Notes: generated by a model not told the origin, from the sequence alone. A stretch of DNA of 64,000 nucleotides from a virus (IMGVR_UViG_3300001373_000001:1-64000), one strand, 5' to 3'. Counted from the first letter of the stretch, positions 1-64,000 are shown. A program made the numbers and translations.

Positions 1-95
1 CTAAATTTACTTGTAATGATAAAATAATTGATGAAACGAATATGGAAATAAAATAAGACGGATAGATAGAGAGTATTTTACTCTCTGTTTTTCTA

Positions 96-989
96 ATGGA
101 GGATTTTATGCAAGATTCTAATGAAAATGTTACAGAACTTATCGAAAAATCTAAATCAAGAAAACAAGAATTAGTAGCAAATGGAGAGTTACAATCAAGT
201 CCAGTAATATTGAAAACAGATGAAAATTATATTGTTGAATTTATGTCAGATGCAACATTGTACTCTAAAAAAGGAAGAAAAATAGAGATACCATCTGGAA
301 GTCTTAAATTTGTATTGAGTTTTAATAGAAAATATGAACATGATACAATAGAACTAACTATACCAATTGATGATATTATACTTGAAGGCAAGTACTTATA
401 TGATAATAAAGTAGTTGTTACACTTGGAAAAGATGATATTCAAGTTTATAGAGTAGATTCATTTAGTGGAGTAGCAATATCATTGAGCGCAGGATCAATA
501 GATCTAGATGCTATAGTAGAAGATGATAAATTATCAGTATCAATATTAGAAAGTATTCATTCAAAATTAATTCAAAGAGAGTCTTTAAGCGACAAAGAAT
601 TAATATCTAATGAAGAAGAAATATCAGGAAAACTAGAAGAATTAACATATAGATTAAATAGATTTAATGAAGGTATTTTCAAAATAAATAAATTTAACTT
701 AAAAGATATAGCATTGACAACAAAATCTGAGGGGAAATTAAGTATAATAGAATTAGAGTCTTTATTAGTGTATGGAGAAGAAGTACCTAATTTTATAACT
801 AACTTCTTAGATGTGTTTGAGTTCCGAAAAGAAATAGGCTTAGAATTAAATACTTTTTCAGCTGTAGAAAATATTATTAAAAATGTATTTAATTATAGGG
901 TTAGGTTATCAAGTAATAAAATCAATAAAATGTTACATGCATTAGCTCTAGATGACTTAAAGGAATACATTGAAACTATATTAAAATAA
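96..989 (+). CDS. hypothetical protein
   Basis: 297-aa ORF; GGAGG RBS precedes the ATG at 108, the likely true start. Confidence 0.7.
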   Translation: MEDFMQDSNENVTELIEKSKSRKQELVANGELQSSPVILKTDENYIVEFMSDATLYSKKGRKIEIPSGSLKFVLSFNRKYEHDTIELTIPIDDIILEGKYLYDNKVVVTLGKDDIQVYRVDSFSGVAISLSAGSIDLDAIVEDDKLSVSILESIHSKLIQRESLSDKELISNEEEISGKLEELTYRLNRFNEGIFKINKFNLKDIALTTKSEGKLSIIELESLLVYGEEVPNFITNFLDVFEFRKEIGLELNTFSAVENIIKNVFNYRVRLSSNKINKMLHALALDDLKEYIETILK

Positions 990-1112
990 TTAGTTGAAAT
1001 TTACAGTAAATTGTATTATAATAATAATATCATTGAAGCCTAAAATTATGTTAGCTCGTCTTTTATCAAAGTCCTATATAGGCTTCAATGACCATTTAAA
1101 TAGGAGGACACT

Positions 1113-1637
1113 ATGATTGATATTGAAATAAATGCAATGAGTAAAGAAGATGTTGAAACTATAATTAGACTCAGACAAGACTTACAATTCTGGAAAATAG
1201 ACAAGATATTCTTTAATGATCTAGAATACTTTAAAATAAACTTAGGAGATTTCATTACAATATTTGAAGTCATGAAAGATGTTTATGACTATTTATTTGG
1301 TACATCAGCAATTATAAACACTATACTTAAAAATGAATCATTGAAAAATATTAATTATAAAAAGCAATTTAACTTTTTAAATAACATAGAACTATTATTT
1401 AATACAATCGATAAATATAACTTAAAAGAATTTACAATAGATGATCTAACGCAAGAACAATTCGAAAATGTGTGTAATATACAATCTACTCATAAATTAA
1501 ATGAAACGATGGAACTGAAAACAAGCGTAATACTTGGATTAATAACTAATTCAATACTTAAACGTAAAGTTGCATTGAGTAAGAGTGGGATAGATTTAAT
1601 TAGGAATAAAATCCTCGAAAGAATAAAATTGAAATAA
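1113..1637 (+). CDS. hypothetical protein
   Basis: AGGAGG RBS, 174 aa. Confidence 0.75.
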   Translation: MIDIEINAMSKEDVETIIRLRQDLQFWKIDKIFFNDLEYFKINLGDFITIFEVMKDVYDYLFGTSAIINTILKNESLKNINYKKQFNFLNNIELLFNTIDKYNLKEFTIDDLTQEQFENVCNIQSTHKLNETMELKTSVILGLITNSILKRKVALSKSGIDLIRNKILERIKLK

Positions 1638-1652
1638 AAAGAAGGTTGAAAA

Positions 1653-1922
1653 GTGAAATGTTATTATTGTGAAGACAAAGCAGTATTATTAAAGAGTTCG
1701 GATACAAAAGTAGTAATTGAAGGTGAATGGATGATTTATTATGACGAAAATAATTATAACATAGATGATTGTTGTATTAAATACTGTCCAATGTGTGGTA
1801 GAGATTTAGAAGAAAATACTATACAAACAGATACTAAAAATATAGATGAAGCAATCGAAGTGATAAAGAGTTTAGCTAAAACTCTAGAAAAATTAAAGAT
1901 TGAATTCGGTTCTATAATATAG
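1653..1922 (+). CDS. small Zn-binding phage protein
   Basis: CYYC and CPMCGR cysteine pairs. Confidence 0.7.
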   Translation: MKCYYCEDKAVLLKSSDTKVVIEGEWMIYYDENNYNIDDCCIKYCPMCGRDLEENTIQTDTKNIDEAIEVIKSLAKTLEKLKIEFGSII

Positions 1923-2128
1923 TATAATCAAGAAGCTTTTGTAAATGATATAATACCAGTAGCAAATCAACTTGTATGTAAATGCAGGTTTTTTTGTTGT
2001 ATTTAATGCTATATGGTGATATTATTAAACAAAGGCTATTATTTTATTTAAGTTTGATTAAATATTAATTAAAAAGCTAAGGCTTAAATTTGGTAATTTA
2101 TCTAAGCAGATTAGTATTTAATTAACAA

Positions 2129-2440
2129 ATGGAGGATGGAATGGGTTTGGTATTAACAAAACTTTTAGAAACTTATGATACATATATATATAAAGTTGAG
2201 AAAAGAGTAAAATTAACAAAAAGACTCAACAAGATATTATTTGTTGCAATGATAGCTAACTTTATATTATCAATAAAATTTGGAGCAATAAACTTCTTTG
2301 CTGGATTATTTAGCTTAGGAATTCTTATGTGGAGTTCTAACACTCTTATGGTAACCGAAAGAAAGATTGAAATATATAAAGAGCTTAGAGCAGACTGTAA
2401 CCAAGAAATATTACATCAAACATATAATGGAAAGAAGTAA
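2129..2440 (+). CDS. small membrane protein
   Basis: two hydrophobic segments. Confidence 0.65.
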   Translation: MEDGMGLVLTKLLETYDTYIYKVEKRVKLTKRLNKILFVAMIANFILSIKFGAINFFAGLFSLGILMWSSNTLMVTERKIEIYKELRADCNQEILHQTYNGKK

Positions 2441-2672
2441 ACTTTACATAATAATATATAAATGCTAAAATAAATATAGATCTCCTTATAAATTGTAGGT
2501 ATGTTTATGAGAAAATGAAAGAGCTATTAATGTAAATTAATGGTTCTTTTTTTGTTGTATAAACGCAACGTAATAATCATATCGAATTAATATTATAAAA
2601 ATATTAATAAAACGTTGCATTTATGATAATAATGTGGTAATATTATAAAAAACGAAATGAGGAGATTTTAAA

Positions 2673-2948
2673 ATGATACAAAGTTCTATAAGAAGATTGA
2701 TGATGGACAAGTTCACAACACTAATACAAGAGAATGAAGGGCTAAATTATAAAGATAGGTCAATGGAATATAAGATTGAAGACTCTAATATATATTACAA
2801 TATTAATAGTGGAGATATATATGAGGATGATATACTTGACCCAGAATGGGAATTAGTAAACTTAAAAACAATGGATATTGAGGATATGTTCGATGAGTTA
2901 AAAGCTTTATGTGATGCTATTGATGAAAGAGATGGTGAGCAAAAATGA
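2673..2948 (+). CDS. hypothetical protein
   Basis: GAGGAG RBS; upstream TTGCAT-17-TAATAT promoter-like sequence. Confidence 0.7.
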   Translation: MIQSSIRRLMMDKFTTLIQENEGLNYKDRSMEYKIEDSNIYYNINSGDIYEDDILDPEWELVNLKTMDIEDMFDELKALCDAIDERDGEQK

Positions 2949-3463
2949 TAATAGAATTAATTAGGAAACAATATACAATTGAGGATTTTTGCCGACTAAT
3001 AAAAATGGATAAGACTAAGCTTTATAGAATAGATAAGGATATATCTAAAATTAAAGTGTGTGATCTTGCCGATATCTGCAATGAGTTAAATATTAATCCA
3101 TTAGATATATTCAAGTACCATTTTGTAGACAGAACTTATGATGACTTAATAGGATTAGTAAACCTACAATATGAAAGAGACGTAAAATATTTATTGACTA
3201 AATATCAACAGCAATACTTAGCTGACGTGTTAAATGGATATATATATACACCAGGAATGTCACCAAAAAGCTCATTAAAATTAAACATTATAGATGGTGA
3301 TATATATCAAAAATTAGGAGATAAATGGGAAGTTAATGTAGAAGAACTCGTAAGAACAATTGATAATATATCAGAGTTTGAAGCATATATAATTATTAAG
3401 AAAATTAAAGAATGGTGGAATAAGCCAGATGAAGAAAGAGATATAGATAATATATTGGTATAG
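2945..3463 (+). CDS. XRE-type HTH domain protein
   Basis: N-terminal YTIEDFCRLIKMDKTKLYRI...LADICNELNI HTH pattern. Confidence 0.65.
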   Translation: MIIELIRKQYTIEDFCRLIKMDKTKLYRIDKDISKIKVCDLADICNELNINPLDIFKYHFVDRTYDDLIGLVNLQYERDVKYLLTKYQQQYLADVLNGYIYTPGMSPKSSLKLNIIDGDIYQKLGDKWEVNVEELVRTIDNISEFEAYIIIKKIKEWWNKPDEERDIDNILV

Positions 3464-3473
3464 GAGAATATAA

Positions 3474-4076
3474 ATGAATATAGTTGAACCAATTAGAGAC
3501 ATTAAGACAATTAAAAATATTAGATCTATATTAAAAAGTCAATCAACACGAAATGAGCTATTATTCATTCTTGGAATAAACGTTGGAATTCGTGTTAGTG
3601 ATATACTTAAACTTAAGACTAAAGACTTGTTGATGCCAAACAAGAGTATTAAAGACCATGTTGTAATAACCGAAAAGAAAACTGGTAAAACTAAAAAGTT
3701 CTATATAGGAGACATAGTAAGAGAAGTGATACATGACTATTATAAAGACATTAATGACTATAATCCAGATAAATATGTATTTGATGGAAGAAAAGGTGAT
3801 TTAGCCATATCTAGACAACAAGCATATAGGATATTAAATAAAGCTGCTGAATTAATTGATTTAGTAGAGAGAGATGGTAACAATAGACTTATATCTGGAG
3901 AAATTGGAACTCACACGCTCAGAAAGACATTTGGTTATCATGCTTATCAAAACGGAACTTCACTAAGTCTATTAATGCAAATATTTAATCATTCATCTGA
4001 ATTCCAAACATTGAGATATATTGGCATTACAGAGGATAACAAGAAAAATGTTTATCTAAATTCTAATTTAGGATAG
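3474..4076 (+). CDS. small tyrosine recombinase (catalytic domain only, resolvase-like)
   Basis: GIRVSD, EKKTGK, HTLRKTFGY, FNHS, TLRYIG: full R-K-H-R-H-Y catalytic set. Confidence 0.92.
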   Translation: MNIVEPIRDIKTIKNIRSILKSQSTRNELLFILGINVGIRVSDILKLKTKDLLMPNKSIKDHVVITEKKTGKTKKFYIGDIVREVIHDYYKDINDYNPDKYVFDGRKGDLAISRQQAYRILNKAAELIDLVERDGNNRLISGEIGTHTLRKTFGYHAYQNGTSLSLLMQIFNHSSEFQTLRYIGITEDNKKNVYLNSNLG

Positions 4077-4155
4077 ACAAATTAATTAAGACATAGTAAA
4101 ATAAAGTACAAGTTTATGGATTTATTATAAAGAGAACTATCAAAAAAAACAAATT

Positions 4156-4184
4156 AGAAGCCTAATAAAAAGGCTTCTTTTTTT
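4156..4184 (+). terminator. intrinsic terminator
   Basis: AGAAGCCT...AGGCTTCT stem followed by T run. Confidence 0.75.
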
Positions 4185-4320
4185 GTTGTGTGCAAATTTA
4201 TTATCATCTATTTAGCAAAGGAGAAACAATGCTTGAGATTTAATTATAACTTAGTGATAACTAATTGTAAACAATGAAAATATATGATAAAATATTATTA
4301 ATTCCTTATATATAGCTACA

Positions 4321-5097
4321 ATGCTAATTAATTACAAAAAAAATAAGAGGTTAAATATGAATAATTTTGAAGAACTAATTGAAAGATTAACTAACAATAT
4401 TATAGCGATAGACCCTATATTTAAAAGATTAGATTATAAACATGAAGTATTTAAAAAGTACATATTAAAAATCAACAAAGAATATCTTAGTAGAGTTGAC
4501 TCTTGGTACTTTAATGATAATACCAATAATCAATATCTAAGAATAACAAATAAAAAACTATCAGAGTTACTATTTGGAAATAAAATAAGTATTAATAGAG
4601 TGGAGAAATTGATACCAGCACTAGTTGAACTAAACTTATTAACAATTATTAAACATGAGACTTATGAGATTCCAAAATATAATATTAATGAAATAGTTCA
4701 AAAATCAATTATAAACAGTGAACAGATTAATGATATGAATGATAAGGTTATTAAAAAGAAATACATAAAAAAAGAGCAAGGATGCAGTAAAGAAGAGTCA
4801 TATGAACTAATAGAAGAATATATATTAGATCAATTAAGGCTTAATAGATATGTTTTATCACAAAACATAGAAAGCCATTTTATAGTAAATAAAAAATTCA
4901 TAGATATTCCTAGACGTATTAGGGCAGGAATAAAGCTATGTTCTGATAAGCATAACTTATTACTAATAATGGCTGATAAGATGCTTAAGGTAGCTCTAGA
5001 CATCAAATTAGGCTATCCTAAGGTTATAATAACTAAATCATTTTACAAAGAAATTGAAACGGAGACTTATTCATGCAAAATAAAGAATATGAATTAA
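4321..5097 (+). CDS. putative winged-helix DNA-binding protein, paralog of 6144-6890
   Basis: LSELLFGNKISINRVEKLIPALVELNLL wHTH-like segment; start probably at 4357. Confidence 0.6.
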   Translation: MLINYKKNKRLNMNNFEELIERLTNNIIAIDPIFKRLDYKHEVFKKYILKINKEYLSRVDSWYFNDNTNNQYLRITNKKLSELLFGNKISINRVEKLIPALVELNLLTIIKHETYEIPKYNINEIVQKSIINSEQINDMNDKVIKKKYIKKEQGCSKEESYELIEEYILDQLRLNRYVLSQNIESHFIVNKKFIDIPRRIRAGIKLCSDKHNLLLIMADKMLKVALDIKLGYPKVIITKSFYKEIETETYSCKIKNMN

Positions 5098-5645
5098 AAC
5101 TTAGTCAAGCTATAATAGAATCATTTGGATATAAATTTGAAGAACTATATAACTGTTTCAAGGATAATATAATAGAAGTAGATTTAATAGTATCAATGAT
5201 AGAAGTTGTAGATTTGTTAATAAAAGATATTTCCGACTATTATAGTGATCCAATAGATGATTTAAATACAAATAAAACATTGGTAAAGAATGCTTATTGT
5301 GTAACATCATTCTTTTTAAAGATGAAAGAAATATATGAGCCAGAAATGCTTAAAACATTAAAGATGGTTACAAATGATGGTGAACCATTTGAAATAGGAT
5401 TTAAAAATAAAGATGGTGAAATAATATCTGCACATGATAGATATAAACTAACTATATCTAGTGAATCAGCGTTCGAGTTCTTGTTATCAATTATAATAGA
5501 CTCATTAAATAATAAAAGAAATACTTCAATATATAAACTAATAAATGAATTAACTAAAATAGATGTTAGTATATTTGAGTGTAATAACTGTATGCAATAT
5601 AAATATCTACAAAAATGTAATTGTAAGTATACAAGAGAGGAGTAA
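5073..5645 (+). CDS. hypothetical protein, 'AIIESF' paralog family with C-terminal Cys4
   Basis: shares EY.LKL..AIIESF...LYN..KDNI and terminal cysteine pairs with 11206 and 11787. Confidence 0.75.
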   Translation: MQNKEYELKLSQAIIESFGYKFEELYNCFKDNIIEVDLIVSMIEVVDLLIKDISDYYSDPIDDLNTNKTLVKNAYCVTSFFLKMKEIYEPEMLKTLKMVTNDGEPFEIGFKNKDGEIISAHDRYKLTISSESAFEFLLSIIIDSLNNKRNTSIYKLINELTKIDVSIFECNNCMQYKYLQKCNCKYTREE

Positions 5646-5647
5646 AC

Positions 5648-6151
5648 ATGGAACATGTTGAACTAAGGATTATTTTAAATGGAGATAGAAAGTTAATGGG
5701 TATATCTAGATACGCTAATAACTTAGACACAATAAAAGAAAACCTAAATATTTTTACAGCATTCTTGATGTTCGCAGACCAATATTCATACTTTTTAAAG
5801 ACCATAAATACATTTAGTTTAGATGAAATAGAATATACTTTAGATGATGAACCATATAAGCCTACATTTATTAAAGTTACAGATGACCAAAAAGAGAGAC
5901 TTGAACGAGGTGAGATGTCTCCATATGAAATAGTCTTATGTGTTGTAAGAGAAGAATTTAAACAAGTATTATCAGATCATGAAGAGATCGTATACAAAGA
6001 TATACCTAAGATCATCTCATACTTGAGAGAGAATAATCTAATAGATGATATTATAGAACGTGTAAAAGAAATAACACTTGGAAATAGAGAGTTAGATGAT
6101 ATGATAATGAAAGATTTAACAGAAAGCTTAAAGGTACAAGTAGATGAATAA
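5648..6151 (+). CDS. hypothetical protein, paralog of 18309 and 19239
   Basis: shared D(H/Y)E(E/K)..I.(Y/C)(L/I)(K/R)(D/E)N..(I/V/L)D C-terminal pattern. Confidence 0.7.
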   Translation: MEHVELRIILNGDRKLMGISRYANNLDTIKENLNIFTAFLMFADQYSYFLKTINTFSLDEIEYTLDDEPYKPTFIKVTDDQKERLERGEMSPYEIVLCVVREEFKQVLSDHEEIVYKDIPKIISYLRENNLIDDIIERVKEITLGNRELDDMIMKDLTESLKVQVDE

Positions 6152-6890
6152 ATTTCAACAAACATTAACTAATAATTTAAACAATATAGATGATATATTC
6201 GATAATATAGATATTAAATATGGTAAACTTAAACCATATGCTATACGTATGAATAGGGCTTTATTACTAGCGACTTATAATAGAGATCAAGATATAAAAG
6301 TATTAAATGTAGGGTCTAGAACTCTATCTTACATATTATTCGATGATTCAATAAGTTATAGAAAAGTTAAAGTAACTATGGCTCATTTGATATATTTTGG
6401 ATTTATAACTAGAATAAGCGCTAAAGAATTTACTATAAATAAATATAACTTAAAAGATATACAAAGTAATATAATTAGATATGAGGGATTTAAATATAAC
6501 ATAAATAGAATGACTATAAAAGAAGTTGCTGATAAAGAAGGTATAGAAGTTGCAAATAATATATATATTGAAAAAGAATTGATGGAATTTGTTGACGATT
6601 TTTTTATAAGCTCAAATTCAATAGAAGTAGACTCGGACTATATAATGGTTAAAGATTACATAATATCAGCAATACTAGAGAATGGATATATAATTCAAAA
6701 AGATGTTCTTAAATATTTCTGCAAAAATAAACTTATGGCATGCCATAAAGTAAGAATTAATATAATTATAAGAAACATGATTCAATTTAAATTAATATAC
6801 ACTAGAACATGTGATGAGTTTATGAAAAATAAATTCAACTTATTTAATGTTAATTCTCGCTCTAAAATTATACTAAATATGAATGATTAA
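6144..6890 (+). CDS. putative winged-helix protein, paralog of 4321-5097
   Basis: LSYILFDDSISYRKVKVTMAHLIYFGFI and YIISAILENGYI align with 4321. Confidence 0.6.
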   Translation: MNKFQQTLTNNLNNIDDIFDNIDIKYGKLKPYAIRMNRALLLATYNRDQDIKVLNVGSRTLSYILFDDSISYRKVKVTMAHLIYFGFITRISAKEFTINKYNLKDIQSNIIRYEGFKYNINRMTIKEVADKEGIEVANNIYIEKELMEFVDDFFISSNSIEVDSDYIMVKDYIISAILENGYIIQKDVLKYFCKNKLMACHKVRINIIIRNMIQFKLIYTRTCDEFMKNKFNLFNVNSRSKIILNMND

Positions 6891-7089
6891 CAATATATTT
6901 TTAAATAACTACCATAAATAATTTTGGTGGTTATTTTTATTTATATGCCAAAAATAGCTTGTATAAAGTAAAAATCGATACAAAATGTTCCGAATTTGAA
7001 TTTAGTATAGCTAATTTTGAGTATCTAATTTTTAACATTAAAAAGAACTATTAGAAAATCCAATAGTTCAATTTAATCAAAATTAATCC

Positions 7090-7515
7090 TTAATAATAAT
7101 CTTGGTCATCAATGCGATATGGAATCCATCCAGCATAACATCTAAATATCAAGCCATTTCTTTTATAGCCTTCCATACATCTTCTGTAATACCATCGCAT
7201 TTCATTTTCTGCTACGCCTATAGTTGCACCCATAGCAATAGTCCATGGATTTGGAAGTCCTTTGATACCTAATGCCCATTTATACTTAGCTACAGTTACA
7301 TTTTTACCAGTATTTGCCCACCCTAAAGCTTGATAGTTATCGGCAGTTTTCTTGTACTCCATAGCCATGTTGTAGCACTCTTGCTTGGTATAATACCTAT
7401 CATAATATCCCCAGCCTTTGTCAACTACATCGTGTTTATTTCCAGCTGCGAAACAAGTCGTTGACAATATAAATAATGTAGATAGTAATATAAAAATAGA
7501 AACTAACTTTTTCAT
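7090..7515 (-). CDS. secreted small protein
   Basis: signal peptide MKKLVSIFILLSTLFILSTTCFA, GGAGG RBS, higher GC than neighbours. Confidence 0.75.
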   Translation of the reverse strand: MKKLVSIFILLSTLFILSTTCFAAGNKHDVVDKGWGYYDRYYTKQECYNMAMEYKKTADNYQALGWANTGKNVTVAKYKWALGIKGLPNPWTIAMGATIGVAENEMRWYYRRCMEGYKRNGLIFRCYAGWIPYRIDDQDYY

Positions 7516-7795
7516 AATGACACCTCCAATTCTAGTTTATTATAACATATTTTATACAACTTAAAGATTACATTTTTGTTAAGAATTTAGGCTCTGTAAG
7601 GCAGAAAAACAGCGCATATAATAACACAATTATAAAAATAAAGCAACTAAAAAAAGACTTAATAAAATTGAACATAATACCTCCAAAATATATTGAAATT
7701 TGTATATTTATTTGATATAATGTAGTTAAACTTATTAAAATTACAATATATAGTAAAACCATAAGACTTTGAAAATACTAACAAAAGAGGTCGAA

Positions 7796-8014
7796 ATGAA
7801 TCAAAAAAAACCATATAATAATAATTTACAAAAATATAGAGTATATTATAATCTAACTCAAGAAGCATTGGCAAAAAAACTAACAATGTCTGTGCAAACA
7901 GTGAGGATGATTGAGCATCAAAAATCTCATCCAGTTGATTATAATATTAAATCTATATTAGAATGTTTTAATGTAAGTTTCAATCAAATGTTTTATGATA
8001 CAAATGATGACTAA
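7796..8014 (+). CDS. XRE/Cro-like HTH regulator
   Basis: LTQEALAKKLTMSVQTVRMIE; GAGG RBS before ATG 7796. Confidence 0.85.
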   Translation: MNQKKPYNNNLQKYRVYYNLTQEALAKKLTMSVQTVRMIEHQKSHPVDYNIKSILECFNVSFNQMFYDTNDD

Positions 8015-8025
8015 GGGAGCTAAAT

Positions 8026-8991
8026 ATGGACTTAAAACTAGAGGACTTGAAATTAATAGATAACGAAGTAATGAGTATATTTGAATGGGTAAAAAGATTT
8101 GAAGGCGAAGGAATGGGAGGATCAGATCTAGATAAGTTAAATGTATGTATATTAATAAAATTAAAGACTATAATAAATGCTATTGAAAAAGTAAACTTAA
8201 AAGATATAACAATAGATAGAGTACCCTTATCAGTGATACAAGCAAGAAAGATTAAACATTATTCTCTAAATGAATCATTTAATAAACTTAAAAATAAAAT
8301 ACCAAACTACAGCAAATATTTATTCATTTTAAGCGTAATAAGTTTTGACTTTAAAATTAGTTTTAATGTAAATATATATCACATTTTATTCAAGTTTAAA
8401 GCTACAATAAAGGTTGCTGAAAACTTACTAGAAAATATAAGCATATTTAAACTAATTGGTTTTAGATACGATGAACAAGGTTTAAAAAAATTAATACAAG
8501 ACTTATTTAAGCGCAAGTTAAGCACAGAAGATTTCTTTACAAATACGAAAATATCAGAATCGATAATGAAAGATGACATTGTAGATAATACAATGGATGA
8601 TGATAAGTTTGATAAGTACTATAATATTTTAAACGAAAATAAAGATATGAGTTATCTAAACTTGCATTATATATTGTCTAGTAAAAAAGAACTTGATAGA
8701 GAAGCTTCTGATAAATTCATAACTAATTTTTGTAATTTTATGAGAATGGATATCATAAGACCTGATCCAAATGGTTACTCAGAAGATGATTTACTTGGAG
8801 ATGTTTTAAATAAAATTCTAATAGAATCATGCTTGATAAAAACAATACTATCAAACCTAGAAAATAAATATTTTGGATCTGTAAATGATTTAAGTGTACT
8901 AATATGTTCCATGAATATTTCTATTTTAGATAAGCAAGAGAGCATTCTTGAATTATTACGAAATATGCTAGATGAATGTGAGGATAGATAA
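8026..8991 (+). CDS. hypothetical protein
   Basis: 321 aa; DITID..L and PNY.KY motifs shared with 8972. Confidence 0.7.
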   Translation: MDLKLEDLKLIDNEVMSIFEWVKRFEGEGMGGSDLDKLNVCILIKLKTIINAIEKVNLKDITIDRVPLSVIQARKIKHYSLNESFNKLKNKIPNYSKYLFILSVISFDFKISFNVNIYHILFKFKATIKVAENLLENISIFKLIGFRYDEQGLKKLIQDLFKRKLSTEDFFTNTKISESIMKDDIVDNTMDDDKFDKYYNILNENKDMSYLNLHYILSSKKELDREASDKFITNFCNFMRMDIIRPDPNGYSEDDLLGDVLNKILIESCLIKTILSNLENKYFGSVNDLSVLICSMNISILDKQESILELLRNMLDECEDR

Positions 8992-9313
8992 TGTGGATAT
9001 TAAAATTAAATATATTGACTTTATTAATCAATTAATTAATGATGGATTGTTATTTGTAAATACAGAAATAATAAATACATTAAATAAGTTTGTTGATAAA
9101 CTTGAACAAGTAGAATTTGATGATATAACTATTGATGGAGTATCATTAAAAGAATACTTTGGATTATTATCATTTGAGTATTATAAATACATTAGAAAAC
9201 ATGAACCTAACTATACTAAGTATGAATATATAATATATTTACTAAGCGTATTTAATGAAACAGACTATAATTTATACCTATTCAAATCAATAATAAAAAG
9301 AAAGGAAATGTAA
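8972..9313 (+). CDS. hypothetical protein, partial paralog of 8026
   Basis: DDITIDGVSL...EPNYTKY. Confidence 0.65.
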   Translation: MNVRIDNVDIKIKYIDFINQLINDGLLFVNTEIINTLNKFVDKLEQVEFDDITIDGVSLKEYFGLLSFEYYKYIRKHEPNYTKYEYIIYLLSVFNETDYNLYLFKSIIKRKEM

Positions 9314-10143
9314 TGAAGAATATAGCAATAATAAACTGTAGCGATAGCAAATTTGAAGAATATAAGTCTAATTTTATGAATTTTTTTATAAACCTACATA
9401 GAATAAATGATACTAACGTAAAAGAGATTGAGACTACCATAAAAAGTTTTAATATAGATAGAGTCATATTAGTAGATGATAGAGATAAAATGACTCTAGA
9501 AGCCTTAGAACAGCTTGCAGGGTATATTAAAATGTTTTTCAGTAATATAGATATAATTTACTTAGGTAACAATGAAATAGAGTTTGAAGATCACAATTTA
9601 CTTGAAAGATCAGCTCACTTTAAAAATTTGAATGACCTAGAAATTTATAATTGGATTTTCTATAATAGTTTATCAAAAAGCAATAAATACATCCTAGATC
9701 ACTTGAAGTTTAATACTAATAAGAAACTAGTAATAATGGTTGGGCTGCCGAGATCGGGAAAGACTACATTTGTTGAAAGATACTTAAAAAAACATGACTA
9801 TGTAATACTATCATCAGATCAACTTAGACTAAGCTTATATAAAGAAGTGTTCAACAAAGAACGTGAGCAAGAAATGTGGCATATGTTTAGAGAAATGTAT
9901 AACTATTTTATCCAAACTAAATCAAATATTATAATTGATAGCACTAATATAAGTTATGTAAACAGAATGTATTATATGGATATAGCAAAACAAAACAAGT
10001 ATGATATAGTCATAATACATATTGATACACCTAAAGAAATTTGCATTAGTAGATGTGAAGACGAAAAACTAATAGAGGTTATAAATTGCATGGAAAATAC
10101 AATCGACCACGACTTTAGCGGTGCGTTTAGTATAACAATCTAA
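9313..10143 (+). CDS. AAA_33 / polynucleotide-kinase-like P-loop kinase
   Basis: MVGLPRSGKTT Walker A, SSDQLR, IIIDSTN, CISR lid. Confidence 0.85.
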   Translation: MKNIAIINCSDSKFEEYKSNFMNFFINLHRINDTNVKEIETTIKSFNIDRVILVDDRDKMTLEALEQLAGYIKMFFSNIDIIYLGNNEIEFEDHNLLERSAHFKNLNDLEIYNWIFYNSLSKSNKYILDHLKFNTNKKLVIMVGLPRSGKTTFVERYLKKHDYVILSSDQLRLSLYKEVFNKEREQEMWHMFREMYNYFIQTKSNIIIDSTNISYVNRMYYMDIAKQNKYDIVIIHIDTPKEICISRCEDEKLIEVINCMENTIDHDFSGAFSITI

Positions 10144-10177
10144 TCTAAATGTTATACCAAAGTAAAGGAGCATACAA

Positions 10178-10540
10178 ATGAAAAAATTTGATTTTACTAA
10201 CATAGATAAGTATATTGAGTTAAATAAAGATAAGATTGAAACAGTTATGCTTGGAATGCTTGAAGATTTTTTTTGGACTGGATTTCAATACTATGGAGAG
10301 TCAAAAGAAAATGTTACAATTGATTTCTCAGATTGGGCAACTCCAATAATGCATATTGAATTTAAAGATGGATCGGAAATAGTTGTTGATAGCTATATAG
10401 ATGATTATAAGAAATATGATAAAGCAAGATATATAGGAATCATAAATATAATCAAAACAAGTGTTATGACACAAGATAATGTTAATAGACTTTCAAGATT
10501 ACCGAGATACAATCTAATCGATATAATGAGGAAAATATGA
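10178..10540 (+). CDS. hypothetical protein, paralog of 10863
   Basis: KYIELNK, GM..DF.W, W.TPI...FK.G shared. Confidence 0.75.
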   Translation: MKKFDFTNIDKYIELNKDKIETVMLGMLEDFFWTGFQYYGESKENVTIDFSDWATPIMHIEFKDGSEIVVDSYIDDYKKYDKARYIGIINIIKTSVMTQDNVNRLSRLPRYNLIDIMRKI

Positions 10541-10818
10541 GTGAATTAGAGGTATTATTATATTTTAAGGGGAAATGCATTAAAAGTTTAATATTGAGTA
10601 TTGCATCAGCTTTTCTAGTAACTAGTTCAAATTTAGTTATGATACTAAAATTATTAAATGATACTGAGTATAATAACAACCTAGTAATTGGATTAAAAAT
10701 ACTTAGCATAATAATAATAATACTTAATTTTTGGATTGCAATATTAAACATAAAATGTATAGAAGGATTAATTATAAGTATCTTAGATATAAACAAAGCT
10801 TTAAAAGAAATTAGATAG
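10537..10818 (+). CDS. small membrane protein
   Basis: two hydrophobic helices, overlapping stop/start. Confidence 0.6.
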   Translation: MSELEVLLYFKGKCIKSLILSIASAFLVTSSNLVMILKLLNDTEYNNNLVIGLKILSIIIIILNFWIAILNIKCIEGLIISILDINKALKEIR

Positions 10819-10862
10819 AAGTTATCTGGAAATTTAGGATAACTGAATTAGGAGATATACAA

Positions 10863-11234
10863 ATGAAAACAATTGATTTAGTTAAACTTAACAAGTACAT
10901 AGAACTTAATAAAGAATCAATAGAATGGGTTGACACTGGTATGTATGATGATTTTTGGTGGAGTAGAATACAATATTATCATTATTGTAATAAATTTGCC
11001 AAAGATATAATTGGATCGACTTATTGGTCAACTCCAATTGCATTAGTTAAGTTTAAAGAAGGAAAGATTATAGTAATAGATTGCTTTACAGATGATGGAA
11101 TAGACCGTGAGAATGAATTTTCTACATTTATAGAAGTATTTAAAAGTGATGAAAGAACTAAAAAAGCAACTAAAAAAATATCGACTCTTGAAAGATATAA
11201 TATAGATGATTTATTGGAGATTAAAGATGAATGA
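10863..11234 (+). CDS. hypothetical protein, paralog of 10178
   Basis: as for 10178; AGGAG RBS. Confidence 0.75.
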   Translation: MKTIDLVKLNKYIELNKESIEWVDTGMYDDFWWSRIQYYHYCNKFAKDIIGSTYWSTPIALVKFKEGKIIVIDCFTDDGIDRENEFSTFIEVFKSDERTKKATKKISTLERYNIDDLLEIKDE

Positions 11235-11787
11235 AGAATATCAATTAAAACTAAAAGAAGCTATAATAGAGTCATTTAATTATTTCGACGAAGATTTATA
11301 TAACGACCTAAAAGATAATATTATGCCATTAGAGAAAATTGCTACATGGATAATACTTATGAAAAAATTTGTTGATTTAATTGAAAATATAGAAGATGTA
11401 AATAAAATGAATATAAAAGTATTTCATTGCAAATCAATATATTGTATATCAAAATTCATACTAAGAATGAACGAATTATATACTCAAGAAATGCTTAAAA
11501 ATGCAATATTTAAACTAGAAGATAAGTATTATAGATTTTTTAAAAACGAAAATGAGGATGGGTTATTTATACTTGACCAAGAAAAATCAAGAATCATAAA
11601 ACCATTTGAGTTTATAATGATTTCAATATCTGCAACTGGAGATCTTAAGTATCACCTGGAATTAATAGATAAGTTAATTCTATTTTCAATAATATTATTA
11701 ATGAATTTTAATTGCTATACATGTAATAAATTTAGAATATTAAAACATTGTGAGGACTGCGTTCCTACAGAGATTGAGGAGAAATAA
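11206..11787 (+). CDS. 'AIIESF' paralog family protein
   Basis: EYQLKLKEAIIESF; CYTC...CEDC; start probably a few codons downstream. Confidence 0.75.
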   Translation: MIYWRLKMNEEYQLKLKEAIIESFNYFDEDLYNDLKDNIMPLEKIATWIILMKKFVDLIENIEDVNKMNIKVFHCKSIYCISKFILRMNELYTQEMLKNAIFKLEDKYYRFFKNENEDGLFILDQEKSRIIKPFEFIMISISATGDLKYHLELIDKLILFSIILLMNFNCYTCNKFRILKHCEDCVPTEIEEK

Positions 11788-12347
11788 TGGAATACCAAGA
11801 AGCATTAAAAAAAGCAATAATAGAATCATTCGGTTTCTTTTTCGAGGATTTATATAATGACTTAAAAGTTAATATAATACCAACATCAATAATAGTTCCA
11901 ATGGTAGAAGTAACTAATGCATTGCTAGATAAACTTAAAGAGGGAGTTAGTTCGCTCAATCCATGCGCATATAAAATGGCGAAACAATCAAATGATTTTA
12001 TAATGAAGATGAACTCAATTTATAAAATATACATGCTAAATGAAGTTAGAGTTAGATGGGATAATAAACCCAGAATGTTGAGCATTCAACAAGTTGGAGA
12101 AGAAGAAATGAGCAATGTTAAAATATATACAGAATTAATAAAAATACACAACGAATTATTGCCATTTGATTTATTAGTAGATATAGTATCTAGCAGTGCT
12201 GGTCAAAGATTTGATAGAAGAGATATACCAGTATTCTTAGAAGTTTGCAATGAAATATTATCAGAAGTTAATTGTGGAGATTGCAATAAATATAGACATT
12301 TTGAATTATGCGAAGGATGCGAGCCAAGACTATTAAGTGATATGTAA
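11787..12347 (+). CDS. 'AIIESF' paralog family protein
   Basis: EYQEALKKAIIESF; CGDC...CEGC. Confidence 0.75.
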   Translation: MEYQEALKKAIIESFGFFFEDLYNDLKVNIIPTSIIVPMVEVTNALLDKLKEGVSSLNPCAYKMAKQSNDFIMKMNSIYKIYMLNEVRVRWDNKPRMLSIQQVGEEEMSNVKIYTELIKIHNELLPFDLLVDIVSSSAGQRFDRRDIPVFLEVCNEILSEVNCGDCNKYRHFELCEGCEPRLLSDM

Positions 12348-12369
12348 TTATTTTTGGGGGTAAGTAACA

Positions 12370-12654
12370 ATGGGATATATAGACATGGGATATACAGATA
12401 AGAAATATGTTTTGGAATTACTAAAAAGTTTGTTGTTTAAGATTAAGCTTTGCATAATAATTATTATAATATCAGAGATGATGTTAGCATACTTAGTTGT
12501 ATTTAGAGAAGAGAAGTTAACCTTTGTAATAGGATTTATAATAGGAATAGCAGTATTAATTAGGTTTATTAATAGACATATGAAATGGAAGAAAGAATTG
12601 ATAATAGCAATGAAAATCGATGAAAACAGACGAAAAATGATTGAAAATGATTGA
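12370..12654 (+). CDS. small membrane protein
   Basis: two hydrophobic segments. Confidence 0.6.
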   Translation: MGYIDMGYTDKKYVLELLKSLLFKIKLCIIIIIISEMMLAYLVVFREEKLTFVIGFIIGIAVLIRFINRHMKWKKELIIAMKIDENRRKMIEND

Positions 12655-12679
12655 AAAATAGACTAAATGGAGGGTACAA

Positions 12680-13570
12680 ATGAGCGATGAAACTTTTGCC
12701 TATTTATGTCCAAAATGCAAAACAGTAAATACTAAAGATAATAAATATTGTATTAAATGTGGGCATTGGTTATTAGATAGTAATTTTCCTGCAACATCAC
12801 TTAATAGAAAGGAATTTAAAGAGATTAATAATACAACTAAACCTGAATCTAAAATAAAGTCAATTGTAGTATATTCAATCATAGGAATTATATTTCTAAT
12901 ACCATCAATAAATGTTAAAATGATGATATCTTTAATCGCTGTATTATATGGAATTATAAACATAATATATCCAATCAAGATGTTATCAATATACAAAAGA
13001 AGTACTGGTGTAATTATAACAATAATATCATTTATAGTAATGTGCGTAGTGACTTCCTATCAAGTACCAAGTGAAAATAAAAAGAGTACTGTTACAAATA
13101 CGAATACGTATACAATTACAAATACTATTGCTAATACTATTACTAATACTAACAATAGTATACAAGTACCAGAAACTCTAAAACCAACACCAGAACCAAC
13201 CAAAGCACCAGAATTAATATTAAATGAATTTAAATCTGAATGTATTAATATAGATTACAATGAACTTGCCAGAGATACAGAATCTTATATCAAAACTAAA
13301 ATTAAAATAACTGGTAAAGTTGTACAGATACAAGAACTAAATAATATAATAATGCTAAGAGTAAATATTACTAAAGGAGATTATGGAATATATAAAGATA
13401 CTGTATTAGTAAATTATCTAATGAAAGATAATGAGAAGCATATTTTAGATGATGATTTAATTAATATTTGGGGTACAGTTGTAGGGAGAAAGACATATAA
13501 GGCAGTATTAGGAAATTCAATTACCATTCCTGAAATTAATGCGAGAAGTATTGCATTAAATATAAAATAA
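12680..13570 (+). CDS. Zn-ribbon + membrane + C-terminal OB-fold protein (TcdC-like C-terminus)
   Basis: CPKC..CIKCG, three TM segments, Thr/Asn linker, YNELARD..KITGKVVQ..DD.I.IWG..Y.AVLG..ITIP. Confidence 0.7.
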   Translation: MSDETFAYLCPKCKTVNTKDNKYCIKCGHWLLDSNFPATSLNRKEFKEINNTTKPESKIKSIVVYSIIGIIFLIPSINVKMMISLIAVLYGIINIIYPIKMLSIYKRSTGVIITIISFIVMCVVTSYQVPSENKKSTVTNTNTYTITNTIANTITNTNNSIQVPETLKPTPEPTKAPELILNEFKSECINIDYNELARDTESYIKTKIKITGKVVQIQELNNIIMLRVNITKGDYGIYKDTVLVNYLMKDNEKHILDDDLINIWGTVVGRKTYKAVLGNSITIPEINARSIALNIK

Positions 13571-13783
13571 TCTTATAATAATACTATAAATAATTATTGT
13601 TTTGCGAAATAGTACAAACTAAAAATAAGGCACTCGGTTAAGAATAAAACTTAATCGACTATGCCTTATTTTGTTATGTACTGAACATAGAGACCAATTA
13701 TTTATTAGTAATTTAAACTCAAAGGTATTGTTGTAAAGTCTCTATGTTGATAATAGTATAAAATACTTATTAATAATTGTCAA

Positions 13784-14017
13784 TTATATTACAAATCCAA
13801 GTATAACTTTATCAACAGAAGCTTGCTCACCAGTAATCACATTTTCTACTAAACAATTATGTATTTGGAATATAGATTTGTTATATATAATAGCATTCAT
13901 AATATCAGCTTTTACATCAAACAAAGTTTTATACAATTTATATTGATCACATTCTTTGATTTCTCCAGTATCATCAATACAAACATACTCACCTTTTAAA
14001 TTTATTAGTCTGTACAT
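13784..14017 (-). CDS. hypothetical protein
   Basis: 77-aa ORF at the end of a minus-strand cluster. Confidence 0.55.
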   Translation of the reverse strand: MYRLINLKGEYVCIDDTGEIKECDQYKLYKTLFDVKADIMNAIIYNKSIFQIHNCLVENVITGEQASVDKVILGFVI

Positions 14018-14264
14018 CTATAAGTAAAGTCCTCTCTTTCTTATAAATATCAAGACATATATCATTTTTATCGCCATCATAAGTTACTTCATAATAAAAG
14101 TCTTTGCTATAATGAGATCCAAATAAACCTTTATGATTCTGCAATGCCTTACAATACCAAACTTCATAAACAATTGATATATCATCAACATTAACCATCA
14201 TGTCGGTTATAAGTGTGTCCACAATCATCTCTTTGGCTTTATATTTAAATTCTTCACTTGTCAT
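13989..14264 (-). CDS. DUF6275-like protein
   Basis: VW.CKALQNHK.L...YYEVTYDGDK...LD.YKK signature. Confidence 0.8.
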   Translation of the reverse strand: MTSEEFKYKAKEMIVDTLITDMMVNVDDISIVYEVWYCKALQNHKGLFGSHYSKDFYYEVTYDGDKNDICLDIYKKERTLLIDVQTNKFKR

Positions 14265-14542
14265 TTTTCGACCTCAACTTCTTCTACCTCATATGTACCT
14301 ATTGATTGCAATATGTAAGATACTAATATATACTGGTTATTTTCAGCATCATGAGTAATCTCAAAAATATATGATTTACAACCTTCTCTTTTGAATACAG
14401 CAGTCTTTTGTTTATTATAAGTTTGCTCTCCATCATTAATAACAGATACCTCTATATCTTCTGGATCACTAACTATCTTACTTTCAACTAAAAAATCTAT
14501 TATTAATTGTCTGCTATATTGTAAAAACTTTTCATAACTCAT
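14261..14542 (-). CDS. diverged DUF6275-like paralog
   Basis: similar size; F......K/R..I start and FEITHD...Y pattern. Confidence 0.6.
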   Translation of the reverse strand: MSYEKFLQYSRQLIIDFLVESKIVSDPEDIEVSVINDGEQTYNKQKTAVFKREGCKSYIFEITHDAENNQYILVSYILQSIGTYEVEEVEVEK

Positions 14543-14546
14543 AAAT

Positions 14547-14825
14547 TTAATCCTCCATTATTTGGTCTAAAGTTTTATTGATAGTTATAATATGATTAAA
14601 TACATCTAGCTTAAAAGTATTATTGCTATTAAGATATTCTATCTTGAAATATAATTTATTATCTAAGTTAATATAAAATGTAGCTGCATAAGACCCGTTT
14701 GAAAACACACAATCTAATACAATGATCTGATATGCAAAAGTAAGCTTATAATTAACTAGATTATTACTCTCTAAGTAAGTCATAATCAAGTTTTTAGAAC
14801 AATCCATAAACAAAGTATGGTTCAT
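14547..14825 (-). CDS. diverged DUF6275-like paralog
   Basis: YFKIEY.....FKLDVF pattern, similar size. Confidence 0.55.
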   Translation of the reverse strand: MNHTLFMDCSKNLIMTYLESNNLVNYKLTFAYQIIVLDCVFSNGSYAATFYINLDNKLYFKIEYLNSNNTFKLDVFNHIITINKTLDQIMED

Positions 14826-14948
14826 AAAATCTCCTTAAAAAAATAGATATTAACATTATATTAATATCAAGTAATCATAAACGGGTTTAGTTTAAAAAAA
14901 TATTACCATATAGATTTTTATTATAATATATACTGTATTAAATGTAAA

Positions 14949-15233
14949 CTATGAATTATTACTCACATCGCTTAGTTTAACATGATGAATACAATTACTA
15001 CTCCCGAATTGCTTATAGGATGTTATAAAAAGTTCATCAATCTCAATGTTATAAGTACATTCAAAAAAGTAATCATTTTGTTTAGTGCAAAAAAATGATA
15101 TATAACCAGTATATATCTCGCTTGAATATCTTGGGTATATAAATACATCCTCTTCTTTAAAGCCTTCTAGGCTTATTAGAGTTTCTTTAATTTTAATTTT
15201 ACAGATATTAATAAATTCATCTAAACTCATCAT
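14949..15233 (-). CDS. diverged DUF6275-like paralog
   Basis: EFINICK...YFFECTYN...ELFITSYK. Confidence 0.65.
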   Translation of the reverse strand: MMSLDEFINICKIKIKETLISLEGFKEEDVFIYPRYSSEIYTGYISFFCTKQNDYFFECTYNIEIDELFITSYKQFGSSNCIHHVKLSDVSNNS

Positions 15234-15482
15234 AAAACCTCCTTAACAATGTAAACCAAAAAAGCTACTATATAATATATATAAGTAGCATTTTCTGTAA
15301 TGGATAAATAGAATCAACAATCTTAATTATACTAATTAATTATGGGACTATAAAATATTATAATATAACCTAAAATAAAATGCAACAAAAAAGCTACTAA
15401 CCAATAGTTAATAGCAATTTTGCACTAATGAGAAATAAAAAATATTAAGTAAATTATAATATAACTAGTATTCAATGTAAAG

Positions 15483-15878
15483 TTAATTCTTTGCACGAAT
15501 ATATTTTAAGTTAATCTCAACTCCACCTACTTTAATAGTTACACCTTTTTTTAAATAGATATTCTTATACTCTTTTTCATAATATTCTGTATTTATACCA
15601 ATCATCGCAAGTAAACTCAAATCGCTAGTTGATACATTTCCGTTTCCAGATAAAGCAGTAATATCATATACTCCAACTGGAATATCAGTTCCTATTACAT
15701 AGTTTCCAGCTTTTAATACAATATCTTTAGGAGTCTCCTTGGGTTGTTCATTTAAAGCTTCTGTTTGGTTAGATGTTACAGATGGTTTATCAAGTGATTG
15801 TTGAGTGTTGTCTATTTCAGCGCAAGATGTAAGACTCACAATAGCAACTAAGCTGAGAAAAGTTAATAATTTCTTCAT
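15483..15878 (-). CDS. lipoprotein
   Basis: lipobox LTSC; GNYVIGTDIPVGVYDI beta domain. Confidence 0.8.
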   Translation of the reverse strand: MKKLLTFLSLVAIVSLTSCAEIDNTQQSLDKPSVTSNQTEALNEQPKETPKDIVLKAGNYVIGTDIPVGVYDITALSGNGNVSTSDLSLLAMIGINTEYYEKEYKNIYLKKGVTIKVGGVEINLKYIRAKN

Positions 15879-15977
15879 CTATTTCTCCTTTAATTTTAAT
15901 TAGATTAATTATACCACGAAAATTTGTTGAATACTATAGTGTTTTGCAAATTAATTACATATACGATGTAAAATAGT

Positions 15978-16934
15978 TTAAGTTATTACTAGAAGATTTA
16001 TGTTATCTTTTGACACTTTAGATAATATTAATGCTGAATTTGATGATGCAATAAACTGAACATTGGGAAATATGCTAATTAAAATTTCAAGTAATTTTTC
16101 TTGGCAATCTTGATCTAATCCTACATCTATATTATCTAACAAAATAATTCCATTAGTACTTAATATATTATAAGGGTTTAATACAGCCATCCTATATGCA
16201 ATATCTGCTACAAGAAGAATTATACTTCTAGTACTATGATCTAATGATTTGAATAAAATAGTATGTAATCCATTGCTAAGTTCAAGTTTTCTTGTAATAA
16301 GATTGAATGAAAACTTAACATCTTTAACACTAGTATTAAGCATTAAATAACAAGTTCTAATAGCTTTATATAAGACTTCTAATTCAGGAACTAATTTGTC
16401 ATCTTGAAGTTGAATATAAGTCATTCTAACAATCCATAACAACATCATTCTATAGTCCTGTGAAGCCAAACAATTAGCATATCCATAGGTTCGAGTAATA
16501 CGTTTAGGCATGTTTAACTTTGGATTCAATAACCAATCAGATTTGTAATAACCAATAATAGGTAATAAACATTTCTTATCGCCAGCTCTTACTTGTTTCT
16601 GTAATTCTCTAGCATAATGTTTTATAGCGCTAGAGGTGCTAGTTACCTTATTAGCTCCATAAAGTACTCTGCTACAAGTAATATCTTTGTTATCTACATA
16701 CATATCCATAATTATTTTTATTGGATATATACCCATACACGCATGTTTAGGAAGTATTAAGTTTGAGCGTATATCATCTAAGCCGATAAAGAATGCTGCT
16801 AAACCAATTGATATAGCTTCTAGTACTATAGATTTTTTATCATTCATACCAGACAGTACAGAGCATTTATTAAAGTTTAACTTTATAGCATCACAGCTCA
16901 TAAAATTTCTCATTAGTATATTTTTAATAATCAT
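15978..16934 (-). CDS. degenerate ABC/AAA_21 ATPase (PtuA/Septu-retron-like scaffold)
   Basis: VADIAYRMAVLNP and FPNVQFI retained; Walker A, signature, Walker B and H-loop all altered. Confidence 0.75.
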   Translation of the reverse strand: MIIKNILMRNFMSCDAIKLNFNKCSVLSGMNDKKSIVLEAISIGLAAFFIGLDDIRSNLILPKHACMGIYPIKIIMDMYVDNKDITCSRVLYGANKVTSTSSAIKHYARELQKQVRAGDKKCLLPIIGYYKSDWLLNPKLNMPKRITRTYGYANCLASQDYRMMLLWIVRMTYIQLQDDKLVPELEVLYKAIRTCYLMLNTSVKDVKFSFNLITRKLELSNGLHTILFKSLDHSTRSIILLVADIAYRMAVLNPYNILSTNGIILLDNIDVGLDQDCQEKLLEILISIFPNVQFIASSNSALILSKVSKDNINLLVIT

Positions 16935-16937
16935 TTT

Positions 16938-17162
16938 TTAATCATCCTTATATGGTATTGAAGGTTCTTTTCCAATTTCATTACACAGTTCAAAATAATG
17001 ATCTACAGCTTCTTCAAATGCTTTTTTGAAATCTTCAATAGTATTACCCTCGAATGATATTAAGTCGCTCACGCCTTCGAATCTTCCATAATAAACATTA
17101 TAGTCCTTAGTATAATAAACTTTGGTAGTATATCCTTTGTATTTCATTATCATTCGTTTCAT
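16938..17162 (-). CDS. hicB: HicB-family antitoxin, N-terminal domain only, orphan
   Basis: YKGY...YYG...G.SDLISFEG.T..D..KAFEEAVD.Y...C...GKEP. Confidence 0.85.
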   Translation of the reverse strand: MKRMIMKYKGYTTKVYYTKDYNVYYGRFEGVSDLISFEGNTIEDFKKAFEEAVDHYFELCNEIGKEPSIPYKDD

Positions 17163-17173
17163 GTCCGATACTC

Positions 17174-17398
17174 CTAATTATATCTAGCATTAAAATTTTC
17201 ATCAGATGAGCATAAAAGAATAATACCTTGAATGAATACTATAATCTCTATAATTACTGGTACTATTATAGTCCAGCAAAGCAATATATTTATTATAAGT
17301 ATTATCACTCCTGCTGTTGTCCTGCCTAGATAGAACTTATGCACACCTAATCCACCTAAAAATATTGCTAGTAATCCTGCTACTAATTTATTTTTCAT
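17174..17398 (-). CDS. TM2 domain membrane protein
   Basis: KLVAGLLAIFLGGLGVHKFYLG. Confidence 0.9.
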   Translation of the reverse strand: MKNKLVAGLLAIFLGGLGVHKFYLGRTTAGVIILIINILLCWTIIVPVIIEIIVFIQGIILLCSSDENFNARYN

Positions 17399-17547
17399 AA
17401 AAGTCCCCTTTGTTTAATTTTGATATAATATTATAACATATTTAGATATTTGAGTGAAACTATATACTGGATATATATATTATCGTTAATATTAGAGTGT
17501 AAAAAAAATATAGGTTATATAGAGAATAGTTTCACTCCATTTTATTA

Positions 17548-18075
17548 TTATTTATTTTTGGGATATTCTTTAAGTTTTCTTAATTCTTTAGATGTTTCTT
17601 TCCAGCCATCGGTAGCTATAGAAATAAATATATCTTCTAACAAAGCTCTAGTCTCTGGATGCAAGATCATTAAATCCTTTTGTTTGTTATAATAGTTTAA
17701 TGGTTCTTGTTCATTCCAGACAGGTAAGTATGCTTTCTCTGCTCCGATCCAGTCACACACAAGCTCGATTAAGTCTTTTATTGGTAATTTAATTGCATAT
17801 ATTGATCCACATTCTTCATCAAGCCAATATTGCCAATGGTGAGTATTTCTACCTTTGTGATGTTGCCACGCTTTAGAATATCCTATAGCAGACTTTTCTT
17901 TTGCAATAGGACTAGAAGAGCCGACAAAGTACTTTGCTGATGAAAAGAACTCTATTGGTGATAGTTTAGATAAGTCATGCTTTAAGCCTCGGTAAGGTAT
18001 ACCACAGTCGATACATGCTTTAAGCACATATAGTTTATGTTTTAATATTGTTTTGAGATGTTTGAGATATTTCAT
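17548..18075 (-). CDS. DUF5662-like HD-fold protein
   Basis: HK..V, HDLSK, AWQHH..RN.HH.QYW, ELVCDW. Confidence 0.8.
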   Translation of the reverse strand: MKYLKHLKTILKHKLYVLKACIDCGIPYRGLKHDLSKLSPIEFFSSAKYFVGSSSPIAKEKSAIGYSKAWQHHKGRNTHHWQYWLDEECGSIYAIKLPIKDLIELVCDWIGAEKAYLPVWNEQEPLNYYNKQKDLMILHPETRALLEDIFISIATDGWKETSKELRKLKEYPKNK

Positions 18076-18155
18076 ATTCGACCTCCAGGATATAATTGAT
18101 AATAGATTGATTGACTATAGACTATTAAACGATAAAACATAGAGTTGTATATTTA

Positions 18156-18239
18156 CTATTTAGAAGCCATACTAATAAATAATACCATAGCCATCATACC
18201 AATTGCAAAACCAAGAATAAATATTGCTAAAAAATTCAT
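18156..18239 (-). CDS. 27-aa single-TM peptide (absent from ORF track)
   Basis: MNFLAIFILGFAIGMMAMVLFISMASK with AGGAG RBS. Confidence 0.6.
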   Translation of the reverse strand: MNFLAIFILGFAIGMMAMVLFISMASK

Positions 18240-18308
18240 TGCACTCAACTCCTTTATTATAGATTATAATTTTGATATAATAATTAAAAAATACTAAGGA
18301 GAAATTTA

Positions 18309-18794
18309 ATGAAAGAATTAATTGAAGTAGAAATGATATTTGATATTGATGTTAAAATAGAAAATATGATATCAATAGTTAAAGGAATAAAACAAGCTAA
18401 TGACTTAGATGATGAAACGTTAAAGAATATTATAGTTGCTATAATGTATCTTATATCAGTTAGGGATATAATTAATGAAACTAATAAATTAGATTTTGAT
18501 GCAATTGAATTTAATTATACTGGTAAAAAGATTACTTCTAAAAACTTGGATGTAACAAAACGCACAGCCAAAACAAATTATGGATTAGTGTTATTAATTA
18601 TAGAAAATACTCTAAGTATAAAGTTAAAAGACCACGAAAAGTTAGTATCGGATGCATTAATAGAAGTTATAAGTTGCTTAAAAGATAATTATATTTTAGA
18701 TAAAGTTTATATGTTAACTCTTGACTTAGTACGAGAAACAAAGATGGATGTTATATTATTCAAAATTTTTATGAAAACATTAAGGAGAATATAA
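18309..18794 (+). CDS. hypothetical protein, paralog of 5648 and 19239
   Basis: AAGGAG RBS; shared motif pattern. Confidence 0.7.
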   Translation: MKELIEVEMIFDIDVKIENMISIVKGIKQANDLDDETLKNIIVAIMYLISVRDIINETNKLDFDAIEFNYTGKKITSKNLDVTKRTAKTNYGLVLLIIENTLSIKLKDHEKLVSDALIEVISCLKDNYILDKVYMLTLDLVRETKMDVILFKIFMKTLRRI

Positions 18795-19246
18795 TGGGAT
18801 TTAAATTAGGTTTATATATTAGAGATGTAAGGAAACGTAAAAACTTTACTATGGAATATTTATCCAAATTAACTGATATTAGTTTAGGGTATATTAATTA
18901 TATTGAGACTGGGATAAGAGATCCTTCTCTTGGTAAGTTGATTAAATTAAGTCACGCTCTAGAATGCGACTTTAGAGAGTTATTTCACATATATCAAATT
19001 GATCAACTTAGCAAGCTTGATGAATGGGAATATGAAAAGTATGATGTAGATTCTTGTATTAAAACAATGGAGAATTTAGCGCCAGATTCGTATATGATTA
19101 AAAGATTGAAGAAGATAGATAATTATAGTAATATTGACTTGCAGCGTATTATTAGGATTTGTACTGAGCTAGATGAAGATCAACTTAAAAAGTTAAGAAG
19201 TACAATGGAAATTTGGTTTAAAGATTGGGAGAGTAGAAATGAATAG
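18794..19246 (+). CDS. XRE-family repressor
   Basis: TMEYLSKLTDISLGYINYIETGIRDPS. Confidence 0.88.
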   Translation: MGFKLGLYIRDVRKRKNFTMEYLSKLTDISLGYINYIETGIRDPSLGKLIKLSHALECDFRELFHIYQIDQLSKLDEWEYEKYDVDSCIKTMENLAPDSYMIKRLKKIDNYSNIDLQRIIRICTELDEDQLKKLRSTMEIWFKDWESRNE

Positions 19247-19769
19247 TGAACAATTTAATGATATTGAGACAGAAGATTTTCAAGAAACACTTAAAGTAGA
19301 ACTTAAGTTAATCAAAGATCAAGATGAACAATTAAGATTTTTTAAGTATTTATTTGAAGATACAACAAGTTTAAAAGTTGAAGATTTTTGTTTTTCATTA
19401 ATGCTAGTAAATTCATATAAGTTGTTTATAGACTTGGTTAATGATATATCGTTTAGAGCTATAAGATTTACTCTTAATGGAGAGAAATTTAATCCGAACA
19501 AATCTGTTTTGGTTAATGATGCACAGTACAAGAAATATAAAGAGTATACAATAAGCACGTTCGATGTTATATTGATAGTTGCAGAGAATGAGTTAGATTT
19601 TAAGTCTTGTGACTATGAAGAAATAACTGGGACTGTATTAGATAATGCTATTAAGTATATTAAAGATAATGAGTTAGTTGATTTGGTTTTAGAGCAATGT
19701 GAATTAATAAATTCTTTAGGTTTAGAACATTGGTTTGAAGATATTAAAGACAGGTTAGTTAATAGTTAA
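19239..19769 (+). CDS. hypothetical protein, paralog of 5648 and 18309
   Basis: shared motif pattern. Confidence 0.7.
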   Translation: MNSEQFNDIETEDFQETLKVELKLIKDQDEQLRFFKYLFEDTTSLKVEDFCFSLMLVNSYKLFIDLVNDISFRAIRFTLNGEKFNPNKSVLVNDAQYKKYKEYTISTFDVILIVAENELDFKSCDYEEITGTVLDNAIKYIKDNELVDLVLEQCELINSLGLEHWFEDIKDRLVNS

Positions 19770-20119
19770 AATATGGTATAATAGTTAGTATGACCTAGAA
19801 TGTACTAGAATATGGAAAGTGTCTTATTTGACACGCTAGGGGTATTAGGATCGATTTTGAAATAGGGTCATATTGTATAGGTAAGTTAAATTAAAGGGTA
19901 ACATGGGCATTCTCGCAAGAGGTATTTTGACTGGGGAGTGGGTTAGTTTATTAGGTAGTAAGTTAGTTTATTAGTGGGTAAAAAAAGAATAGGTTATTAT
20001 AAGAAGATAAACACTCCTTTGATATAAGGTATTTGTTTATTGTTTAAAAGCGCTGCCAAGTAATAGTATTATAACATAATAGTATTATAATATAATAAAT
20101 AAATAAAGGAGAATGAGAA

Positions 20120-20320
20120 ATGAAAGAAATAGAAATTTTAATTACTAAAGAGAAACAAGATCAATTAGCATTAGAGCTTGGGTTAACAGGTTTATATGAT
20201 TTAATTTTAAAACAAAAAAAAGATATAAAGATTTTAGAAGAATCATTAAGGAATTTAATTAATGGAAACAAATTAGAAGCTTATAATATATTAATTGGTT
20301 ATATAAAAGTAGTTGAATAA
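20120..20320 (+). CDS. hypothetical protein
   Basis: AAGGAG RBS, 66 aa. Confidence 0.6.
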   Translation: MKEIEILITKEKQDQLALELGLTGLYDLILKQKKDIKILEESLRNLINGNKLEAYNILIGYIKVVE

Positions 20321-20519
20321 TAAATCAAGTAGCTCAATCTACTAATATAATATTAATAAGAGTATATTTTAAGTTTAATATGTTTTTATTATATTGTTAA
20401 GAAGATTATATTAAGAGAGCTATAAATAGTTACAGACTATAGCTTTACAGACTAACAGACAACGAAGTTGCTTAAGACCCTTACGGGTTTATATACACGT
20501 TGAATAAAGGAGTAAAATC

Positions 20520-20924
20520 ATGAATGAGAATAAATTTGAGAATAATTTTACAGTGGATAAGTTAGCATATATAATAATGGAATATGGATTACCAACATCA
20601 GCTTTGACAGATAAACAGATAATAGAGTTATGTAGTATAATATATGAATATAGAGAAGTAGATTATTCAGAGTATTATAATATTAACTGCGATCACTGTG
20701 TTCATGAGTTTCTTAATGATGTTAAAAGTGTTATTAAAAAAGCTCAACATACTTATACTTGTGAGCTTGAAATTGGTGATATATATAATTTGAGATTAAT
20801 AGAACTTGTAGTTATTAAAGATATATTGAGTAAGTTAGATAATGATCTTAAGAATGAATATCATAAGTTGTCAATTGATTTACAGTTAACAGATTGCTTA
20901 GTTTATATGATTGGATTGTTGTAG
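20520..20924 (+). CDS. hypothetical protein
   Basis: AAGGAG RBS, 134 aa. Confidence 0.65.
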   Translation: MNENKFENNFTVDKLAYIIMEYGLPTSALTDKQIIELCSIIYEYREVDYSEYYNINCDHCVHEFLNDVKSVIKKAQHTYTCELEIGDIYNLRLIELVVIKDILSKLDNDLKNEYHKLSIDLQLTDCLVYMIGLL

Positions 20925-21116
20925 TTAGAGTATTCGTGAATTCACTGCGATCATAATTACCCCCACACTGTGTGTTATTGATATAAGACTATAGCTAATA
21001 AAAGATTATATAATATTACTATATACTGTTTGTGACTTATAATGGATACTCACTTGGCTTCCTAGATATTGGGTTTTCTACCTGATCACACTGCGTAGGG
21101 TGGTGTCGGGAAAACG

Positions 21117-21130
21117 AGAACAAACGTTCG
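21117..21130. promoter_or_regulatory. LexA/DinR SOS box
   Basis: AGAACAAACGTTCG fits the Firmicutes GAAC-N4-GTTC consensus with correct flanks. Confidence 0.65.
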
Positions 21131-21475
21131 TACTATGCACGTAATATAGGGGAGTGTCGTTCAGAACACCAGAACTTACCAAATTTGGAATAATTTGATT
21201 TGGTGTATATTTTACTTCTATAGTAACTTATGGATATTTTATTACCATAAATTCTAAACTATAACTAATTATGGTTATAGATGAAAACAAGAACACATTT
21301 TTTTATGTCTGGGAAATTTTAACAGTCGAAAAAGATGTATAGATTTATAAATAGATGTATACATATATATACTATATATACTGTAGGTTTAGAAGTGTTC
21401 TATTTGGTAATTAAAGAGCCTGTTAACTGGAAATTATATAGTAACTAGTCTCAAAGTAGCTAATAGCTTGATTCT

Positions 21476-21506
21476 AAATGTAACAAAAGTAGTATTTGTA
21501 ACATTT
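21476..21506. other. candidate tyrosine-recombinase (dif/res-like) site
   Basis: AAATGTAACAAA-agtagta-TTTGTAACATTT: 12-bp inverted arms with 1 mismatch, 7-bp spacer. Confidence 0.45.
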
Positions 21507-21849
21507 CCAATATTGGAATAAAATAGAATTGATATTTCAAGTGCTGTAAACAATTACAGTTATGTAAGTATTTTACTTGTTTGTTAGACTATAGGAGATC
21601 GTATGTTCTTATATATATGGTAGATATTGTAAGTATTATTTATGGGAAAATGTCCAAAAGACGTTGAAAATATACATTTTTTCAGGCAATGAGGCTACCC
21701 TATCGGGTTTTGTCATAACTGGTAATAAATTAAACATTCATAGTCTTACCAAATATATCCTAACAAATATAAACAAATATTCAAACATATGTATCCAAGA
21801 CCTCGTGACATGTCCCCGGACTAGTTTCTACTCAACTATACAGGATTAA

Positions 21850-23440
21850 CTAAAAAACAATAACATACACTATAAAAAACACGCCTTTATTAATAACTAA
21901 CCTTTAACACAACTAATTAACCTTATAACTCTATACAATACTACACTTCAATCAAAACAAATCATATACAACTAATCAAAACAAACAAAAAAATAAAAAT
22001 AATATCACAAAACATAAACATTAAACAAATAACAAATAACAAATAACAAACATTAACTAACTAACAAAACTAACTATTCTATCATTATTAACTAACAACT
22101 ATCTTAGATCACTCAACACTAACAAACATTAACTATTATATAACTAACAATAACATTACATTTAACACAACTAACTAACCTAACAACTTATACAATCACA
22201 GCAACACAGCAACAACAACAAGCATACAACTAATACACTATACTATACATACTATACTATATACATATTATATATATTCTTCTCTCATCTCATCAACTCT
22301 TATACAACTCATTAATTAACATAAATTGCACACAATCTAAACAAACATTGTACACAACACAATTATAAAATCAAATCTTATACAACTCAATAATAAAAAC
22401 ATATTGAATAAAACCAAATATCAAAACTAAATTGTATAAAATATAATCCTAAAATTAAAATATCAAAATCAAATTTTCAAATCAAAATTATTAAATCAAA
22501 ATTATCAAATCAAAAAATACAAATCAAATTGTATCAAACTAAAATAATCAACTCAAAAAAATCAAACATATCTTTAATACAATTCAAATCAAAATATTAA
22601 ACTCAACTCTATAAATATACTAACAATTACCAATATTATTTCCAGCTCTATAATAACTATAACACAATACAATAAACAAATCTAATACAACTAATAAAAT
22701 CTATAACACTACAAACATATACATTACATCAATTAAAACTAACTAACAATAAATTCCATGTATAAATATACCAAACAGGCAGCACGTCCACCAGAGAGCC
22801 ACTAAATTTCCAATACAATATATTCCAATACAAACTATATAACTAAATCTCTAAACTAAACAACACACTACATAAAAACTATAAAACAAATAGTATACAA
22901 CTAATAAACTATAACTTGTATTAAACTAATTGATACAAATAATCTATATAAAATAACTAAACTAAAACAGTATAATATATATCTATCTTGAACGCAAAAT
23001 AAGCACACTACAAGCATAATAAAGAGAGTGCGCTAATAATATAAAATACTAAAAACATAATGCTACAATAAGCATATAAGCAGTAAAGCATATAAGCAGT
23101 AAAGCATATAAGCAGTACTATTATATAAGCAGTACTACATAACTATATCTGTATAGCTGTAATCAAACTAACTAATAAACTAATAACTGAGTCGCTAAAA
23201 CTAAACATCTAACTATCAATAAAGCTGTAAAGCTATATACACCTTTTAAGCTCTTTTAATCATATCAACCTTATAAAATTACATCTAAATATAAACATCG
23301 CTCAACACACCTTAAAACGTCAAATAACACTATATCCTAAACAATCCCATAATACTAAAAACAGGATCTTAAATCAAACTAATATTGTTAAAAAATTAAC
23401 ACACTATAATAAAAAAAGACTAGTATAAAACTAGTCTAGT
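21850..23440. other. non-coding, extremely G-poor (A/C-rich) block I
   Basis: no credible ORF; G nearly absent on + strand; AACAAAT and ATCAAA micro-repeats. Confidence 0.8.
23070..23134 (+). repeat. 16-bp tandem repeat AAGCATATAAGCAGTA x3 plus one variant
   Basis: copies at 23070, 23086, 23102; variant at 23118. Confidence 0.9.
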
Positions 23441-23443
23441 AAA

Positions 23444-24031
23444 TTATTTTTTTGAATGAAATGAATCAATTAAAAATTCTAAAGTATAGTTGGTTAATAT
23501 CCAACTTATTTCATCTATATCAATTTTATTCGATTTACAATCACTCAAATTATTACAAACATTAACTAAATCATTAAAGCTGTATTGATAACTTGATACA
23601 ATAGTATGTATTACTTCAATTCCATTTTCAAACGTTTCAATTATAAATTCATGTTTGTATAATCTCTTAGTATCGCTTTCGATCGCAATCAATAACTTTA
23701 ATAAAGATTCATACTTAAATGATAAATCAAAATTATCTTTACTATTACACCTATCGATTCTATTCTTCAAATAATCGTACAAATAACTAAATAAAGTCAT
23801 AAAATTATTACTCTCATCTATATAAAACTTTAATTCATAATCACTATTAACATTTTTTGAATTGTATTCAATCTTAATACTACACTTATAACAAAGTTTT
23901 TTGTTATGTACGTCTCTATTCATAAGCATAAAAGCATTATTAAAAGCCTTTAAAGTATTAAAACTTTGCTCAAAATCATGGTATTTTTTACCCTCATATT
24001 TTAAATAAATCTTTAACATTCTATACCTCAA
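23444..24031 (-). CDS. hypothetical protein, paralog of 24241
   Basis: YEGK..H.F...FN, LKFY, ESD.KR.Y.HEFIIE shared. Confidence 0.75.
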   Translation of the reverse strand: MRYRMLKIYLKYEGKKYHDFEQSFNTLKAFNNAFMLMNRDVHNKKLCYKCSIKIEYNSKNVNSDYELKFYIDESNNFMTLFSYLYDYLKNRIDRCNSKDNFDLSFKYESLLKLLIAIESDTKRLYKHEFIIETFENGIEVIHTIVSSYQYSFNDLVNVCNNLSDCKSNKIDIDEISWILTNYTLEFLIDSFHSKK

Positions 24032-24239
24032 AGCTTTCTATAATATACTTACCGTTTCTAGTTGCTACACACATATAATTACGTGCGCTTAATGCTTCTA
24101 TCTCAAAACAATTTAACTTGCATATATACAAGCCGTCAACTTCAACCTTCTTTATAATATAATTAATTCTAGACTTGTTTACAACTAAGTTATTATTGCA
24201 TACAATTCTATACATGTTGTTTCTTAAATTATTATTCAT
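24021..24239 (-). CDS. hypothetical protein
   Basis: GAGGT RBS, coupled to neighbours. Confidence 0.6.
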   Translation of the reverse strand: MNNNLRNNMYRIVCNNNLVVNKSRINYIIKKVEVDGLYICKLNCFEIEALSARNYMCVATRNGKYIIESFEV

Positions 24240-24240
24240 T

Positions 24241-24789
24241 TTACACCTCTAAATTTAAATCAATTTTAAACTTTTCTATCAAATAATCTAGTCTATGAGT
24301 TGTTATTTTATAAGTACTATCTTTTCTATATAGGTTATTACATACCTTTTCTAAAGTCTCAAAATCTAACTGTACTTTATCTATAATACTGTGTATACAA
24401 CACGATTTATTTATTGATTCAATTATAAATTCGTGAATATACACACGCTTTGAATCGCTTTCATTAGCTATTATAAGATACTTCAAATTTCTAAAAGTAT
24501 TCATTAGTTTAAAATTCTTATCTCTTTCGAACCTATTTATATTTAAATCAATATAATGTATCAAAAAATTATAAAATAAATAATTAGTTTTCTTGCAAAC
24601 ATAAAATTTCAAATCAAACAATTCAATATCATTTTCTAAAATCAATAAATGACACTTAAACGTGGTTTCCTCGTCGACGGCTTCAAAATTCTTGAACATA
24701 AATATATTTGATATATCTTGAATACAATTAAATTGAGTACTAAAATTGTGCAACTCTTTTCCTTCATAATTCAGCTTATAATTAATCAT
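24241..24789 (-). CDS. hypothetical protein, paralog of 23444
   Basis: as for 23444. Confidence 0.75.
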   Translation of the reverse strand: MINYKLNYEGKELHNFSTQFNCIQDISNIFMFKNFEAVDEETTFKCHLLILENDIELFDLKFYVCKKTNYLFYNFLIHYIDLNINRFERDKNFKLMNTFRNLKYLIIANESDSKRVYIHEFIIESINKSCCIHSIIDKVQLDFETLEKVCNNLYRKDSTYKITTHRLDYLIEKFKIDLNLEV

Positions 24790-25466
24790 TCTATCACCTC
24801 TTTTTTATTTAAATAAACCTCATTCAAACTATCCCAAATTGACACGTTATTTAGACAACTTCTCACAATCTCATTAGTGCAATTGTCTAATACCTTGTCA
24901 ATTCGCTTTTCTGAGTTGCAAATTTTCAAAATCTTAATTAACTTTTCCAATACAACGTTGCTACTTTTTTCGTTCTCTTTACTAGTGTTTTTAACCTTCA
25001 ACACTAGTGTACAAGTGCTTTTATCAAAAATCAAATTGGTTTCAATATTATTTGATATATTAAAATATCTATGTACAAAATCCAGAAAATTATTTATTTT
25101 GTACTCGTTATTAAATAACACATAATTTTTTATGTTTATCAAAATTGTGTATTCGCCTTTAATAGCATTGTTTAACGACTGCAAATAGTCTAATTTAAAA
25201 CTACTTGTAATCAAATTACTAGTACACATATTAACAGTATTGAATCGACTTAAAGTTATTTTCTTTTCTTTTAACTCATCAATTTTAATATCGCTTTTAT
25301 CATAGAACAACAAGCAACAATTAATAGTTTTTGCAGTACTTGAATTATATACAAAGTTATAAAACTCATTAAATTTAAGTTTCATACAATTTATACATAA
25401 CCCTTTAGAATCTCTTAATAGGTTTATTTCTTTTGTTATATTAATATTCTTACAATACATACACAT
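24786..25466 (-). CDS. hypothetical protein with N-terminal Cys4
   Basis: CMYC...CINC. Confidence 0.65.
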   Translation of the reverse strand: MCMYCKNINITKEINLLRDSKGLCINCMKLKFNEFYNFVYNSSTAKTINCCLLFYDKSDIKIDELKEKKITLSRFNTVNMCTSNLITSSFKLDYLQSLNNAIKGEYTILINIKNYVLFNNEYKINNFLDFVHRYFNISNNIETNLIFDKSTCTLVLKVKNTSKENEKSSNVVLEKLIKILKICNSEKRIDKVLDNCTNEIVRSCLNNVSIWDSLNEVYLNKKEVIE

Positions 25467-25471
25467 AATAA

Positions 25472-25816
25472 TTACACCTCGTCGCTTTCATTTTTATTGC
25501 AATCGCTACAATAACAAGTAGTATACTTATTTACAACCTGTTTTAAATCTTTTAAGCTGTATAAAATATAAGTAGCTGTATAATTATTAATTGTGTGATT
25601 AATTTCAATTATATTGCCTTTAAGCGCTTCATTATAACAACGTGATTTAAAATGATTATGTATATTTTCATTAATCATTTTTTCAAAGTAAAGCATACTT
25701 TCATTTGTATTCATTTCAAACAATCTTTTTAAGCAATCTATTACTACTTTATCATTAGTTTTGTTTTGTTTCATAACTTTTAATATGTTTAGTACTTTTT
25801 CTTGATTTTTATTCAT
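25472..25816 (-). CDS. hypothetical protein
   Basis: AGGTGG RBS. Confidence 0.65.
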   Translation of the reverse strand: MNKNQEKVLNILKVMKQNKTNDKVVIDCLKRLFEMNTNESMLYFEKMINENIHNHFKSRCYNEALKGNIIEINHTINNYTATYILYSLKDLKQVVNKYTTCYCSDCNKNESDEV

Positions 25817-25936
25817 TTTTTAGCCACCTTTTTTAATTTTTACAAGCTAACTTTTAACCTTCAAAAATTAACTTGATTAAAACTAAAAAGTTCGTACACT
25901 AGCAAGCTTTTACACTTGCTAGAAGTACTTTTAAAC

Positions 25937-26128
25937 CTATTTAAACAATTCTAGAACTTGACTATAAGTAACGTTTACACTTCTAATATAAACATTTTGT
26001 GCAATGTCTATATTAGATAATAAACCTTTTTCTATTAAATTAAAAAGTCTTTGATACTCTGTATTTGAACCGTTTGTATACAAGTTGTTTTGTATACAAA
26101 TAGTTCTTACTTTATCCCAGCTAATCAT
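25937..26128 (-). CDS. hypothetical protein
   Basis: GAGGTG RBS, overlaps the upstream stop. Confidence 0.65.
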   Translation of the reverse strand: MISWDKVRTICIQNNLYTNGSNTEYQRLFNLIEKGLLSNIDIAQNVYIRSVNVTYSQVLELFK

Positions 26129-26705
26129 TTATATTCACCTCACTACTTTCAAAATATTTTACTACCTCGTCAAACTTCACTAAACGCCTGTAATCTTGAT
26201 TGTAGAATTCTAAGTCACCTATATTTTTTGACATATTATATATCATATCAAGTGTATCTTGATAGAATACATATTCATTAATGCAATAGTAAATTTGACC
26301 GTCCGATAATTCTTTTAGTTTCAATACTTGTGTTTTAAACGATTGACCATTTTCACATTCAAAACGGTCTAAAAGTTCATAGTCAATTAAGTTTTCAATG
26401 TTTTCTAAACAATTATAAGTTCTATAATCCTTATACCTGTAATATTTCTCTGTGTTCAACTCATCAATAAAATCTTTAACGCTAATAATCCTATTTTCAA
26501 ATCTGACAAAGTATTTATCATTGTGAATACTTTCTAAGTCATCAAATATACTCATGTCGCATAATCCACTAATCAAGCGACTAACCTCATTCAAACTATC
26601 TTTTTCAAATAGTTGAAAATCAGCCGTAAACATCTGCAATACCCTATTTTCGTACGCTACAAAACTTTTATTATCATTAGTAGCGATTGTAATTTTTTTA
26701 CCCAT
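26121..26705 (-). CDS. hypothetical protein, first gene of the leftward operon
   Basis: start reassigned to ATG at 26705 (MGKKITI) after AGGTGG. Confidence 0.7.
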   Translation of the reverse strand: MGKKITIATNDNKSFVAYENRVLQMFTADFQLFEKDSLNEVSRLISGLCDMSIFDDLESIHNDKYFVRFENRIISVKDFIDELNTEKYYRYKDYRTYNCLENIENLIDYELLDRFECENGQSFKTQVLKLKELSDGQIYYCINEYVFYQDTLDMIYNMSKNIGDLEFYNQDYRRLVKFDEVVKYFESSEVNIND

Positions 26706-26812
26706 TTTTTTAGTCCACCTTTTTATTATTAATATTAACTCAAAACGTGTAGTATTGCACGTTGTGAGCTTGTTTTTAATAACAACTAAGCGACTTATTA
26801 ACCTCAACCAAC

Positions 26813-26832
26813 TATTCAATTATCAAAGTTCA
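26813..26832 (-). promoter_or_regulatory. boxA-like antitermination site
   Basis: TGAACTTTGATAATTGAATA, 17/20 identical to the copy at 29252. Confidence 0.55.
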
Positions 26833-26983
26833 ACTAACATAGTGTTAGCGCTGTCTATAACTGTTATTACAACTATACGACTATAGATATCAGAACGATA
26901 TCAGAACATAGTCATAACTATAATAAATTGAAGAATGCTTGATGTAAACAAGTTGTGCTTGTGTACCGATTGGGTACATTACA

Positions 26984-27012
26984 ATAGTAACACCATGCAC
27001 AAACAAAGTCAA
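26984..27012 (-). promoter_or_regulatory. sigma-A promoter, leftward
   Basis: TTGACT-17-TACTAT with extended TG and upstream A-rich tract. Confidence 0.75.
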
Positions 27013-27019
27013 CAACTTT

Positions 27020-29050
27020 TTTTAAATATTTTTTAAAATACCTACAACGTACTAATACCAATGCATATAGCCATTATATTTTTTTAAAAACTAACCCATT
27101 AACTGTAATCAAATCCACTAAATAACATAAATCTAAATACATATAGTGTAACAACTAACAAACAATACCAAATATACCATAAAACAATTTTAAAAAATTA
27201 TATGTATTACCAAATCATACAAGTAGATTTTACCAGTAGATACCAGCATTACAACTATATACCATCAAATTCAATACATAATATCCCAAAGCTAACACTA
27301 TATTACATCTATAAATAGTATACAATCTAAATATTTTTAAAATTAATCAAAAAAAGACCTCTAAAACATAAAACTATATAACCTTACAATCCAGCAACTA
27401 AACGGATACAAACAATAAGCACGCCAAAACTAACTAAATAAAAAACTTTAAAATATTTTAATAAACGTTTAAAACACCTCTTAAAGCTCTCGTTGATCAC
27501 TAATAAAACTAATTAAACTAACCTATTTTAAAGTCGCTGTATACCCTTTAAAATCTCAACTAGAGCTATATTAAAACAGTATCGAAACACAACTAATAAA
27601 TAAACTCGATATTACTCAAATTTAAACATATTTTTATAACTTTAATACAATTAGAATATATACAATCTATTACAATAAAATGCTTGAAGTGTGCAATAGC
27701 AGTACATTATAAGCATACTAAAAACCTATAGACTTATCCATAAGCAGTCAAAAATCAAACCTGCATAAATACCAATAATACCAGCAAATCCAGTATTAAC
27801 AACGTTTTAACGCTTACATAAAATCAACACTAAAACGTCAAAAAAGCATAAGCAGCTAGTTACCACATAATGTAAAACTCCTGCATAGGCAGTCATTACA
27901 GTATCATAAGCACTAATAATCCTTATAACGTACTATAATAGCCAAAATATAAGCATACAACACAATCAAACATAGTCAAATAAATAAATATATGATATAC
28001 TACAATCTAACCTAAAAAATTACTTCTATATATAACAAAAAAACAACTCAAAAATATATCCCAGAATATACCAAATATAAATTTGGCGAATGACTAAGTT
28101 ATATTTACAAATATTAACAAATATAGTCTGCTGGGTAACTTTTCTAGTTATATTTACATCATATTCTATATAATACATATATTTACATTTTCAATATCGT
28201 GGTGGATCTGTACGCATCTATAATTCTCGAGTTCCCATAAATCTAATATCCACAATCTCTAACACACTCATTTTTAAAGATAAGTTCGCATTATCGTGTG
28301 TAAAATATAGGTCTGGCGAATTCTATCGGTCAAAAAATTCTAGTCAAATAATTCTACTCTAAGGATATCCAAGCACTCAAAAATATATCGATTTCTTATC
28401 AAAATAGATACTTGCAAAATATCATTAAAATACACTCATCTAATACAGTAATACCATATGTTTTACATATATAAAAAACATATAAAAACTACCTTAAAAT
28501 CCATGATCGGAACAACAAAAATTAATAACATTTTAATATATGTTTAGTATATTATTATTATATTTTTATTAATCACATAACATAAACTAATTATATATAT
28601 CTTATATACTTAATCCTGTATACCTAACCAAACAACTCTAAAACATATCTTATCTATCTAACATCTATCAAAATCCTATCTCATAAACTCACAATAGCCT
28701 TATTTAACGTTTATAGCCTCATAGAGCGACTTTATTATAAAAGATATCATATTATATAGCCAACACTAAAACAGCTATTATATGACCAAATACGAGCGCA
28801 CAATAAATAATACATATTACAACAATATAACAATAAATATTATATATAATGCATATAACCAATAAACTAACTATGCTTACAATATTATACATTAGGCAGC
28901 TGGATCAATTAAACTTTATCAAAAAAACTTTTAAAAAATTCTACAAATATATTACATATATTACAAATAAATATAATTGCATAAAACTAATTAATCCTTT
29001 AAAGCTACTATAATACTACACTATAAAATATATAAAATAATTTAAAAAAA
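27020..29050. other. non-coding A/C-rich block II between divergent promoters
   Basis: about 2 kb without ORFs, strong C over G skew. Confidence 0.8.
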
Positions 29051-29053
29051 ATG

Positions 29054-29082
29054 TTGACATTGTACTTGCATAGTCGTATAAT
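29054..29082 (+). promoter_or_regulatory. consensus sigma-A promoter, rightward
   Basis: TTGACA-17-TATAAT preceded by A tract. Confidence 0.88.
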
Positions 29083-29251
29083 TATAAATGTCGAAAGACA
29101 AGCGACACACTAATTGAATATATAACTTAATTACAGTTACAATTATTGTTGCTGTAAGCTTAATAGCTATATTAGAAATAGCATACATATTAATAGCTTG
29201 CACACGCTAGACTTTAGACTAATAGCATCGTTCGACTCGATACTAGTAAAT

Positions 29252-29271
29252 TGAACTTTGAAAACTAAATA
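29252..29271 (+). promoter_or_regulatory. boxA-like antitermination site
   Basis: TGAACTTTGAAAACTAAATA resembles Firmicutes rrn boxA (CTTTGAAAACT). Confidence 0.6.
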
Positions 29272-29529
29272 TAATGATATTATTTGATTTGATTTTACGA
29301 TTTAATTTTAAATAATATCTGTACAATGTTTGATAATGATTTTTTAAAATCAAATTTAGTGCCACAAACCACTAGAGTAGTACATTTTAAAATATTATAA
29401 TCAAACTGAATACTATAAAATTCTATTGCATTATATCAATATGAATTGTTAGATTCAAATTGTATAGATACCATTTTGAAATTAAAAAAATGAAATTAAA
29501 AAAATAGAATTAAAAAGGGGTTTTGAAAA

Positions 29530-30069
29530 ATGAAATATGTATACTTCAAAAATGTAAACTCTAATGATGATATGAAAATGCAATATAGAAAACTTGCTAA
29601 ACAATATCATCCAGATTTTAACAATGGAGATAATGAAAAAATGAAAGTTATCAATAATGAATATGATAACTTGACAACATATAAAGATTATCATAATACC
29701 TTTACATATGATGCAGAACAACAACAACAACAAACTAATACAAACAATTTTAGCGATGAAAATCAAGAATTTAGAGATATCATTAATGATTTAATAAATC
29801 TTGATGATATTGAAATTAGTATTGTTGGTAGCTGGTATTGGATAGATGGTAACACCGAACCACATAAAGACATATTTAAAAGATATGGTTTTGAGTGGAA
29901 AAGGAAGACTTCAAGATGGTATAAAAAGCCTAACTGGTATAGATTTAGTAAAGCAGAAACTAAGAATAAAACCTTTAATCTAGAAGAACACTACAAGGAT
30001 AAGACATTTATTATAAAAGAGCGTACTAAACCAAGCGAATTGAATTCAAAAAAATATGCAATAAACTAA
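29530..30069 (+). CDS. J-domain (DnaJ-like) protein
   Basis: YRKLAKQYHPD...MKVINNEY. Confidence 0.88.
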   Translation: MKYVYFKNVNSNDDMKMQYRKLAKQYHPDFNNGDNEKMKVINNEYDNLTTYKDYHNTFTYDAEQQQQQTNTNNFSDENQEFRDIINDLINLDDIEISIVGSWYWIDGNTEPHKDIFKRYGFEWKRKTSRWYKKPNWYRFSKAETKNKTFNLEEHYKDKTFIIKERTKPSELNSKKYAIN

Positions 30070-30095
30070 ATTAAAATAAAAGGGGATATAAAAAA

Positions 30096-30920
30096 ATGGC
30101 TACAAAAATGATTGATAATAATGTATTAAACCCAATGGGAATAACAACGGAAGAGATGTTTATAAGTTGTCCGTCAATATTCGCAACAAAAAAACATGAG
30201 TCAAGAAGTGACAATTATACTTATGTAAGTACTTTCAATATCTTAGATAACCTCAAGGAACAAGGATTTTTTCCCGTTGCTTGTAATCAATCTAATACAA
30301 GCGATGAAACAAAAAAATGTTTTACTAAACACTTAGTAAAATTAAGGCATAGAGATGAATTAAACAATCAAAAAGAGGATACGCACGAAATCGTACTTGT
30401 TAATTCGCATGATGGAAAATCAGCTTATCAAATGAGTTCTGGAGTATATCGCAAGGTTTGCTCAAATGGTCTTATAGCATTCACAAATCAACAAAGTTAC
30501 TCAGTTAGACACCAAGGAAACATACACCAAAATGTATATGATGTTTCTTACAAGATTATTGAGGATAAAAAGGAAATCATGTCTAACATTCAAGAAATGA
30601 AATCTATAGCATTAACTAACAATGAAAGAATTGAACTTGCAGAATTCGCAATATCCACAAAATACAACTCAGAAAAGGACGGAGAACTAATCGAGCCAAA
30701 GAATTTATTAGTACCTAAAAGAAGTTATGACAAAGGAATAGACCTATATACCACATTTAACATTGTTCAAGAAAATTTAATTCGTGGAGGAATCAAGACT
30801 ACAAAACGTACTACTACTAGACCTATCAAAAATATAGACCAGGATTTAAAGATTAATAAACTTCTCTATCAATTTGTTAATGATATGAGAAAATCAAAAG
30901 CTACTAGGAGGGCAATATAA
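30096..30920 (+). CDS. DUF932/DUF945 family protein
   Basis: PSIFA...SRSD.Y..V.T, FTKH..LR, LVNSHDG, G.YR.VC.NG, FN.VQEN..RGG. Confidence 0.88.
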   Translation: MATKMIDNNVLNPMGITTEEMFISCPSIFATKKHESRSDNYTYVSTFNILDNLKEQGFFPVACNQSNTSDETKKCFTKHLVKLRHRDELNNQKEDTHEIVLVNSHDGKSAYQMSSGVYRKVCSNGLIAFTNQQSYSVRHQGNIHQNVYDVSYKIIEDKKEIMSNIQEMKSIALTNNERIELAEFAISTKYNSEKDGELIEPKNLLVPKRSYDKGIDLYTTFNIVQENLIRGGIKTTKRTTTRPIKNIDQDLKINKLLYQFVNDMRKSKATRRAI

Positions 30921-31531
30921 TGAATATAACAATTAAAATCAATAATATAGAGTATTCTGGTTACTGGAATAAAAAAATATACTTCATGAAGGGTAGTAAG
31001 AACTACATATACATTGAAGGCGAAAAAGTAATCATATCTAAAGAGATAGAAAACCAATTATATGAAATGACTAGAGAGGGGACAACAAGCCAAGAAGTCC
31101 AAGACTCTAGATATCAATTCATTATCCAAGCAGACTTAAAAAAACTAGAACTTTTAAGAAATCCTAAAACAAATATAATTTCTAGAGTAGTAAACACATG
31201 GATAGACTCAAATGGTATTAATCAATGTTTGTGTGACTCTAGGCGAACTAATACGAAAGATATAGAAAAGTATATCAGATTTGAAATAGAAAGCTTGAGA
31301 AGGCAAAATAATAACTATGCAATACCTAACTTCTATCAATTCGACGGTCGATATATCCACGAAAATAATAAATGTTGGTATGAGTGTTGGAGTTTTGGAG
31401 TCGAAAAAATCTATACAATACATGAAAATTTAAGTTTTAATAAAATTAGTGAGATATTTATTAATGAATTCAACACAAGAAAATACATAAATTTTAAATA
31501 TGGTGACTGTGAGTTTTTAAAAATCCAATAA
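30920..31531 (+). CDS. hypothetical protein
   Basis: translationally coupled ORF. Confidence 0.7.
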   Translation: MNITIKINNIEYSGYWNKKIYFMKGSKNYIYIEGEKVIISKEIENQLYEMTREGTTSQEVQDSRYQFIIQADLKKLELLRNPKTNIISRVVNTWIDSNGINQCLCDSRRTNTKDIEKYIRFEIESLRRQNNNYAIPNFYQFDGRYIHENNKCWYECWSFGVEKIYTIHENLSFNKISEIFINEFNTRKYINFKYGDCEFLKIQ

Positions 31532-31533
31532 TC

Positions 31534-31580
31534 TAGATTGCATGGTTAGCTTAAGAGTGGTTCAACTCCACTCTGGTCTA
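31534..31580 (+). ncRNA. mini tRNA-like element (acceptor-like stem plus T-arm)
   Basis: TAGATT/GGTCTA stem stacked on AGAGTGG-TTCAACT-CCACTCT. Confidence 0.45.
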
Positions 31581-31615
31581 TATATCAAATAAAAATAAAA
31601 AGGTGGTTTTAAAAA

Positions 31616-32048
31616 ATGAATTTTTGACAAAGAAGTAATATCTTTTAGAGGTTTAAAGTTTGATTTGAATACATTACATAGTGATTTTGAAAATTTTGAG
31701 ATATACAATTTTTCTGAAAACACATTGACAAGTTATATTGTCTATCAATTAATAAATGATAGTAGATTTGACGATAATATATATATAAAACTTGCTAAAG
31801 AATTAATTAGGTTTATTAAGTTTACCAAGGGTAAAAAATCGGTAAACATAAAATTAAAAGGATTGCAAATTAAGAAAACAGATGATTTTAATAGAGTTAA
31901 TTTTGGTAGTACATCTATTAAGATAAGCACTAATTTCATTGAGGATATTGAGTATATGTTATACAACAAAACTGAATTCAGATTTGACCAAAAAATAATA
32001 AATGATGCGATAATATTAATGAAAGAAGAGTATAAAAACAATGAATAA
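31616..32048 (+). CDS. hypothetical protein with +1 frameshift after codon 3
   Basis: RBS-ATG AAT TTT TGA C; the +1 frame continues into ORF 31665-32048. Confidence 0.55.
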
Positions 32049-32352
32049 AATTAAAGAATTAAAGAACTCTATTATAATACATAAATTAAATATAATAGAA
32101 CTTGAAAGACAACTAAGAATTGAAGTATTAAAAGAATTAATACCACTTTGTAAATTTAATCTATGTACTAATCCAAATGAAACTATACTATTTACAACTA
32201 AAAATAAATGGAATAAAGAAGTAATAAAAATACATGGATTATATAAAGATGAGTTGCTTGCACTCCAAACAATTGACTCTATACTAGTTGAAAATAATAT
32301 AAAACTTGAGGATATATTTGACGATGAGGCAGACTGTATTGTAGGAATATAA
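32041..32352 (+). CDS. hypothetical protein
   Basis: coupled ORF. Confidence 0.65.
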   Translation: MNKIKELKNSIIIHKLNIIELERQLRIEVLKELIPLCKFNLCTNPNETILFTTKNKWNKEVIKIHGLYKDELLALQTIDSILVENNIKLEDIFDDEADCIVGI

Positions 32353-32441
32353 ATAAAATTGTTAACCTACAAATGATTAAAAATGATAAGTTTGTAGGTT
32401 AACTAAAACTAAAAAATAGATTTAAAAAGGGGATCAAAAAA

Positions 32442-33074
32442 ATGAATTTAGTATATATTTATAATCAAATTAAAAAAGGAAATCATATAAATTTATTATT
32501 TGAACTTGAAAAGGAAATTGAATTACAAAATAGTTTAAATACTCAAAATCCTATAGATGATATTCAAAAAAAAGCAATTGAAAGAATAACAAATAAGATA
32601 TTTAAACCTAAAAAAGTATATAGAACTGATACATATAGAGTATACCCGTTGAATGGGTGTAGCTACTTTGTTGACGGTGTTTATGGATTAAAATATAATT
32701 GGGAATTTAGAGTTGAAAATAATCAACTTAAATACTCAAAAGAGATAATGAAATATGAAACAGCTTTTAAAGACTCAGATTTAATTGAAGTAGAAATAGA
32801 CATATCTAAAATAAAAACTAGAGCTAAATTAAGCACTGCAAATAATTTAAAGCATGTAAAGTTTAATGATGCTTATTTTAACCCAAAATTGATTACTGAA
32901 ATATTTAATTTGATGGTTAATCCAGTTACAAAGGCTAAAATAGCAAAGAATAATGAATGTAGTATGTTATTCTTGTATAACAAGGACGTGACTGCTTTAG
33001 TGTTACCAATTAGACTAGATGATAAGTCAAAAGAAGAGTATAAAAAACTATATCCAGAGGAATTCGGAACATGA
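32442..33074 (+). CDS. protein with beta-clamp-like C-terminal motif
   Basis: YFNPKLI...ALVLPIRL resembles the DnaN C-terminal domain. Confidence 0.5.
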   Translation: MNLVYIYNQIKKGNHINLLFELEKEIELQNSLNTQNPIDDIQKKAIERITNKIFKPKKVYRTDTYRVYPLNGCSYFVDGVYGLKYNWEFRVENNQLKYSKEIMKYETAFKDSDLIEVEIDISKIKTRAKLSTANNLKHVKFNDAYFNPKLITEIFNLMVNPVTKAKIAKNNECSMLFLYNKDVTALVLPIRLDDKSKEEYKKLYPEEFGT

Positions 33075-33238
33075 AAGAGAAGTTATTGAAAGACCTAATT
33101 AGATGTATAGTTAAAGAGGTATACGATGATATTACCTCTAGAGATATTGAGAGTATAACAGACTCAATTTATTCTGAGGAATTAAGTTATATAGGAGATT
33201 TGACACTATACATAGACCAAAACAAAGAATTAAATTAA
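33071..33238 (+). CDS. 55-aa acidic protein (absent from ORF track)
   Basis: ATGA overlap with upstream stop; ends just before the next RBS. Confidence 0.55.
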   Translation: MKEKLLKDLIRCIVKEVYDDITSRDIESITDSIYSEELSYIGDLTLYIDQNKELN

Positions 33239-33253
33239 AGAGGAGTTTAGAAA

Positions 33254-33580
33254 ATGAGTGAACAAAAATATAAATATAAGTTTAATTGCGTTGAAGCTAG
33301 TAGGCATTTACAAAAAGAATTTTTAAGACATGCAATTGATAATAGCAAAGAAATAACTTATAATACATTTGTAAAAAATATTGGTAATGACTATTTTAAA
33401 GAGTTTATAAAAGAAAATTTTACGCAATATGAAACCAATAGCAAAAAAGGCTTGACGTTTAAAAACGACTGGCATATAAGCTATCATAAAAGCTATTTTG
33501 ATGTAATTAAAGATTCAAAGCGTAAAAGGTATATAGTATATTATTTTAGACATAGTTCAATAGAATATCTATTTTATTAG
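33254..33580 (+). CDS. hypothetical phage protein
   Basis: GAGGAG RBS; DWHISYHKS...HSSIEY. Confidence 0.75.
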   Translation: MSEQKYKYKFNCVEASRHLQKEFLRHAIDNSKEITYNTFVKNIGNDYFKEFIKENFTQYETNSKKGLTFKNDWHISYHKSYFDVIKDSKRKRYIVYYFRHSSIEYLFY

Positions 33581-33654
33581 GAGATCAAAATTATATAAGC
33601 TAGATTATTTAATTTAGTCTAGCTTAAAATAACAAAAATGAAAGCGGTGGAATA

Positions 33655-33966
33655 ATGAGAACTTCAATTAAGTATTATGGGACTAGAAATCGCAATCAAG
33701 TTAACAATAATAGAGAAGGTTGCATATTTTGCAGTGGCAATAATTTAGAAAAAATTCAAAAAGTTTTAAATGATTTAATTGAATATTTAGAAATAAATTC
33801 TGATGTTGAGTTTTTAAAATGTCATACTTACCAAGATTATGATATTTTGAAGAAGGGATATATAAGTGTTTGGGAAACTTTTAATATTACTGACAAAGAA
33901 GAATTTGATTGTATAAAAGATGAGTATATGAAATGGAAAAGCAATTATAATTTTAATGATGTTTGA
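33655..33966 (+). CDS. hypothetical protein
   Basis: GGTGG RBS. Confidence 0.65.
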   Translation: MRTSIKYYGTRNRNQVNNNREGCIFCSGNNLEKIQKVLNDLIEYLEINSDVEFLKCHTYQDYDILKKGYISVWETFNITDKEEFDCIKDEYMKWKSNYNFNDV

Positions 33967-34112
33967 AAACCTAAAATCAATTCTAAGGTTATTTAAAGCC
34001 GATTTAAGCCATTGTTTATTTATATATGTAATTATGGCTTAAATGAGTTTTAAACGCTTTAAGAGTGCTTAAAACGTCAAATAGAATATATTAAAAAGGT
34101 GGAATAATAATA

Positions 34113-34520
34113 ATGATAAACTTAAAACAATTAAATTTAGAACAACTCAAAGAACTTAAAACTAGTATTACAAATGAAATTGAGTTAAGAGAGCCAAAAA
34201 AAGAATTTGTATTATGTACTCATGAATGCAAAAATAGCGCTAACTATCATCAAAATAAGTACAAACATTGGTTAAAAATAATAACAAGTGTTGATAATAC
34301 TAAAACAAATAGTTATGCATTTAACGGTGAATTTTTAAGCATTAATATTGAACACAAGTTACCAGAAAACACAATAATAGCTGAATTTTGTGGATCTGGA
34401 AATATAGTTGAAATATATCATATAAAATCTAAAGATAATATTGAAAAGATATTCTCATGTTCTGCTAGGTCAATGAGCAATACTATTGATGAGCTTCATG
34501 AGTATATGAAAAACATATAA
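34113..34520 (+). CDS. hypothetical protein
   Basis: AGGTGG RBS. Confidence 0.7.
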   Translation: MINLKQLNLEQLKELKTSITNEIELREPKKEFVLCTHECKNSANYHQNKYKHWLKIITSVDNTKTNSYAFNGEFLSINIEHKLPENTIIAEFCGSGNIVEIYHIKSKDNIEKIFSCSARSMSNTIDELHEYMKNI

Positions 34521-34548
34521 TAATATAATTAAAGAGGAGTTTTGAAAA

Positions 34549-35346
34549 ATGAAAAAAGTATTTAAAATTAGCGTTGAAGACGTATTGAGAAAAGTAATAG
34601 AAATTGAAGCTAATAACATTGAGGAAGCTATTGAAAAAGCATGGAGAATGTATGATAAAGAAGAGATAGTTATCACTACTGATAACTATGTTGGAACACC
34701 AATTATAAAAGAAAGTTTTAACATATTAAGCGATGAACAATTAAACAAATTATGGTGTATGATACTGGAAGAGTCATTATTATATGAGGAAAGTGTTTCT
34801 ATTGACTATGTAGATATACTAAATGAAATCAATGAAAGTGGTTTTAAATTAGCAGTTAAACTATGCAAGAATGAAATCAATAAATTTATTGACAAAATTA
34901 TAGGAAATTCTAATTATAATTTTGATTCAATAATCAAACAATTAAAAGACAATTTAATTAAAACACATCTAAACAATAAAGGGATTTTAAAGCTATCTAT
35001 AGCTAAAGAGTGGGAAGATGATGAAGAGACTTATTATAACTCTTTGGAAGAACTCCAAAACAATATTGATGCTGTAATCAATATCGAAAAAAATAAATAT
35101 ACTTGCTTTAATAATAAAAATATAAATCCTTTAGAACTTATCGCATCTGGAAGAGAACACGTTATAAAATTAATAAACAAAGATGATGAAACCGAAAAAT
35201 TATTTGTTAGAATAGACCTTGCTATCAATCCAGATTATGAAATAGAAAATTATTCTTATGTATGGTTAACTGATACACCTAAAGATGCTATTATATTATT
35301 AGAAAATGATGAAGGTAGTTATTTTTGTAAAGTAACAAAATCTTAA
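34549..35346 (+). CDS. DpnD/PcfM-like N-terminal domain protein
   Basis: FKISVEDVLRKVIEIEANNIEEAIEKA...Y..EEIV. Confidence 0.7.
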   Translation: MKKVFKISVEDVLRKVIEIEANNIEEAIEKAWRMYDKEEIVITTDNYVGTPIIKESFNILSDEQLNKLWCMILEESLLYEESVSIDYVDILNEINESGFKLAVKLCKNEINKFIDKIIGNSNYNFDSIIKQLKDNLIKTHLNNKGILKLSIAKEWEDDEETYYNSLEELQNNIDAVINIEKNKYTCFNNKNINPLELIASGREHVIKLINKDDETEKLFVRIDLAINPDYEIENYSYVWLTDTPKDAIILLENDEGSYFCKVTKS

Positions 35347-35440
35347 TATATAAGCACTAACTAAGAATTGTTTAATTTGTATGGATAACTTATAATTAAC
35401 ATATAAATTAAATAATACTTAGATTAGGAGATATTAACAA

Positions 35441-36148
35441 ATGTTACTAAAGATTACTGAAATTTGCAAAATGAATTGTATTCATTGTAGTGGAGATTAT
35501 AACGCATATGGAAAAGATATGGAAATGAATGTATTTAAGAATTGCATAGACTTCATTAAAAGATTTGAAAATGTGGCAATTATTGTAACTGGCGGAGAAC
35601 CAACGCTGCATATACATTTTAAGGAAATTATAGAAGAACTTGTAAAAATTACTAAACTCCTGGTACTAACTACCAATGGAGATTTTGACGGTAATATGGC
35701 TGAGTATTTGAGCAAACTTCCCATACAAATACAAGTGACAAACGACCGTCGTTATTATCCTAAAGATGTGCCAAAATATACCTATGGAAACTTTATGTAT
35801 GTTGACAAGATACATAAACTAAGCAACGAAGGAAGAGCGAAGTTAAACAATTTAACTTGTACAGACAATAAGCCGAATTGTTATAATATTAGAAGTTATT
35901 TAAAAGCTAGTTATAGTCTAAATCATGCCATGTATTGTAATGGTTTATTAGGTAAATTCTGTAAGCCATCTATTGATATACATGGCAATATTTACGTTGG
36001 AGAAAATGAAAAGTTATGCACTAAAGTTGGTCATGTTTTAGAAGACACTATTAATATATCTACTAGAATTCGAAACATGAGATGTAATAATTGTAAGTTA
36101 TTTGATAAATTAACAATGGAATATAGGAGGCATGTAAATGAAGTATGA
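35441..36148 (+). CDS. radical SAM protein
   Basis: CKMNCIHC (CX3CX2C), TGGEPTLH, TTNG, Cys-rich C-terminus. Confidence 0.9.
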   Translation: MLLKITEICKMNCIHCSGDYNAYGKDMEMNVFKNCIDFIKRFENVAIIVTGGEPTLHIHFKEIIEELVKITKLLVLTTNGDFDGNMAEYLSKLPIQIQVTNDRRYYPKDVPKYTYGNFMYVDKIHKLSNEGRAKLNNLTCTDNKPNCYNIRSYLKASYSLNHAMYCNGLLGKFCKPSIDIHGNIYVGENEKLCTKVGHVLEDTINISTRIRNMRCNNCKLFDKLTMEYRRHVNEV

Positions 36149-37133
36149 CGAGTTTTTTTATACATTAGATGAATATATACTAGAAGGATTACAAGAAATA
36201 AAAAGTATTAGTTGTAACTTATTTAGTAGGTTAGTTGGTATTTCAGACATACATTTAGAATGCTTAAAAAATAATACAGATTTTGATATTACTTTATATG
36301 AAAAGCAATTCTATACTCATGATATGTCAAAGATGAGTATAACACAATATATTGGATTGTTTCATACATATACTTATGGTAAGTTATTTAAGGTATTTTA
36401 TAATTTCTCATACGAATTATTGAATTTGTTAGAGAAAGATTTTAATATAAACAACTATAATGAGTTTAGAAATGAAACATTTGAAATATTTAAAACACTG
36501 CCATATAAATCATTTGGAATGAGTTGTAAAGATACAAAAGTATTTATATGCATTGATATAAGCAATAGAATATTATCAATTGCAACTGATGATTATAAAA
36601 ATAAGAATATGATAATTGGAACATTTATATTGAGAAACACTATACATAAAACATTACTAAGCCACGCTGAGTTAACTGATGTAAGTGTTTATTCCGAAGA
36701 GTTTAAGAGTGCTAAACAATTACTAATTACATGTTATACTTGCATGAAATATCTTTGTTGCAGTAATAAAGATATAACTAATAAAGAAGAATATACTTCT
36801 AACTCTAAGCCTAAAATTAAAACTAAGCTTAAAAATACTATTGCAACGTGGGATGTTGGTTTTAGAGTTGCTAAATTTATAAAACAAAGTCAACTTAAAA
36901 ATGAAAATATAAAATCAAATGATCCTAATACAAAAGATCAAAATCAAAATAATGAAATTGAAAACATAAAACTGACTTCAAAAAAACGAAGCCATATGAG
37001 AAAAGCACACTATCACAGTTTTTGGACTGGTAGCAAGGAAAACAAAAAACTAATATTAAAATGGCTAAGCCCAATGTTAGTTAATTTTGACATGGAAAAC
37101 AATCCTATTACCGAATATAAAGTTGAAGAGTAG
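36138..37133 (+). CDS. AcrVA2/FinQ-like protein
   Basis: YLC, WDVGFR, RSHMRKAHYHSFWTG and LKWLSP motifs; 331 aa. Confidence 0.65.
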   Translation: MKYDEFFYTLDEYILEGLQEIKSISCNLFSRLVGISDIHLECLKNNTDFDITLYEKQFYTHDMSKMSITQYIGLFHTYTYGKLFKVFYNFSYELLNLLEKDFNINNYNEFRNETFEIFKTLPYKSFGMSCKDTKVFICIDISNRILSIATDDYKNKNMIIGTFILRNTIHKTLLSHAELTDVSVYSEEFKSAKQLLITCYTCMKYLCCSNKDITNKEEYTSNSKPKIKTKLKNTIATWDVGFRVAKFIKQSQLKNENIKSNDPNTKDQNQNNEIENIKLTSKKRSHMRKAHYHSFWTGSKENKKLILKWLSPMLVNFDMENNPITEYKVEE

Positions 37134-37352
37134 CAATAAATCAAAACTAAGTATACATATACAATAAATTTGTTGAATTTAAACAATCAAGATGTTATAA
37201 TAATCATATGAGTTCAATTAATTTAACGATATGTATTATTTAGCGTTTTAAAGGGTGTTTAACGGTTTATTTTGATTTAAGCTATAATAGACCATAAATG
37301 AATCATAGTGGCTTAAAAGGTATTTAAATAAGTTTAAAAGGGGATATGAGCA

Positions 37353-37613
37353 ATGAAAGAGTTAAAAGAGTTAAATATAAGATATGGATTCCAAATAGAA
37401 GAGTTTGGAATATATTATAAAATAACATCAAGATTTGATGTGTGGTTTGTCAAGAGATATGAATTTTATAATAATAGAATTCAACTCTATCATGGTAATG
37501 TATTTGGAAAGTGTAATATCCATAAACAGTTAGTTTGCCATGGATTAGAACACTTATTCTTATACATTAAATCCCATGATAGCAAGTATTTCTTAAAAGG
37601 AGGTGTTGCTTGA
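37353..37613 (+). CDS. hypothetical protein
   Basis: LYH.N...H.Q...YIKSHD. Confidence 0.7.
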   Translation: MKELKELNIRYGFQIEEFGIYYKITSRFDVWFVKRYEFYNNRIQLYHGNVFGKCNIHKQLVCHGLEHLFLYIKSHDSKYFLKGGVA

Positions 37614-38332
37614 TGTTCGCAAAAGATATTACTGTAACCTCTTGGAATTATATGGTTGAAAAATATCTATATAATTGTAGCGCTGCCAAGAGAAGTTTAA
37701 CATTGAAGTTTCTAAAGCACATTAAAGATATTGATGTGCCTCTTGAAAATGTAGCACCGAAAAACATAGAGGAATTTTTAATTATGAATCAAAATAATAA
37801 CGTGGGACTTTTAAGATCGGCTATTAACCAACTTTTTAAGCATTTAAAACTATCAAATGTAGATATTAATATAGATATGAATGAAATAAAAAATGAAATT
37901 AAAAAAATGAAGTCTATAAAACCAAAGAAGAAGAAAATTACTATGAATGATAGTGCTTTTACTCAAGCTGAATTAGAATTGATACTAAGCCAAATACAAG
38001 ATATAACTAAAAATAGAGATAATTTAATTTTTAATATACTTTTTGATACTAAATTAAGTATAGAGGAAATTTTAAGCTTGAAGTTTGAAGATTTTGAAAA
38101 TAGGACATTGAACTATAAGAATAAAAAATATATACTTAGCAATAAGACTATCGAATACTTTGATATGAATTGTTATATAAACGAAAAGTATAAAACAATT
38201 TTATTCAAGTCATTTGAAGGAAAGCCATTAAATATGATTGCATTCCTAACTAGGATTAGAAAGATTAAAGATAACTTAGGCATAAAAGGTAGTCTAGTCA
38301 AGAAGTTAAATAGATATTGCGAGAGGAATTGA
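37610..38332 (+). CDS. catalytically dead tyrosine-recombinase-fold protein
   Basis: NRDNLIFNILFDTKLSIEEILSLKFED box I lacks the catalytic R; no HxxR or Tyr motif. Confidence 0.65.
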   Translation: MMFAKDITVTSWNYMVEKYLYNCSAAKRSLTLKFLKHIKDIDVPLENVAPKNIEEFLIMNQNNNVGLLRSAINQLFKHLKLSNVDINIDMNEIKNEIKKMKSIKPKKKKITMNDSAFTQAELELILSQIQDITKNRDNLIFNILFDTKLSIEEILSLKFEDFENRTLNYKNKKYILSNKTIEYFDMNCYINEKYKTILFKSFEGKPLNMIAFLTRIRKIKDNLGIKGSLVKKLNRYCERN

Positions 38333-39114
38333 CTCAAATGACTATAATACAAAAAATGAAAGCAGTGCTACAACTATTTGAATTCGATAAGGATTTTGAA
38401 AGTAAATTAACTGAATTATTCAAGACTAAGTATTCGGATATTATATCTGGAAAATTAGCTAAGGATATTATTAACTTCAATTTGAACTTTATAAAAACTC
38501 ATGATTTGGAATTAGTTCTAGATCATTTTAATATACAGAAATTAATTAACGAACAAGTAGTGCAAACCTTAAAATACAATTTAAGAAATTTAAATGATGC
38601 TGAGTTGGACAGCGAATTTGTATATATAATAAGCGCTTATAATCAGAGTAATATTATAGCTATACCTAATAAACTAATATCAGAAGCGCTAAACAATGAA
38701 TCTAATGCTATATTATCAACATATACTCCGAGAGAGGAATATGTAATTAACAAGAATGAAATATCAAAATCAAATAATGAAATTATAAAATCAAATAATA
38801 AAATTTCAAAATCAAAATTAAAAAATAAAACTTTTGAATCAAAAAGAGGAAGAAAGAAGGTAAATATAGAAGTTGATTATGAAATTTTAAATACAAAAAA
38901 CTCAATGGAAGAGTTTGAAAAATATAACATGGATGGAGTCGAAATAGCTTCAATGAAAGCTAGAGATGTCTATTCAGAGTATTTAAAATTTTGTAAATTA
39001 AATAAAATGTTTCCTCAAAACATATTAATTTTTGGTAAATACTTTACTAAAATATATGATGTAAAACAAGGAACTGATGGAACATATTATTTGAATGTTC
39101 AACTCAAAAAATAA
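38317..39114 (+). CDS. putative DNA-binding protein
   Basis: KRGRK motif and C-terminal wHTH-like VYSEYLKFC...FGK. Confidence 0.55.
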   Translation: MREELTQMTIIQKMKAVLQLFEFDKDFESKLTELFKTKYSDIISGKLAKDIINFNLNFIKTHDLELVLDHFNIQKLINEQVVQTLKYNLRNLNDAELDSEFVYIISAYNQSNIIAIPNKLISEALNNESNAILSTYTPREEYVINKNEISKSNNEIIKSNNKISKSKLKNKTFESKRGRKKVNIEVDYEILNTKNSMEEFEKYNMDGVEIASMKARDVYSEYLKFCKLNKMFPQNILIFGKYFTKIYDVKQGTDGTYYLNVQLKK

Positions 39115-39116
39115 AT

Positions 39117-39992
39117 ATGAATATAATGAAACAGTATGAAAACTATAATGGCAGAAAGAATAATAGATTAGACTACTTTGTAAGTAGTTTTGATAAGTTT
39201 GTTAGTGAAAATAAAAATACAGATATGAAAGAAGTAGACTTTAGTTCATTTTTAAAAGAAACTACATCTAATAGAACCTTGATGAATAATATTAGCGATG
39301 CGAATTTCTTTTTAGAATATATTGGACTCAGTAAAATGAATACAAAAGAGATTGATAAAGACAAATTAATAAAAACTGACTGTTCTGGAATACTTCATAT
39401 AGATCAATATAAACTGTTATTAAAGCAACTTACAGTTCATGATGATTTTGGAAAAAGGGTTAATAATAGAGATAGAGTATTGGTTCAAATGGCTTGGTGG
39501 GGATTTAAGACTATGGAAATTGCTGAAATAAAACGGTATGATATAGAATTCGTAAGATCAAATATGACTAAAATAAAGCTTCCAAATGGAGTTATAAGAA
39601 CTATAACAGATGAGAGCTTTAGAGAAGATTTAGAATTATATCTACAAGATAGGCATATATTACAATTCCATAAAAATCCAACTGTTGAAGTTCCGTTATT
39701 AATAACGGATAATTTGATTGCAAAAGTTGACAATGCATTAAGTAGAAATGGATGTGATTCTGTTAATGTATTAACGAATATTCTTAAAAATGCTCTATAT
39801 AATAATTATGTAGAGATTGATGGAATAAACTTAGTATCTCTAAATAACCAAAGTATATTTAAAAGTAGAATAGTGTATTTATTATCACTTGGTTATACTG
39901 GAGCAGATATTCAAAAAATCCTTAGTATCAAAAGTCAAGGATTTATCTGGCTGAAAAGATTAGTTCCTTTGATATATAAAAATAGAAAATAA
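39117..39992 (+). CDS. MrpR/YopR-like recombinase-fold repressor
   Basis: NRDRVLVQMAWWG...EIAEIKRYDI, SIFKS; catalytic residues absent; SPbeta-like position. Confidence 0.55.
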   Translation: MNIMKQYENYNGRKNNRLDYFVSSFDKFVSENKNTDMKEVDFSSFLKETTSNRTLMNNISDANFFLEYIGLSKMNTKEIDKDKLIKTDCSGILHIDQYKLLLKQLTVHDDFGKRVNNRDRVLVQMAWWGFKTMEIAEIKRYDIEFVRSNMTKIKLPNGVIRTITDESFREDLELYLQDRHILQFHKNPTVEVPLLITDNLIAKVDNALSRNGCDSVNVLTNILKNALYNNYVEIDGINLVSLNNQSIFKSRIVYLLSLGYTGADIQKILSIKSQGFIWLKRLVPLIYKNRK

Positions 39993-40002
39993 TTGAATAT
40001 AT

Positions 40003-40030
40003 AAGAGTAGCTTAATACTACTCTTTTTTT
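40003..40030 (+). terminator. intrinsic terminator
   Basis: AAGAGTAG...CTACTCTT followed by T run. Confidence 0.75.
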
Positions 40031-40077
40031 TATGTTTGTGATATAGTTAAGTAATATATTTTACACAATTTATATAA

Positions 40078-40446
40078 ATGAGGTGTTTTATGAATTTTCA
40101 AATACAAGATATTGAAAAATACACTATATTAAAAAGCTTCATAATAACTATATCTAATCTAAATACTGATGGAGGAGCTTGTCTAGAATCTAATATATTA
40201 GATAATCAATTCAAATGCTGCTTTAATGATAACTTGCAAACTATTAATATTTGTGAGGGTGCTAATTTATTTGCAATTAAAAACATTTTTGATTACATTT
40301 CATCATTAGGATATGAAAACTTAAGCTTTAACCCTTCTAAAATCAGTCATTATAATTCCAATTTATTGAAGTTAAATAAAGATTGTATGCTACTTAATAA
40401 TCGCAAAATATTCAACTTAATTCTTGACAAGGTTAGATTAAACTAA
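40078..40446 (+). CDS. hypothetical protein
   Basis: GAGGTG RBS before ATG 40090. Confidence 0.55.
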   Translation: MRCFMNFQIQDIEKYTILKSFIITISNLNTDGGACLESNILDNQFKCCFNDNLQTINICEGANLFAIKNIFDYISSLGYENLSFNPSKISHYNSNLLKLNKDCMLLNNRKIFNLILDKVRLN

Positions 40447-40452
40447 TATAAT
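40424..40452 (+). promoter_or_regulatory. consensus sigma-A promoter for the ncRNA-DUF2828 locus
   Basis: TTGACA (40424) -17- TATAAT (40447). Confidence 0.85.
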
Positions 40453-40482
40453 TGTATTGAACTCAATTAGTTTTACATATAG

Positions 40483-40535
40483 TAGATACGAACAGCAAAC
40501 AAAATTAAAAGATTTTGGATCTTAAAGTGTATCTA
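40483..40535 (+). ncRNA. ACAGCAA stem-loop RNA 1 (candidate Y-RNA-like)
   Basis: TAGATAC/GTATCTA stem enclosing ACAGCAA and an AAGAT/ATCTT hairpin. Confidence 0.55.
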
Positions 40536-40560
40536 GAAACCAAATGGAATGACATTGGTG

Positions 40561-40648
40561 TAGTGCGAATGGATTTTTTTGTGTCTTGTAGTAGTCACAT
40601 ACAGCAATCAATACAGAAGAATTAATAGTTCGATTCTATTACGCACTA
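40561..40648 (+). ncRNA. tRNA-like ACAGCAA RNA 2 (candidate Y-RNA-like)
   Basis: TAGTGCG/CGCACTA acceptor-like stem, AATGG D-like motif, central hairpin plus ACAGCAA, T-arm TAATAG-TTCGATT-CTATTA. Confidence 0.6.
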
Positions 40649-40741
40649 TCTTGTTAGGCAATAATAATTATTCACCTATAACATACACATATATAAGCTT
40701 AGAGTAATCTAGGCTTATAATTTCAGAATGGAGTTGATTAA

Positions 40742-42241
40742 ATGTTGAACTCTTTAGAAAGTCTTACAAATTCAGAAATAACTAAAACTCAAAATGGTGC
40801 AAATGCTTATTCTACAACTGATAATAGTATTGTAGATTTCTTTTTTAGTGCTTCAAGTATGCGAAAAATGAATAAAGATGAAATCATATATCTATTTGCT
40901 AAGGCATTAGAATGCGATCCACTTATTGCAATCAAAGTTTTATTTTATGTAAGGGATATTAGGGAAGGCTTAGGAGAGCGAAGAATATTTAAAATTTTGA
41001 TAAATTATTTAATAACTTTTAAACCTCAGTACATAGTAAACAACTTAAAACACATTCCAGAGTATGGAAGATGGGACGATTTGACATGTCTATTAACTTG
41101 TATGAATGTAGATATAGTTAAAGATGTTGTGAAGATAATCGATACTCAATTAATCAAAGATGTTCAATCTAAAAATCCAAGCTTATTAGCTAAATGGATG
41201 CCAACAGAAAATTGTAGTAATAAAGAACGAATTAAATTAGCTCGAATTCTAATGAATAAATTAGGATTATCTAATATAGTTTATAGAAAAATAATAACTA
41301 ATATTAGAAAGAAGCTTGATTTAATTGAAACCAAACTTACTAAAAAAGACTATACTTCTATAGACTATAATACAATACCTTCAATTGCTAATAAAAAGTA
41401 CCATAAAGCCTTTAAACGTAATGATACTATAAAGTACGAGCAACACTTAGAGAATGTCTTAAATGGCAAGGAAAACGCTAAGGTGAATGCATCTGTATTG
41501 TATCCGTATCAAATTGTATCTGAGATACTTAAAAGATTAGATTTCTGTAGACCATTTGATGAACAATTCAAAGTTTATTCTCAAGTAATGTGGAATAACC
41601 TTAAAGATATTCAAATTGATGAAGAATTAAATACTCTTTGTGTAGTAGATACATCTGGGTCAATGACTAGTGATAACGCTGTTCCTTTGTCAAGTGCGAT
41701 AGCCTTGGCTTTATTATTCTCAAGTAAATTTAATGGAGTATTTAAAGACTGTTTCATTACTTTTTCTAATAAACCAAGATTTGTTAAAATACCAACAGAA
41801 TTAGATATTGTTGGTAAAGTTCAATATATTATGAAATATGAAGAAGTTGCTAATACTAATATTGAAGCTACTTTTGATTTATTATTAAAGACTGCTATAG
41901 AAAATAAATTAAAACAATCAGATATGCCAAATAAAATAATAATAATATCTGATATGGAATTTGATAACGCTACAGAAGATAAAGCTACTGATGCTTTGTT
42001 TTTAATAATTAAAAATGAGTGGAAATATTATGGATATGAGCTACCTTATATCACGTTTTGGAATGTATCAACTGAAACTGATAAAACCCATTATCCAGTA
42101 AAAGAATCTGAATATGTCCAATTCGTTAGCGGACACTCTCAAAATATATTCAAATCAATTGCAACTAATAAGTTTCAAACACCAATGGAAACTATTCTTG
42201 AAATTATAAATTCTGATAGATATTCAAATATAACAATTTAA
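40742..42241 (+). CDS. DUF2828 family protein (helical TROVE/Ro60-like N-terminus plus vWA)
   Basis: TQNGA.AY.TT, RDIR.G.GER, PEYGRWDDL, AKWMP, VDTSGSM MIDAS, NTN, ISDMEFD, FWNV. Confidence 0.88.
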   Translation: MLNSLESLTNSEITKTQNGANAYSTTDNSIVDFFFSASSMRKMNKDEIIYLFAKALECDPLIAIKVLFYVRDIREGLGERRIFKILINYLITFKPQYIVNNLKHIPEYGRWDDLTCLLTCMNVDIVKDVVKIIDTQLIKDVQSKNPSLLAKWMPTENCSNKERIKLARILMNKLGLSNIVYRKIITNIRKKLDLIETKLTKKDYTSIDYNTIPSIANKKYHKAFKRNDTIKYEQHLENVLNGKENAKVNASVLYPYQIVSEILKRLDFCRPFDEQFKVYSQVMWNNLKDIQIDEELNTLCVVDTSGSMTSDNAVPLSSAIALALLFSSKFNGVFKDCFITFSNKPRFVKIPTELDIVGKVQYIMKYEEVANTNIEATFDLLLKTAIENKLKQSDMPNKIIIISDMEFDNATEDKATDALFLIIKNEWKYYGYELPYITFWNVSTETDKTHYPVKESEYVQFVSGHSQNIFKSIATNKFQTPMETILEIINSDRYSNITI

Positions 42242-42312
42242 TAAGAGTTTTTTTTACACTCAAGTTTTAGAATATAAATCTACCTATACCATTTACGAAA
42301 GGAAAATTTAAA

Positions 42313-43221
42313 ATGAATAAAGATGAATTACAACAATGTAAGAATTATTTTTCTATAGCTGGAATAGTTAAAGGATTAGAAAATCCATCTAAAAATCAAG
42401 GCTTCGAGATAGGAACAATCAAAAATGGGTTGTCTAAAGGTAAGCAATACAAGTCTATTAAATTCAAAGTACAAACATCTCCAGAAAATACTATACCTGT
42501 AGAATGCTTTGGAATGGAACTTGACAACGCTTATTTCTATTCTAAAACATTAAAAAAGACTATTAAAGCGCCTTGGGACAAACGAAATTCACTATCCAAA
42601 GAAGGCTATTTATTAATTAAACCTTCATTTGATTTGGTTCAAGAATTACACGATGAACTAAGAGATGGAGAATCAGTTACTATAACTGGAGAAATAGACT
42701 ATCAAGAATATAAAGTTAATGATGAGGTTAAGAAGAACACTAAATTTATAATTAAATCTGTTAAAAAAGCTACTCATGAAATAGACTTTGAACATCCAGA
42801 ATTCAAAGAAAAGAATAAGTTTAATCAAGATTTAGTTGTTGATGATATTTCTGTAGATGGAGACTCTATATTCATCAATGGATTAATTATAGACTTCAAA
42901 AAAGAGATTAAAACAGCTTGTTTTGAAGTTGATACAAAAAAAGTTCATAAACTATTTACTAAGAAAGTTATGTCATTAAAATTTGGTGATTTTATGAGGG
43001 TTAATGGCATTATTAACTATAAAGTTATCCAAGAAGAAGTTGATGGCGAATGGGGTACTATATTTATTAATGACTATAAAAAATCTCTAGAAGTATTATC
43101 TGTAGATGAAAAGTCATTTGAGCAAGGAAAGTATAAACAAGCAGACTTATATGGAGAAGATGAATCCGATGAGTTTGAAGAACAATTTGACGATAATGAG
43201 TTACCATTCTTAATTGATTAG
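42313..43221 (+). CDS. SSB-like double OB-fold protein
   Basis: beta-rich, acidic tail DDNELPF, heads the replication module. Confidence 0.65.
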   Translation: MNKDELQQCKNYFSIAGIVKGLENPSKNQGFEIGTIKNGLSKGKQYKSIKFKVQTSPENTIPVECFGMELDNAYFYSKTLKKTIKAPWDKRNSLSKEGYLLIKPSFDLVQELHDELRDGESVTITGEIDYQEYKVNDEVKKNTKFIIKSVKKATHEIDFEHPEFKEKNKFNQDLVVDDISVDGDSIFINGLIIDFKKEIKTACFEVDTKKVHKLFTKKVMSLKFGDFMRVNGIINYKVIQEEVDGEWGTIFINDYKKSLEVLSVDEKSFEQGKYKQADLYGEDESDEFEEQFDDNELPFLID

Positions 43222-43224
43222 GAG

Positions 43225-44301
43225 TTGATATTTTTGAGTCTTAAAAACTTAAAACCAAATGTAACTAAGGTTCTTCTAGAGTCTTATATTCATACCATTC
43301 TTGGAGTTCGTAAAACAGGCAAGACTACATTATTTTATGAGCTTTTATTAGAAAAGTATAATGATTTAGGTAAAGGATTATTAATACCATTAGAGCGTGG
43401 ATATAATGCTTTAGATGGACTAATGACTACTGACGACTTAAAAGTAATTAATACTTGGAGTGATTTTAATTATATTGTAGACTTATTAGTTGCTGAAAAA
43501 CAAGATTTAGATTACAAAATAGTTTGCATTGATACTATTGATATGATGGTAGAATTAGCTGAGAAAGAGGCTATTAGATTTTACAATATGAAAGTAGAAC
43601 CTTCTAAGCGTGCTAGAACCATTAATGAAGCTGGTGGAGGTTATGGACGTGGTAAAGCTTATGCCAAGATCATTATTAGAGATGCGCTAAATAAGATATC
43701 TAAAGCTGGTTATGGAATATTCTTAATTGGACATTCAAAAGATAAGACTGTAAAAGAGAAAGATGGAACTGAATATAATTTTCTTAGTTGCAATTTAACG
43801 AGTGACTATACAGATATACTTCTTGATGCTTCTGATATAATTACCTTTTTGACTGTTGAAAAGGAAATTGAGGATAATAGGATTACTCAGCAGAAAGTAT
43901 ATATGAACTTTAGATCAGACTCTATAGACTGTGGTGGCAGATTTAAACATTTGCCAGGAAAAATAGAATATTCAGCTAGAAATTATATAGAAACATTTGA
44001 AGAGGCTGTTAGATATCAACTCAGAAATAGAATGAAACATTCCGAATCTGATATTAAAGAGTTATCTGAAAATGAAGAGGATATTCTTAAAAAACAATCT
44101 ACTGAAAATATATCCAAAATGGTAGAGTTGCCTAAGATCAAAGAGAGCATTAAAGATGAAATGAGAAATAAAATAAATAATAAAAATGTCAAACCTAAAC
44201 AACTTAAGGATTTAATGTTAAAATATAATATAAATATTGTTGACGAACTAGAAGATTTACAAATGGCTACAGATTTATTTAAAGAGGTTTCTAATCTCTG
44301 A
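43225..44301 (+). CDS. AAA_24 (Sak4-like) ATPase
   Basis: GVRKTGKTT, ERG, IDTID, GGYGRG, IGH. Confidence 0.85.
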   Translation: MIFLSLKNLKPNVTKVLLESYIHTILGVRKTGKTTLFYELLLEKYNDLGKGLLIPLERGYNALDGLMTTDDLKVINTWSDFNYIVDLLVAEKQDLDYKIVCIDTIDMMVELAEKEAIRFYNMKVEPSKRARTINEAGGGYGRGKAYAKIIIRDALNKISKAGYGIFLIGHSKDKTVKEKDGTEYNFLSCNLTSDYTDILLDASDIITFLTVEKEIEDNRITQQKVYMNFRSDSIDCGGRFKHLPGKIEYSARNYIETFEEAVRYQLRNRMKHSESDIKELSENEEDILKKQSTENISKMVELPKIKESIKDEMRNKINNKNVKPKQLKDLMLKYNINIVDELEDLQMATDLFKEVSNL

Positions 44302-45011
44302 TGTCTAAATCAAGAGTATTCTTGATTATTTGTAGTTATATATTAATGGTAATATGCACCATGGAAGTTACTAACGAGCAATACTTAAAATTAAATCTTA
44401 AGCCAAATTCGTCAACTATAACATCAAATCAAGTAGTAGTCATAACCACTCCGCAAGTTAACATTCCAACTACTATTAGTTGTACTAATGTTATAACTAA
44501 TACTGTTGTAACTTGTACGGACGTCATAACAACTACTAAGATAGTTACTATAAAGCCTTATATAAGTACTAGTAAACCAGTGTATACTAAGAAGCCGACT
44601 TATAATAATCAATATGCTGTAAAATCTACACCTACTAAAAGTTCTAGAAGTTATTCTAATGAAAATTCTATGACCTTCAAAGTGACTGCTTATGATTTAT
44701 CGGAAGAAAGTTGTGGTAAATCTAGTGGCGAATACTGGTATGGTAAAACATCCAGTGGTTATGACTTGCGAGGAAAATCTCGAACTCAAGCCATGACTAT
44801 TGCAAGCGATACTTCAATCCTTCCAATGGGTACGAGAGTATATATTAATTTTATAAGTGATAACTTTAAGAAATACAATGGAACATATACAGTAAGAGAT
44901 ACAGGTGGAGCTATACATGGGTATATATTAGACTTATATTTGGGTGTAAATTGTTATAATGAAATGGATAATTTTGGTGTTCAGAAAGCTAATGTAACTA
45001 TACAGAATTAA
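44301..45011 (+). CDS. 3D-domain (MltA-like) cell-wall protein
   Basis: VTAY, IASD...LPMGT, DTGGAI.G..LDLY; N-terminal TM. Confidence 0.88.
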   Translation: MSKSRVFLIICSYILMVICTMEVTNEQYLKLNLKPNSSTITSNQVVVITTPQVNIPTTISCTNVITNTVVTCTDVITTTKIVTIKPYISTSKPVYTKKPTYNNQYAVKSTPTKSSRSYSNENSMTFKVTAYDLSEESCGKSSGEYWYGKTSSGYDLRGKSRTQAMTIASDTSILPMGTRVYINFISDNFKKYNGTYTVRDTGGAIHGYILDLYLGVNCYNEMDNFGVQKANVTIQN

Positions 45012-45064
45012 ATAATTAGAGGTTTAGAAAATATTCTAGACCTCTTTTAATTATAGGTGGTAAT

Positions 45065-45523
45065 ATGAAAAATTATAAATGTAAAAGTTGTAAAGAAATA
45101 ATTGATAATAATCTAATTAAAATTGATGGTAAACCAAATAAGTACTATCATCAAGATTGCTATACAGAACTTGAATATTATAAGAAACTTAAAGATTTGA
45201 TATTTGTTGAGTTCTTTCAATATACTTATCCAACGGTCATAACAAAGAATTTAACTGAGCTTAACAGAACTATAAAATATGAATACTTATATAAATACTT
45301 AAATGGTAATTTGAAAGTTATACAAAACAAAATAAATCAAATGGAGTTTGTTTCGGCTATTCAAAGATGGAATTATATATTAGCTATTTTGAGAAATAAT
45401 ATTGAGCATTTTATCAAAACTTATATCAAATTAAGTTCTGAAAAAAGCAAAGACTTAAATATAATAGAAGCTTCAAATAGAAATATAAATAATAATTCTG
45501 CTAACTTTGATATACTGGACTAG
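45065..45523 (+). CDS. Zn-finger protein, putative helicase loader
   Basis: CKSC...H..C; directly upstream of the helicase. Confidence 0.55.
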   Translation: MKNYKCKSCKEIIDNNLIKIDGKPNKYYHQDCYTELEYYKKLKDLIFVEFFQYTYPTVITKNLTELNRTIKYEYLYKYLNGNLKVIQNKINQMEFVSAIQRWNYILAILRNNIEHFIKTYIKLSSEKSKDLNIIEASNRNINNNSANFDILD

Positions 45524-46953
45524 TGAAAAATATGATACAAGATATTTCAGCAGAAAGTATAGTAATTGGAATGTTGTATAGAAAACCAGAACTTATTCAA
45601 GAATATCTAGAATTAATAGATGGAAAAAATGACTTCTCAGACGATTCAATATTATTCTTGTATAAAGTACTTATAGATACTTTTTATAGCAATAACAATA
45701 TAAATGAAACCTCAATTAATATAACCATTTCTAAATATTCTCAATCTGAGAAAAATAAATTCAAGAAACTAGGTGGAAATAAATGTTTTGAAAGACTTGC
45801 TTCAATATCCGAAGTAAGTAATGATTTTAAGTATTATTATAACAAGTTGAAATCTTATAATGTAATGAGATACTTAGACTCTAAAGGATTCCCAGTACAA
45901 AGAGATGTTGATAAAATAAAAGATTTAGATTCTGATGGTATTATAAAAGTATATGAAAGCCAACTCCTTAAAGTAGGCAGTCATATTAAACAAATAAATG
46001 ACTCTAACATGCTTGGTAAAGGTATACTCAAATCATATCATAACCTTAAAACTAATCCGAATTTAGGCATACAATTACCTTACAGACTTATTGATAGTAT
46101 TTGCAGAGGTTGGGGAAAGTCATGTCTATTTGCAAGCGCAATGCATAGTGGATTTGGAAAATCTAGAATGATAGTTGATATGATATCTTTTATAGGAATA
46201 CACAATAAAGTACCAATATTATTAATAATCAATGAGCAAGAGCAATCTGAAATTGAGTTAATGTTACTTACTTGTATTGCTAATAAGATTGGGGCGAAAT
46301 ATGGAATAGAGATCAATGAAACGGAGATTGCTTTAGGTCAAGTAGATGCTGTCAAAGAAAGTGTTATTGTTGAAGCTTCTGAATATATTGAAAAGAATAC
46401 TCAAATTAGAATAATGGAAATTAAAGATTGGTCTTATGATAATTTGAAGATAATACTTAAGAAGCATAAATTGCGTGGAGTTGATTATGTTGTAATAGAT
46501 ACCTTCAAGCCAATGCGTGGCATTAGTAATAATAATTCTCCAGACTGGTTAAACTTTGCAACTACAGCCGAGAAGTTGAAAGAACTAATCGGATCAGAAG
46601 CTAAAGGTGGATTGAACATGGGATTATGGTTTACAATGCAACTTACAGATGAAAGTTTATTAACCAAAGTTCTAGGATCATCATCTATAGCAAATGCTAA
46701 GCAAATTAAGCACTACCTTGACTTTTTAATGATGAGCAGAGCATTAGATGATTTTGACATGGAAAAAATTAGACTTAAGATTAATAATCCTAAAAGTAGT
46801 TTACATGGTAAAATAACTAAATTAAATTCAGATTATAAACACTATTTAACATTTATAGACAAGAATAGGCGTGGCATTGACAAACAAAATTTAATATTCC
46901 AAGTGGATAAAGGATTGATGAGATTTAATGAATTAGGATTTGCAGTATTTTGA
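45523..46953 (+). CDS. dnaB: DnaB-like replicative helicase
   Basis: HSGFGKS Walker A, INEQ, VVIDTFK, MQL, DKNR.G. Confidence 0.88.
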   Translation: MKNMIQDISAESIVIGMLYRKPELIQEYLELIDGKNDFSDDSILFLYKVLIDTFYSNNNINETSINITISKYSQSEKNKFKKLGGNKCFERLASISEVSNDFKYYYNKLKSYNVMRYLDSKGFPVQRDVDKIKDLDSDGIIKVYESQLLKVGSHIKQINDSNMLGKGILKSYHNLKTNPNLGIQLPYRLIDSICRGWGKSCLFASAMHSGFGKSRMIVDMISFIGIHNKVPILLIINEQEQSEIELMLLTCIANKIGAKYGIEINETEIALGQVDAVKESVIVEASEYIEKNTQIRIMEIKDWSYDNLKIILKKHKLRGVDYVVIDTFKPMRGISNNNSPDWLNFATTAEKLKELIGSEAKGGLNMGLWFTMQLTDESLLTKVLGSSSIANAKQIKHYLDFLMMSRALDDFDMEKIRLKINNPKSSLHGKITKLNSDYKHYLTFIDKNRRGIDKQNLIFQVDKGLMRFNELGFAVF

Positions 46954-47981
46954 TTTGGGAGGATATGTATATGTTAGCTGATGAGTTGAAATCAAGATTA
47001 AATGAGGATTTTGTATTTGATATTTTAAGTGAATTAGGATGTAAAAATATTAGAAAAATGAAGAATAAAAATACTGAGTATTTTGTATGTGCTAATCCAG
47101 ATGGTGATAATACCAATGCTATCAATGTATATTTGGATAGCTACTATACTAGAAACTATACTAGACCAGAATTCGAGAGCAGAAATATAAAAGATATAAT
47201 ATCATTAGTTGAGTATTTTGAAGATATAAGCCATTTTAAAGCAATAAACAAGATATGTAAAATATGTAGCTTTAATTACTATGATAATGAAATAAGTCTA
47301 GGCTTATTGAATTGGATCAAATCAATTGAGACTGGAGATGCTAAAAAAGAAGATAGTATAAATCCGATACCAAATGATATACTTAAACAATTTCACGCTA
47401 AGCCTATAAAGAAATGGTTTCTAGAAGGCTTAAAAAAAGAGTCTCAAAACTTATTCGAGATTGGATTTGACATTGATAGTGAGCGAATAACAATACCCAT
47501 AAGAGATGAGATTGGAAATCTAGTAGGTGTTAAAGGTAGGCTATTAAAAGATAGTAAGATTAAAGATGATAAATATCTATATTTATACACATGTCCAAAA
47601 GATTTAATATTATTTGGATTACATCAAAACTATAACCATATAAAAAAAGCAAATGAAGTTATAGTTGTAGAAGCTGAAAAAAGTGTTATTAAGCTTAATT
47701 CTTTAGGATTTAAAAATGCTATTGCTGTAGGTAGTAAGCATATATCGGAATCACAAATAAACAAGCTTTTAAGACTAGGAGTTCCAATAACGATAGCTTT
47801 TGATAAAGATGTAACTTTAAAAGAACTAAAAAGAATTGCTGAGAATTTTAAGTTTCCAGTTAAAACAATTGATATCAATATTATATATGATGAAATGGAT
47901 TTTTTAAAAGAGAAAGAATGTCCAATGGATAATACTAATAACTGGAATTTATTATATAATAATTTTAAAATATCAGCTTAA
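46950..47981 (+). CDS. dnaG: DNA primase (TOPRIM)
   Basis: ITIPIRD..G..VG.KGR, KY, LFG, VVEAEKS, AFDKD. Confidence 0.85.
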   Translation: MIWEDMYMLADELKSRLNEDFVFDILSELGCKNIRKMKNKNTEYFVCANPDGDNTNAINVYLDSYYTRNYTRPEFESRNIKDIISLVEYFEDISHFKAINKICKICSFNYYDNEISLGLLNWIKSIETGDAKKEDSINPIPNDILKQFHAKPIKKWFLEGLKKESQNLFEIGFDIDSERITIPIRDEIGNLVGVKGRLLKDSKIKDDKYLYLYTCPKDLILFGLHQNYNHIKKANEVIVVEAEKSVIKLNSLGFKNAIAVGSKHISESQINKLLRLGVPITIAFDKDVTLKELKRIAENFKFPVKTIDINIIYDEMDFLKEKECPMDNTNNWNLLYNNFKISA

Positions 47982-48104
47982 AGTATTGACAACGATTAGA
48001 TTGTATACTATTATTTATTTAAAGATATTAATTTTTTTGTAAATTTTGTTCTACATGTAGGGTGTGGAAACACACTCTAATATATATTCAGAAAGGAATT
48101 AACT

Positions 48105-48284
48105 ATGCTTACTGAATTAGATATAGAAACATTAAATTTATGTTTAAGCACTGCTAAAGTTAAACTTAATAAAGAAATCAAGTCTAAAGAAGAATTTAAT
48201 CTAGAGAATGGTGGATTATGTAGTATATACCACTTAGGAAAACAAGCCAATACAATAAGAATTGATATAAAACTTGAAAAATAA
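48105..48284 (+). CDS. 59-aa hypothetical protein (absent from ORF track)
   Basis: GAAAGGA RBS, ATG 48105, stop overlaps recJ start; preceded by a GAAA-tetraloop hairpin at 48058-48079. Confidence 0.6.
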   Translation: MLTELDIETLNLCLSTAKVKLNKEIKSKEEFNLENGGLCSIYHLGKQANTIRIDIKLEK

Positions 48285-49845
48285 CAAACTAATTAATGAG
48301 TTACTATCATTAAGAAATATTAAAGATACCGAAAGATTTATGAATCCATCATCAAAGGATTTAATTGAATTTGAGTGTCTTAAAAATATTTCAGATGCTA
48401 GAGATTTATTACTTAAGACTATCAAGTCAAATAAGCAAATTGCTATCTACTATGATGTAGATTGCGATGGTATATGTTCTGGAACTATAATGTATAGATA
48501 TTTACAAGACTTAGGAGTCGAGAATATCAAATACTTTATAAACACTGGAAAGAAGCATGGAATATCTGATAGAGATATTACAGAGTTTAATGGAATAGAT
48601 TTGTTGATTATTGTAGACTCAATTGATACAAATTATAAATTCTATAACCAATTAAAATCTAATGGTACTGATATAATAATATTAGACCATCATGACTTTG
48701 ATACATATCCTAAGAGCGCAATTCTAGTATCATCTTCTAAAAATTATCCCAATAAACATTTATCTGGTTCTGGTGTAGTATTTAAGTTCTGTGCATATAT
48801 TGATGAGCTAAACCAAACAGGATATTCATATAAGTATTTAGATTTAGCAGCGTGTGGCATTCTTGCAGACGTTTGTGAGGTATCTGAGGCTTCATTTGAG
48901 AATAGGTACATTGTATACCTTGGATTGAAAAACATGTCTAATTTAGCCATTAAATCGATTGTAGGGACATATTCATTTAACTCTACATCTGTACTATGGA
49001 GTATTGCTCCATTAATCAACTCAGCTAATAGAACAAGTAATAATGAAATAGTATTAAAGCTATTTTTGTTAGATGATCCGAAACTAATTAGGAATATAAT
49101 CAAGCAACTAAAAGAAATTAAAAAACATCAAGATAAATTAGTAAGTGATAGTTATACAAGAATAAATCAGAATATATCAACTACAAGCAATGTAATACTA
49201 TCTGTAACTGAGAATAAAGAGTTTTCTGGACTTATAGCAACTAAATTATCAAATCAACATAAGAAGCCTTGTATCATACTATATACTGATGATTGTGAGG
49301 ACTTTAAAGGCAGTATAAGAGGTTATGGAACTAAAGACTTCAAAGAGTCAATCAACAAAACAAACCTTGCTAAATGCTATGGACATGGCAACGCTGCTGG
49401 AATAGAGATAAATAAGAATAACATTTCTAAATTAATGAACGAACTAAACCAAATGAATATACAAGATGATAACCATATTGAATCAAACTGGGACTTAGAA
49501 ATCGATATATTAGATATAAAAGATAATTTAATAAATAAAATTGAAACTATTAATTTTATAAATGGAAATGGATTTAAGCCTATTAAAATAAAAGTAACTA
49601 TAGAAGTTGAAAGATTATACTTGTTAAAAGAATCTCACACTAGAATAAATACTTTGAATATAGACTTTTTTTTATGGAATAATATCCAACTATTCAATGA
49701 GTTAACATGTGATGATTTTGAGTACGCACAAGTAACTTTAATTGGAGAGCTTTGTTTTGGTAACTTTAGAGGAATAAAGACTAAGCAATGTATAATTGAT
49801 AGCTATTCAGATGTTATTAAATATCCTTTGTTTCTAAGGGAATGA
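48274..49845 (+). CDS. recJ: RecJ-like DHH ssDNA exonuclease
   Basis: DVDCDG, LDHH, SGSGV, APLINS..R, GSIR, GH..AAG. Confidence 0.9.
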   Translation: MKNNKLINELLSLRNIKDTERFMNPSSKDLIEFECLKNISDARDLLLKTIKSNKQIAIYYDVDCDGICSGTIMYRYLQDLGVENIKYFINTGKKHGISDRDITEFNGIDLLIIVDSIDTNYKFYNQLKSNGTDIIILDHHDFDTYPKSAILVSSSKNYPNKHLSGSGVVFKFCAYIDELNQTGYSYKYLDLAACGILADVCEVSEASFENRYIVYLGLKNMSNLAIKSIVGTYSFNSTSVLWSIAPLINSANRTSNNEIVLKLFLLDDPKLIRNIIKQLKEIKKHQDKLVSDSYTRINQNISTTSNVILSVTENKEFSGLIATKLSNQHKKPCIILYTDDCEDFKGSIRGYGTKDFKESINKTNLAKCYGHGNAAGIEINKNNISKLMNELNQMNIQDDNHIESNWDLEIDILDIKDNLINKIETINFINGNGFKPIKIKVTIEVERLYLLKESHTRINTLNIDFFLWNNIQLFNELTCDDFEYAQVTLIGELCFGNFRGIKTKQCIIDSYSDVIKYPLFLRE

Positions 49846-49851
49846 GGAAAT

Positions 49852-52800
49852 ATGGAAATCAGTAAATGGTTAGAAACACAGCTTCAAAGAGATATTTGGA
49901 GCAAAAAATATAGAAATGGCGATGAAACTTTTGACCAATGGTTAGATAGAGTTTCAAATTCTAATCCTAAAATAAAAGATTTAATTGTAAATAAGCAATT
50001 CTTGCCAGCTGGAAGAATACTAGCTAACAAAGGATTACAAGACATAGGAAAGAAAATAACATACTCTAATTGTTTTGTTAAAAATCAAATGGTTACAACT
50101 CAAAGAGGATTAATACCGATTCAAAAAGTAATTATTGGTGATTATGTTTTGTGTGATGATAATACATGGTCAGAAGTAGTTAACTTGTCTAATAGACTAT
50201 ATGAGGGTGACCTGTATAGAATCAAGACTAAATATAATTTCAAAGATTTAATTTGTACTCCAAATCATCAAGTTATGACTAGAGATGGATGGAAAAGAGT
50301 AGATAGATTGATTCATAAAAATAGAGGTTTAGAGTTCCATGATGAGATTAAAATAACTAAAGTTGATGGAATTAATAATCAAGAAAGAGTATTAGATTTA
50401 TCTCAATTTATTTTAAGTGATGATAAATACAATGTTGAAGTACTAGACTATACTTTAGTTATAAGTAGAATAAACTCAAGATCAAAAAGAGTTTATAAAT
50501 CAGATAGATATATTACTCTAGACTCAGATTTATATTACTTAATTGGTAGATTTATTGGGGATGGATGGCTTAATTATAGTGAAGATGATGCTAGTTATAT
50601 TTTTGGAATTGTATTCAACTCACTTAATGAAATGCATTCATATGAGAAATGTAAAGAAATTATAGAGTCTAAATTTGAATGCGAAACAAGTTGCTATGAA
50701 CCAAAAGACTCACATTCTATAGTACTTAATACTAAAAGCATTGTTGGATTTAAATTACTAGAAGTTTTAGTTGGTAGATATTCTACACATAAATCTATAC
50801 CAGAAATTATGATTGGTAATTTAGATGTTGTGTTAGGAATACTTGATTCTGATGGTGGAATAGATAAGAATGGAGTAATAAGAATAGGACTCAAAAATGC
50901 TTATTTAATAGAGCAGATCAGAGAGACATTGCTATTAAATAATATTATAAGTTCTGAATCAAAAGTTGTAAGTAATGGTATTAAAATTAATAAATCTAAG
51001 ACTTTTAAATCGCAAACATTTGTTAATAAAAAAATGAATAGAAAATTGATGCCTTTACTATCTAAATGCTATACAGACTTGAGATTGAATAAAGTACATG
51101 ATAAAATAATTGATTACAATGAAGTTATAGACATTATCATAGAAGAATCTATGGAAGTATTTGTATATAATTTAGAAGTTAAGAATATACATAGTTATAC
51201 AGTAAACGGACTAATGGTTAAGAATTGTTATGTTTTGCCACCTCCACAAGATAATATTGAAAGTATATTTAATACTGGAAAAGAGCTTGCGAGAACGTTT
51301 TCATATGGTGGTGGAGTTGGATTATCTCTTAGGGATATATCTCCAAAAGGTATGAGGCTTAATAATGCAGCGAAAGAAACTACAGGAACTATAAGTTTTA
51401 TGCAATTGTATTCTGATGTTACAGAAGCTATAAGTCAACAAGGTAGAAGGGGCGCTTTGATGCTATCAATGCCAATTTCTCATCCAGATATAATAGACTT
51501 CATCAACATTAAAACAGACCTTACAAAAGTTACAAAAGCTAATATTTCTATTGAAATTACAGATGAATTTATGATTGCTGTAAGAGAAGATCAAGATTAC
51601 ACAATGAAATTTACTAGAACTGAAACAGGAGAAACTATATCAAATACTATTAATGCTAGAGAATTATTTAAAATTATAGCTAAAAATAATTGGGATTATG
51701 CCGAACCAGGTATTTTATTTTGGAACAACATTCAAAAATGGAATTTACTATCCGAAGATGATAACTTTGAATATGCTGGCGTAAATCCATGCATTCCTTT
51801 AGGTCAGTATATTCTAACACCAACTGGTTATAAGAAAATACAAGATGTCGATGGTAAAATAAGCTTATGTGGCAGACATTTTGAATGCTCTGAATTAATA
51901 CCAAGTGGATATAAAAATGTAGTAGAAATAAGAACTGAATGTGGAAATATAATTAGGGTATCTGAGAACCATAAGATATTAACTAAAAATGGAGATAAAT
52001 TTGCTAGTACATTGACAGATAAAGATGAGCTTGCTATGGATTTTAAACCTATTCATAATTTTGTTATAAATAACTATGATGAGTATGAAAAAGGTATTGT
52101 TGTTGGTTGGTTTATTAGACATTGTGTAATTTATTATGATTCATATATATTAACAATTCGACCAAGGCACAAGCAATTTAAAGATGAGTTAATCAAGTAT
52201 TTAAGTAAATATTTCACTAATTTAGAAATATATCAAAAGAATAATAAAACGAATATATCTCTCAAGAATTGTCCAGAACTAAGTGCTTTCATAGAAAATG
52301 TTTTATACAATCAAGACTTGCATAATGTAGATATTTTAAATAGAAGTAAGGACTTCAAAATAGGTATTATTAAAGTTTTTATAACTAGTGGAAGATTTGA
52401 TACTAAGAATAGAAAAATGTTTAGATCATTATCTATAAAAGATGATTATAGACAATTGCAATTACTGCTTGCTGAATTTGGAATTCTAACTAGTAGGTAT
52501 GGAAACCACTGGAAAAGGATTAGTTTTCTAGAAAATGGACTTCATTTTATTGGAGCATTGACTAGTTCAGTTAATTTCGAAATTAAAACTATGCAAAGAT
52601 CAATTGATTTTAAGACTAAAAAAAGCTATCAAAAAGTAGATTATGTAAAGCCATTAGGAGTAATGCCAGTATATGATATTAACGTTCCTAAGACTGGTAG
52701 ATTTAATCTAAACTCTATAGTAGTTCATAACTGTGCAGAAGAACCATTGCCAGCCTATGGAAGTTGTAATTTAGGTAGCATAAACTTATCAGAATTTGTT

Positions 52801-54369
52801 GCAAACGAATTCACATTAAAAGCTAAATTTGATTATTATAGATTTAATTCTGCTGTAAAAGAATCTGTTATATATCTAAATGAGATACTTGATGAGGGAC
52901 AGTTATTACATCCATTAAAGCCACAACAAGAGGTTATAACAGACTGGAGACAAATAGGTCTAGGAATATTTGGACTAGCTGATATGCTTATTAAAATGCA
53001 AATTAGATATGGTTCGGATGAATCAATTGATGTTTGTAGGAATATAGCTCATGCAATGGTTAATAAAGCTGTTGAGACTTCTGCTTTACTTGCTAAGGAT
53101 CAGGGAACTTATAAAATGTACAATAAAGAAGCTATTTTAAAAAGTGAATTCTTAAAATATAATTGCTCAAATGAAACTATTGACTTAGTAAGACAATATG
53201 GACTTAGAAACTCTCAGTTATTAACTATAGCGCCAACAGGATCACTCTCAACTTTATTTGGAGTTAGTGGTGGTATTGAACCTATTTTTGAAACTCATTA
53301 TACAAGGAAGACAGAATCATTACATGGTGAAGATGTATACTATGACGTGTTTACGCCAATTGTTGATAAGTATATGAAACTTAAAAATATAACAAAAGAA
53401 GAGTTGCCAGACTTTTTTGTAACTTCTATGAATTTAGATTACAAAGAGAGAATTAAAATGCAAGCTGTTTGGCAAAGATCAATTGATGCTAGTATTAGTT
53501 CTACTGTTAACTTAAACGAAGATGCAACAATAGAAGATGTTGAAGAGTTATATATGTTAGCATGGGAACATAGTTTAAAGGGTATTACAGTGTTTAGGAA
53601 CAATTGTAAAAGATTAGGCATACTAACTACTCCAATGAAGAAAGAACCTGTTGTAGAGCCTGCAAATGTTGTTGAGAGCGTAACATATGCAAACAATTCA
53701 CAAGTTCATTATATAGATTCTAATGGAAAATCTATTGAAATAAAAGTTGATACTAAACAACAAGAATTAGAAGTTCCAACAGGTTTACTATATACAAAAT
53801 ATAAGCTTAGAACAGGATGTGGAAATCTCTATTTATTTGTTGGAGCGGACTACAAAAATAAGAAAATTTACGATATTTTCGTAAATACTGATGGAACTAG
53901 TGGCTGTATGGTTAATACTATATCAAATGCTAGGTTAATTTCGAAATTATTAAGATTAGGATGTCCTCTAGAAGATATTGTAAAACAATTAAATAGCTCT
54001 GGAACTTGTAATAGTTATACTAATTCTAGAACTAAACAACTTGCGTACAATGAAATGTTGAAAAAAGATATCAGTGATAATTTGAAGAAAGAATTGGAAA
54101 ATAAAATAGGCGTTCCAATTTCAAAAGGTAAATCCTGCTCAAGTGCTATTGCCAACATTCTTATTGATATTAACAATAAGTTTATATCAAAAAATAATGA
54201 GGCTGCTGCTACTGATCCATTAGTAGTTAACCTACCTTATTTTCCAGTTACAAATAATGTAATTATTAAACCTTTAAGTTATGAAAATATTGAATGTAAA
54301 CACGAAAACATGAGATTTCAAGAAGGTTGTAATGTCTGCCCAGATTGTGGATATTCAAAATGTGATTAA
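49852..54369 (+). CDS. nrdJ: class II (B12) ribonucleotide reductase with two inteins and TSCPD-type C-terminus
   Basis: PAGRIL, SNC, GGGVG, RRGA, NPCAE (after splicing), CNLGS, IAPTGS, KGITVFR, EGC..C..CGYSKC. Confidence 0.95.
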   Translation: MEISKWLETQLQRDIWSKKYRNGDETFDQWLDRVSNSNPKIKDLIVNKQFLPAGRILANKGLQDIGKKITYSNCFVKNQMVTTQRGLIPIQKVIIGDYVLCDDNTWSEVVNLSNRLYEGDLYRIKTKYNFKDLICTPNHQVMTRDGWKRVDRLIHKNRGLEFHDEIKITKVDGINNQERVLDLSQFILSDDKYNVEVLDYTLVISRINSRSKRVYKSDRYITLDSDLYYLIGRFIGDGWLNYSEDDASYIFGIVFNSLNEMHSYEKCKEIIESKFECETSCYEPKDSHSIVLNTKSIVGFKLLEVLVGRYSTHKSIPEIMIGNLDVVLGILDSDGGIDKNGVIRIGLKNAYLIEQIRETLLLNNIISSESKVVSNGIKINKSKTFKSQTFVNKKMNRKLMPLLSKCYTDLRLNKVHDKIIDYNEVIDIIIEESMEVFVYNLEVKNIHSYTVNGLMVKNCYVLPPPQDNIESIFNTGKELARTFSYGGGVGLSLRDISPKGMRLNNAAKETTGTISFMQLYSDVTEAISQQGRRGALMLSMPISHPDIIDFINIKTDLTKVTKANISIEITDEFMIAVREDQDYTMKFTRTETGETISNTINARELFKIIAKNNWDYAEPGILFWNNIQKWNLLSEDDNFEYAGVNPCIPLGQYILTPTGYKKIQDVDGKISLCGRHFECSELIPSGYKNVVEIRTECGNIIRVSENHKILTKNGDKFASTLTDKDELAMDFKPIHNFVINNYDEYEKGIVVGWFIRHCVIYYDSYILTIRPRHKQFKDELIKYLSKYFTNLEIYQKNNKTNISLKNCPELSAFIENVLYNQDLHNVDILNRSKDFKIGIIKVFITSGRFDTKNRKMFRSLSIKDDYRQLQLLLAEFGILTSRYGNHWKRISFLENGLHFIGALTSSVNFEIKTMQRSIDFKTKKSYQKVDYVKPLGVMPVYDINVPKTGRFNLNSIVVHNCAEEPLPAYGSCNLGSINLSEFVANEFTLKAKFDYYRFNSAVKESVIYLNEILDEGQLLHPLKPQQEVITDWRQIGLGIFGLADMLIKMQIRYGSDESIDVCRNIAHAMVNKAVETSALLAKDQGTYKMYNKEAILKSEFLKYNCSNETIDLVRQYGLRNSQLLTIAPTGSLSTLFGVSGGIEPIFETHYTRKTESLHGEDVYYDVFTPIVDKYMKLKNITKEELPDFFVTSMNLDYKERIKMQAVWQRSIDASISSTVNLNEDATIEDVEELYMLAWEHSLKGITVFRNNCKRLGILTTPMKKEPVVEPANVVESVTYANNSQVHYIDSNGKSIEIKVDTKQQELEVPTGLLYTKYKLRTGCGNLYLFVGADYKNKKIYDIFVNTDGTSGCMVNTISNARLISKLLRLGCPLEDIVKQLNSSGTCNSYTNSRTKQLAYNEMLKKDISDNLKKELENKIGVPISKGKSCSSAIANILIDINNKFISKNNEAAATDPLVVNLPYFPVTNNVIIKPLSYENIECKHENMRFQEGCNVCPDCGYSKCD
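50071..51225 (+). mobile_element. intein 1 (385 aa) with LAGLIDADG endonuclease
   Basis: SN|CFVKNQMV...GLMVKN|CYV; IGRFIGDG and LGILDSDG motifs. Confidence 0.92.
51790..52731 (+). mobile_element. intein 2 (314 aa) with degenerate endonuclease
   Basis: NP|CIPLGQYIL...SIVVHN|CAEE; block B SENH. Confidence 0.92.
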
Positions 54370-54482
54370 AGATGAGTTTAATAATTAACATTAGTACTTA
54401 TTTAGAAGTTGAAATGAGTAAAATAATTGACATTTATGCTTAATTTATATCAAAAAATAAGCACGAAAGTAAAGGAATTAAT

Positions 54483-54983
54483 ATGAATATTAAAGTTGAA
54501 ATTTGTACTGAAGGAGTATCACTTCCGTTTTATGCAAATGAAGGCGATGCAGGAATGGACATTAGAAGTGCTGTTGATATGATAATTGCACCACAACAAA
54601 CTGTTGTTATACCAACAGGATTAAAGATGGCAATACCTAAAGGGTATGAACTCCAAGTACGTGCTAGAAGTGGTTTAAGCCTTAATACACCACTTAGAAT
54701 TTCAAATGGTATCGGTACTATAGATAGTGGTTTTAGAGATGAAATTGGTATTATAGTGACTAATACGTCAATGAAAACTGATAATGACCAATATACTATA
54801 CAAGAAGCATTCTACACTGATTCTAAAGGAAATAACCATGGTTCTTATATAATTAGAAAAGGTGATAGAATTGCTCAAATTGTACTCAATCAAATTCCCA
54901 CAATTGAATTTGAATTAGTTGAAGACGTTAAAAACTTTGGAATAGATAGAAATGGTGGATTGGGTAGTACTGGTACTAAATAA
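54483..54983 (+). CDS. dut: trimeric dUTPase
   Basis: AGMD, RSGL, GTIDSGFR, RIAQ, RNGGLGSTG. Confidence 0.96.
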   Translation: MNIKVEICTEGVSLPFYANEGDAGMDIRSAVDMIIAPQQTVVIPTGLKMAIPKGYELQVRARSGLSLNTPLRISNGIGTIDSGFRDEIGIIVTNTSMKTDNDQYTIQEAFYTDSKGNNHGSYIIRKGDRIAQIVLNQIPTIEFELVEDVKNFGIDRNGGLGSTGTK

Positions 54984-55028
54984 GACTAGAGTGGATATTA
55001 TTCCACTCTTTACAAAGGAGAGTTTATT

Positions 55029-55766
55029 ATGTTTCTAACTGAAAATAAAGTAAGTTTAATAAACGAAAATCTAATTAATGAACCTAATATATTAAAAACA
55101 ATAGAAAAATGTACAAGACTTTGTTATGATTCTGGACATCTTACAACTCAAGATTCATATAAAAAAATAACTAAAAGTATTATAGATCACAATCATTTAG
55201 CAATGTTAGAGCATTATAGTTTATCATTCGAAATAACTTGTAGTCGTGGTTGTAGCATGGAGATTATAAGACATAGAATGGCAAGCTACGCTCAAAAATC
55301 CACAAGATACATTAATTCAACTAAAAGAAATTTTAATATCATTAATCCATACTGGACAAAACTAGAACTCGGAGAATATATTTATATCCAAGCTCCAAAC
55401 ATGTTTCAAACAGATGAGATTGCTATTATTAAAAATGGCGAACAAAATATAGTTACTCATGCATTTAATGAGCTTGACTGGAATTTGCCACACAATCAAT
55501 TTTTAAGAATGTGCTTAATGTCAGAGAAATTTTACTTTGAAACTATGACAATGAATAATTCACCTCAAGATTGTAAGTGCTTTATATTAGATTGTTTTGA
55601 AACTACTATAGTAATGACTGCTAATATCCGAGAATGGATTCATTTTATTAATTTAAGATATTATGAAACTACTGGAAAAGTATATCCAGAAATGAAAAAA
55701 GTAGCTGAAATGATATTAGATATTCTAAGCATAAAATTACCATTTGTATTTAAAAGAGGTGAATAA
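55029..55766 (+). CDS. thyX: flavin-dependent thymidylate synthase
   Basis: RHR-x7-S.R (RHRMASYAQKSTRY), N.REW.HF..LR. Confidence 0.92.
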   Translation: MFLTENKVSLINENLINEPNILKTIEKCTRLCYDSGHLTTQDSYKKITKSIIDHNHLAMLEHYSLSFEITCSRGCSMEIIRHRMASYAQKSTRYINSTKRNFNIINPYWTKLELGEYIYIQAPNMFQTDEIAIIKNGEQNIVTHAFNELDWNLPHNQFLRMCLMSEKFYFETMTMNNSPQDCKCFILDCFETTIVMTANIREWIHFINLRYYETTGKVYPEMKKVAEMILDILSIKLPFVFKRGE

Positions 55767-55768
55767 TT

Positions 55769-56305
55769 ATGAATTACTTATATTGTATAATTGGAAAGTC
55801 TGGAGTGGGTAAAACTACTGTTGCTACTGCATTACAACAAGAATATGGGTTGAAGTCAATTGATTCTTATACAACTAGACCTCGCAGATCAGAGAATGAA
55901 GTTGGTCATATATTTGTTAGCAATAAAGAATTCGAAGTTATAAATCAAGATTTAGTTGCATATACATTTTTTGATAATAATCATTATGGAGTTACCTTAG
56001 ATCAAATAGAAGAATCGGATATATATGTTGTTGATTGGGTTGGATATCAAGATTTACTCAAAAACTATGAGGGTAATAAAATTATAAAATCAGTGTATTT
56101 AGATGCAAAAGAATCAGTATTGTTAAGTAGAATGTTGAGACGAGAAAATGATTATCTTAAAGCTCAAACAAGAATTCATCATGATAAAATGAAATTCAAC
56201 AAGATTAAAAAGAAGTGTGATTATTGTATTGAGAATACTTTGTTAAATAAAACTATACAAGAATTCAAGCGCATTATGGACTACAACAATTCTTTGAAAG
56301 GCTAA
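55769..56305 (+). CDS. gmk: guanylate kinase
   Basis: GKSGVGKTT, SYTTRPRR..E..H.FV, YG. Confidence 0.9.
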   Translation: MNYLYCIIGKSGVGKTTVATALQQEYGLKSIDSYTTRPRRSENEVGHIFVSNKEFEVINQDLVAYTFFDNNHYGVTLDQIEESDIYVVDWVGYQDLLKNYEGNKIIKSVYLDAKESVLLSRMLRRENDYLKAQTRIHHDKMKFNKIKKKCDYCIENTLLNKTIQEFKRIMDYNNSLKG

Positions 56306-56309
56306 TGCT

Positions 56310-59300
56310 ATGAGATATAATAACTACCATAAGCATACACACGAGTCAAATATTAAAACTTTAGATTGTGTAGTCAAACCAATTGACTATATTAAACATA
56401 GCCTTAATTTAGGTCATACAAGCTATTCTAGCGTTGAACATGGTTGGACTGGTAAATACATGTTAAATTATGATTTATGTGTAGAAAATGGATTAAAATT
56501 GATATATGGAGTAGAAGCATACATTGTATTAGATAGATTCCAAAAAGATAAGTCTAATGCACATATAATTATTATAGCCTTAAATAGATTTGGATTTAAG
56601 CAATTAAATTTAATGCTGTCAGAAGCAAATAAGACTGGTCTATACTATAAAACTAGAATAGACTTGGAATTATTACTTAAACTTAATCCAGATGATTTTA
56701 TAGTCACTACAGCTTGCTTGGGTGGAATAGCAAATGCTAAATATAATCTAGACTTTATTGATCCAATCCATAATCATTTCGGGAACCATTTCTATTTAGA
56801 GATTCAAAATCATATATCAAATGAGCAAGCAGAATTAAATACTAGACTCCATAAGCTATCAATTGATAGGAATATAGAGCTAATACATGCAAATGATAGT
56901 CATTATATATTAGGATCAGATAGTAAGTATAGAGATTTATTATTGAAAGGCAAAGGCATAAATTACGCTGTAGAAGATGGATTTAAGCTTGATTATCCAG
57001 ATTATGATGTTATATTAGATAGATATAATAAACAAGGTGTATTAGCCTCTAAAACGGTAATTAAAGCTATACAAAATACATTGATATTTGATAACTGTGA
57101 AGATTTGAAATTTAATAAAGAAATTAAGATGCCAGCTTTCAAATGCAATGATACTACAAAAGAACTCAAAAAGATATTGAACAAAAAATATAAACAATCT
57201 GATGATAGAGATGTTTCTAGGAATAAAGAATATATAAAGTGTATTAAAGATGAACTTGATATAATAGTTAATACAAATATGCAAGATTATTTTTTGTATA
57301 ACGAAAAGATAATTAGAGTTTCAAAAGAAGATTATAACTTAGTTCTAACTAGAACAGGAAGAGGGTCGTGCGTAAGTTTTTATTTAAATAAACTATTAGG
57401 ATTCACAGAGATTGATAGACTTGTAAGCCCTATAACTCTATATCCTACAAGATTTATGTCAATTGAAAGAATATTATCTACTAAGAGTTTACCAGACATA
57501 GACTTTAATTGTGCCAATGTAGAACCAGTTGTAAAAGCTTCTAAACAAATTCTTGGCGAGAATGGTATTTATCAGATGATTGCTTTTGGTACTATGCAGA
57601 AGTCAGAAGCATTTCGAAACATGTGTAGAGCATTAGATTTAGATATAGAATTATATAATGAAGTTGCAAAAGACTTAGATCAATATTCAGAACATCCAGA
57701 TTGGAAAGATATAATTGAATCATCAAAAGTATTTATTGGTACTATAGACAAGATATCTCCAGCGCCATGTTCTTATCTAATGATGGATAAGGATATATCA
57801 GAAGAGATTGGATTAATCAGAGTAAATAATCTTATTTGTTGTGCAATGGATGGAATGACCGCAGAAGTATTTAAATACCTCAAGAACGACTTCTTAGTAG
57901 TAAAAGTATGGGATATAATATCTAAAACTTTTGAGGCTATAAACAAGCCTATACCCAATATCAAGCAACTAGAAGAATTACTTGATAATAAAGTTTGGGA
58001 TTTATACGAAAATGGTCTTACAGCTACACTAAACCAAGTTGAGACACAGTTATCAACAGGATTAGTCAAACAATATAAGCCTAAAAGTGTAGCAGAACTT
58101 TCAGCATTTGTTGCTTCTATTAGACCAGGATTCGCAAGTCTAGTGAATAAATTTATATCTAGAGAATACCATACAACAGGTATCAAAGAATTAGATGATT
58201 TATTAGAAGATAGTTACCATTATATGTTATACCAAGAATCTATCATGAAATTTCTAATATGGTGTGGTATAAAGGAATCTGAGACATACGACATCATCAA
58301 AAAGATTGCTAAAAAGAAATTTAAAGAGCATGAATTAATAGAGCTTAAAACTAAACTAATAAATGGATTTAAGGCTAAAACAAATGAAGTTGATAAGTTT
58401 AATGAAGTTTGGCAAGTAGTAGAAGATGCAGCCAATTACAGCTTTAATGCTAGTCATAGTTTATCTGTAGCATATGACAGTTTATACCAAGCTTATCTTA
58501 AGGCTAATTATACTATAGAATATTTTACTGTTTGTTTAAATATTTTCAAAGAAGACTTAGAGAAGACCAACAGGATAATAGATGAATTAGATCATTTTAA
58601 TATAAAATTATTCTCGGTTGATTTTGAGCATTGCAATGATGATTATTCATTTGATAAAGAAACTCAGACTATTTATCGAAGTGTATTGTCTATTAAAGGT
58701 TTTGGAGAAAAGACTAATATTAGTTATATAATTAATAAGCTTAACAAGAATAAATTTGATGATTTCATAGACTTACTAAATGCATTGATAGAGAATGGGT
58801 TACAACAATCAAAGATCAATATATTAATCAAACTTAACTTCTTTAAAAAGTTTGGAGATATTAATTACTTACTAGAAGTATCTAGAATATATAATCTATA
58901 TAATACTACTAAGATACTATCAAAAGAGAAAATTGAGAAAGCTAATTTAAATATAGAAATTGTTAAAAAGCACTTTAAAAAAGAGACTGAAAAAAGCTAT
59001 TCAGATATAGAATCCAATGTAAATTTTATTAAAGATATTTGTATAGATATAAAATATGAAAATTCCGATATAATAGATATTATACAATATGAAATGCTTT
59101 ACTATGACATGATTACAAGTACATTCAAGATTAGCAAATCAGTATATTATGTTCAAGATATTTTAGGAAAAAAGTCTAAAACTATTAAATGCTATAATCT
59201 TAAAACTGGTAAAACAATTATGTTTAAATTAGATTATAGAGTAATATTTAATTCCAAAAAGAATATGTATAATTATAATAAAGTGTTAATAACTAAAAAT

Positions 59301-59435
59301 ACATTTATAAAAATTATAAAATCTGAGTGGCAAGACAAGATGATGCTAGTTGATAGTAAATGGATACCAAGCGGTGAAAAAATATTAGCAATAAAAAGGT
59401 TCGATGGGTTAAATAATAAGCTTCAAACTATGTAA
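56310..59435 (+). CDS. dnaE: DNA polymerase III alpha-like (PHP + polymerase)
   Basis: HKHT, NDSHY, GRGS, LPDIDF, K.DFL, YQE, YSFNASHS..Y. Confidence 0.95.
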   Translation: MRYNNYHKHTHESNIKTLDCVVKPIDYIKHSLNLGHTSYSSVEHGWTGKYMLNYDLCVENGLKLIYGVEAYIVLDRFQKDKSNAHIIIIALNRFGFKQLNLMLSEANKTGLYYKTRIDLELLLKLNPDDFIVTTACLGGIANAKYNLDFIDPIHNHFGNHFYLEIQNHISNEQAELNTRLHKLSIDRNIELIHANDSHYILGSDSKYRDLLLKGKGINYAVEDGFKLDYPDYDVILDRYNKQGVLASKTVIKAIQNTLIFDNCEDLKFNKEIKMPAFKCNDTTKELKKILNKKYKQSDDRDVSRNKEYIKCIKDELDIIVNTNMQDYFLYNEKIIRVSKEDYNLVLTRTGRGSCVSFYLNKLLGFTEIDRLVSPITLYPTRFMSIERILSTKSLPDIDFNCANVEPVVKASKQILGENGIYQMIAFGTMQKSEAFRNMCRALDLDIELYNEVAKDLDQYSEHPDWKDIIESSKVFIGTIDKISPAPCSYLMMDKDISEEIGLIRVNNLICCAMDGMTAEVFKYLKNDFLVVKVWDIISKTFEAINKPIPNIKQLEELLDNKVWDLYENGLTATLNQVETQLSTGLVKQYKPKSVAELSAFVASIRPGFASLVNKFISREYHTTGIKELDDLLEDSYHYMLYQESIMKFLIWCGIKESETYDIIKKIAKKKFKEHELIELKTKLINGFKAKTNEVDKFNEVWQVVEDAANYSFNASHSLSVAYDSLYQAYLKANYTIEYFTVCLNIFKEDLEKTNRIIDELDHFNIKLFSVDFEHCNDDYSFDKETQTIYRSVLSIKGFGEKTNISYIINKLNKNKFDDFIDLLNALIENGLQQSKINILIKLNFFKKFGDINYLLEVSRIYNLYNTTKILSKEKIEKANLNIEIVKKHFKKETEKSYSDIESNVNFIKDICIDIKYENSDIIDIIQYEMLYYDMITSTFKISKSVYYVQDILGKKSKTIKCYNLKTGKTIMFKLDYRVIFNSKKNMYNYNKVLITKNTFIKIIKSEWQDKMMLVDSKWIPSGEKILAIKRFDGLNNKLQTM

Positions 59436-59517
59436 ATAGGATAATTATTACTTGATATGTTTTATGCAACATGTTAAAATATAAATTGAATACAATATTA
59501 TTATTGGAGGATTTCAT

Positions 59518-59871
59518 ATGAAAATCAAATTAAATTTCTACATAGACATTGGCAATCAATTAAAGCCAACAGAAGTGTCTAGTCTAATGAGCGACTTAAA
59601 TCGTCAAGTATTAAATAATCTAGTTTTAAACTCAAAAGTATTAGGAATTGAAGTATTATCAACTAATAAGGAATTTGAAGCATATATGCCAGAACTTACT
59701 AGTTGTAATGAGTGCAAAAATAAATGTGAAGAATGTGAAGAAGATGTTGAGGAAACTGAAACTGAGAGCGATGTTGAATATATTGATATGTCAGATATTT
59801 CAACAGATGAATTATTAGAGGAGTTGCGTTCTAGAATTGAACAAGGCAATGAAGAAGAGGACGAAGAATAA
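59518..59871 (+). CDS. acidic hypothetical protein
   Basis: GGAGG RBS; Cys cluster and D/E-rich C-terminus. Confidence 0.7.
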   Translation: MKIKLNFYIDIGNQLKPTEVSSLMSDLNRQVLNNLVLNSKVLGIEVLSTNKEFEAYMPELTSCNECKNKCEECEEDVEETETESDVEYIDMSDISTDELLEELRSRIEQGNEEEDEE

Positions 59872-59877
59872 TTCGCC

Positions 59878-60150
59878 CTATATATAACTACCAACTATAT
59901 TCTTATCATCATTATGTTGTCTAGGCATAAATACTAGACCATGTGATTCGAAATAAGATTTACAAACATTTAAATCTTCGAATTTCTTAATTGTACTAGT
60001 AGTTTTTACACTTCCTTTACTTACTTCAAATAATCTTGATACTATGCTTTCTGGATAGTCTAAAGGTTGCTTATATATAGCATATATGTATATAGTATTA
60101 TTTGTATTATTACATATTATTATATCTTGTTTTTCAATGTCACCTTGCAA
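59878..60150 (-). CDS. hypothetical protein
   Basis: GAAGGTG RBS; IY..P.DYP...V.R.F pattern. Confidence 0.6.
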   Translation of the reverse strand: MQGDIEKQDIIICNNTNNTIYIYAIYKQPLDYPESIVSRLFEVSKGSVKTTSTIKKFEDLNVCKSYFESHGLVFMPRQHNDDKNIVGSYI

Positions 60151-60406
60151 ATTTTATTCACCTTCCTTTCTATTTCATATTACTACAACCAAAACTTTTT
60201 TTCAAATTAACTTTTTTGGTTAAATTGTTTTGGTATAAATTTAATAATTAATTTAATATGTTTATTGAAAGATATGAACCTATGAACTTATATATTAAAT
60301 ATTCATAGGTTTACATCTATTTTACAATAGTCTATTGACTAAGTGTATTAATTTAACATAAAGTCCATCGACTTTGCGTTAAAAAAATAAATTAGAGGTA
60401 TTTTAT

Positions 60407-60904
60407 ATGAATGTTGGTAAAAACTTTGAGAATCAGTTTAGGAAATCAGTTCCAAAAGATGTACTATATTACAGAAATAAAGATACCGACCTATCTTGGT
60501 GTGGTGGTAATAGTAAGTTTACTCCAAAAAGTGAATTTGATTGTTTATTATTTGATGGATATAATTTATTTATATTAGAACTTAAGTCTACTAAAGAATC
60601 AAGGATAAGTTTTGGAGATAACGGAATGATTAAGACCCACCAGATCAGATCATTAAATTCTTATTCGCACTATAAAAATTGTATTTCTGGATTTATATTT
60701 AATTTCAGAGATAATTCAAACTTTACTTGTTTTTTGAGCGTTCGAGATTTTGATATGATAACAACAGATACCGAGAAGAAATCAGTTAATATTAAAGAGA
60801 TCGCCAAATATTGTATTCCAATAGATAATAAACTACTTAGAATACAGTATTCATATGACATAGCAGGATTTTGTTTGAAATTTGCTGAAAATATTAATGT
60901 TTAA
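60407..60904 (+). CDS. recU: RecU-like Holliday junction resolvase
   Basis: GKNFE, FD...ELKST, HQI..L. Confidence 0.85.
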   Translation: MNVGKNFENQFRKSVPKDVLYYRNKDTDLSWCGGNSKFTPKSEFDCLLFDGYNLFILELKSTKESRISFGDNGMIKTHQIRSLNSYSHYKNCISGFIFNFRDNSNFTCFLSVRDFDMITTDTEKKSVNIKEIAKYCIPIDNKLLRIQYSYDIAGFCLKFAENINV

Positions 60905-61041
60905 TAGGTTAGAATCTTTAAATTGTCCAGAGAATTTTACATTTTTGTAGTATTTTTACAGATATGTACATAAAAAAAGCAATATCAAATATATATTACT
61001 TTTTTCAACTATGTACAAACTAATATGTTTACATTAGTTAT

Positions 61042-61301
61042 CTGCTTTCAATATAGCAATTATTAGCTTCAATTCTAACAAATTAGTAAAGCTTAGTATC
61101 GTTTCAATGTACAATTGTTTAATATTTTCAACTGTTTCAATAATAGCAATTGTTGTCAACTAACCGTCAAGTAACCGTCAAGTAACCGCATGTTTTCAGC
61201 TTTCAATATACAATTGTCGTTTATGTCTGCTTGCAACATAGCAATTATTAAATCTAAATTAATATCAGTTTCAATATACAATTGTTTAAATATTTTCAAC
61301 T
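61042..61301 (-). repeat. tail of truncated/degenerate CRISPR repeats with short spacers
   Basis: about 19-20-nt repeat-like units at 61045, 61101, 61134, 61200, 61230, 61268. Confidence 0.75.
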
Positions 61302-61592
61302 GTTTCAACATAACAATTGTTGTTTGCAAACTAATTAAGTTGAATTCAATTTAAATTAATGGTTTGCAGTTTCAACATAACAATTGTTGTTTGCAAACCA
61401 CATACTAACAAAACAAAAGTTAAAACTCGAACGTTTCAACATAACAATTGTTGTTTGCAAACGCAGAAATAGTTGGTAATGGTAGTAAAAAAACAAGGTT
61501 TCAACATAACAATTGTTGTTTGCAAACACTGCATTTTTCGATTATTAACCATCCACCATAATGTTTCAACATAACAATTGTTGTTTGCAAAC
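61302..61592 (-). CRISPR. CRISPR array: 5 identical 30-nt repeats, 4 spacers (37, 34, 35, 35 nt)
   Basis: GTTTCAACATAACAATTGTTGTTTGCAAAC at 61302, 61369, 61433, 61498, 61563; minus-strand repeat ends in TTGAAAC. Confidence 0.97.
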
Positions 61593-61659
61593 GCTTTTCG
61601 AAACTAGCTTTCAAAAATTACAAAACCTCTAACTAATCATTACAACTAGCTTTTAAGAT

Positions 61660-61805
61660 TTTGTTCCAAGTACAATTGCATTTTGCTATCCAAGTGGATA
61701 GGGTGTCTATATAGTTCTTGGAAACTCAATAGACTTAACGAGCGGAAGCCAACTACCAAGTAGAATTACGACGAATACTCGCTTTTAGCCGCCAAATCGG
61801 CTTAA
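61660..61805 (-). ncRNA. Cas12f tracrRNA
   Basis: TATAAT right after the cas12f stop; stems AGCCG/CGGCT, GCGAG/CTCGT, GTCTAT/ATAGAC, CTATCC/GGATAG; 3' anti-repeat CAAAATGCAATTGTACTTGGAAC. Confidence 0.75.
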
Positions 61806-61818
61806 GTACTATTATATA

Positions 61819-63090
61819 TTACTTTTTATTTTTTTTCAACTTCTTTTTTATTATTTCTTGATTATCTGGGTTGGAAATATTTTTAGCAGCATTATAATCT
61901 GCATCAAGTTTTACTCCACAATTAACACAAACAAATTCATCTCTTTTTACTCTATTGTCTTTATCTGTATGCCCACACCCACTACACTTTTGACTAGTGT
62001 ATCTTGGGTTTATAAGTTTAACTTCAATTCCAACTTCATCAGCTTTGTATTTAATCTTTTCTTGTAAATCGAAATAGCTCCAATCTTTAAGAAATAACTT
62101 ATCTTTTTTAATATTTGATAAGTCTTCCATCTGTATTATTTTACAGTTATTCTTAACTGCTAATCCTACAATATATTTAGAATATTTATGGTTAATCAAA
62201 TCTTTAAAATTAGCTATTTTCTTTCTCACAACTCTTACATATTTAGACCTATGTTTATATCCTCGACCTTTTATAGCATCGCTTTTTATGCTAGATTGCA
62301 AAGACTTTAATAAAGATTCTTGTTTCTTTCTAAAGCTGTCTATTTCGCCTCCTCTTATGTGATATCTTTTTAAATTATTATTAAATGCCATATAAGCAGC
62401 ATTTACTATTCCCATGTCTATACCCATTATATTTTTATCACTTAAAAGTAACTCTTTCTTTTCCATACAATATGTTAAATTAATGAACCATTTATTCTTA
62501 CTAAAAATTATCATTGAAGCTCCGATTTTATACTCTCCAGATAGCACGCTTTCAATTATTTTCTTTTGGTAATTACCATCAACTTTAATTTCTACGCAAA
62601 CATGGCAACTACCTTCGTTTCTTGCAAATAACCTTAAGTCTACATAATACTTATTTTCATTTTCAATAACTTCTATGCTCTTAGAATGTAAATCTATAAT
62701 ACTATTTTTATAAGATGGAATAGACATCTCACCTTTTAAAAACTTCTTCTTACTATCATTCCATTTCTTGCAACCTCTTTGAATAGAAGTTGAAATATTA
62801 GCTTTCGATAGCATTGGGTATTCGGTTCTGATTACTTTATCACAATACCCACTAAAAGATTTGTATCCTAATATACTTAATATATCTGGTTTACACTCAT
62901 GTTTGATATAATAATCCGAACAATAATTATTCCATTCCCAATTTAATCTAATTGTTTTGTTCAATACTTTTTGTGTTTGGTCTTGAAACTCCACAAGTTG
63001 TTTCTTAAAATCTTTGAAATCTATACCCTCAGAATCGATTATCTGAAAGCGCATCACTTTATTTATTGTATCAATTTTTATTTCGTCCAT
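61819..63090 (-). CDS. cas12f1: type V-F CRISPR effector Cas12f1 (AsCas12f1-like), 423 aa
   Basis: MSIPSYK, LSGEY..GAS, GIDMG, GGEI..FR, QMEDL, YTSQ.C..CG, C..CG...ADYNAA.NI; adjacent array and tracrRNA. Confidence 0.92.
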   Translation of the reverse strand: MDEIKIDTINKVMRFQIIDSEGIDFKDFKKQLVEFQDQTQKVLNKTIRLNWEWNNYCSDYYIKHECKPDILSILGYKSFSGYCDKVIRTEYPMLSKANISTSIQRGCKKWNDSKKKFLKGEMSIPSYKNSIIDLHSKSIEVIENENKYYVDLRLFARNEGSCHVCVEIKVDGNYQKKIIESVLSGEYKIGASMIIFSKNKWFINLTYCMEKKELLLSDKNIMGIDMGIVNAAYMAFNNNLKRYHIRGGEIDSFRKKQESLLKSLQSSIKSDAIKGRGYKHRSKYVRVVRKKIANFKDLINHKYSKYIVGLAVKNNCKIIQMEDLSNIKKDKLFLKDWSYFDLQEKIKYKADEVGIEVKLINPRYTSQKCSGCGHTDKDNRVKRDEFVCVNCGVKLDADYNAAKNISNPDNQEIIKKKLKKNKK

Positions 63091-63091
63091 C

Positions 63092-63520
63092 TCATTCCTC
63101 CAGCATATTGTATATACAAAGTATGGACATATTAGCTACTTGACTTTTATTTACACCCCATTTTTTAGCAAGGTGTATTGTCAAATCATTAACGGAATTG
63201 AGCATATTGAATGATACATGTGTTGTATCTTTATTCTTCTTTATTCTATTATATGCAGTTCTAACATCATCAATATCTTTTATTTTAAATTTCAAATCTT
63301 CAAAACTTGTTTTTTTATCAATTAATTTATTAATTTTCAATAAATCTTCTTGACTCAAGTTTTGTAAGTTTTCTATAATATTATCTATAGAAGTTTTAAT
63401 TATAATCTTCTCTTTAATATTTTCTTGAGTTTTATTTTTTTTTGGATAATTAGCAGCTTGTTCTATATCTATATCTACGCCTTCATTTTTATTCTTCTTA
63501 TTCATTTTCATACCTCTCAT
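63092..63520 (-). CDS. putative ribbon-helix-helix partition adaptor (type Ib ParB/ParG-like)
   Basis: C-terminal HVSFNM...LAKKWGVNKSQVAN; directly downstream of parA. Confidence 0.6.
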   Translation of the reverse strand: MRGMKMNKKNKNEGVDIDIEQAANYPKKNKTQENIKEKIIIKTSIDNIIENLQNLSQEDLLKINKLIDKKTSFEDLKFKIKDIDDVRTAYNRIKKNKDTTHVSFNMLNSVNDLTIHLAKKWGVNKSQVANMSILCIYNMLEE

Positions 63521-64000
63521 TAATTTTTTTTATAACTTCATTTGTCAATTTTGCATATTGTCTGGATATTTCTAATTTATTATCAAATAATTCTATAGGA
63601 ATACTTAGTTCTTGAGATCGTATAATATTAACAGATTCAGATAATATTGTATTAAATATTTGGTTACTATCAAAATATTCGCTCATCTTTTCAAAACATT
63701 TTTTTGTTAAAGTTGTCCTTTTATTTGCTCTAGTTAATACAGTTCCCAATATTTCCAAATCGCTATTAGTATTATTTCTAATATCGTTAACTAAATTTAT
63801 AATCCTGTTAATACCTTCAAATGAAAATATTCCCACATCTATTGGTATTATTAAGTAATCGCATGCTGATAGAACATTTAAAGTTGCTATTCCCATTGTT
63901 GGTGAACAATCAAATAAAATAAATTTATAATCATCTTCTACCTCAGATATTCTTTTTTTGATTATCAATTCTCTAGCTAAATAATTTGAAAAGTCTAGAT
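63498..64000 (-). CDS. parA: ParA/Soj partition ATPase, 5' end outside the window
   Basis: YKFILFDCSP..G..T.N.L.A.D..IIP; frame open to the window edge. Confidence 0.9.
   Translation of the reverse strand, partial: LDFSNYLARELIIKKRISEVEDDYKFILFDCSPTMGIATLNVLSACDYLIIPIDVGIFSFEGINRIINLVNDIRNNTNSDLEILGTVLTRANKRTTLTKKCFEKMSEYFDSNQIFNTILSESVNIIRSQELSIPIELFDNKLEISRQYAKLTNEVIKKINERYENE

Follow-up and report, generated by a model that had tools for sequence, protein, structure and literature searches.

We report a functional-looking, V-F1-like Cas12f module on a tailed phage, with guides that may be aimed at the late genes of related phages, and we assign this reading as a whole a probability of about 0.6. 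The module lies in the window, the 64,000-nucleotide stretch of DNA that was analysed, which is the first 64 kb of a 117,989-bp IMG/VR virus record. The phage genome has 99-bp direct terminal repeats and a G+C content of ~26%, and it is rated 100% complete in this metagenomic record. Annotation with PHROGs identified a tailed phage with a large terminase, a portal, a minor tail protein, an endolysin, a holin and a 2441-aa tape measure, as well as a DnaB-like helicase, a DnaE-type polymerase, a RecJ-like exonuclease and a ParA-like protein. The genome also encodes a tyrosine recombinase. A near-identity search for the locus gave zero matches among INPHARED phages or PLSDB plasmids, no tRNA genes were found in the window, and Rfam at gathering thresholds gave no match across it.

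The effector and its gene cluster

The effector gene, cas12f, runs on the minus strand (63090..61819), occurs as a single copy in the phage genome and encodes an AsCas12f1-like type V-F protein of 423 aa. Directly upstream is a 142-aa open reading frame without a family match (63092-63520, minus strand), and past it lies the gene of a ParA-like ATPase (63498 to beyond 64000, minus strand). These three genes share one strand with ends that abut or overlap, and the module is ordered as a parA-like cluster with cas12f at its end, followed by the tracrRNA and a five-repeat array.

The protein matches the Pfam family Cas12f1-like_TNB (E 3.9e-23), and its best sequence matches in the PDB are AsCas12f chains (E 1e-95), to which it is 42% identical over 421 aa, end to end. 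When an AlphaFold2 model of the effector (pLDDT 83.5) was searched with Foldseek, the top matches were AsCas12f cryo-EM structures (TM ~0.7), followed by OsCas12f, SpCas12f1, CnCas12f1 and Un1Cas12f1. In an alignment of 34 sequences, comprising the phage Cas12f and 33 homologues, the RuvC residues D225, E322 and D398, the catalytic R380 and the CCCC zinc finger (C369, C372, C388 and C391) are invariant. Residues D225, E322, R380 and D398 align to D225, E324, R383 and D401 of AsCas12f1, and the CCCC finger also corresponds. AsCas12f1, the type V-F1 effector of Acidibacillus sulfuroxidans (PDB 8J12, 7WJU, 8DZJ), is 422 aa long and shares the domain order of the phage protein along with these residues. 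By our criteria, a type V-F1 effector is a homologue of Cas12f1, 400-700 aa long, in which the RuvC triad is intact and the C terminus bears a zinc ribbon (TNB); the 423-aa protein has each of these features. Judged by homology, the effector is a true Cas12f1-type, type V-F1-like protein that is encoded by a phage. The earlier note had described a 423-aa effector with an intact RuvC D/E/D triad and zinc finger and with motifs that resemble those of AsCas12f1; the open reading frame is present and the residues it named stand up in the alignment.

Phage cas12f might also be viewed as a transposon gene of the IS200/IS605 type, that is, a TnpB with an omega RNA that is not part of a CRISPR system. 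The two groups share ancestry and a core of RuvC and zinc ribbon, and the best NCBIfam model for the phage protein is the general guided_TnpB family (187 bits, cut-off 100), with a weak, below cut-off match to Pfam OrfB_IS605. No Cas12f1 model in the NCBIfam library matched the effector, and the sole Cas12f-specific match, the Cas12f2 model, scored 119 bits, under its cut-off of 450. However, the models specific to transposon proteins fall below their own cut-offs (IS200_TnpB 70 bits vs 425; IS607_TnpB 44 vs 350), and among PDB sequences ISDra2 TnpB reaches E 8e-7 vs E 1e-95 for AsCas12f, with Cas-phi at E 0.007. Unlike an IS200/IS605 TnpB, the phage gene is present once and has alongside it an array with distinct spacers and a separate tracrRNA; the RNA begins past the stop codon, whereas the guide RNA of a TnpB element overlaps the 3′ end of its gene, and the array follows. 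The array and tracrRNA refute an insertion element, and we regard the transposon reading as hardly credible.

The tracrRNA, the array and the strand of the crRNA

Between the effector gene and the array, the minus strand encodes a structured RNA with a repeat-complementary tail (61805..61662, including the anti-repeat), an arrangement that by computation is that of a V-F1 locus. Directly past the effector stop codons, the phage and three viral relatives (L008, L011 and L009) have a common element. It opens with a 5′ hairpin; next come a CGAG...CUCG stem, a UAAG linker and another two hairpins, and its last part is complementary to the local repeat. These four sequences were used to build a covariance model, which matches the phage scaffold (61686..61805, minus strand) with 95 bits (E 1e-19). 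The scaffold has four stems, all on the minus strand: stem 1 (61802-61787, with the loop AUUUGG), stem 2 (61783-61737), stem 3 (61734-61705) and stem 4 (61701-61686). Straight after stem 4 is the anti-repeat (61662..61685, minus strand), for which ~20 bp are possible with the repeat. The minimum free energy fold of the minus strand reproduces all four (-36 kcal/mol, z -1.5); they are not formed in the fold of the plus strand (z 0.0).

Across 83 sources, namely the window and 82 loci, the covariance model gave 52 matches at E up to 1, all 52 of them on the effector-gene strand and adjoining the effector gene. In the tracrRNA alignment, which was fitted to the model and somewhat favours the structure, 95.6% of the cells are paired and 21/25 pairs have double changes, and none of 500 shuffles equalled this. 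When the partners were shifted by 1-3 columns, pairing fell to 29-42%. The architecture of a 5′ hairpin, a CGAG...CUCG stem and a UAAG linker is real and conserved, and the order of four stems followed by an anti-repeat is also that of the AsCas12f1 sgRNA (10.1101/2023.07.03.547593). A scan for consensus elements predicted a sigma-70-like promoter (TTGAAA-17-TATAAT, 11/12 matches; 61811..61839, minus strand) that overlaps the end of cas12f. It ends 6 nt before the 5′ end given by the covariance model and would start the tracrRNA near 61805. The consensus scan predicted no terminators at the locus.

The CRISPR array (61302..61592, with its strand taken up below) consists of five identical 30-nt repeats and four spacers; it begins 227 nt from the cas12f stop codon and is classed as a V-F1 array. 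The repeat, which reads GTTTCAACATAACAATTGTTGTTTGCAAAC on the plus strand, is found in exact copies at 61302, 61369, 61433, 61498 and 61563, and a backwards control gave 0 matches. The spacers are all distinct and occupy 61332-61368 (spacer 1, 37 nt), 61399-61432 (spacer 2, 34 nt), 61463-61497 (spacer 3, 35 nt) and 61528-61562 (spacer 4, 35 nt). The five identical repeats, the four distinct spacers, the structured tracrRNA with its anti-repeat and the AsCas12f1-like order of hairpin, stem and linker had all been proposed from a reading of the sequence, and each is confirmed here. That reading did not include the spacers that match the phage itself, or six degenerate partial repeats (61040..61301) on the array side away from cas12f. 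The degenerate repeats include a diverged duplicate of the junction preceding the first full repeat, and among them is a tandem 11-mer in three copies (61155-61188).

Three further candidates from the array region were set aside. The likeness of spacer 1 to a decayed repeat is weak, with an equal score in 43/1000 shuffles, and was not taken further. Between the array region and positions 6780 and 58532 there are matches of 17 and 18 nt, which by estimate are near chance in this AT-rich genome. A contig joint that omits 61010-61814 involves 21 nt of a promoter-like duplicate with unlike flanks and was treated as unrelated.

The repeat is near-palindromic, with 22/30 positions (73%) equal to its own reverse complement, and therefore reads much alike on either strand. 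In Cas12 systems, the 3′ end of the repeat pairs with the tracrRNA in a short pseudoknot duplex (10.1101/2025.01.20.633832), and in AsCas12f1 a short repeat:anti-repeat duplex, R:AR-2, is coaxially stacked on stem 1 (10.1101/2023.07.03.547593). Among the viral relatives, nucleotides 2-5 of the six-nt stem-1 loop pair with positions -5 to -2 or -4 to -1 of the repeat, and the loop and repeat sequences covary (TTCA:TGAA, TTCG:CGAA, CTTA:TAAG, CTCG:CGAG, TTGG:CCAA and TTTA:TAAA). Pairing at all four positions is seen in 12/16 locus/array combinations when the repeat is read from the gene strand and in 1/16 for the opposite strand. The long anti-repeat duplex favours the gene strand in relatives with non-palindromic repeats, as in L008 (-23.1 vs -8.1 kcal/mol); for L044, the values are -37.2 kcal/mol for the gene strand vs -12.4 kcal/mol for the opposite strand.

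In the phage, both pairing measures favour the strand opposite the gene, whereas the relatives favour the gene strand. The loop AUUUGG pairs at 4/4 positions with CAAA of the plus-strand repeat and at 3/4 with GAAA of the minus-strand repeat. The anti-repeat duplex with the plus-strand repeat is -20.3 kcal/mol, equalled by 3/300 shuffles, and that with the minus-strand repeat is -12.5 kcal/mol, equalled by 177/300. Spacer 2, the perfect self-match, is closer to the start of a plus-strand array than the mismatched spacer 4. Against a plus-strand reading, all assessed relatives are co-oriented, and the decayed repeats occupy the trailer position of a minus-strand array. The consensus scan, which does not decide the strand, predicted no plus-strand promoter before the array. 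From the pairing, we lean slightly towards a crRNA transcribed from the plus strand, convergent with cas12f.

Spacers that match the phage's own late genes

Spacer 2 is identical at 34/34 positions to the phage's own genome (67698-67731), with identity that runs one base into the repeat, and the chance expectation of such a match, estimated from base composition, is <1e-9. Its target lies in the gene of a holin (112 aa; phrog_608, E 1.3e-7), in the part that encodes the N-terminal membrane segment, with the endolysin adjoining. Spacer 4 is identical at 33/35 positions to 82560-82594, in a 680-aa open reading frame of the tail module, and both matched genes are on the minus strand. Read in the frame of the gene, the differences of spacer 4 from the phage's copy are an Arg-to-Ile substitution and a silent change. 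These two nucleotide differences, one of them nonsynonymous, point to a relative and not this exact genome as the donor, and spacer 4 was probably taken from a related phage. A freshwater metagenome contig contains the spacer-4 target region with a flank unlike the phage's own.

Other phage, plasmid, viral or metagenome contigs gave no meaningful spacer match, in scans that may omit the window's own record. Searches of IMG/VR with exact core sequences from spacers 1 and 3 gave 0 matches (own record possibly omitted), the spacer-4 core had 0 matches in JGI metagenome contigs, and no relatives of the two target proteins were found in IMG/VR. When the array was searched with high sensitivity against phages, the only match was one of 30 nt and 90% to four Clostridium phages (E 0.3), which we attribute to chance, and the same search against plasmids returned one 79% match (E 0.3) that was also treated as chance. 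The earlier note had proposed a use in inter-phage competition. This proposal survives in part, as 2/4 spacers match phage late genes and spacer 4 suggests a related donor, but the matches are in the phage's own genome and no spacer match was found elsewhere. From the identity of the targets, use against related phages is plausible.

A perfect self-match such as that of spacer 2 should be lethal to the carrier if a PAM is present. AsCas12f1 reads the bases of its NTTR PAM through H72, Y76, S92 and K96 (10.1101/2023.07.03.547593), which align to S80, D84, S100 and Q104 in the phage Cas12f. Three of the four residues are therefore changed (H72 to S, Y76 to D and K96 to Q). Tyr76 is retained in 25/34 family members and is Asp in the phage protein. 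These substitutions suggest that the PAM of the phage Cas12f probably differs from NTTR. Type V-F1 systems use a 5′ T-rich or C-rich PAM and cut dsDNA under RNA guidance as an asymmetric homodimer. The flanks of the two own protospacers are AATTCC and TTTGTAA in the minus-strand reading and ATAGAA and AACAGA in the plus-strand reading, with no clear common motif in either.

By homology with AsCas12f1, we hypothesize that two contacts would join the tracrRNA to the repeat: a long duplex that follows stem 4, and a pseudoknot of 4 bp in which the stem-1 loop pairs with nucleotides -5 to -2 of the repeat. The resulting RNA pair would be bound by a Cas12f homodimer, which would cut PAM-flanked, spacer-matching dsDNA; dimerisation on the guide RNA has been reported for OsCas12f and RhCas12f (PMC13186708). 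Less surely, the guides would hit the holin and tail-module late genes of close relatives entering the same cell, and the carrier's own matching sites would be spared, for example by the absence of a PAM. New spacers would have to come from a host adaptation module, as the earlier note had proposed, or from recombination, because the phage lacks cas1, cas2 and cas4; this step is also proposed with less certainty.

The self-match could instead have arisen during assembly, if two co-occurring strains were merged so that the array comes from one and the holin and tail alleles from the other; no single virion would then target itself. The genome is a metagenomic IMG/VR record, and close variants do co-occur in public runs, with 0-10% divergence along the locus and a variant flank at the spacer-4 target. 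Against such a merger, the 99-bp direct terminal repeats close the contig, the genome is rated 100% complete, and no direct sign of chimerism was seen in the assembled sequence. We consider an assembly artefact unlikely.

Alternatively, self-targeting may be deliberate and serve either to restrain the late genes while the phage persists as a plasmid-like prophage or to bring about gene conversion of alleles in mixed infections; plus-strand crRNAs would also be antisense to both mRNAs. Both self-matching spacers hit late genes on the minus strand, the RNA pairing favours a plus-strand crRNA, and the parA-like gene before cas12f together with the tyrosine recombinase suggests a carried state. 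However, the shared orientation of two spacers has a 50% chance, and the RuvC site is intact, so binding supported by a PAM would cut the genome. The searches run gave no precedent, and the viral spacers described in the available text of PMC11656645 are directed at hosts or rivals only. Moreover, self-matching spacers were found in 0/5 related viral records, in a search where a control query recovered both matches in the phage genome, so self-matching is not a trait common to the family for which a solution is already known. Deliberate restraint or conversion is thus very unlikely in our judgement, and we prefer guides aimed at the late genes of related phages.

Adaptation genes, relatives and the origin of the module

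Pfam models of Cas1, Cas2 and Cas4, to which control genomes respond, had no match either in the window or anywhere else in the 117,989-bp genome, so the absence of cas1, cas2 and cas4 that had been noted for the window extends to the complete genome. Cas1 was found in 0/40 related viral records, 14 of which are at least 90% complete. The genes cas1, cas2 and cas4 are present in some V-F loci and not in all. As described in the available text of PMC12607003, nearly all CRISPR-bearing phages are without adaptation machinery, and the adaptation module is not defining for systems borne by mobile genetic elements. A 23-mer of the repeat had 0 matches in JGI metagenome contigs, and no host array that contains the repeat was found.

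Among IMG/VR pattern matches, 227/261 encode relatives, and ~35/82 loci have a small array adjoining the gene, as counted with a crude detector that probably includes a few coding repeats. IMG/VR contigs commonly contain Cas12f-like genes that are accompanied by a tracrRNA and mini-arrays but not by Cas1. Locus searches with single proteins yielded no more than one viral relative and one distant relative from bacteria. Among non-self proteins, the best match is metagenomic, is 52% identical to the phage Cas12f and pairs with it in the tree (SH-aLRT 99). In this quick, partly unresolved tree, viral and Bacillota Cas12f-like sequences are interleaved.

Closer variants were seen in metagenomic data. 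On freshwater contigs, the tracrRNA stretch 61667-61817 is identical, pieces of cas12f are 5-10% diverged, and the same repeat is flanked by other spacers. On sediment metatranscriptome contigs from two runs of one study, which may contain DNA, the tracrRNA/leader stretch 61563-61781 differs at 3/219 nt and the cas12f stretch 62241-62523 at 31/283 nt. Together with the identical freshwater tracrRNA, this difference indicates that the RNA region is more conserved than the protein gene. One shared change, at 61732, converts a C-G pair in stem 3 to U-G when read on the minus strand, but on the plus strand it would give an A-C mismatch, so pairing is kept on the minus strand only.

These comparisons bear on whether the module is a recent capture from a host, in which a bacterial V-F array already immunised against this phage family was taken up and is tolerated with no adaptive role yet. 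Tolerance would follow if the phage's own sites lack a PAM or if the system is poorly expressed. Such a capture would fit the two of four spacers that match the carrier and the missing adaptation genes, and the interleaving of Bacillota and viral proteins fits repeated exchange. However, conservation between relatives is far higher in the tracrRNA/leader than in cas12f and the catalytic residues are intact, which suggests that the module is under selection. The relative's array with the same repeat and other spacers suggests turnover within the phage lineage, and no bacterial genome was found with the repeat or a close effector, the best non-self protein being the one at 52%. We regard recent host capture as improbable and retain a module that the phage would use against its relatives.

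The closest characterised system is set apart in several ways: unlike AsCas12f1, the effector here is phage-borne, has no adaptation genes beside it, differs at most of its base-reading PAM residues and is accompanied by a largely self-complementary repeat in an array that is perhaps read convergently to the gene. The Cas-phi, Cas-lambda and Cas12p effectors are 500-800 aa long and belong to other Cas12 branches, and Cas-phi is not known to need a tracrRNA. Unlike these, the phage effector is, by homology, a true Cas12f1 relative with a tracrRNA. It does share with Cas-phi/Cas12j, Cas-lambda and the Cas12p 'hacker' a phage-borne single effector, a small array and no adaptation module, and those systems are thought to target rival DNA (10.1101/2025.01.20.633832; PMC12607003; PMC11656645). 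The mini-arrays of SPV1 and SPV2 are also short viral arrays with spacers that match genes of very close relatives; they consist of the array only, use host Cas proteins and target the related virus (PMC11656645). Unlike SPV1 and SPV2, the phage also carries an effector and a tracrRNA, and one of its spacers matches the carrier perfectly.

Reviews and surveys have already described compact type V systems that are borne by phages and lack adaptation genes, as well as viral arrays directed against related viruses (PMC11656645, PMC12607003). As far as the available text of each goes, one survey places none in the f1 group (PMC12607003), and another has no phage Cas12f whatsoever (PMC12676247). 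The V-F1-like viral group seems under-described rather than unknown. The traits that are unusual in this phage are its self-matching spacers, its changed PAM residues and its possibly convergent, near-palindromic array.

The perfect match to the phage's own holin raises the question of how a CRISPR-bearing phage would avoid cutting itself while fighting near-identical rivals. It is quite unlikely that an active Cas12f is purposely aimed at the phage's own holin and tail genes, with the near-palindromic repeat read convergently or on both strands; if true, this would mean that the phage regulates its late genes while it is carried in a plasmid-like form, or that alleles are converted during mixed infections. 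At 423 aa, the protein matches the smallest characterised Cas12f editor in size, and its altered PAM residues relative to AsCas12f1 may open up new target sites. For the viral family, the conserved tracrRNA and the rule of pseudoknot pairing between loop and repeat offer a simple way to predict the guide RNA and array orientation of many uncharacterised viral Cas12f systems.

Sequence features outside the CRISPR locus

ORFs of at least 90 aa are nearly absent from two stretches of ~2.5 kb each, at positions 20900-23450 and 26800-29500. The first of these stretches is rich in AT-rich tandem repeats, including a 14-mer with about 11 copies (22452-22606) and a 16-mer with four copies (23070-23134), and a sharp switch in GC skew coincides with it. 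This stretch may act as an origin or have a regulatory role.

The phage encodes a small tyrosine recombinase (3474-4076), which matches Pfam Phage_integrase at E 1e-20. It also encodes a ParA-like ATPase (63498 to beyond 64000) and a DnaD-like loader, located at 65240-66412 of the whole 117,989-bp genome (G000). Together these genes hint at a carried prophage state, which is possibly plasmid-like. A 1505-aa ORF (49852-54369) encodes a B12-dependent ribonucleotide reductase. Since intein N- and C-terminal splicing models also match this ORF, it probably contains at least one intein.

Repeats around the tracrRNA and array

Two identical copies of a 15-nt direct repeat (60990-61004 and 61813-61827) flank the block formed by the tracrRNA and the array. 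As each copy is included in a minus-strand promoter-like site, the promoter region seems to have been duplicated. A tandem 11-mer, GTCAAGTAACC, is present in 3.1 copies at 61155-61188, amid the decayed CRISPR repeats and separated from the parA-like gene by ~2 kb.

tracrRNA and repeats in related phages

In three related large phages, represented by IMG/VR contigs of 136-177 kb (L016, L018 and L074), the tracrRNA element occurs in two or three copies, and the effector region is flanked by arrays on both sides. Across the viral Cas12f-like loci (L008-L048), repeat positions -5 to -2, counted back from the repeat 3′ end, covary with the six-nucleotide loop of the tracrRNA 5′ hairpin (stem 1). 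This covariation provides a simple predictor for array orientation and guide design in viral Cas12f-like loci.
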